30,821 nucleotides of DNA from NCBI GenBank assembly GCA_043816965.1, contig JBDRHK010000072.1:1-30821 (forward strand), read 5' to 3'. Of the stretch, positions 1 through 30,821 are shown in pieces. A program made the position numbers and the translations under genes. Under the pieces are notes generated by a model that worked only from the letters and a program-made list of their open reading frames with translations, did not search any database and was not told where the DNA came from. This DNA comes from Candidatus Iainarchaeum sp. Its GTDB lineage: Archaea > Iainarchaeota > Iainarchaeia > Iainarchaeales > JAFCCJ01. The first letter of the stretch is position 1. The number at the start of each line of letters is the position of its first letter.

Positions 1-2
1 CT

Positions 3-2849
3 GGCTATACCCAATTCACCGCAACAGCCTACAGCACCGCAACAGGCTATGGCTGGGAAAACACCTCCAGCATCTATGCCGACACAAGGTCATCAGGAAA
101 CGATTTGGAAATAGACATGCACCAGATAGATGCAGAAAAGCGGTTCTTTGTTGATGTTCCTGATGGCACTTACAATGTTACATTGCATTTCTATGATGCG
201 TCATTTGGCCAGCTGGGAATAAATGTCGATATTGAATCTGCTAATGTAATAAGCAACTTCAACCTCAATACCGCAACCCACATAACCCGGACATTCGAAA
301 CATCAGTTACTGATTCCCAATTGACAATAAGGATTTACAGCTCAATAGGCGCAGGAATGATACTGAACGGTTTGGAAGTTGAGGAGATAGGGGGCTGCAA
401 CGATGGGGCAACAAGAATCTGCGACACAGGCCTGCAGGGAGCCTGCTCTGCAGGGGAGCAGACCTGCTCAAATGAAATCTGGGGCATCTGCGGGCAAATA
501 GTTTTTCCATCTGCCGAAATCTGTGGAAATGGAATTGATGAGGATTGCGACGGTTCTGATCTGCAATGCCCATCAGGAGATGGAGTAATTTTTGAGGATG
601 ATTTCGAGGGATGGACTGATTTTTACCCTGCAGAAGAAAACGTAATTTGGGACACCCGAAACGGCTCCACTGCAAATATAGCGACCGCCTCAAATGGGAA
701 GTGGTGCAATGGCATGGACTGGAATGAGTATGGGCTGCCTGACACACAGGTAATCACTTCGCAGGGAAGAAACAATAGTTCAAGCCTTGTAGGGAATATT
801 GAGTCCAGAGTACAGCCTGCCGCGGGCCTGACTACAATACTCCAGGACAGAACCCATGACGAACTATATTTCAGGTGGTATACAAAATACGATCCTGAAT
901 GGGGATGGTGGCCAAGTCAAACTTCACAAAAGTTGGCACGAATAAGATGGACCCCGGAGGGCTCAGAATGTTATGTGTCTGATCCTGATGATATTATCCC
1001 AATATTTGCCTGGGGGAATATGGTTCATGCAATATTTCCGGTTCAGGGCGTTACGCCGACAGTTTACTCCAGCCCTGAAGCTTTGTGGTCCAATTATGGT
1101 CCAGATAATTGGATTTCTCTTGAATTTTATGTTAAGTTAAATGACCTTGGACAGAGTAACGGGGTTTTAACTTCTTGGATAAATGGGGTGAAAGTTTTGC
1201 ATAGTGACGAGGTATTTCTCAGACAATCAGATACTCATATAAATAGCTTCAACATTGGAGATAACATCATCTACACCAACGCAGCAGGAAGTTCCGGTGT
1301 TCCGTGGTTCCCTCCTGAGGAGAGGCAGATATGGTGGGATGATATTGTGGTTTCCACCAATTACATCGGTCCCGAGTCTTGCCCTGACGGAACAGAAATC
1401 ACCCTGGAAAATGTCGGTCCCTGCTACTGCGGCGGTTCACCGAACCCGGGAGATACGAGCAATGTTTACACATCCGGCTACTGCTGTTCCGGAGCATGGC
1501 AGTCATCTTCCTGCTCCGCGCAGTGCACAGAGAGTTGGAGCTGCACCACGTGGAGCTCCTGCGTCAACAACCAGCAAACTCGCACATGTACTGATGCGAA
1601 TGATTGCGGAACCACAAATAACAAGCCTGCTGAATTGCAGAGCTGCTCGCTTCCGGGAGAAGGAGTAATTTTCGAGGATAATTTTGATGGCTGGCATGAA
1701 ATTGATACTGATTATCCTGGCGTTTTATGCGACGGCAATGATAATATTGAACTATGCAGGCCTGAAGGAAGTGAGTGGTGCGGATTTTCCCCTTATAGCT
1801 GGAGTGATTATGGATTGCCTGACTCCCAGGTTAAGTCTAATGGCGGAAGATTTGGAAGCAATTCTTTAGTAAGCAATATTGAGAGCAGGATCCAGCCTAC
1901 AGGAAGCCTTACTGGTTGGATTCCAGAGAAAAATCATGATGAACTGTATTTCCGCTGGTACCTGAAATACGACCCAACCTGGAGCTGGTGGCCAGAACAA
2001 AACGGGCAGAAACTGGCAAGAATACAGTGGAATCCTGAAGGAACAGAGTGCGGTGCTTTAACAGAATATGCTAAATCCGCATGGAATTGGGGGAGAATGG
2101 TCTATTACATAGGTGGAACAATACCAACAATATATTCTGACCCTGAGGTTTATTGGTATGATTATGAACCAGGAAATTGGATTTTACTCGAGAATTATAT
2201 TAAGCTTAACACAGTAGGGGAGAGTAATGGGGTTCTATCCTCCTGGATTGATGGGAAAAAAGTTCTCCATATTGAAAATATGGAATTAAGGACAAGCGAT
2301 GTCCATCTCAATAAAATCGCATTCCCAGGCAATATAATCTACACCAACCAGCCAGGCTCATCAGGTGTTCCCTGGTTTCCGCCCGAGGAAAAGCAGCTTT
2401 GGACCGATGATTTCGTTATAAGCACCAACTACATTGGCCCGGAACCATGCCCTGATGGAACAAAAATTACAATGGAAAATGTCGGCGCATGCTACTGTGG
2501 TACAAGTTATGCATCGCCAGACTGCAATGCTACAGACCCTTCAGCCTGCACAGGAATAGTCGATTCCGGCTACTGCTGCAACAATTCCTGGCAGGAAAAT
2601 GCATGCACCCCTCCCGAGGAGTGTTTGGTTGATGTCGATGCATGCACAATCTCTCTCGGAACTTTAGACAATTGCTCGCAGGATAATTTGGTTTACCAGT
2701 ATGAAGTAAACACGACAGTTGAAAACACAGTTATTGGGCTGCAGGAAAACAAAAGTTACGATATTAAAATCGAGAATTTAACTGTAGAAACCGAACAAAA
2801 CATCTCCCGAAATTCAAATTCAGAAGGAGTGCTGGAATTCAGCAGCTGA
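3..2849 (+). CDS. Large Cys-rich extracellular/surface protein, 5'-truncated by the window edge: carbohydrate-binding-like domain, Cys-rich repeat, two tandem lectin/polysaccharide-lyase-like beta-sandwich domains
   Basis: The frame is open from nt 3 (GYTQFTATAYSTATGYGWEN...), so the TTG at 105 is not the real start. GYGW...FFVDVPDGTYNVTLHF resembles malectin/galactose-binding-like domains. EICGNGIDEDCDG is a Cys/Asp-rich repeat. Two copies of IFED.F.GW...ELYFRWY.KYD..W.W...W...E.Y.KLN..G.SNG.L..WI.G are present. Confidence 0.7.
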   Translation, partial: GYTQFTATAYSTATGYGWENTSSIYADTRSSGNDLEIDMHQIDAEKRFFVDVPDGTYNVTLHFYDASFGQLGINVDIESANVISNFNLNTATHITRTFETSVTDSQLTIRIYSSIGAGMILNGLEVEEIGGCNDGATRICDTGLQGACSAGEQTCSNEIWGICGQIVFPSAEICGNGIDEDCDGSDLQCPSGDGVIFEDDFEGWTDFYPAEENVIWDTRNGSTANIATASNGKWCNGMDWNEYGLPDTQVITSQGRNNSSSLVGNIESRVQPAAGLTTILQDRTHDELYFRWYTKYDPEWGWWPSQTSQKLARIRWTPEGSECYVSDPDDIIPIFAWGNMVHAIFPVQGVTPTVYSSPEALWSNYGPDNWISLEFYVKLNDLGQSNGVLTSWINGVKVLHSDEVFLRQSDTHINSFNIGDNIIYTNAAGSSGVPWFPPEERQIWWDDIVVSTNYIGPESCPDGTEITLENVGPCYCGGSPNPGDTSNVYTSGYCCSGAWQSSSCSAQCTESWSCTTWSSCVNNQQTRTCTDANDCGTTNNKPAELQSCSLPGEGVIFEDNFDGWHEIDTDYPGVLCDGNDNIELCRPEGSEWCGFSPYSWSDYGLPDSQVKSNGGRFGSNSLVSNIESRIQPTGSLTGWIPEKNHDELYFRWYLKYDPTWSWWPEQNGQKLARIQWNPEGTECGALTEYAKSAWNWGRMVYYIGGTIPTIYSDPEVYWYDYEPGNWILLENYIKLNTVGESNGVLSSWIDGKKVLHIENMELRTSDVHLNKIAFPGNIIYTNQPGSSGVPWFPPEEKQLWTDDFVISTNYIGPEPCPDGTKITMENVGACYCGTSYASPDCNATDPSACTGIVDSGYCCNNSWQENACTPPEECLVDVDACTISLGTLDNCSQDNLVYQYEVNTTVENTVIGLQENKSYDIKIENLTVETEQNISRNSNSEGVLEFSS
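582..2606 (+). repeat. Internal tandem domain duplication (about 310 aa x2: 582-1514 and 1662-2606) separated by a thrombospondin-like Cys/Trp module (1524-1646)
   Basis: Both copies start GVIFED and contain GSSGVPWFPPEE and STNYIGPE.CPDGT.IT.ENVG.CYCG. The linker is CTESWSCTTWSSCVNNQQTRTCTDANDC. Confidence 0.9.
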
Positions 2850-2851
2850 AT

Positions 2852-3295
2852 TCATCCCTCCAAATCAGCAATCCCGTCAACCCTTCTTTTGTGCCTTTCA
2901 TCCCCGGAAAAAGGAGTGGCCAAAAAGGCATCAACAATCTGGATTACATCCTCTTCCTTCTGCAAACGCGCACCCAAGCATAGGACATTGGCATTATTGT
3001 GCTCCCTGGTTAATTTTGCCCCCTCAACTGTCCTGCAGGTGGCGGCCCTCACACCATTGACCTTATTTGATGCCATGCACATGCCCAAACCGGTGCCGCA
3101 CACTAATATTCCCAATGAGCCTTCTTCCCCAACAACCGCTTTCCCCACCTTCTCGGCAAAGACAGGGTAATCAACAGATTCAGTTGAATTGGCCCCTAAA
3201 TCCTCAACCTCATGGCCCTTTTCATTCAAATGCTTCTCAATATATTCCTTCATCTCAAAACCCGCATGGTCTGCCCCAATAAATACCTTCATCAT
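2852..3295 (-). CDS. rpiB: Ribose-5-phosphate isomerase B
   Basis: Motifs GADHAG, DYP, GILVCGTGLGM, NKVNGVRAA, REHNNANVLCLGAR and RHKRRV. GGTGAG SD lies upstream. The start could be the second Met (3292). Confidence 0.97.
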   Translation of the reverse strand: MMKVFIGADHAGFEMKEYIEKHLNEKGHEVEDLGANSTESVDYPVFAEKVGKAVVGEEGSLGILVCGTGLGMCMASNKVNGVRAATCRTVEGAKLTREHNNANVLCLGARLQKEEDVIQIVDAFLATPFSGDERHKRRVDGIADLEG

Positions 3296-3360
3296 CTCAC
3301 CATTTCAATTTGTGGCACAAACGATTAAAATAATATACTTATCCTATTCTTTAGGGGCAG

Positions 3361-4083
3361 ATGATGATAGAGCTTAAAAACATCGATTTATGGCGCAGAA
3401 GCGTTGACGCAATCTCCTACTTCATTTCAGAGGGCAATTTCCGCTTTAACGACAAGGGCATCAGTTTTAAGGCAATGGACCCTAGCCAAATAGTCCTTGT
3501 TGAGTATGAAATGCCAAAATCCGCATTTGATAAGTTCAATATTGAGCCCAATTATGCCGGTGTTGATTTGGTTGAATTAAGCAAGATAATGTCAAGGGCT
3601 CTTCCAGAAGATAAAATGCTGATGGATTTGAATGACTCTGAGATGCATATAAAGTTCGATGGCACATTGGAAAGGTCATTCAAGCTTCCATTGCTGGACA
3701 TTTCTGAGGATGAAATCAAAACCCCAAAACACACTGCCGAGGCAACGGTGGAAATTGATTCAAGGATACTTAAAGAGGCTTTAAAGGACGCATCCCTTTT
3801 CGGGAGTTCTGTTGTTTTGAAAGTGAAAGGAAAACAATTTTTTGTTGAGGCAAGGGGCTCAGGCGGAGTTTTAAACACAGTCTCAAAAAATTCAGGGGTT
3901 AAGGTCACCTCAAGCAAGGACATTGTTTCAAAATATTCCCTCAACTTCCTCCAGAATATTGTGAAGGAAGCTGAGACAGGGGAAAAAGTGATTATGGAAC
4001 TAAAGACCGATGCCCCGATGAAGGTAAGCTATAAGATAGGAAAAAGCGACATAAAGTTTTACCTTGCCCACATGATTATCTGA
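3361..4083 (+). CDS. pcn: DNA polymerase sliding clamp PCNA
   Basis: 240 aa with AMDPSQIVLV, SKYSLNFL and C-terminal FYLAH(P). Adjacent to priL. Confidence 0.95.
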   Translation: MMIELKNIDLWRRSVDAISYFISEGNFRFNDKGISFKAMDPSQIVLVEYEMPKSAFDKFNIEPNYAGVDLVELSKIMSRALPEDKMLMDLNDSEMHIKFDGTLERSFKLPLLDISEDEIKTPKHTAEATVEIDSRILKEALKDASLFGSSVVLKVKGKQFFVEARGSGGVLNTVSKNSGVKVTSSKDIVSKYSLNFLQNIVKEAETGEKVIMELKTDAPMKVSYKIGKSDIKFYLAHMII

Positions 4084-4088
4084 TTATT

Positions 4089-5096
4089 ATGCTGCCGATT
4101 GAACAACTCTCCTTTGCGCAGAAATACCCTTTCAGCTCCCTATCCAGAAAAGTGGTTAAGGAAAATGACCTCTCCCTGGATAAGGTTCCGGAGGAGGTTC
4201 TTGCAAGGGCGAGGGAGATGGTAAATGCATCATATGGGAAGGGAAAATATTCCCCTGAAATAAGGAGGCACCACGAAATCCTGATTAATGAAATCCTCGC
4301 ATACCCTGTTGCGAAGATTTTGGTGTCGCTAATCAACAGCGACAGGCTGAATGAGAAATTCGCCTCAATGCTCTCAAATTCAGTTTTCCAGAATCTAGAG
4401 AAGGGCAAGGATGAGATTATTTTCGACATTTCCTCTGAACTGGGCGCCAAGGCCCAAAGGATTGTAAACGGCAATATTTTTGCAAAACTTAAGATTATGG
4501 ATTTCCTTGTCGTTGATGGAAAAAGGAATGATCTGAAACTGGTTAACCTTTCGGTTGAAAAGGGAAATGTGTTCCTCAACAGGAATGATTTTGCCAGGTT
4601 TGTTTCACTTCTTGCAGAAAAGAAGTTGCTGGATTCCCTTCCTGTGGATGTCTCCTCAGTCCCTGATAAATTTATATCGCTTGCTGAGGAGCTTGGAAAA
4701 AAGAAATTCGCCGCAAGGAGAAAGAGCTATGGCCTGGCGCTGACAGGAAAGGTAAACCCTGATTTTTTCCCTGAGTGCTATGCCGAACTCTATGGCAACC
4801 TGCTTGCAGGAAAAAACCTGACGCATTTGGCGAGGTTTGACCTTGCGGTTTTTCTAAGTGCAATAGGCATGGGAAAGGAAGAGATTATTGATTTGTTCAG
4901 GAATGCTCCAAATTTCAATGAAGGAACCACCACCTATCAGATTGACAGGCTGATAAAGGCAAAATATTCCGCACCAAGCTGCTCAAAGCTGCGCACCCAT
5001 AAGGTGTGTAAAAGTGACTGCAATGTTAAGCACCCTGTACAGTACTACGAGAATCAGATAATGCAGCAGAAATCCTCTCAGGCAAAAGCCTCTTAA
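4089..5096 (+). CDS. priL: DNA primase large (regulatory) subunit
   Basis: N-terminal KYPF. C-terminal Fe-S domain FFPEC...H.ARF.L..FL...APNF....T.YQI...YSAPSC.KL....VC...C...HP..YY. Confidence 0.92.
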   Translation: MLPIEQLSFAQKYPFSSLSRKVVKENDLSLDKVPEEVLARAREMVNASYGKGKYSPEIRRHHEILINEILAYPVAKILVSLINSDRLNEKFASMLSNSVFQNLEKGKDEIIFDISSELGAKAQRIVNGNIFAKLKIMDFLVVDGKRNDLKLVNLSVEKGNVFLNRNDFARFVSLLAEKKLLDSLPVDVSSVPDKFISLAEELGKKKFAARRKSYGLALTGKVNPDFFPECYAELYGNLLAGKNLTHLARFDLAVFLSAIGMGKEEIIDLFRNAPNFNEGTTTYQIDRLIKAKYSAPSCSKLRTHKVCKSDCNVKHPVQYYENQIMQQKSSQAKAS

Positions 5097-7776
5097 GCCC
5101 CCTATCGATGTATGGGACTGCCAGTGCTGCCAGGCTTAAGACAATTAGCCCGCCCCATTCAATTAATGAAAGAGGGACCATCCTGAAAAAATTAAGGTCA
5201 ATGGAATTTAGCGTAACCACAGGCAAAATATTTACCACCACAATCTGGAGCGCGAGTGAAATAGTAACCGCAACAATAATTGCCTTATTGGAGAAGAGGT
5301 TTATCTCATGGGGCAGTTTAACCTCACTCCTGCACGCAAATACAAACGTGAGTTCAAACAAAACAAGAGTGGTAAATGCCATTGTCCTTGCCTTGCTGGG
5401 GAGGCTTTCATCAAGAATCCCTGCAGCGTCAAATGATGAACCGTAAATGAATGCCCCTATTGAAACCATGGCTGCAAGAATTCCTGCAATCATGACAAAT
5501 GTGATGATTGGTTTCAGGATTTTTGTTTTCGGGTCTCTTGGAGGCCTTTTCATGGTGTCCCTTTCCGCCCCCTCAACACCAAGCGCAAGTGCAGGCAATG
5601 AATCTGTGGCAACATTTATCCAGAGTATCTGGACTGCAAGGAGTGGGGAAGGCATTCTCACTAAGGTTGCGAGCGCTATCAGCAAAACCTCGCCAAAATT
5701 TGCGGCAAGCAGATACTTTATAAAATTCTTTATATTTTCATAAATCCTCCTCCCTTCCCTGATGGCACTGACAATTGTTGCGAAATTATCGTCCTCCAAA
5801 ATCATGTCTGCCGATTCCTTTGTGACATCTGTCCCCTTAATCCCCATAGCTATCCCGACATCGGCCTTCTTCAGTGCGGGGGCGTCATTAACCCCGTCCC
5901 CTGTAACGGCCACTATTTCCCCCTGTTTCATCAGCTCCTCAACGATTTTGAATTTATGGTCAGGGTTGACCCTTGAGAAAATAGTGTGCTCCTTCACAGC
6001 CTTTGAAAACTCCCTGCCATTTAGATTGTCAAGTTCCAACCCTGTAATTGCCTTGCCCTCCAGCCCAATCTGCCCCCCAATCGCCCTTGCAGTTATTGGA
6101 TTATCTCCTGTGATTATTTTTATCGCAATTCCCGCATTTTTGCAGACAGCCACGGCGTTTTTTATTTCCTTTCTTGGAGGGTCCCTCATTGCGGAAAAAC
6201 CTGCAAAAATCAAATCAGACTCAATGTCCCCACCGCCCTTAACTTCCTTGAATGCAAACCCGAGCATTCTGTAGGCGTCTGATGCAAATTCCTCACTTAT
6301 CTTCAATAATTCTTTTTTCCTTTTATCATTCAGCGCGGCAATTTGGCCATTTTCAAAAATTTTAGAGGAAAGGGCAAGGATGCTTTCAGGAGCGCCCTTA
6401 ATATATGCGGTTTTATCGCCATTAACCGAATGGATAGTTGTCATCATCTTCCTTCCTGAATCAAACGGAATCTCATCAATTCTCCTTAGCTTGGTAAACT
6501 TCTTGGCCTTTGCCGCGGCAACAACAATTGCCGCCTCTGTCGGGTCACCAAATATGCTTCCCTTCTCCCCCAGCAGGGCATCATTGCAGTTCAGGCCTAT
6601 CTCCAGAACTTTGTTCAATGCAGATTCTTTATCAATATCAATTTCCCGCCCATTGAAAAGGAAATCCCCCTCAGGCAGATAGCCCTCTCCTGTAATTGCA
6701 TAGGTTTTATTGTCGGCAAAAATCCTCTCCACAACCATCTCATTTCTTGTTAGGGTTCCGGTTTTGTCTGTGCAGATGACAGTAATTGACCCCAGGGATT
6801 CAACAGACGGCATTCTTTTCACAATGGCATTCTTCGCCGCCATTTTTTGAACGCCAAGTGCAAGTGTTATTGTCACAACAGCAGGAAGTCCCTCAGGAAC
6901 TGCGGCAACCCAAAGCGCCACCGCACGCAGCATTGTTCCGGAAAAGTCAGTGGTTTCGGCAATTCCGTAAAAAAGTTCAAGGGCAACAATCAGCAAAACA
7001 ACAACAGTTATTGCAATAGCAAGCTGCTTTGCAAGAACCTCGAGCCTTTTTTTCAGGGGAGTTTCCTCCTGCTTAATCTCCTTTATCAGCCCCGCAATAT
7101 TCCCAAATTCGGTTTCAGCCCCTGTTGCTATCACCACCCCCATTCCCCTCCCGTAAACCACAGGGGTATTGGAAAATGCTATGTTTTTCATTTCGGAAAT
7201 GGCTTTCTTCCCGTTAAGTTCCCCGACATCTTTCAGGACAGATTCGCTTTCACCTGTAAGCAGGGCCTCATCAATCTTAAGGTTGAACCCCTCAATCAAT
7301 CTCAAATCCGCAGGAACCTTATCCCCTGTTTCAAGGAAAACAATATCCCCAGGCACCAAATTTTCGGCATTGATTTTTGATTTCCTGCCGTTTCTCAAAA
7401 CAGTTGCAGTTGCAGGAACCATCCTTTTCAAAGCTTCCATGGCTTTCTCAGCCTTAAATTCCTGCCAGAAACCAAGGACCGCAATTATCATGACAATCGC
7501 CGCAATCAGGATGGCATCTATTGTGTGTTCCTCCCCGCCCATAATTATCAGGAGAACCAGTGCAAGAATTAGTATTATCACAAAAAGGCTCTTGAACTGG
7601 GCAATGAAAAGTTTTAGTGCGGAAAACCTTTTTGCCACTGGCAGTTTGTTCAGTCCAAATTTACCAATCCTTTTCTGTGCCTCGCTTTCCGAAAGGCCAT
7701 TTAAGGAGGAATCCATCTTCTCAAATGTTTTCGTGATTCCAAGGCAGCAGAATTCCTGTGAGGCTTTCTCGTGCAT
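5026..7776 (-). CDS. Cation-transporting P-type ATPase, type IIA (Ca2+-ATPase-like)
   Basis: Motifs LTGES, VPEGL, ICTDKTGTLT (phosphorylated Asp), KGAPE, TGDN, TGDGVNDAPALKKAD and QILWINVATDSLPALAL. Its 3' end overlaps priL convergently by 71 nt. Confidence 0.95.
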   Translation of the reverse strand: MHEKASQEFCCLGITKTFEKMDSSLNGLSESEAQKRIGKFGLNKLPVAKRFSALKLFIAQFKSLFVIILILALVLLIIMGGEEHTIDAILIAAIVMIIAVLGFWQEFKAEKAMEALKRMVPATATVLRNGRKSKINAENLVPGDIVFLETGDKVPADLRLIEGFNLKIDEALLTGESESVLKDVGELNGKKAISEMKNIAFSNTPVVYGRGMGVVIATGAETEFGNIAGLIKEIKQEETPLKKRLEVLAKQLAIAITVVVLLIVALELFYGIAETTDFSGTMLRAVALWVAAVPEGLPAVVTITLALGVQKMAAKNAIVKRMPSVESLGSITVICTDKTGTLTRNEMVVERIFADNKTYAITGEGYLPEGDFLFNGREIDIDKESALNKVLEIGLNCNDALLGEKGSIFGDPTEAAIVVAAAKAKKFTKLRRIDEIPFDSGRKMMTTIHSVNGDKTAYIKGAPESILALSSKIFENGQIAALNDKRKKELLKISEEFASDAYRMLGFAFKEVKGGGDIESDLIFAGFSAMRDPPRKEIKNAVAVCKNAGIAIKIITGDNPITARAIGGQIGLEGKAITGLELDNLNGREFSKAVKEHTIFSRVNPDHKFKIVEELMKQGEIVAVTGDGVNDAPALKKADVGIAMGIKGTDVTKESADMILEDDNFATIVSAIREGRRIYENIKNFIKYLLAANFGEVLLIALATLVRMPSPLLAVQILWINVATDSLPALALGVEGAERDTMKRPPRDPKTKILKPIITFVMIAGILAAMVSIGAFIYGSSFDAAGILDESLPSKARTMAFTTLVLFELTFVFACRSEVKLPHEINLFSNKAIIVAVTISLALQIVVVNILPVVTLNSIDLNFFRMVPLSLIEWGGLIVLSLAALAVPYIDRGLKRLLPERISAALSDSRSTVQGA

Positions 7777-7814
7777 GGGAATATAATGTGACTTCCTATA
7801 TTTAATAATTGTTT

Positions 7815-7970
7815 GCGCAAAATTTCCGGAAATTACGCAAAATTTAGGCCAAAAAATTGCGAAAAAATTTCAACAATAAATTTTTTTAAAAAATTCGCAA
7901 AAAAAATAAAAAAAAACTTAAATTTTGCCAAAAATCCGCGCAAAATCCGCAAATGATAAATTTAAATATA
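7815..7970. promoter_or_regulatory. A-tract array in the divergent promoter region between the ATPase and the H1-like gene, ending in TATA-like TTTAAATA (7961-7968)
   Basis: More than a dozen A(3-9) tracts, most followed by T, often preceded by GC/CGC (GCAAAATTT at 7817 and 7837), at roughly 10-14 bp spacing. Confidence 0.55.
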
Positions 7971-8043
7971 ACGTTTTACATCTTGTAATTAAATTATTGT
8001 TGAAATAATAAAAAAAATTAAAAATAAACTGAGGTGAAATGAA

Positions 8044-8241
8044 ATGGCAAAGAAAAAAACAGCGAGGAAGAAAGCGCCGGCAAAAAAGAAAGCAGCGCCA
8101 AAGAAAAAGACAACGAGAAGAAAAACAGTAAAGAAGAGAGCGCCGGCAAAAAAGAAAGCAGCGCCAAAAAGAAAGGCAAAGCGAAAAGCGCCAGCGAAAA
8201 AAGCAGCGCCAAAAAGAAAGGCAAAAAGGAAGAGAAAGTAG
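8044..8241 (+). CDS. Histone H1-like Lys/Arg/Ala/Pro-rich basic protein (65 aa)
   Basis: Strong SD GAGGTGA at 8031-8037. 37 of 65 residues are K/R and none are acidic. APAKK(K)AAPK occurs three times, with an exact 30-nt repeat at 8073-8102 and 8139-8168. Confidence 0.8.
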   Translation: MAKKKTARKKAPAKKKAAPKKKTTRRKTVKKRAPAKKKAAPKRKAKRKAPAKKAAPKRKAKRKRK

Positions 8242-8308
8242 ATTCCAGGACTTTAAAAAATAAAATAAATTTTTATGATCGGAATCTATTTCTCTTTTTT
8301 TATTTTTT
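8225..8308 (+). terminator. Long hairpin plus T-run ending the H1-like gene
   Basis: AAAGGAAGAGAAA(G)TAGATTCC (8225-8246) pairs with GGAATCTATTTCTCTTTTTTT (8281-8301), with one bulge and two G-U pairs, followed by TTTTTT. Confidence 0.65.
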
Positions 8309-8345
8309 AGATTTGTTTAAGAATATTTAGTGGCACTGTTTCTTA

Positions 8346-9560
8346 ATGCAGGAAGAATTCAATTTTTTAAAGGGAAAAATCAGGCAATATTATGTAGAAA
8401 ACGACATCCCTGCCCCTGAAGGAATTTCCAAAAAGGAATTTGGAATCGGCGATTACGGAAAGAAAATTACCTCAAGGCACCTCGCATTTAATTCACCTAC
8501 GGATTTCAACAGCTACCTGAAAAGAGAATCCCCGTTTTACATCTCCTACTCCACCGCATTTTATGAGTTCCCCGAAAGAAGGCCGATGGCCGCAAAAAAT
8601 CTTGAGGGTGCGGACCTTATTTATGAATTTGATGCCGATGATTTGAAAACCGGCTGCAAGGAGGAACATGATTCCTGGAAATGCAAGTGCGGTGAGTTCG
8701 GAAAAGGAAACATTGAACTCTGCCCAAAATGCGGCCTGAGAGTTGAGGTCGAGGAATGGGTCTGCGAAAAATGCCTGGGTGCCGCAAAGCAACAGGTTTT
8801 TAGTTTGCTAAAAGTTCTTAACAATGATTTCGACATGAATGAAGGAATTTATGTCAACTTTTCAGGGGGCAAGGGATACCATGTCCATGTAAGGGGCAAA
8901 TATGTAAGGGAACTTTCCCCCCCTGCAAGGATTGAACTCCTGGATTATTTAACGGCAAATGAAATCAGCATTGAACTGCTCGGGTTTCGCATGGACAAAA
9001 AAATAACCGGCTGCCCAAAACCCGGAAACCTTTCGGGCTGGAGTGAAAAGTTAATGTCAAGCCTGATTTATTTTTTTGAGAATACTGATGAGGCAGAAAT
9101 GGTCCTGAGAACGGGGACAAGTTATTCTGCGGCGAAAAAAATCATTGCAGATAAGAAAAAAATAATCGAAGCTTTCAACAGGGGCAGCCTGATAGCATTT
9201 CCCGGCAAGAGAGGGCAGGAATTCTGGAGTTCCCTTCTCAATTCATTTGTGGATGACCTTAAAATCGATGTTGACAGGCAGACCTCGGTGGACATATATA
9301 AGATTGTGAGGGTGCCTGAAACAATCCATGGCGGGACAGGGTTAATTGCAAAGGAAATTGAATTGGATTCCCTGAAAAATTTCAATCCTTTGAAAGAAAC
9401 CATTGCATTTGGCGGGGAAAGCGTTAAGATTAAAACATCAAAGATTCCAAGGTTTTATCTGGGGGAAAGGGAATGGGGCCCCTTTGACCATGAAGAGGCT
9501 GAATTGCCGGCATTTGCCGCGGCATACCTTATCGCCAGGAATTCGGCGAATTTGAGTTGA
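8346..9560 (+). CDS. priS: DNA primase small (catalytic) subunit
   Basis: Motifs KEFG, RHLAF, S.AFYEFP, ADLIYEFDADDL, FSGGKGYHVHV and D..T.D....VRVPETIHG.TG. Directly upstream of gins15. Confidence 0.93.
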   Translation: MQEEFNFLKGKIRQYYVENDIPAPEGISKKEFGIGDYGKKITSRHLAFNSPTDFNSYLKRESPFYISYSTAFYEFPERRPMAAKNLEGADLIYEFDADDLKTGCKEEHDSWKCKCGEFGKGNIELCPKCGLRVEVEEWVCEKCLGAAKQQVFSLLKVLNNDFDMNEGIYVNFSGGKGYHVHVRGKYVRELSPPARIELLDYLTANEISIELLGFRMDKKITGCPKPGNLSGWSEKLMSSLIYFFENTDEAEMVLRTGTSYSAAKKIIADKKKIIEAFNRGSLIAFPGKRGQEFWSSLLNSFVDDLKIDVDRQTSVDIYKIVRVPETIHGGTGLIAKEIELDSLKNFNPLKETIAFGGESVKIKTSKIPRFYLGEREWGPFDHEEAELPAFAAAYLIARNSANLS

Positions 9561-9565
9561 TTGCA

Positions 9566-10120
9566 ATGGAATTGTCTTATGATGAAATAAGGAGAATTCA
9601 CCGCCTGGAGAGAAGTACGTCCAGGCTTGTGGAAGTGGAGCAGAGCTTCTATAACGACCTCAATTCATTCATCACTGAGGAGAAGGAAGAGTACATAAAT
9701 TCCCTGAAGGATTTTTCTATTGACAGGGTGAGGCAGTTTACAAATTTGAAAAGGATGGTTGAGGAAATTTTTTCCCTTCGGGAGAAGAAAATACTGAGCA
9801 GGGCACTGATTGCGAACAGGACTGAGGAGGTTTCTGATGAGCACATGGCCTCCCAGGAAAAGGACCTTTTCAATGAGATTCTTGAAAAACTGCAAAAGCA
9901 CAATAAAATACTAAACAGCCTTTTTGCGGGCGAAAAAAACGAAAAGAAGAAGAAACCTGCCAAAGATTTAAATATCCTTTTAGTGGAGATTATTTCAGAC
10001 ATACCTTCTTTTATCGGAACTGACATGAAGGAGTATGGCCCTTTCTCAAAGGGGGATGAGGTAAAACTCCCCTACAAGATTGCAAAGCTCCTGAGTTCCA
10101 GAAAGTTGTGTAAGATTTAG
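9566..10120 (+). CDS. GINS15 (Gins51) replication factor
   Basis: Helical A domain (ER....L......FY...REKKI) and C-terminal B domain (DIPSFIGTDMKEYGPF.KGD.V.LP..IA.LL). Canonical position after priS. ATG at 9566 preferred over TTG at 9557. Confidence 0.85.
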   Translation: MELSYDEIRRIHRLERSTSRLVEVEQSFYNDLNSFITEEKEEYINSLKDFSIDRVRQFTNLKRMVEEIFSLREKKILSRALIANRTEEVSDEHMASQEKDLFNEILEKLQKHNKILNSLFAGEKNEKKKKPAKDLNILLVEIISDIPSFIGTDMKEYGPFSKGDEVKLPYKIAKLLSSRKLCKI

Positions 10121-10139
10121 GTTATGTGAGTTGGTTTTT

Positions 10140-10334
10140 ATGAGCAATGAAGGACTGGTACCAAGGCCCAAGAACAAATTTTTGAGGGTAAAGTGCAGCA
10201 GCTGCGGAAATGAGCAGGTGATTTTTTCGGCGGCAACAACCAAAGTTAACTGCCTTGTATGCAACCATGAGCTGGCTGATACCGGGGCATCAAAAATCAG
10301 GCTCAAAACAAAGATTTTGGATACTTATGGTTAG
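10140..10334 (+). CDS. rps27e: 30S ribosomal protein S27e (eS27)
   Basis: P...FLRVKC..CGNEQVIFS.ATTKV.C.VC...LA..G zinc ribbon. ATG at 10140. Confidence 0.95.
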   Translation: MSNEGLVPRPKNKFLRVKCSSCGNEQVIFSAATTKVNCLVCNHELADTGASKIRLKTKILDTYG

Positions 10335-10342
10335 GTGATTTT

Positions 10343-11113
10343 ATGGCTGATTTACCTGAAGAAAGCGAGATTATAGTTTGCCGCGTGACCAAGGTGCTGG
10401 ATTACGGGGTTTTTGTCGAGCTTTCGGAATATGACAACCGGCAGGGATTTGTGCATATTTCCCAGGTTGCCTCAAGCTGGATAAAGAACATAAGGAATTT
10501 TGTGAAGGAAAACCAGGTGAGGGCCGCAAAGGTAATGCGCATTGACACATCAAAAAACCAGATTGACCTCTCATTCAACAAGGTTTCTTCCGGTGTGCAA
10601 AGAGCAAGGATTGAGCAGTGGAAACAAAATAAAAGAACCCATAAACTTCTTGAGGCATTTGCAAAGCAGCATAATGTAAAATTCGATGATGTTTGGAAAG
10701 AGATTGCCGAGCCATTGCTTGAGAATTACGATACACTTTATGATGCCTTTCAGGCGATCCTGCTTAATGGGGTGGGTGAGGCAAAGGACGTGGATAAAAA
10801 ATGGCTGAATCCACTGAAAGATATGATTGAGAAGAATATGGAGGTGCCTGTTAAATTGGTGAAGGGAGTTATTTCACTTTCCTCCAACGCACCAAACGGG
10901 ATTGAGTTGATTAAGGACGCGCTAAAGGAAGGCATGGAATCCACAAAGGATGCCGATCTTGAGGTGTATTATTCAGGTTCAGGGAAGTTCATGATTAATG
11001 TGAAATCATTTGATTACAAGGTTGCAGAAAGGGTGATTAGGGGAGTTGCCGAAACCACAATTGAGGCAATGAAATCCTCCGGCGGAGAGGGAGAATTCAC
11101 AAGATTGAATTAG
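10343..11113 (+). CDS. eif2a: Translation initiation factor aIF2 alpha subunit
   Basis: S1 domain LPE..E.....V..V.DYGVFVEL.EY...GFVHISQVAS.WIKNIR.FVKE.Q....KV.R.D....IDLS. AGGTGA SD upstream. Confidence 0.95.
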   Translation: MADLPEESEIIVCRVTKVLDYGVFVELSEYDNRQGFVHISQVASSWIKNIRNFVKENQVRAAKVMRIDTSKNQIDLSFNKVSSGVQRARIEQWKQNKRTHKLLEAFAKQHNVKFDDVWKEIAEPLLENYDTLYDAFQAILLNGVGEAKDVDKKWLNPLKDMIEKNMEVPVKLVKGVISLSSNAPNGIELIKDALKEGMESTKDADLEVYYSGSGKFMINVKSFDYKVAERVIRGVAETTIEAMKSSGGEGEFTRLN

Positions 11114-11122
11114 GTGATTGAA

Positions 11123-11896
11123 ATGACGACAGATGTAAATTTTATGAAAGAAATGAAATTCAGCAATGCAATACTTTTCACAGGCCTCCCAGGGATAGGC
11201 CTTGTGGGAAAGATTGCGGTTGATTATATGCTTAAGGAATTCAAGTGCGAGAAGGTCGCAGAGGTGGTATCTGATTCATTCCCGCCAAGTGTCCATACAA
11301 GAAATGGAATTATTGGCCTCATTAAGGATGAGATTTATTATTACTCTTATAATGACCAGGATTATCTTTTTTTGGCGGGCCCAGTGCAACCTTCCCTCGA
11401 TGTGAGGATGGGGGCAATGCAGGAGCACTATGAATTTGCAAATGCAATAGTGGACTCCCTGAAACAAAGGGGCCTTAAGGAAATTAACACACTTGCGGGA
11501 ATTAATGTCGGGGACAAAAGACTGGTTGAGGAGCCTCGGATTGTGGTTGCCTCAACATCCAAAAAATACCTTGACAGCTGGAAGGGGCATGGCGCAATCA
11601 ATGACAGGCCAGAGGGCCTGATAAGTGGGGCGGCAGGCCTGATTTTGGGAATTGGCTCGCAGAAAGGGATTGACGGCAGTTGCCTAATGGGGGAAACCAA
11701 TGCAAAGCTCATTTACGGCGACCATGGCTCGGCAAAAAAGCTCCTTGAACTTATCATAAAACGCTATGGCTTCAAACTGGACATGAGCGGGATAAAGAAA
11801 GAGGCGAAGGAAATTGAGAAGGCATTCACCCAATTAAGCAAGCAATTCGAGGAACCCGATGACAAGCCTGCGGAAGGGCTGAGTTACGTAAGGTAA
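11123..11896 (+). CDS. PAC2-family proteasome assembly chaperone-like protein
   Basis: Motifs GLPGIGLVGKIA.DY, FPP.V, G.ISGAAGLILG and CLMGET, ending in LSYVR. Conserved position after aIF2alpha. ATG at 11123 follows AGGTGA. Confidence 0.9.
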   Translation: MTTDVNFMKEMKFSNAILFTGLPGIGLVGKIAVDYMLKEFKCEKVAEVVSDSFPPSVHTRNGIIGLIKDEIYYYSYNDQDYLFLAGPVQPSLDVRMGAMQEHYEFANAIVDSLKQRGLKEINTLAGINVGDKRLVEEPRIVVASTSKKYLDSWKGHGAINDRPEGLISGAAGLILGIGSQKGIDGSCLMGETNAKLIYGDHGSAKKLLELIIKRYGFKLDMSGIKKEAKEIEKAFTQLSKQFEEPDDKPAEGLSYVR

Positions 11897-11932
11897 ATAA
11901 GGTTTAAATACTACTTTGAACATATTTCTGCA

Positions 11933-12808
11933 ATGAAGAAATTGTTGATAGTTCTTCTTGTTGTTACGCTCCTGCTGAGCGGGTGCTCTTTTGCGCCCCC
12001 GGAAGAAAACCTCAGGGAGCAGGCTGATTTCATGCATGCCGAGGTTGTTCAGAATCTTTATGCTTCGATGCTTGAATCAATAAGTGAAAATAAAGAAGAA
12101 TCTCTTGCTAGGCTTGATGAATTTAACAGGCTGCAAGAAACCACCTCCTCCAAAGAACTAGATATCGATATTTTTTCAGCACAAATTGCAGTAATTTCAA
12201 ATAATGCTCTTGAAGAGAATATTATATGGTTTAAAGAAAAGGACAATGAAAATTACGGCAAGCTTATCGAAAGTTCAACTGATAATGAATTGATAAAATA
12301 TAATGCGGCCGCAATTCAATCAATTACTATCTACGGGTTTGTTGTTCTTTTGCAGGTTATATCCATTGTAGATTTTACAAACTTCACAGATTCTTTGGGA
12401 GAAGTGGATGATTACAAATCAGAGATAGAAAATGCTAGCAGTGAAAAAATAAGTGCCGCAAATGAAATCGTCGCCACTGATTGGGATGGATTAAAAGCAA
12501 AAATAAAAAAACGTTTTTGTGAAGAAGCTTTGGAAATCACATTAAATGAACGGGAACTCCCAGGCGTTATTTCTGCTGCTGGTGGGACTATATCCGATGG
12601 TGCCCGATCCATAGATGAATATTTCTCAATAGTGAGTAAACATGAAAATTTCAAGGAAGAAAATAGAATTGAATGCAAGAAACTCATTGAGGAATATTTT
12701 TCTTATTTAGCCGACAAATATAGGAATATTGATGGCAATCAAAATCCCGAAAAGAAATGGTATTATGCCAAGGTCATAAATAGCATCAAAGAACTTCCTG
12801 AGGATTGA
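11933..12808 (+). CDS. Hypothetical lipoprotein
   Basis: MKKLLIVLLVVTLLLSG|C signal with a lipobox-like LSGC. The acidic helical body has no family I recognise. Confidence 0.6.
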   Translation: MKKLLIVLLVVTLLLSGCSFAPPEENLREQADFMHAEVVQNLYASMLESISENKEESLARLDEFNRLQETTSSKELDIDIFSAQIAVISNNALEENIIWFKEKDNENYGKLIESSTDNELIKYNAAAIQSITIYGFVVLLQVISIVDFTNFTDSLGEVDDYKSEIENASSEKISAANEIVATDWDGLKAKIKKRFCEEALEITLNERELPGVISAAGGTISDGARSIDEYFSIVSKHENFKEENRIECKKLIEEYFSYLADKYRNIDGNQNPEKKWYYAKVINSIKELPED

Positions 12809-12810
12809 AA

Positions 12811-14091
12811 TCAAAACTCACCCAAAGTTTTCTGCCCGCTTTTTCCGCCAATAATTCCCTTTCCAATTTCAATTTTTTTCTCCCGTAATTCCTCCTCAGA
12901 ATCGCAGATAAATGGTGTTCCGTAATTTCCCCCACCGCCAGGGGAGTAAACAACAAAGCCCTTGCGGAATGCCTCAATCTTTTTTCCCACAGCAGGATTC
13001 AGTTCCTTCAATTCAGAAACATCGGCATCAACCAGAACCTTTATCTCATCCCCGAACCTCTCAACATAATCCCTCCAAAGTGATTGCACCTTTTGCGAGT
13101 TTATCATCTGCATCCCCAAAGCAATCTGGATAATTTCCGCAAGTGGGAGCGAGTGCATGTAAGGCGGCCTGAAATCAGGATGGGTTTCCTTATCAAAATT
13201 TGCCAGTTCCATTATCCTTTCCCTAACCCCTTTCTTAATTGTCCCCTTGCACTTGGAACAGCTCCACCCTAACTTCTCAGCCTCTTCGAGGGTGTATTTA
13301 ACATAGCAGGAATTGCAGGCGGTGAGATGGTATTTCCCCTCCTGCGGATTCAGGCCAACATTGAGGGTAATCCTCTCTCCGCTCCTGTCCTCTAATGCCT
13401 TTTTCAGTTCCTTAAAACTCGGCTCCTTTAATTTAATCCTGTTAAATTCCCTCCCAATCCGGTTTGGCCAGGGGGAGTGGGCATCAGAATTTGTGATAAA
13501 TGAATAGTTGTGGTTTTCCCCAATCAAATCCGCGAAATAGGAATCAGCGCTCAGGCCCAGCTCAATAAAATTAATCTTCTCCGCCATTCCCCCATACAAT
13601 TCCTTCAGTGAATTGAAGTGTGCGTAAACTGAAAAATATGGGGTAAATGCATGTGCAGGCCCTATAAGCCCCCCGACCTCTTCCACTTTTTTTGCAATCT
13701 CCTCAGCGCTGAGCCTGATAACCGGCCTGCCACAGCCCCATGAATCGAAAATCGCCTTTCCCTCCATTTTACCCTTCAGCGTGAGCGCGCTCTCCAAATC
13801 AGGGAGGAAAATCACATGATGAACACGCTTATTGCACTGTACTTCAGTTCCAATAATGAAAGGGGTTTTGTATTCTTTCTCAATAAAAATCCCATTGCTC
13901 TCCTCAATCAGGTTCTGCTTAACATGCTCAAACCACGTTCCCTGAAGGATATCTGAGGTATGCAGCAGGCCAAGCCCCTTAAGATGCGCCTGCTCTGAAA
14001 TGATTGGGAGAAGCATATTCTTGCTCACCCCTGTGGAATAAGGCCCGTGCAGGTGCAGATCAGCATTATACTCTTTCAACAAAACCCCCAA
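12811..14091 (-). CDS. Endonuclease Q (TIGR00375 family, PHP domain plus Zn finger)
   Basis: Motifs ADLHLH..YS..VSK.M, VHH, GPAHAFTPY, ELGLSAD, NSDAHSP...RIGREFN, GKYH.TAC..C...C..C.G.IKKGV..RI and PGGGG.YG, plus a terminal PIP box QKTLGEF. The TTG start is uncertain (14091/14082/14079). Confidence 0.88.
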   Translation of the reverse strand: MGVLLKEYNADLHLHGPYSTGVSKNMLLPIISEQAHLKGLGLLHTSDILQGTWFEHVKQNLIEESNGIFIEKEYKTPFIIGTEVQCNKRVHHVIFLPDLESALTLKGKMEGKAIFDSWGCGRPVIRLSAEEIAKKVEEVGGLIGPAHAFTPYFSVYAHFNSLKELYGGMAEKINFIELGLSADSYFADLIGENHNYSFITNSDAHSPWPNRIGREFNRIKLKEPSFKELKKALEDRSGERITLNVGLNPQEGKYHLTACNSCYVKYTLEEAEKLGWSCSKCKGTIKKGVRERIMELANFDKETHPDFRPPYMHSLPLAEIIQIALGMQMINSQKVQSLWRDYVERFGDEIKVLVDADVSELKELNPAVGKKIEAFRKGFVVYSPGGGGNYGTPFICDSEEELREKKIEIGKGIIGGKSGQKTLGEF

Positions 14092-14139
14092 TAAGTTTTA
14101 ATTGATAAAAGAATATTAATTAATTGTGAGTGAGGATTT

Positions 14140-15141
14140 ATGAAAGAGGCTGAATTCTGGAAACCGCTTGTGAATGAAATTGTGCAGTGCAATGCATGCA
14201 ACCGCCACTGCGCAATTAAGCCAGAAGAAGTTGGAAAATGCAGGGTTAGGAAAAATGTTTCCGGAAAACTGGTGAGTCTGGTTTATGGGAAAACCTTAAC
14301 CCTTACAATTGACCCTATTGAGAAAAAGCCATTATTCCACTTCCGCCCTGGCTCCCATTGTTCAGGTGTAAGCACTTATGGCTGCAATTTCTCCTGCCTC
14401 CATTGCCAGAACTACCATATCTCGCAGCAGTTTACTGAGCAGAGCATTGAAAATGTGAAGGAAACTTCTCCTGAGGAAATTGTGAAGAATGCCCTCGAGA
14501 ATAATGCTGATGGAATTGCATACACCTACACAGAACCCACAATTTTTGTGGAGTATGCGCTTGACACAATGAAACTCGCGAAGGAGAAGGGCCTGTACAA
14601 TGTCTGGGTTAGCAATGGTTACATGACAAAGGAAGTTGCTGATGCAATACTCCCCTATCTTGATGCAATCAACATTGATTTGAAAGGGAATGAAAAGTTC
14701 TATTCTGAGGTCTGCGGGGAGATAAGAATTGATGTGGTGAAGGAAAACATAAAATATTTCAATGAAAAAGGGGTGCATGTTGAGGTAACCAATCTAATAA
14801 TCCCTGGTTACAACGATACTGAAGATGATTTCCGGAAAGCCGCGGAATTCATAAAATCCGTAAATCCTGATGTGCCCCTGCACTTCACCCGCTTTTTCCC
14901 TATGAACAAGATGGATTATCTGCCCCCGACAGATGCGTCAAAAATAGCAGCAGCGAAAAAAATCGCCGAAGAAATTGGAGTTCACTATGTTTACGAGGGG
15001 AATTTGGGCGGAGAGGAAAACACAAAATGCAAAAAATGCGGAAACCTGATTGTGAAAAGGATAGGCTATGACATCAATGCCTCTGGTTTAAAGGGAAAAA
15101 ACTGTTCCAAATGCGGGGAAGAAAACAATTTCAAATTGTAA
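14140..15141 (+). CDS. amrS: AmmeMemoRadiSam system radical SAM enzyme (PFL-activase-like)
   Basis: N-terminal C..C...C.......G.C.VR.N, DPIEKKPLFHF.PG, radical-SAM GCNFSCLHCQN, YTY.EPTIF.EY, and C-terminal CxxC...CxxC. Confidence 0.88.
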   Translation: MKEAEFWKPLVNEIVQCNACNRHCAIKPEEVGKCRVRKNVSGKLVSLVYGKTLTLTIDPIEKKPLFHFRPGSHCSGVSTYGCNFSCLHCQNYHISQQFTEQSIENVKETSPEEIVKNALENNADGIAYTYTEPTIFVEYALDTMKLAKEKGLYNVWVSNGYMTKEVADAILPYLDAINIDLKGNEKFYSEVCGEIRIDVVKENIKYFNEKGVHVEVTNLIIPGYNDTEDDFRKAAEFIKSVNPDVPLHFTRFFPMNKMDYLPPTDASKIAAAKKIAEEIGVHYVYEGNLGGEENTKCKKCGNLIVKRIGYDINASGLKGKNCSKCGEENNFKL

Positions 15142-15445
15142 TTCCAAGGAAGTAAAGCACCAATAAAACCCCAATTCCCGCCAACCCAAAAAGTGCCGAA
15201 AGAAGCAGGCTTATCCAGAAATCCAGCTGAATTTTGAGGACAAAAACAACAATTCCCCAGGCAATAAGCCCCAAAACCGAATTAATTATCACCTTTACAA
15301 TAAGGTCCTTCAGTTTGAGCAGGATAATAACCGCGATAATGAGAAGAACTATCCCCCCAACAAGAATCAAGGGGTTGCCAACAAAAGGCAATTGCATTCC
15401 TGGATCAATTGGCATCTCCCCCGCCTGCAGCAAAATCCCGAGCAT
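15131..15445 (-). CDS. Small membrane protein, BofA (pro-sigmaK processing inhibitor)-like
   Basis: Three hydrophobic segments with the K.IINSVLGL...LFGLAGIGVLLVL..LG pattern typical of the BofA family. AGGTGG SD upstream. Confidence 0.6.
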   Translation of the reverse strand: MLGILLQAGEMPIDPGMQLPFVGNPLILVGGIVLLIIAVIILLKLKDLIVKVIINSVLGLIAWGIVVFVLKIQLDFWISLLLSALFGLAGIGVLLVLYFLGITI

Positions 15446-15565
15446 AATTCCACCTATATATTACATTTAATTATTCTAATTAATATATACTATAGTGATT
15501 ATTATAGTTTACTAAATTCCCCCCCAAACCCATCATTTATATTCTTTATTCCCCAAAACCTTAAT

Positions 15566-16201
15566 ATGCCTCAATATACTGAAGACCAGAAGAAGATAGC
15601 CCTGGTTCTGCTCCATGAGCCGAAAACCATTGAGGAACTGAACAAGCAGCTCAATATCCCCTATGACAAGATCCAGAAGGAAATCAAGGATATGCTGAAA
15701 TTGAAGGTTATCACTCAGGGAGGATATCCCTCAAAATACGCCCTGAAAGAGGAAATAGCCACCGCCGTAAGGATGAGGAAGGAAAATGCTTCAGAGGATA
15801 AGTTCAAATTGCGCCTGAAGATAATAATCGAGGCCCAGGCAATCGAGGACACCCTCCTGAAAAAGAAGATGGGGGAAATAAAGGGGATGATTGAGAAGGA
15901 AAAGGATTTCAGGCTATATGACATTTACTTTGCCCCGCTGATAAAGCAGGATGAGAATTACGCAACCTATCTGGAAATTAATTTGTCTGTGAAGGATTTC
16001 CGTGCACTTGCAAGATTGCTTTTCTTCTATGGCCCAAGCACAATAGAAATAATTTCCCCGGAAAAGCTTGAATTAACCGCGGATGAGTTGCAGGATGGGT
16101 TGGTTGACATGGCAGACATGATTCACAACTACAACAATTACATCGCAAGCAAGATGAACCTTGAGGAACTGGAAAACTTCAACAAAAGCCTCTTTGGCTA
16201 A
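15566..16201 (+). CDS. Winged-HTH domain protein fused to an uncharacterised archaeal domain
   Basis: ATG at 15566 (the ORF-track extension from 15392 overlaps the divergent gene). N-terminal KIA.VL..EPKT.EEL...L.IP...I...I..M.KL..I fits a wHTH. C-terminal E....V.DF..L......YGPS.IEII.PE. Confidence 0.6.
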   Translation: MPQYTEDQKKIALVLLHEPKTIEELNKQLNIPYDKIQKEIKDMLKLKVITQGGYPSKYALKEEIATAVRMRKENASEDKFKLRLKIIIEAQAIEDTLLKKKMGEIKGMIEKEKDFRLYDIYFAPLIKQDENYATYLEINLSVKDFRALARLLFFYGPSTIEIISPEKLELTADELQDGLVDMADMIHNYNNYIASKMNLEELENFNKSLFG

Positions 16202-16397
16202 GCAAATGGTTTAAAAATAAGTCGATTGCCTTAATAATTAAAAAGGAATGGTTCCTATTTCTATATAAGAAACAATAATCTAACGCTGTTTCAGTAAGTT
16301 CCTTATTGGTGTTCGCAGATTGCCGGAATTGGATTCAACAAAAGCCTTAATTTGCCTCTAATTGGCCATTTAAGGCAAAATATGGCGTGTGCGCCAA

Positions 16398-16413
16398 CCG
16401 AAAGGTATTTAAA
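16398..16413 (+). promoter_or_regulatory. BRE/TATA promoter of the S-layer gene
   Basis: CCGAAAGG-TATTTAAA matches the archaeal BRE plus TATA arrangement about 125 nt upstream of the ATG. SD GAGGTGA at 16519-16525. Confidence 0.65.
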
Positions 16414-16533
16414 GGAGGGTGTGTTAGATTATTAGAAGCCTTTAGATATCTCTGTCTCGGACTTTGTGAGTTTGAACCGATAGATGTTTATGGGCGAAAT
16501 TTTCATAAGATAATTTGTGAGGTGAAACAAAAT

Positions 16534-19500
16534 ATGAAAGGTTTGAGCATAAAAAAGCTAGCAGCTGTAGGAATTGGAGCAGCTCTAGTAGGCACAGCCT
16601 TAGCGCCAATGGTTTCGGCGGCATTAAGCCTACAAAAGTCCGATATCTATGGAGCAAGTGGTTCCCCCAATGTGAGCATTATTGTTGGATCTGACGCACA
16701 GGTCAGCGATGGTGTTTGGGCAGGAAACATTGCTGCAAAGATTGCTGAGAAAGCTACTATGACAAAAACAGTCTCAGTTTCCGGCTCTCCAGGAGAGGGT
16801 GGAGGCTCAGACGCGTCAGTAAGCGGTCTTAGCGTGGACTTGACTATAGGTGGAACCGTCAGCTATGGTGCTGGGTCTAAACAATACAAGATAAATCTAA
16901 ATTCAACGGCAGGAAGGTCGGAAGTTGATGCAGCTAACGATACAAATGCATTGACAAATGCACAACTCCCTCACCTGTACAATCAATCCTTGTCTCAGAA
17001 AGTCAACGGTGTTACCACAACCCCGACCATTCAGGAGAAGATCGGTGTTGAGGTCGATGCAAAGTTTGACAAGGTTGACCACAAAGACCTTGTTGCGTTC
17101 ATTAACAACAGCAAGTTCTACTACGAGGCGAAATTGGGCTCAACAGGTATTGATTTGAATGGGACAACATTCTCCGATTCAGGATCTGACGATGCAGTCA
17201 AAATTATCCTGTTCGGTGAGCAGTACAGCCTAAGTAGCGCCACTCTGAGCGGCACAAAGTACTTGAAAATGGTCAAGACAAGCGCCAAAGAGTCATATAA
17301 CGAGGGAGAGACTATCACCGGCTTGGTCGGTGCAGGGCTCTATGACGGACAAGATGTAACCGTTAAGCTCGTTCAGATAACGCAGGCAGGTGCGGCAGCA
17401 GCAACATATAGTGCGACCTTTGAGCTCTATGATTCAAGCGGCACAAAGATTGACACACAGACTATTGCAGCAAATGCCAATCTGAAAGACTCGTTTGTTG
17501 ATTCAAACGACGACTATTCACTGCAGAGCAATCTGTATGTTGATACAATTGCCGTGGGTGCAACAACCGCCTCAGGTTATGTTGAAGTAACCAAGGGCAC
17601 CGATACAGTCGAGATGTATGATACTAAAGGGTATCCATACGACTCAACAGACACAAGCGGAATCTATGACTACACAGTCACCATAACCACAAGCGGAAAC
17701 TACCTGCAGAAGATAAAGGTCCAGAACTCAAGAGATACCTGGAATAATTCATCTACAGGAAATGGTCCGCTATTCCCGACAGCCGCTGGGCAGTCACTTA
17801 CAGGAAATACGGGCAATTCAGCCGTTTTCGGTCAGTCTTTGGCTGACGGAACATTGGGAAAGGGCTATGCAAGTGTGGAGTATTATGGATTCGAAGCTAA
17901 CCAGGAAAAAACCGTTATCGAGTTTGGCCAGAATGTTACCGGGCTTGATTCAACTGCAGCAGCAGGCGGACTGGCTTTCAGGGGAGCTGATGACACATCA
18001 CACAACCTCCCATTCTACCTGAAAGTAAATAACCCTGGCTTGAGCGGAAGTTCCTTCCTTTTCGATACCAAGACAATCTGGTATAAGATAGATGATGGAA
18101 CCCAGTCCTCAAATACCGACCTCAATATAACTGTAGCTGAGGGAGACTATGTCAACGGTGTTGCATGGACAACAATCGACTACAATGGCAGCTATGGCAA
18201 CTTCGAAGACCTGAACATAACAACTACTGACGGGATTCTGGATACAAACTCCTTTTTTGGAGGAAATTCTGCAGATACTAGGATCTCAATCGGCGACGTC
18301 AATTACACAATACTTGGCGCTGCGTCAGACAGAGTCTTCATAAAGCCAGATGCATGGATTGAGTTCAGGCAGCAAGGCAGTACGGGAACATTAATCAACA
18401 ACGTATCTGGAGATGAGGCGGACGAAACCTATGGTAAGTTGTTGTACAACTTCAACGTGGTTCACGATGTCAACGTCACCGCAAATAACATAAACCTGAA
18501 AGGCAATGGGGAAAGGATTTTCAACTATGCCTTCAAGGATCCGAGAGACGCCAACACATCCATACCAGATGTATATCTGATGCTGGATAACCAGCAATTG
18601 GGTGGCGCAGCTGAAGGATACCTCATACAGAATAACAAAGCTATTTCCTACTTGGGAACAGCAATACCGGCGAACGACGGAACATACACAGAGACATGGG
18701 ATAGGGACTTATCGGCCTTTATTCCTAAAACTAGCGACTTCAACACACTCGCAAATGTCTACACAGATCCAAATGCCTACCTTATCTCAACTTTCATAGT
18801 TGATGATGAAGTAAGCCTAGGCGACTTCAACGTCTATGTCGACAACTCTGATGGAGGAAATGTTGGTCCATTTACAAACTCCAACCTTACCTTCTTCACA
18901 AAGGACGTCGATTACAACGGAACTCAGTTGTCATGGAATCTGCAATCGGGAACAGTCTCAAACTACATCCAAGCAGCATACACCGATGCAGGAACCAAGG
19001 TAGAGTTGCTTGATGACGACGCAGGCGTGAAGCTGACCATCCCGGAGAATCTGGAGCAATCAATACTCTATGTTCTCGGAACGGAAGTTGCGACAACCGC
19101 AAGCGGCGAGCAGATAAGCATCTTGGACGGAGAAACAGGAATAACCTCAGTCGGAACCACCATAATGGTAGATGCCATTAACTATACGGCAAGCTGCAGT
19201 GGTGGAAGCGGGGCCGCAGGAACCTGTACCGCAACTCCAACAACCTACCAGGCACCAGCACCAGTCTCAAGACTGATACATCTGGATGTTGACAATGTCA
19301 CAGGCAAGAAAATAATTGTCGGTGGACCTATAGTCAACAGCGTGGCAGCAAGCGTTAGCGGATTGGCCGATAGGCTGACCGCAGCAGGCGACACCGTTGC
19401 AGAGGTTGCAGCATCTGGAGATATAATCATCGCAGGTTATAATGCCGGCGATACCCAGAGAGCAGCACAGGACCTCATCAACGCAATCGACAACCTGTAA
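16534..19500 (+). CDS. S-layer protein (Methanococcales/Thermococcales-type N- and C-terminal domains)
   Basis: Signal MKGLSIKKLAAVGIGAALVGTALA. N-domain IIVGSDA..SD...AGNIAAKIA. C-domain IIVGGPIVNS...IIIAGYNAGDT.RAA..LI. More than a dozen N-x-S/T sequons, strong SD and a terminator. The real start is ATG 16534, not GTG 16387. Confidence 0.9.
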   Translation: MKGLSIKKLAAVGIGAALVGTALAPMVSAALSLQKSDIYGASGSPNVSIIVGSDAQVSDGVWAGNIAAKIAEKATMTKTVSVSGSPGEGGGSDASVSGLSVDLTIGGTVSYGAGSKQYKINLNSTAGRSEVDAANDTNALTNAQLPHLYNQSLSQKVNGVTTTPTIQEKIGVEVDAKFDKVDHKDLVAFINNSKFYYEAKLGSTGIDLNGTTFSDSGSDDAVKIILFGEQYSLSSATLSGTKYLKMVKTSAKESYNEGETITGLVGAGLYDGQDVTVKLVQITQAGAAAATYSATFELYDSSGTKIDTQTIAANANLKDSFVDSNDDYSLQSNLYVDTIAVGATTASGYVEVTKGTDTVEMYDTKGYPYDSTDTSGIYDYTVTITTSGNYLQKIKVQNSRDTWNNSSTGNGPLFPTAAGQSLTGNTGNSAVFGQSLADGTLGKGYASVEYYGFEANQEKTVIEFGQNVTGLDSTAAAGGLAFRGADDTSHNLPFYLKVNNPGLSGSSFLFDTKTIWYKIDDGTQSSNTDLNITVAEGDYVNGVAWTTIDYNGSYGNFEDLNITTTDGILDTNSFFGGNSADTRISIGDVNYTILGAASDRVFIKPDAWIEFRQQGSTGTLINNVSGDEADETYGKLLYNFNVVHDVNVTANNINLKGNGERIFNYAFKDPRDANTSIPDVYLMLDNQQLGGAAEGYLIQNNKAISYLGTAIPANDGTYTETWDRDLSAFIPKTSDFNTLANVYTDPNAYLISTFIVDDEVSLGDFNVYVDNSDGGNVGPFTNSNLTFFTKDVDYNGTQLSWNLQSGTVSNYIQAAYTDAGTKVELLDDDAGVKLTIPENLEQSILYVLGTEVATTASGEQISILDGETGITSVGTTIMVDAINYTASCSGGSGAAGTCTATPTTYQAPAPVSRLIHLDVDNVTGKKIIVGGPIVNSVAASVSGLADRLTAAGDTVAEVAASGDIIIAGYNAGDTQRAAQDLINAIDNL

Positions 19501-19506
19501 ATGTTC

Positions 19507-19544
19507 AAAAAATAGGTCGCAAGACCTATTTTTTTCTTTTTTTT
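19507..19544 (+). terminator. Hairpin plus T-tract terminator of the S-layer gene
   Basis: AAAAAATAGGTC-GCAA-GACCTATTTTTT is a perfect 12-bp stem with a GNRA loop, followed by TCTTTTTTTT. Confidence 0.85.
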
Positions 19545-19622
19545 CACTCAACCCAGAATTCTTTACGTAAAAATCCTTGCCAATTAATTTCTTTTTTAAT
19601 CCTTTTGCAGCTGAAGAATCCT

Positions 19623-20240
19623 ATGAATAAAAACCAGCAGATTGTGGTAAGTGCAATTGTTATTTTGCTCATTCTCGCATTTGCATATATAATTTTTCAG
19701 GATATGAACAAAAGATATGAATATGAATTTGTGGAGGAGAATATTAAATTCGCCTCCAACTACAATCCTCCCGGGGAATACCTAATCTCATTGAAGAATG
19801 AAAATGAATTCATAATATCTCCTACATTTTATGAAAGAGGCCCTGCAACCGCAATTATGACCGGCTCCCTTGTCCTTTTCAACTCGATATTGATTGCAAA
19901 TGGAAAAGATGTTGTTACCTTGGGCAGGGTTGTTGATCCTGAGAATAACCTTCTTTACTGCCAAACCAATGAGGGGGATGTTTTGGTTAATGAGAAGATT
20001 GAGCTGGAAGAATGCAAAAATATGCTAAATACAGATGAAAAGGCAATTATCTTTATTGAGCTCCCAAATGAAAATCTCGATATTTCCGAGGCGATTCTGG
20101 AAAAAAACAGAATCACCATACGGCCAAACAGCTCTGACGAGGTATCAAGGGTTTCTTTCGTTGTTTTGAAAACAATGTATAGTGATTCTGAGGAAATTAT
20201 TGCCCAAATAAACGAGATTTTGGGCAAGATAAGCGTATAG
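19623..20240 (+). CDS. Hypothetical N-terminally membrane-anchored protein
   Basis: ATG 19623. TM segment IVVSAIVILLILAFAYIIF is followed by an acidic domain with two Cys. Confidence 0.65.
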   Translation: MNKNQQIVVSAIVILLILAFAYIIFQDMNKRYEYEFVEENIKFASNYNPPGEYLISLKNENEFIISPTFYERGPATAIMTGSLVLFNSILIANGKDVVTLGRVVDPENNLLYCQTNEGDVLVNEKIELEECKNMLNTDEKAIIFIELPNENLDISEAILEKNRITIRPNSSDEVSRVSFVVLKTMYSDSEEIIAQINEILGKISV

Positions 20241-20417
20241 AAAACTCACCTACTTAGGCCAGTTTATCGCATTTCAGTGGGTTTTATTGCGAAATTAAGG
20301 CATCAACCGGCAAAATTAATGCTTTGCCCTATGCAATCAAGATTGTTATAACCTGCTGCCCTAGGGGGGCTAAAACCAGAAACAACAGATGCAGGGCAGC
20401 CAACCAAAACCTTAGCA

Positions 20418-21665
20418 TTATTCACTTTTCATCAGCTCCCTAAGGACAGTTGTCGCATAATTTCCCTTATCCAAACTAAATGAAACAACTGCCTTTCTCT
20501 TTCCCTCATTCAAATCATCATCCTCAACTTTCAGCAATTTCAGGTTTTCCGGGAGCAGCACAATCTTTTTTCTCCCCCCTCTTGAACTCAATATATTCAT
20601 CTTTTTAACCTCAAAATTTTTAAGTTCAATACCCTCCTCCTCAAGCACCATTTTTTCAAGTTTTCCAAGCCTTCCCCCGGAAAAAATGGTTTCAAGCCCG
20701 AAAAGGGGCGCTGTCGGAACCCCATCCTCCAGAACATCCTCCTCCACCTTTCCCAAGCCAATCCCTGACTCAATCCGTTTATTAATCATCGTGTTGAAAA
20801 GATAGGACTGATATGCGTGCACAAACATATAACATAATGATTTGGGAAGCTTCCCCAGAGCGCCGACAAAATCATTTTTCGATTTTGAAAGATGGTCAAG
20901 TATTGCCCGCTCGTAACGGAACTTATGGGGAAATTCCTTAACTGCCTTTGAGAAATCGCCGGTCTTCGCCAAATTCAGCCTTGCATCCCTGATGGATTCC
21001 TCCTCCCCTGGAAAGGTTGATGTAAGGTAAAGCATAACCCCCTCCTCGAAATTTCCTTCCAGCAATTCCTTGCCCACCAAATGGGTAATGTTTCTTGCGC
21101 CCCCAAAGCGCTGCTCCCCGAAATAGTTTGCAATTCCATTTTCCATTTCCTTGAAACATTTTTTAATCCTCTTCTCAACTTCCTTCTTCTCCAAATCAAT
21201 ATTCCTCACAGTAATCTCAAAGTCATTCCCTTTTAGTTTCCCAAGTTCCATCCTCTCATCACCCCATTCGGCATCCCTGAGGTCAATATACCTTGAATCA
21301 AATTTTTTCAGCAGGTTCCAGTCAGGCTTGTAAATTGAAATTTTTTGCGCGGTAATTGCCCTCTTGTCCTTCATTCCAGCAAACCCAATTCTCTTCCTGC
21401 TTGTGCGCAAAAATCGGGTAATTCTTCTCACAGCTTCATGGGTATCTACATTGAATTTCTCCATTGTGAGAATTACCTGCTCCTTATCAGGGTGCAAAAC
21501 AGGCCAATCCTTTTCCAGATTTATTTTTTCATTGTCGCTGAAGGCCTTAATCTCGCAAACTTCCCCGTCAGGGGTGATTTCCTTAACCCTAAAATCGGCG
21601 ATTCTCCTCTTTATTTCCCCTCCAATCCCTGGAGTTTCTGTTGAGTAATGGTTTATCGATGGCAT
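20418..21665 (-). CDS. truD: tRNA pseudouridine(13) synthase TruD/Pus7
   Basis: Motifs DF.V.EI, GFAGMKDKRAITAQ, L.GN.F.I..R, NYFGEQRFG, FVHAYQSYLFN and F.L.KG.YAT.VLRELMK. Confidence 0.96.
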   Translation of the reverse strand: MPSINHYSTETPGIGGEIKRRIADFRVKEITPDGEVCEIKAFSDNEKINLEKDWPVLHPDKEQVILTMEKFNVDTHEAVRRITRFLRTSRKRIGFAGMKDKRAITAQKISIYKPDWNLLKKFDSRYIDLRDAEWGDERMELGKLKGNDFEITVRNIDLEKKEVEKRIKKCFKEMENGIANYFGEQRFGGARNITHLVGKELLEGNFEEGVMLYLTSTFPGEEESIRDARLNLAKTGDFSKAVKEFPHKFRYERAILDHLSKSKNDFVGALGKLPKSLCYMFVHAYQSYLFNTMINKRIESGIGLGKVEEDVLEDGVPTAPLFGLETIFSGGRLGKLEKMVLEEEGIELKNFEVKKMNILSSRGGRKKIVLLPENLKLLKVEDDDLNEGKRKAVVSFSLDKGNYATTVLRELMKSE

Positions 21666-21682
21666 TTTGAATCAGAAAAATT

Positions 21683-24427
21683 TTACTTATACCTTAAAAT
21701 TGCCCCTATTCCCCCAAAGCCCTTGAAGAACTGCTCTCCCTCAGGGGTGTCGGTTGAAATTATTTTCAGTTCTGCCCCGGTCTCGGCAGCCTTCTCAAGC
21801 ATAAAATCAAGGTAATCGGCATCCTCAAGAAGTTCAGTTTGGCCATTGCACTTTCCGCACTTTTCTCCCCCGGCCTCATAATTTGCGTCCTTAACCAGTT
21901 TCTCTTCCTGCAGGCCGCAGTTGTTGCACTGGAATTTTATAACTCCCCAATCAATTCCCTCAGAAAGCAGCAGTTCCTTAACCTTCCCAAGCTTAAGTGC
22001 CTCATTAACTTCTTTTTCTCCATATGCCGCAAGTTCATCCTTCGCAATTTGCTCCAAAAAATCATTTACAGCGCCCCTTTCTTTCATAAGGTCAGTATCC
22101 CGCAAAACCTCTTCACTTCTTTGCACAAGTTCCCTTATCCCTGATTCATCAGTGTATGAAATATCGACTGTTGAGATTATATTTTTCTTCAGCCTATGGT
22201 CAAGCAAGTCCCTGTTCAAAAAATAATTTTTTGTTATTCCTGGCCCCCCAATAATTAACCCCTTTAGTTTATCCCCGTATGGGAGAAATGCCAGGTTCAT
22301 CTTTTCACTCACCCTTTTGTAAAAGTCCTGGGCAGCCTCCTCCCTCAGGTGCTCGAAACGTTTGGCCGAATTGTGGACTAGTATGCCATTGGCAAGAAAG
22401 TTCTGCCTGCTGACTTCTATATCAGTCATTGGCACATGCTTTTTACATTTGGATATACTTTTTATTTTTACCGGAATTAACGGCCTTTCAAGTATTTTTT
22501 TAAACTGGGCAAAAAGTTTTTTATTTGACTTTACTTCGCCAATTATGGAGTTTTTGAATACCTCTTTACTCATAGATCTGCCATCCCTGAAAAAATTTGA
22601 GACTTTCGAGAAATTTTGCGTGTTCAGCCCCTCCCGCTCAAAGAGTTTCCTGATGAATTTGCCGCTTACAAGAACTTGCCTTACCTTACTTTTTCTATTC
22701 TCTGTCTTCTCTGTCAGTTTTTTGAGTTTTGCCTCCTTCTGTTTTGATGTAAAACCGATAAACCGGCCAAAAAGTTCTAAGGATTTTTTTTCAGTAATGT
22801 CAATGGTGAATCTATGGTTATCTGAGTAAGGGTTTCTATTTGAATCATATTCGTGAACAGAAGCAATTATTCCAAATCTTAGCAGTGCCAATTGTATCTG
22901 TATCGCGAGATTTTTGTTTATGATTCCAAGCCCAAGCCTCCCGGAAGTTACGTAGCCTTCTGCATCAAAAAAACCTTTCAGAAATCCCGCAAGCACCCCA
23001 TTTGGAGAGGCCAAGATATTCTGCGGAACAAGGGTTTCTTTCGCACTTTTTTTGCTAAAAAACTCATTTTTTATGAAGCGCACTATTGGTTTACCGGAAA
23101 CCCTCAATTGGTGGTAGTTTTTGCCTTCCCTGAATCTTAAACTCGTTTTTGCCCTGAATATTTTTCTGCATGATTTTTCGTAGAAATTGGCAATTTCTTG
23201 GGTTTGTTCGGAAAAACCAATCCTTTCATTTTCAAAATTGCCGTCTCCCAAAAAATAGCCCATTATTTGAGCAACTAATGGGCCAAGTTTTTCTGGCAAA
23301 ACTATGGTGCTCACCTGCGAGCAATAATTTCCAATAAATATTTCATGATCAATTTTTAGGGATTTACAGTAGTTTTTCAAAAACTCAAGTCTCGGGTTAA
23401 AATGGCTTATTTCAACTGCCGAAATAGTTGCTTGGTGCAATCCTGACAGTTTGCCAAGTTTTTTTTGTGAAAGTTTTGCCCCCTTTCTTGTATTGACCAA
23501 TAGTTTTATGCCTATATCGGATATTTTGTAGTTGTTAAAATAATTTGTTTTCAGTTTTTGTATTTTTCCTTTTGTATTTATTTTTTCAGGCATTAGTAAA
23601 GTGTCATTTTCTTTCAGTTCCCGTGCAGCCCTTTCCTTTATTTCGTTTTCTTCAAATATGAAAAAAGTGTGGTCGCCTGAAGATTCAACCGACATTCTTG
23701 GAAATTTTGTGGTTATCTGAATAGCTTGTTTTTTTGATTGCCACTTGTTTATAATTTGGGAATTTGTAATGCTAAAGTCTTCAAGATCTGCGGAAGTGAC
23801 CGTTAGTGGATTGTGCAGGTCTTTTATTTGAATTATTTTCCCATCCGCAAGTTGCACGAAGGTATCGTTTGCGAGGCATTGCCCCCCGGCCCTTGTCTTC
23901 CCCGCGACTCCTGAGGTGAATTTTCCCAAAATATCATATTTTTTCCCGACAAGGGCGGCAATTGTTGCCTCATTTTTATCGATTGTGACAAGCCCGTAAA
24001 TTTCGGAAGGTTTTGTCATCTCCTTTAGCGGAGCAAGATGGAACTTTGAATCACACCAATACAATTTCGTTTTCAAATCATTAATCGGCCTGATTGTGAA
24101 AAGCCTAATATCATTTCTTCCCTCAACAACAGAAACATTTCCCGCAAAAACAACCAGCCCCCTTTTTGGAATCTTGAAATTAATCTGCTTCAGGAAGTTG
24201 ATTATTTTCCTCAATGCCCCCTGCACATTTTTCCTTGTGCTGGGGCTCTTTATGTTCGAGCTCTGGCTGATTTCCTCTGTCAATTGCCCCATAACCGAAC
24301 TCCGGTCTGTTCCGAAGGGTATGTAAACCGTGATAAGTTCTGTCCCTTTGCCTTTGTGCTTGCTGAGTTTTTCCAGCTTTTTCTTGAACAGAACGATTTC
24401 TGACTGATTAACCTCGTCCAAATGCAT
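21683..24427 (-). CDS. prf1: Peptide chain release factor aRF1 precursor containing an intein (914 aa; spliced product 411 aa)
   Basis: Motifs G.GTELIT.YIP, SNIKS, YWCDSKF, GKTRAGGQ|...|SAKRFEHLR, IIGGPG.TK and EG.QF..GFGGIGAILRY. C-domain Zn ribbon CxxC...CxxC. Confidence 0.96.
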   Translation of the reverse strand: MHLDEVNQSEIVLFKKKLEKLSKHKGKGTELITVYIPFGTDRSSVMGQLTEEISQSSNIKSPSTRKNVQGALRKIINFLKQINFKIPKRGLVVFAGNVSVVEGRNDIRLFTIRPINDLKTKLYWCDSKFHLAPLKEMTKPSEIYGLVTIDKNEATIAALVGKKYDILGKFTSGVAGKTRAGGQCLANDTFVQLADGKIIQIKDLHNPLTVTSADLEDFSITNSQIINKWQSKKQAIQITTKFPRMSVESSGDHTFFIFEENEIKERAARELKENDTLLMPEKINTKGKIQKLKTNYFNNYKISDIGIKLLVNTRKGAKLSQKKLGKLSGLHQATISAVEISHFNPRLEFLKNYCKSLKIDHEIFIGNYCSQVSTIVLPEKLGPLVAQIMGYFLGDGNFENERIGFSEQTQEIANFYEKSCRKIFRAKTSLRFREGKNYHQLRVSGKPIVRFIKNEFFSKKSAKETLVPQNILASPNGVLAGFLKGFFDAEGYVTSGRLGLGIINKNLAIQIQLALLRFGIIASVHEYDSNRNPYSDNHRFTIDITEKKSLELFGRFIGFTSKQKEAKLKKLTEKTENRKSKVRQVLVSGKFIRKLFEREGLNTQNFSKVSNFFRDGRSMSKEVFKNSIIGEVKSNKKLFAQFKKILERPLIPVKIKSISKCKKHVPMTDIEVSRQNFLANGILVHNSAKRFEHLREEAAQDFYKRVSEKMNLAFLPYGDKLKGLIIGGPGITKNYFLNRDLLDHRLKKNIISTVDISYTDESGIRELVQRSEEVLRDTDLMKERGAVNDFLEQIAKDELAAYGEKEVNEALKLGKVKELLLSEGIDWGVIKFQCNNCGLQEEKLVKDANYEAGGEKCGKCNGQTELLEDADYLDFMLEKAAETGAELKIISTDTPEGEQFFKGFGGIGAILRYK
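22370..23878 (-). mobile_element. Class-1 intein (503 aa) with LAGLIDADG homing endonuclease and XRE-type HTH
   Basis: Block A CLANDTFVQLADG, block B VESSGDHTFF, LAGLIDADG motifs IMGYFLGDG and FLKGFFDAEG, block F/G MTDIEV...NFLANGILVHN followed by Ser+1. Removing it restores GGQSA.RF. Confidence 0.96.
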
Positions 24428-24470
24428 TCTAGAGCCTCGCGTAATATTTTAATATGGTAATCATTTATAT

Positions 24471-25307
24471 ATGGTAGGAGTTGATGGTGTGAGTTCTATT
24501 TTCGACATGTTCTCAGAGGCCTATGAGGAGCAAAAAACTGATGATGAAATGGAAAGAGGGCATGAACCGGAGGAGGAATATTCCTCCAGTACTGATTATT
24601 CCTATTCCCCCAAACCCGCAATTACCTATGTGATTTCTGTGGGTGGGTCAATTCTCATTGACCAGAAGCCGGATTATTTGATGATTGCAAAATTTGCAGA
24701 ATCAATTAACAAACTCTCTGATGAAGGATATAGGATTGTTCTAGTTGTCGGAGGGGGAAAGGTCTGCAGGAATTATGTCGCCGCCGCAAAATCACTGGGA
24801 GCCAATAATTTCCAGCTGGATGAATTGGGAATTACAATTACAAGGGCAAATGCCTCGCTTCTTTTGCCTGTAATCAACAATGCACACAAGGCAGTCCTGA
24901 CCGAAGTAAACCAGGCAAGGCCTGTTCTTGATGTTGGAAAAATCCCTGTTTTTGGCGGCCTGCATCCAGGAATTACAACTGATGCGGTTGCGGCGCTTCT
25001 CGCAGAGGCATTGGACGGAATTTTCATAAACCTGACAAATGTGGACGGGGTTTACTCCATGGACCCGAAAAAGCACCCGCATGCAAAATTCTATGATGAA
25101 ATAGCATATAATGAGCTTATTTCCCTGATGAAATTGGGGGAAAGCAAGCCGGCGCAAAATTTAGTTTTAGACCTCCCCTGCTGCCTCATCCTTAAAAGGA
25201 GCAAACTAAAGGGGATGGTAATGAACGGGACAGATTTGGACAATTTCGAGGCAGCAATCCGCGGAGGGGAATTTAAGGGGACTGTAATAGGGGACAAGAA
25301 TGAGTGA
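24471..25307 (+). CDS. pyrH: Uridylate kinase with an acidic N-terminal extension
   Basis: Motifs VISVGGS, VVGGG..CR.Y, D.LGI..TR.NA, GG..PG.TTDAVAALLAE, TNVDGVY..DPKK.P.A and GEF.GT. The start is uncertain (24471/24489/24507). Confidence 0.93.
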   Translation: MVGVDGVSSIFDMFSEAYEEQKTDDEMERGHEPEEEYSSSTDYSYSPKPAITYVISVGGSILIDQKPDYLMIAKFAESINKLSDEGYRIVLVVGGGKVCRNYVAAAKSLGANNFQLDELGITITRANASLLLPVINNAHKAVLTEVNQARPVLDVGKIPVFGGLHPGITTDAVAALLAEALDGIFINLTNVDGVYSMDPKKHPHAKFYDEIAYNELISLMKLGESKPAQNLVLDLPCCLILKRSKLKGMVMNGTDLDNFEAAIRGGEFKGTVIGDKNE

Positions 25308-25650
25308 GACTAAAACCGCGGAGATAATTTGGAAGATAGTTAGTCAGAAAGGATTTGCTAATTTAGATACTAAGATGGGTGATGAGCTTATATCAATTAT
25401 TGAAGCAAATAAGAAGGATTTTATTATATTGAAATTAGGGGGAACACGTTGTTTTACTGTTTCAGATGATTTTGTAAATAAACATGGTTTTAATGAAAGA
25501 CAAGAATACAAAACATTTCATGAAGGTCGCGAAGGGGCTTATTTACTTTTCCAAAAACAAGCTACGAACACCCCGCGCAAAAGAGCAAAGAAGACTTCTG
25601 GATCTCGAAAATCCAAGCCCATGGGCCGAAGCCCGAAACGCCCCCACTAA
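25300..25650 (+). CDS. Hypothetical protein with a basic C-terminal tail
   Basis: Overlaps the pyrH stop by 8 nt and fills the gap to dph2. Tail TPRKRAKKTSGSRKSKPMGRSPKRPH. Confidence 0.6.
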   Translation: MSETKTAEIIWKIVSQKGFANLDTKMGDELISIIEANKKDFIILKLGGTRCFTVSDDFVNKHGFNERQEYKTFHEGREGAYLLFQKQATNTPRKRAKKTSGSRKSKPMGRSPKRPH

Positions 25651-26642
25651 TCCAACTCATCCAACTTAAATTCTTCCCACTTCTTTTTTCCCAGGACTAT
25701 TTCCAGTTCTGTCGGATTTAGGATTGGCTTTTTGAATGAGCTGTAATCCTCAATAACAATCCTCGGGCAGGCTGTGTTCACATAGGCATCAACTTCAACA
25801 CCCAGCAAATACTCAGGCATTATGTAGTCCATTGCAAGGATTATCGCCTTCTTCCCTTTGGATTTAATTAATTTCCTCAATTCCCCGGCCCTTTCCTTAA
25901 ACATCTGCCCTGATTTTGTGCTTATGAGAATGGCGAAGGAATGGGCATTCTGGGCTGATGCTATTGCCCCATGCCGTTTCCTCAGAAACAGCTCCCTTTC
26001 CTCCCCTAACTCCCTTATCTCCCCGCCAAGCGGATTAAAAATAAAGACAGGCTTATCTGTTAAAAAGGTAAATCCCAAAGGATGGAACAGGCCATCACCA
26101 ATAAAAACAACTGCATCGCATTTCTCCCTAACATTCTGGAATGATGAATAGTTACATCCTAAAACCTGGCCCTCTTTTGAAATTCTGCTGCTCCCTTTTC
26201 CCACATGAATCTTGAACTTTTTTCCGAGTGACTCCCTTACAAAATTCATATGGTCTGTGAACTGGATTGTTGAGGCAAGGCAGATATTTTTCAGATTCCT
26301 CTTTTTTAATTCCCCCTCCAGATTCCCAATCTGCGTAACCATCTTATTCTCATCAATGGAATAAAACAGCGGAAAGAAAAGGGCGTTATTGCTTCGGTGC
26401 ATTTTACTGTGCCCGAAATGTACAAGCAAATCCGCGCCAAGTTTTTCAGCCTTGTCACCTGCCAAATCACAGGCACCAAAACAGGGGTCCATAAGGACAA
26501 TGCATTCTGTGCCTGTTGATTCAATCTTTTCAATGATCTCCTCAGCCCTCACTTTCAGGCCTTCAGGAATCTGGACAACAACCAGTTTTGGTTTTCGTTT
26601 TTCAATTTCCCTGACAGCCCTGTCAAGATTTAGTTTTATCAT
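25647..26642 (-). CDS. dph2: Diphthamide biosynthesis enzyme Dph2 (2-(3-amino-3-carboxypropyl)histidine synthase)
   Basis: Motifs Q.PEGLK, PCFGACDL, VHFGHS, QVLGC, GDG.FHP, STK.GQ and NTACPRI, covering the three Fe-S Cys. ATG at 26642. Confidence 0.95.
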   Translation of the reverse strand: MIKLNLDRAVREIEKRKPKLVVVQIPEGLKVRAEEIIEKIESTGTECIVLMDPCFGACDLAGDKAEKLGADLLVHFGHSKMHRSNNALFFPLFYSIDENKMVTQIGNLEGELKKRNLKNICLASTIQFTDHMNFVRESLGKKFKIHVGKGSSRISKEGQVLGCNYSSFQNVREKCDAVVFIGDGLFHPLGFTFLTDKPVFIFNPLGGEIRELGEERELFLRKRHGAIASAQNAHSFAILISTKSGQMFKERAGELRKLIKSKGKKAIILAMDYIMPEYLLGVEVDAYVNTACPRIVIEDYSSFKKPILNPTELEIVLGKKKWEEFKLDELD

Positions 26643-26679
26643 GGTTAAATTGTGCTGGAAACACATTAAAAAATTGCCA

Positions 26680-29241
26680 TTATCTCTTTTTTTCCAGCAA
26701 AAGCCTTTTTTGCTCTAAAAGCACAACCTGCTTTATCTTCTTCACAGCGTCAATATTAGCAGAAATAGAGTCAATGCCATATGCGACCAAATGCCTCACC
26801 ATTTCAGGGTTTGAGGCAGCCTGCCCGCAGATTGAGGTTTCAACCCCCCCATATCTGCATCTTCTAATAACTTCCTTAATCTGCCTCAGCACAGCAGGAT
26901 GCAATTCCGAAAAGTGCTTCTGAATTCTCCCATTGTTCCTGTCAATTCCCAAAGTCAATTGTGTTAGGTCATTGGTTCCGAAAGAAACAAAATCAATTCC
27001 CTCCTTAACCAGCTTATCAGTTATCCAGCAGGCGGCCGGGGTCTCTATCATAACCCCAAACTTAACATCCTTTCCAGGATCCAGACCAACACTTTTCGCA
27101 ATCTTTTTTGCATCCCTCACTTCCTTCTCTGAAATCACAAATGGGAGCATTACGCCAATATTGTCAAATCCCTCATTAACCAATTCCTTAATCGCGGTAA
27201 ACTGCGCCTTTAACAGCTCAGTCTCATCCAAATCCCTCCTGATTCCATGCCACCCAAGCATTGGATTGTCTTCCTCAGGCTCCTTCTCCCCCCCCAAAAG
27301 CCCCCTGAACTCATCACTCCTCGCATCAAATGTCCTATACCAAACAGGCTTTCCCCTGAAAAGGGAGGCAACCTTTTTTATCCCGTCCTTAACCGCCTTA
27401 ACCAACTCATCATTCTTCCCCTGCCTTATGAATTCCGCAGGATGCATTCCTGATGCAGTTATCATATGCTCTGCCCTCAGCAGGCCAACTCCCGCTGCAT
27501 TTGTTTTGGATGCCTTTTCAGCAGCCTCAGGAAGGGCAACATTTACCTTTACCTTTGGGGCAACTGCCTCCAATAAATCAATAAGCAATTCTTTCTTCTC
27601 AACACCTTCGGCCTTATCGACATCCTCCTGCAATTCCTCAACTTCCTTAATTTCCTCCTCCTCCTCCTTCTTATGCTCATCACTCATTTCCACAGGCTCC
27701 TCAATAACCTCAATTTCCGAAGTTGCCTCATCCAGCCTTTTTGCCCTTGCGTCCTCAATTATTTTCCTCTGCTCCTCGCTCCCCAAAAACTTCTTTTCTT
27801 TCTCAATTTTCCGATCAATTGCATCATCAACCTTTTCCATCTCCTCAACCGAAACAAGTTCAACTTCCTTAAATTCCTCAGGTGCCGTTACCTTGGCCTT
27901 GCCCTCATAAATCTTTCCATGGAACCCGTCCAATGTAACCATCATCCCTGTTTTGAGAATTTTTGTCGCATCGCCTGTTCCAACAACACAAGGAATTCCC
28001 AATTCCCTGCTTACAATTGCCGCATGGCAGGTATTGCCCCCTTCATCAGTAATTATTCCTGCGCTCTTTTCCATAACAGGCACCCAGTCAGGGGAGGTCA
28101 TTTTTGTCACAATTATGTCCCCAGCTTCTGCCAATTTTTTGTCATCTGCAGATAAAATAACCCTTACAATTCCCACAACAACTCCGGGAGAAGCTGCAAC
28201 ACCTTTTACAATTTCATTTCCTTCAACATCACTAACCTTTGCCGCTTTTGCCTTAGCCAGTGTTGTAATTGGCCTTGCCTGCACAATGTACATCTCGTTT
28301 CCTTCAAGTGCCCATTCAATGTCCATCGGCCTCTTATAATGCTTCTCAATCTGCTTCCCAACCTTTGCCAGGTCGATGATAAATTTATCAGCAAGTTTCT
28401 GCTTTTTGCCCTGCGCAGGTGTAAGGTCAACCTTTTTGTTGCCTTTTCCTGACCTTACAAGTTTCCATGTCTGCTGGTTGACACTCTTTTCAACAATTTT
28501 GGCAGTTCCCTTCTCCAGAATGTAGTTATCAGGAGTGATTGCTCCGCTTACAACACTCTCCCCCAAACCAAAACCTGCCTCAATCAATAATTTGGTTTCA
28601 TCCCCTGAGGGATGCACAGTAAACATTATTCCGCTGACATCACTATTCACCATCTTCTGAACAACAACAGCAATTCCCACCTGTTTTGTCGGGAAGCCCT
28701 GCTTCTTCCTGTAGTAAACCGCGCGCGAAGTGAACAAAGAGGCCCAGCATCTTTTCACCGCATCAACAACCTCCTCCTTTCCAATAACATTAAGGAAAGT
28801 CTCCTGCTGCCCTGCGAAGCTTGCCTCAGGCAAATCCTCTGCAGTTGCGCTTGACCTTACTGCAACATACTCATTCTCACTGGAACTAAGCCCCCTCAAA
28901 CCAAGCTTTCTTTCTCCCATTTTAACATAGGCTTTTTGAATTTCAACATCCAATTCCTCACTCATAGGGGTCTTGAGGATAATCTCCCTAACTTGCTTTG
29001 CAACCAAATCCAGCTTTTCAGTGTCCTCAACATCAAGGTGATCAACCAAAGCGAGAATTTTCTGCTCAATCTTCTTTTCCCTAATGAATTTGAAATAAGC
29101 AGTGGAAGTAACCATAAATCCCCCCGGAATTGGGAAATTCGCGCGGGTCATTTCCCCCAGGGAAGCGCCCTTCCCCCCAACTGTGGGGACGTCCTCAATT
29201 CTCACTTCCTTAAACCATTTGATAGGCTCTTCGTCAAACAA
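26680..29241 (-). CDS. ppsA: Phosphoenolpyruvate synthase (pyruvate, water dikinase)
   Basis: Motifs VGGKGASLGEM, VAVRSSATAEDLPEASFAGQQET, TCHAAIVSRELGIP (phospho-His), NPMLGWHGIR, GVMIETPA, SFGTNDLTQ and SICGQA. Confidence 0.95.
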   Translation of the reverse strand: MFDEEPIKWFKEVRIEDVPTVGGKGASLGEMTRANFPIPGGFMVTSTAYFKFIREKKIEQKILALVDHLDVEDTEKLDLVAKQVREIILKTPMSEELDVEIQKAYVKMGERKLGLRGLSSSENEYVAVRSSATAEDLPEASFAGQQETFLNVIGKEEVVDAVKRCWASLFTSRAVYYRKKQGFPTKQVGIAVVVQKMVNSDVSGIMFTVHPSGDETKLLIEAGFGLGESVVSGAITPDNYILEKGTAKIVEKSVNQQTWKLVRSGKGNKKVDLTPAQGKKQKLADKFIIDLAKVGKQIEKHYKRPMDIEWALEGNEMYIVQARPITTLAKAKAAKVSDVEGNEIVKGVAASPGVVVGIVRVILSADDKKLAEAGDIIVTKMTSPDWVPVMEKSAGIITDEGGNTCHAAIVSRELGIPCVVGTGDATKILKTGMMVTLDGFHGKIYEGKAKVTAPEEFKEVELVSVEEMEKVDDAIDRKIEKEKKFLGSEEQRKIIEDARAKRLDEATSEIEVIEEPVEMSDEHKKEEEEEIKEVEELQEDVDKAEGVEKKELLIDLLEAVAPKVKVNVALPEAAEKASKTNAAGVGLLRAEHMITASGMHPAEFIRQGKNDELVKAVKDGIKKVASLFRGKPVWYRTFDARSDEFRGLLGGEKEPEEDNPMLGWHGIRRDLDETELLKAQFTAIKELVNEGFDNIGVMLPFVISEKEVRDAKKIAKSVGLDPGKDVKFGVMIETPAACWITDKLVKEGIDFVSFGTNDLTQLTLGIDRNNGRIQKHFSELHPAVLRQIKEVIRRCRYGGVETSICGQAASNPEMVRHLVAYGIDSISANIDAVKKIKQVVLLEQKRLLLEKKR

Positions 29242-29328
29242 TAGAACACCGTTAAAAAGAAGGTCAAGGTTATTTAATAAGCTAACCGTTAAATTATGCG
29301 AATCTATTTGCCTGAATTAGTTTGGAAA

Positions 29329-30060
29329 TTATTTCTTTTCCTTGGATTTGGGCTCTTCCTTCTTTTCGCCTGATTTGGCGTCTTCCTTGGCGCCTTCTTT
29401 GCCTGTTTCCTTCCTTACTGCGCTCTCGGCCTTTTCTGCGTCAGCCGCAACCTTTGCATCTGCCGCATCAGCCTTATCCTCTGCCTCTGTCTTGACATCC
29501 CTTATTGTCTTGGTTGGTTTTGTGCCAATGGACTCAACATCAGTGTGAATCAAAACATGCAATTTGCAGGTAATCCTTGATTTTGCCCTGAGCAATCCTT
29601 CCTTTCCAATCTTAACATCTTTTTCATCAACCAATAAACTTATTATCTTCTGCCCTGGCCTAACTCTTATGGCTCTTCCCACAGGCTTTCCAAAAGGATG
29701 GCTCATCCCTTTTTGGATTCTATCTGCATGCGCCCCCTGTGCCTGCTTGTTCTCCCTCAGAATCTGGTGGGGGTATACCCTTATTTTGAAGAAGAAACCA
29801 TCTTTTCCCAAATGCTTTGTCAGATATCTGTTAATTGAAATTCTGCTGGATTCAATTGCATTGTCCCTAATCTGGACCCCCTCATCAACAATCAAATCCA
29901 GGATGTGGGAAAACGCCTTATCCCCGTTGCCCATATTCCACTGCCTTGTTTTAACCCCTGGAGTTGCACCAATATAGTTGCGCCTGTGCACCTTTACGGC
30001 TACCCTTGTCCATGGCCTGTCCTTCAGGCTCCTATAGCAATGCCCTGGCCTTAAACCCAT
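29329..30060 (-). CDS. rpl10e: 50S ribosomal protein uL16 (L10e) with a charged C-terminal tail
   Basis: MGLRPG.CYR, QIRDNAIES.R...NR, RVYPHQILRENK...GA.ADRI..GM...FGKP.G.A.RV. ATG at 30060 follows GGTGA. Confidence 0.95.
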   Translation of the reverse strand: MGLRPGHCYRSLKDRPWTRVAVKVHRRNYIGATPGVKTRQWNMGNGDKAFSHILDLIVDEGVQIRDNAIESSRISINRYLTKHLGKDGFFFKIRVYPHQILRENKQAQGAHADRIQKGMSHPFGKPVGRAIRVRPGQKIISLLVDEKDVKIGKEGLLRAKSRITCKLHVLIHTDVESIGTKPTKTIRDVKTEAEDKADAADAKVAADAEKAESAVRKETGKEGAKEDAKSGEKKEEPKSKEKK

Positions 30061-30139
30061 ACAAATCACCAATAAATAGGAATTATTGTAAAATCAGCTA
30101 ATTCCAAGATAAATTAACCCCTGTAATGGTTTTTAAAGC

Positions 30140-30781
30140 TTATGCGGCCTTTTTTTGAACCTGATTAACATTACTTCCAATTTCCCCAGGATTAACATCA
30201 ATTCTGCTGATATTTGCCCCTGGGTGGAATTTACCGAAAAATTGCTTTAATTTCACCTTCTCATCCCTTGTGAAAAGCCTGAAGTTTTCGATATTGTTCT
30301 CGATGTTAACTTTCATTTGCATCCCCTTTATTTGGTCCAGTGCCCCTGACTCAATCTTTTCTTTAATCAACTGCTCAACTGCGGCATTCAATTCCTGCGG
30401 GCTTTTTATTTGCCCGCCTTTAAGCAGTTCAAGTATCTCCTGCCTCAAAGCCAGAAGCTCCGGGTTCTCGCTTAGGTGCCAGTATCTCGAGCTCCTTAAA
30501 CGGGATTGGTCAAGTTCAAAATCAGCAAGCGCCCTTGCCTTGGCAAGGTTTACTTTTTTTGGATTTGGAAAATATGTTTTTTCAATAGGCGGCCGACCCA
30601 TTACTCCTTTCTTACCTCTCCCAAATATTCTTGGAAATGCTTCTTTTGCAATATGGCCCCCAGCATTGCGCAGAGTATTACCAATACCTTGCCTGTCGCG
30701 GTTTCTCGCAGGAGTTTTTCCTTTTGCCCGCGGTGCCCCTTGCCTTACTGGCGTTCTTCGCCTTACCTGTGCCCTTGCCAT
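30140..30781 (-). CDS. Hypothetical protein with an Arg-rich N-terminus
   Basis: 213-aa ATG ORF filling the gap upstream of rpl10e. It starts MARAQVRRRTPVRQGAPRAKGKTPARNR and has no domain I recognise. Confidence 0.6.
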   Translation of the reverse strand: MARAQVRRRTPVRQGAPRAKGKTPARNRDRQGIGNTLRNAGGHIAKEAFPRIFGRGKKGVMGRPPIEKTYFPNPKKVNLAKARALADFELDQSRLRSSRYWHLSENPELLALRQEILELLKGGQIKSPQELNAAVEQLIKEKIESGALDQIKGMQMKVNIENNIENFRLFTRDEKVKLKQFFGKFHPGANISRIDVNPGEIGSNVNQVQKKAA

Positions 30782-30821
30782 TCAAACCAAATAAATTAGG
30801 TGCTTAGGAGTATTTAATCCT

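Follow-up and report, generated by a model that had tools for sequence, protein, structure and literature searches.

The window analysed here is a whole stretch of 30,821 nucleotides from Candidatus Iainarchaeum sp., and we found in it a gene for the archaeal release factor aRF1 that is interrupted in frame between the codons for its GGQ motif and the following Ser. The 30.8-kb contig around this gene holds the core genes for PCNA, primase, GINS, aIF2-alpha, TruD and Dph2. The features of the locus are the following:

21683..24427, reverse strand: open reading frame of the aRF1 precursor, 914 residues plus the stop codon (21683-21685), assigned by TIGR03676, Pfam and the NIKS and GGQ motifs
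23879..24427, reverse strand: N-extein, residues 1-183, with GGQ at its end and Gln183 as the -1 residue; aRF1 model positions 2-174
22370..23878, reverse strand: intein of 503 residues, from Cys1 to Asn503, assigned by translation, Pfam/NCBIfam, the AlphaFold2 model and Foldseek
23522..23878, reverse strand: N-terminal splicing (Hint) lobe made of intein residues 1-119, including Cys1 and, in block B, Ser67..His70; PF14890 positions 2-118 and model strands E7-119
23324..23518, reverse strand: five-helix XRE-type helix-turn-helix (HTH) domain, intein residues 121-185; PF01381 HTH_3 and model helices H121-185
22754..23281, reverse strand: LAGLIDADG homing-endonuclease domain, intein residues 200-375, with GYFLGDG (Asp212) and KGFFDAEG (Asp305, Glu307); PF14528
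22490..22744, reverse strand: helical domain (intein residues 379-463) that separates the endonuclease from the C-terminal splicing lobe; model helices H379-463
22370..22480, reverse strand: C-terminal splicing lobe (intein residues 467-503), containing Asp486 of block F and His502-Asn503 of block G; PF14890 and conserved residues
21686..22369, reverse strand: C-extein, residues 687-914, starting SAKRF with Ser687 (+1 nucleophile); aRF1 model positions 174-402, 256 bits

The NCBIfam model for aRF1 (TIGR03676) matched the precursor with 448.5 bits (cut-off 234.7), and the two stretches of this match met at the insertion. Pfam recognised eRF1_1, eRF1_2, also in two stretches, and eRF1_3, and the NIKS and GGQ motifs were both present in the translated precursor. 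At the borders of the insert, marked here by a slash, the frame reads ...GKTRAGGQ/CLANDT... and ...ILVHN/SAKRFEHLRE..., and translation of positions 22370-23878 gave 503 stop-free residues from Cys to Asn. When these were subtracted from the 914 residues of the precursor, an aRF1 of 411 residues was left. The reading frame and its translation matched exactly the preliminary description, which had placed an intein at residues 184-686, at the GGQ/S site of aRF1. That description had also proposed a mature aRF1 with an intact GGQ, and a genome of the same genus bears this out, as its uninterrupted aRF1 is likewise 411 residues long from its Met, has GGQS and reads GVAGKTRAGGQSAKRFEHLR. The empty orthologous site of that genome is GGQSAKRFEHLR, and the identity of the exteins to its aRF1 was 91.8% for the N-extein and 87.7% for the C-extein. 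In that allele the empty site is coded CAG/AGC, and a codon bias was observed at the GGQ/S site.

The Pfam Intein_splicing model (PF14890) scored 68 bits on the insert (cut-off 35.8), with model positions 80-155 matching window positions 22370-22792. As for the NCBIfam intein models, TIGR01443 was near its cut-off (16.3 against 15.6) and TIGR01445 fell below it (19.5 against 24.5). Conservation was counted across 120 aligned full-length proteins from databases. Cys1, which is Cys184 of the precursor, was Cys in 119 of the 120 homologues; in block B, Ser67-Gly-Asp-His70, which we take to be the motif called (T/S)xxH, Ser67 was kept in 117 and His70 in 120. Block F Asp486, the penultimate His502, the terminal Asn503 and the first residue of the C-extein, Ser687 (Ser+1), were present in 120/120 each. 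Such conservation of the junction residues across 120 proteins is far beyond chance, and the sequence of the insert is that of a canonical class-1 intein (Cys1, SxxH, block F Asp, His-Asn/Ser). That the aRF1 precursor would undergo protein splicing, and how fast, is what we infer.

The AlphaFold2 model of the intein (pLDDT 93.9, pTM 0.92) was compared with known structures by Foldseek, and the best matches were homing-endonuclease inteins (TliVMA, PI-PfuI and PI-PkoII), with E-values of 1.6e-23 for 7qss, 5.9e-20 for 7qsu, 2.1e-19 for 1dq3 and 7.8e-19 for 2cw7. The VMA inteins of Thermococcales, i.e., TliVMA (7qss/7qsu) and PhoVMA (7qst), are likewise class-1 inteins from archaea that contain a nested LAGLIDADG endonuclease and sit in an essential host gene. 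TliVMA 7qss was the best structural match (TM 0.65/0.75), and the VMA inteins also matched weakly in sequence along the endonuclease part (E about 4e-6). However, their host is the V/A-ATPase subunit A, they are shorter (361-432 residues), and the identity in the structural alignment was 13-16%. PI-PfuI, the ribonucleotide reductase intein of Pyrococcus furiosus, and PI-PkoII are, like the aRF1 intein, large intein endonucleases from archaea in which further DNA-binding domains accompany LAGLIDADG. The structure of PI-PkoII (2cw7) covered most of our model (TMq 0.68), and PI-PfuI (1dq3) was the best sequence match in the PDB (8.4e-7); the hosts are different, i.e., DNA polymerase and ribonucleotide reductase, and the identity was 14-16%. 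To our knowledge, the accessory domains of PI-PfuI and PI-PkoII carry no XRE-type HTH annotation.

The endonuclease domain was recognised by Pfam LAGLIDADG_3 (PF14528) with 60.3 bits (cut-off 22.5), and this part of the model matched I-DmoI and I-Tsp061I with a TMt of about 0.65-0.74. Among the 120 aligned proteins, the acidic residues Asp212, Asp305 and Glu307 were found in 116, 116 and 111, respectively; three of the 120 were mini-inteins devoid of the endonuclease domain. Asp212 and Glu307 are presumably the catalytic positions, by analogy with I-DmoI. The intein thus carries a double-motif LAGLIDADG endonuclease with conserved catalytic residues, suggesting that it is active as an endonuclease. 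The HTH domain scored 28.1 bits with PF01381 HTH_3 (cut-off 23) and was missing from intein forms of about 430 residues, whose entries had no PF01381 and which matched our intein only from residue 190/191, or later, to 503. In the helical domain at residues 379-463, Arg400, Gly406, Phe423 and Phe441 were conserved in the homologue alignment, and this domain is probably an extra DNA-binding part.

In this genome, which is 86% complete, a profile search retrieved just the two halves of the gene on this contig and a weak match on C78, and no second aRF1. The weak match was considered as a second aRF1 and rejected, as it is Pelota, with 276.5 bits (cut-off 177.65), and is without GGQ. Since only Pelota was found besides the interrupted gene, it is fair to conclude that termination would depend on splicing, and the earlier proposal of such a dependence holds to the extent that an 86%-complete genome supports it. 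Mature aRF1 must then be made by splicing, and it is reasonable to regard the unspliced precursor as inactive as a release factor.

The preliminary description had looked to an alignment of aRF1 across genomes for occupied and empty alleles, and we found both. Within the same order, 9 of 41 genomes had the aRF1 match split at model position 173/174 and 29 had it contiguous, and in the phylum the split pattern was observed in 48 of the 204 genomes with an aRF1 match. The two states occurred together in 14 genera, 13 of which were checked at the sequence level. Across the phylum, 53 empty alleles were read, and the occupied architecture was read in 38 other genomes; moreover, both junctions were present in 69 of 80 further genome loci. 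The same allele was detected in at least 119 database proteins and 249 genome stretches. The forms found were empty sites, inteins of about 500 residues, inteins of about 430 residues without HTH and mini-inteins of 144 residues, and in these sequences all the stages of a homing cycle can be seen. Some relatives had aRF1 matches flagged as containing stops, which were considered as read-through signals and rejected, as the stop was the ordinary terminal codon in the five of five that were read.

Public sequencing runs that matched the window were three, each with 6-8% of the sampled words, and they gave no contig across either junction. Read pieces from these low-coverage runs included a perfect one of 266 nt inside the intein and several of 151 nt in the N-extein, and the pieces in the C-extein, of 84-191 nt, came from an RNA library. 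One read joint, recorded as skipping 1732, had a shorter side of only 24 letters, and its source was a diverged relative. The lack of junction-bridging reads in these three runs would be compatible with a dead insertion, i.e., one that is non-splicing and leaves a broken aRF1, or with a mis-assembled contig. Nevertheless, this is extremely unlikely: all 914 codons are open and the splicing residues intact, the contig is one of core genes, the interrupted copy is the only aRF1 found, and the same architecture is repeated in the 38 genomes, 119 other database proteins and 69 of 80 further loci mentioned above.

The histories of the intein and its host gene were then compared. Identity between exteins and identity between inteins were weakly correlated (Spearman 0.30, 3081 pairs): in some pairs the exteins were 56-59% identical and the inteins 74-78%, and in one pair the exteins were 88% identical and the inteins 51%. 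In an AU test with 69 sequences, each partition rejected the tree of the other (delta lnL of 1088 and 2271, p of 0.0003 and 0.0006); the trees were built with FastTree and chosen from the same data, so that the test is somewhat inflated, but the likelihood gaps are very large. These sequence comparisons show that the intein history differs from that of the aRF1 host gene. The nearest intein to the one described here was only about 53% identical; therefore, no recent donor is sampled, and a gain in this genome is not separable from a loss in its same-genus relative. A co-conversion tract beside the insertion did not stand out clearly: nucleotide divergence between these two genomes was 22-23% in the first 40 codons downstream of the insertion versus 17.8% in the whole C-extein, with equally high windows elsewhere. 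The distance to the nearest relative, with no recent transfer into the lineage visible, would suit a domesticated or fixed intein, i.e., one that still spliced but no longer homed, being kept because it can hardly ever be deleted precisely at GGQ or because the free HTH-bearing protein has a host function such as DNA binding or regulation. The conservation of the whole intein, the HTH and the helical domain at 379-463 included, would fit this too. We regard it as very unlikely, nonetheless, because the catalytic acidic residues are kept in nearly all the full-size copies, forms without the HTH or without the whole endonuclease also exist, and the presence and absence within genera, along with the discordant trees, argue for continuing mobility across the family.

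The preliminary description had further suggested that splicing may be conditional, so that a co-opted intein would gate the supply of active aRF1, and with it termination, in response to redox, metal, temperature or growth state. As the only aRF1 in the assembly carries the intein, slower splicing would limit termination. In addition, of the nine other intein-bearing frames of this genome (aEF-2, HerA-like, AtpA, FlaI-like ATPase, MCM, Top6A, PolD DP2, RtcB and NrdD), two, aEF-2 and RtcB, have roles in translation or tRNA processing. Conditional inteins do exist in archaea: the RadA inteins of Pyrococcus and Thermococcus likewise sit in an essential host, where splicing efficiency can limit the mature protein, and their conditionality was shown by experiment (PMC11409957, PMC5790916, PMC5238726). 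The aRF1 intein differs from them in that we observed no sign of conditionality, and its patchy distribution speaks against a lineage-wide role. A Cys that could pair with Cys1 is found beside block B, at intein position 66, in 43 of the 120 homologues; here this residue is Ser. A second Cys able to trap Cys1 in a redox bond was thus not found in this intein at that position, and none of the 120 sequences (0/120) had an extein Cys at 10 residues or less from a junction; in this set, Cys1 was the only universally conserved intein Cys. Moreover, the intein is lacking in the same-genus relative and in some three quarters of the phylum, both states occur in 14 genera, and the conserved endonuclease residues and the conflict between intein and host trees are those expected of a mobile parasite. 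A conditional switch is therefore unlikely, and the patchy allele, the discordant trees, the conserved endonuclease, the lack of junction Cys and the nine other intein-bearing genes all tell against this part of the preliminary description. Equally improbable is its broader form, in which the intein, alone or along with those of aEF-2 and RtcB, was co-opted as a post-translational gate and cue-slowed splicing throttles termination globally. Such a gate might respond, for example, to temperature, to oxidation, to a metal or to separation from the host cell, and the unspliced precursor might still read stop codons and behave as a competitive inhibitor.

From the anatomy, motifs and predicted fold, the orthologous site that is empty in a relative, the patchy occurrence and the conflicting histories of intein and host gene, all observed here, we consider it very probable that a selfish, mobile class-1 intein homed into the GGQ/S-coding site of a single aRF1 gene. 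Since some close relatives have it and others do not, it resembles a genetic parasite and not a regulatory switch. The aRF1 gene would be translated as the 914-residue precursor, and an N-S acyl shift at Gln183-Cys184 would start the splicing. The hydroxyl of Ser687 would then attack to form a branched ester, Asn686 would cyclise and release the intein, and an O-N shift would join Gln183 to Ser687, giving a normal aRF1 of 411 residues with its GGQS loop intact. The splicing is most likely constitutive. The freed 503-residue intein would work as a LAGLIDADG endonuclease, aided by the HTH and the further helical domain, and would cleave, at the same site, aRF1 alleles that lack the intein; repair of the break would then copy it in. 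The GGQ site would be targeted because it is invariant in the protein, so that precise loss seldom happens and target sites abound.

Our literature searches found no paper on a natural release-factor intein. Neither release factor nor eRF1 nor aRF1 is mentioned in the main text of a 2015 survey, and these and COG1503 are likewise absent from two of its three supplementary files (PMC4760082); PMC10710043 has no mention of release factor, eRF1 or aRF1 either, and viral eRF1 and viral inteins appear separately in PMC5871332. The 2015 survey places few inteins in core translation components and lists aIF2 as one of the archaeal hosts of inteins (PMC4760082). Archaeal inteins of the aIF2/aIF5B type, and the aEF-2 and RtcB inteins of this genome, likewise lie at conserved sites of the translation machinery, but none of these hosts is a release factor. 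The novelty suggested earlier is upheld only in part, as far as our literature searches go; the allele itself, however, is abundant in public data, and the JGI pipeline already names some entries 'eRF1/intein/homing endonuclease'. Other entries are called 'LAGLIDADG family homing endonuclease' or 'helix-turn-helix domain-containing protein', and such annotations hide a release factor.

The aRF1 allele extends the known host range of inteins to the factor that terminates translation, where it occupies the most conserved catalytic loop. Conditional splicing, if true, would be a new control of termination, which is unlikely on present evidence. Archaea have a single class-I release factor, and for this reason the allele offers a clean natural test of whether inteins are pure parasites or sometimes regulators, in which matched comparisons are possible because occupied and empty alleles lie side by side within genera.

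The window's ORF listing gives aRF1 as a single frame, and its translation holds a stop-free insertion that begins with Cys and ends with Asn:

21683..24427, minus strand: aRF1 ORF, 914 aa
22370-23878, minus strand: intein, 503 aa, Cys to Asn

The junctions read ...GKTRAGGQ/CLANDT...GILVHN/SAKRFEHLRE... (slashes mark the boundaries), and the translation agreed exactly with the limits 22370..23878 and residues 184-686 assigned in the preliminary description. Pfam matched all three eRF1 domains, with domain 2 broken into two stretches, and the NCBIfam aRF1 equivalog TIGR03676 reached 448.5 bits against a cut-off of 234.7, its two matching segments abutting at the insertion. NIKS and a terminal GGQ lie in the N-extein, and SAKRF starts the C-extein. 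In G001, a genome of the same genus, aRF1 is uninterrupted and reads GVAGKTRAGGQSAKRFEHLR; counted from its Met it has 411 aa, the length left when 503 aa are removed from 914, so that excision restores the orthologue, as had been proposed. The window's two exteins were 91.8% and 87.7% identical to this protein. The empty site and the matching length place the insert exactly between the Gln and Ser of GGQS. No public sequencing reads spanned either junction; matching runs contained at most 8% of the sampled words. In aRF1 domain 3, a zinc-ribbon-like CxxC...CxxC (Cys834, 837, 857 and 860; residues 834-860, window 21845-21928) was also observed; its Cys residues are kept in 65-77 of 120 homologues, and an extein type of ~365 aa, from Woesearchaeota-labelled proteins, is devoid of this segment.

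The window is ordinary core chromosome, with genes for PCNA, both primase subunits, GINS, aIF2-alpha, TruD, a UMP-kinase-like protein, Dph2, PEP synthase and L10e. It also contains two probable surface proteins and six ORFs of 116-426 aa with no Pfam family at E<=1e-5:

3-2849, plus strand: probable surface protein, 948-aa frame that runs off the start of the contig and includes a Polysacc_lyase_14 stretch
16387-19500, plus strand: probable surface protein, 1037 aa, with an S_layer_C match
11933-12808, 15392-16201, 19605-20240 and 25300-25650, plus strand: ORFs with no Pfam family
12811-14091 and 30140-30781, minus strand: ORFs with no Pfam family

Inside the aRF1 gap, Pfam detected Intein_splicing (68 bits, cut-off 35.8), LAGLIDADG_3 (60.3 bits, cut-off 22.5) and HTH_3 (28.1 bits, cut-off 23). 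Conservation was counted across 120 aligned full-length sequences from databases (119 besides the query): Cys1, the first intein residue, was found in 119, block-B Ser67 in 117, and His70, block-F Asp486, His502, Asn503 and Ser+1 in all 120. The endonuclease motifs GYFLGDG and KGFFDAEG were present, with acidic residues Asp212 (116/120), Asp305 (116/120) and Glu307 (111/120), and three of the 120 were mini-inteins with no endonuclease domain. An AlphaFold2 model (pLDDT 93.9, pTM 0.92), for which 39 inteins from the phylum's genomes were aligned, showed five parts, given in intein residues:

1-119: N-terminal Hint lobe
121-185: five-helix HTH
200-375: LAGLIDADG core
379-463: further helical domain
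467-503: C-terminal Hint lobe

The best Foldseek matches were experimental structures of homing-endonuclease inteins, namely TliVMA (7qss, E 1.6e-23) and its variant 7qsu (5.9e-20), followed by PI-PfuI (1dq3, 2.1e-19) and PI-PkoII (2cw7, 7.8e-19), and also PhoVMA (7qst) and PI-SceI; I-DmoI was matched by the LAGLIDADG core alone. In sequence searches of the PDB, 1dq3, 7qsu, 7qss and 2cw7 were recovered at E 8e-7 to 2e-4. The Thermococcales VMA inteins, PI-PfuI and PI-PkoII are structurally closest, at 13-16% identity. The insert agreed with class-1 inteins and LAGLIDADG intein endonucleases in every membership trait that could be tested, and differs from known inteins in host and insertion site. 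It is a class-1 intein of textbook type, in which a predicted endonuclease is nested.

In the source genome (G000; 1.34 Mb, 109 contigs, 86% complete), the aRF1 profile matched only the two halves on the window's contig, C72, and gave two weak hits on C78. The frame on C78 was rejected as a second aRF1, being a Pelota (TIGR00111, 276.5 bits against 177.65) with no GGQ. An intein-free copy, which would have removed the dependence on splicing, was not found in the profile search of the contigs of this 86% complete assembly, and the case for a single aRF1 is strong but not absolute. The precursor would be unable to act in the peptidyl-transferase centre, because a 503-aa globular insert sits at the tip of the GGQ loop. 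Contig C32 encodes a methyltransferase of the HemK2/MTQ2 family (152 bits against 87), a family whose annotation is GGQ glutamine methylase, and this enzyme would act on the aRF1 Gln only after splicing.

The intein is patchily distributed. Of 41 genomes from the source genome's order, 9 had an aRF1 match split at model position 173/174, 29 a contiguous one, 2 a fragment only and 1 no match. Across the phylum, 204 of 215 genomes had an aRF1 hit, with two matches in 51; 48 of these 51 showed the split pattern (best E 4e-58 to 5e-78), and G103, G184 and G206 were ambiguous. The count of 48 rests on the per-genome table of the aRF1 search, and most split coordinates came from a second search with the intein as query. 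Both allele states anticipated in the preliminary description were found: of 93 loci read directly, 39 were occupied and 53 empty (L044 was unparsable). They co-occur within 14 genera in the per-genome table, and were both seen in sequence in 13 (g1, g3, g4, g11, g30, g33, g38, g54, g55, g58, g64, g65 and g66). Some relatives' aRF1 genes seemed to contain in-frame stops, but in all five that were read these were terminal stop codons. The inteins observed were ~500 aa long, ~430 aa where the HTH was lacking, or, as mini-inteins, 144 aa; these forms, together with the empty sites, correspond to the steps that a homing cycle should pass through. Flanking codons were compared in the window (23876-23881 and 22367-22372) and loci L013-L114. 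CAA encoded Gln(-1) in 34/39 occupied and 31/53 empty alleles (Fisher p 0.003), and TCN encoded Ser(+1) in 26/39 and 21/53 (p 0.012), the genomes being kin and not independent. This bias could stem from endonuclease target preference, co-conversion or phylogeny alone.

In 3081 pairwise comparisons of 79 full-length proteins, extein identity correlated weakly with intein identity (Spearman 0.30); some pairs had exteins 56-59% and inteins 74-78% identical, and one had exteins 88% and inteins only 51% identical. With 69 sequences bearing full-size inteins, extein data rejected the intein tree (delta lnL 1088, AU p 0.0003) and intein data the extein tree (delta lnL 2271, AU p 0.0006); the trees were FastTree trees selected on the very data used in the test, an advantage to each partition's own tree, but the lnL gaps were very large. 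The intein's history includes transfer between host lineages. In the same 79 proteins, the window's nearest intein was only ~53% identical and the nearest intein-bearing extein ~70%, so neither a donor nor the direction of change (acquisition in the window's lineage, or loss from G001) can be assigned. A co-conversion tract at the insertion was not clearly seen.

In public data, 335 proteins of 502-1600 aa were retrieved at E<=0.001 (90%-identity clusters, 8000 candidates scored), and the best 120, query included, all carried the intein at the identical aRF1 site, under the source labels Diapherotrites, ainarchaeum, Aenigmarchaeota or Woesearchaeota. Several entries are named 'eRF1/intein/homing endonuclease' by the JGI pipeline; NCBI calls others simply 'LAGLIDADG family homing endonuclease' or 'helix-turn-helix domain-containing protein'. 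Species-representative genomes encoded a relative of the intein in 249 stretches, titled Iainarchaeum, Aenigmatarchaeota, Woesearchaeota, Nanoarchaeota and Pacearchaeota; both junctions, GGQ/C...HN/S..RF, lay in one frame in 69 of the best 80, and 10 of the remaining 11 had one junction only, mostly at contig ends. Some aRF1-intein contigs (L116, L119, L184, L138 and others) bear the submitter titles Thaumarchaeota, Chloroflexi bacterium, Falkowbacteria bacterium or Methanosarcinales, and are probably mislabelled or mis-binned. The intein was also matched full-length (residues 1-503, 26-32% identity) in frames of 623-1372 aa from other host genes (genome:contig G160:C60, G161:C13, G111:C1, G169:C3, G162:C53, G121:C44, G051:C2, G010:C67, G032:C1 and others), so it is part of a wider large-intein family in the phylum. 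Inteins are few in core translation components, according to PMC4760082. Full-text literature searches, together with passages of that paper, two of its three supplement files, PMC10710043 and PMC5871332, yielded no description of a naturally occurring intein in either aRF1 or eRF1. The suspected novelty holds for the literature so covered, but such sequences abound in public data.

It had been proposed that conditional splicing could act as a switch for termination. We consider such a co-opted role very improbable, since the computable evidence is either silent or against it: the intein is dispensable to close relatives and behaves as a mobile parasite, Cys1 is its sole universally conserved Cys, and none of the 120 sequences has an extein Cys within ten residues of either junction. 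Moreover, ten frames of the source genome bear inteins, aRF1 included, the others being aEF-2, a HerA-like helicase, AtpA (A-ATPase subunit A), a FlaI-like ATPase, MCM, Top6A, PolD DP2, RtcB and NrdD, located in G000 as follows:

C42: 18343-22197 and 31021-33972
C4: 7934-10525
C40: 13464-16748
C15: 14113-17241
C5: 4372-7974
C90: 2271-4931
C3: 2182-7128
C9: 2426-5725

The MCM intein (L029, G000:C5:4372-7974) has an HTH_3 too (protein residues 724-767), placed after the LAGLIDADG domain, whereas that of the aRF1 intein precedes it. Within the aRF1 intein family, 43 of 120 homologues have a Cys immediately preceding the block-B Ser, at intein position 66 (window 23681-23683) and near the active site; the window's intein has Ser at this position. 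In that subset of the family, this Cys may be a partner of Cys1, which would be relevant to redox control.
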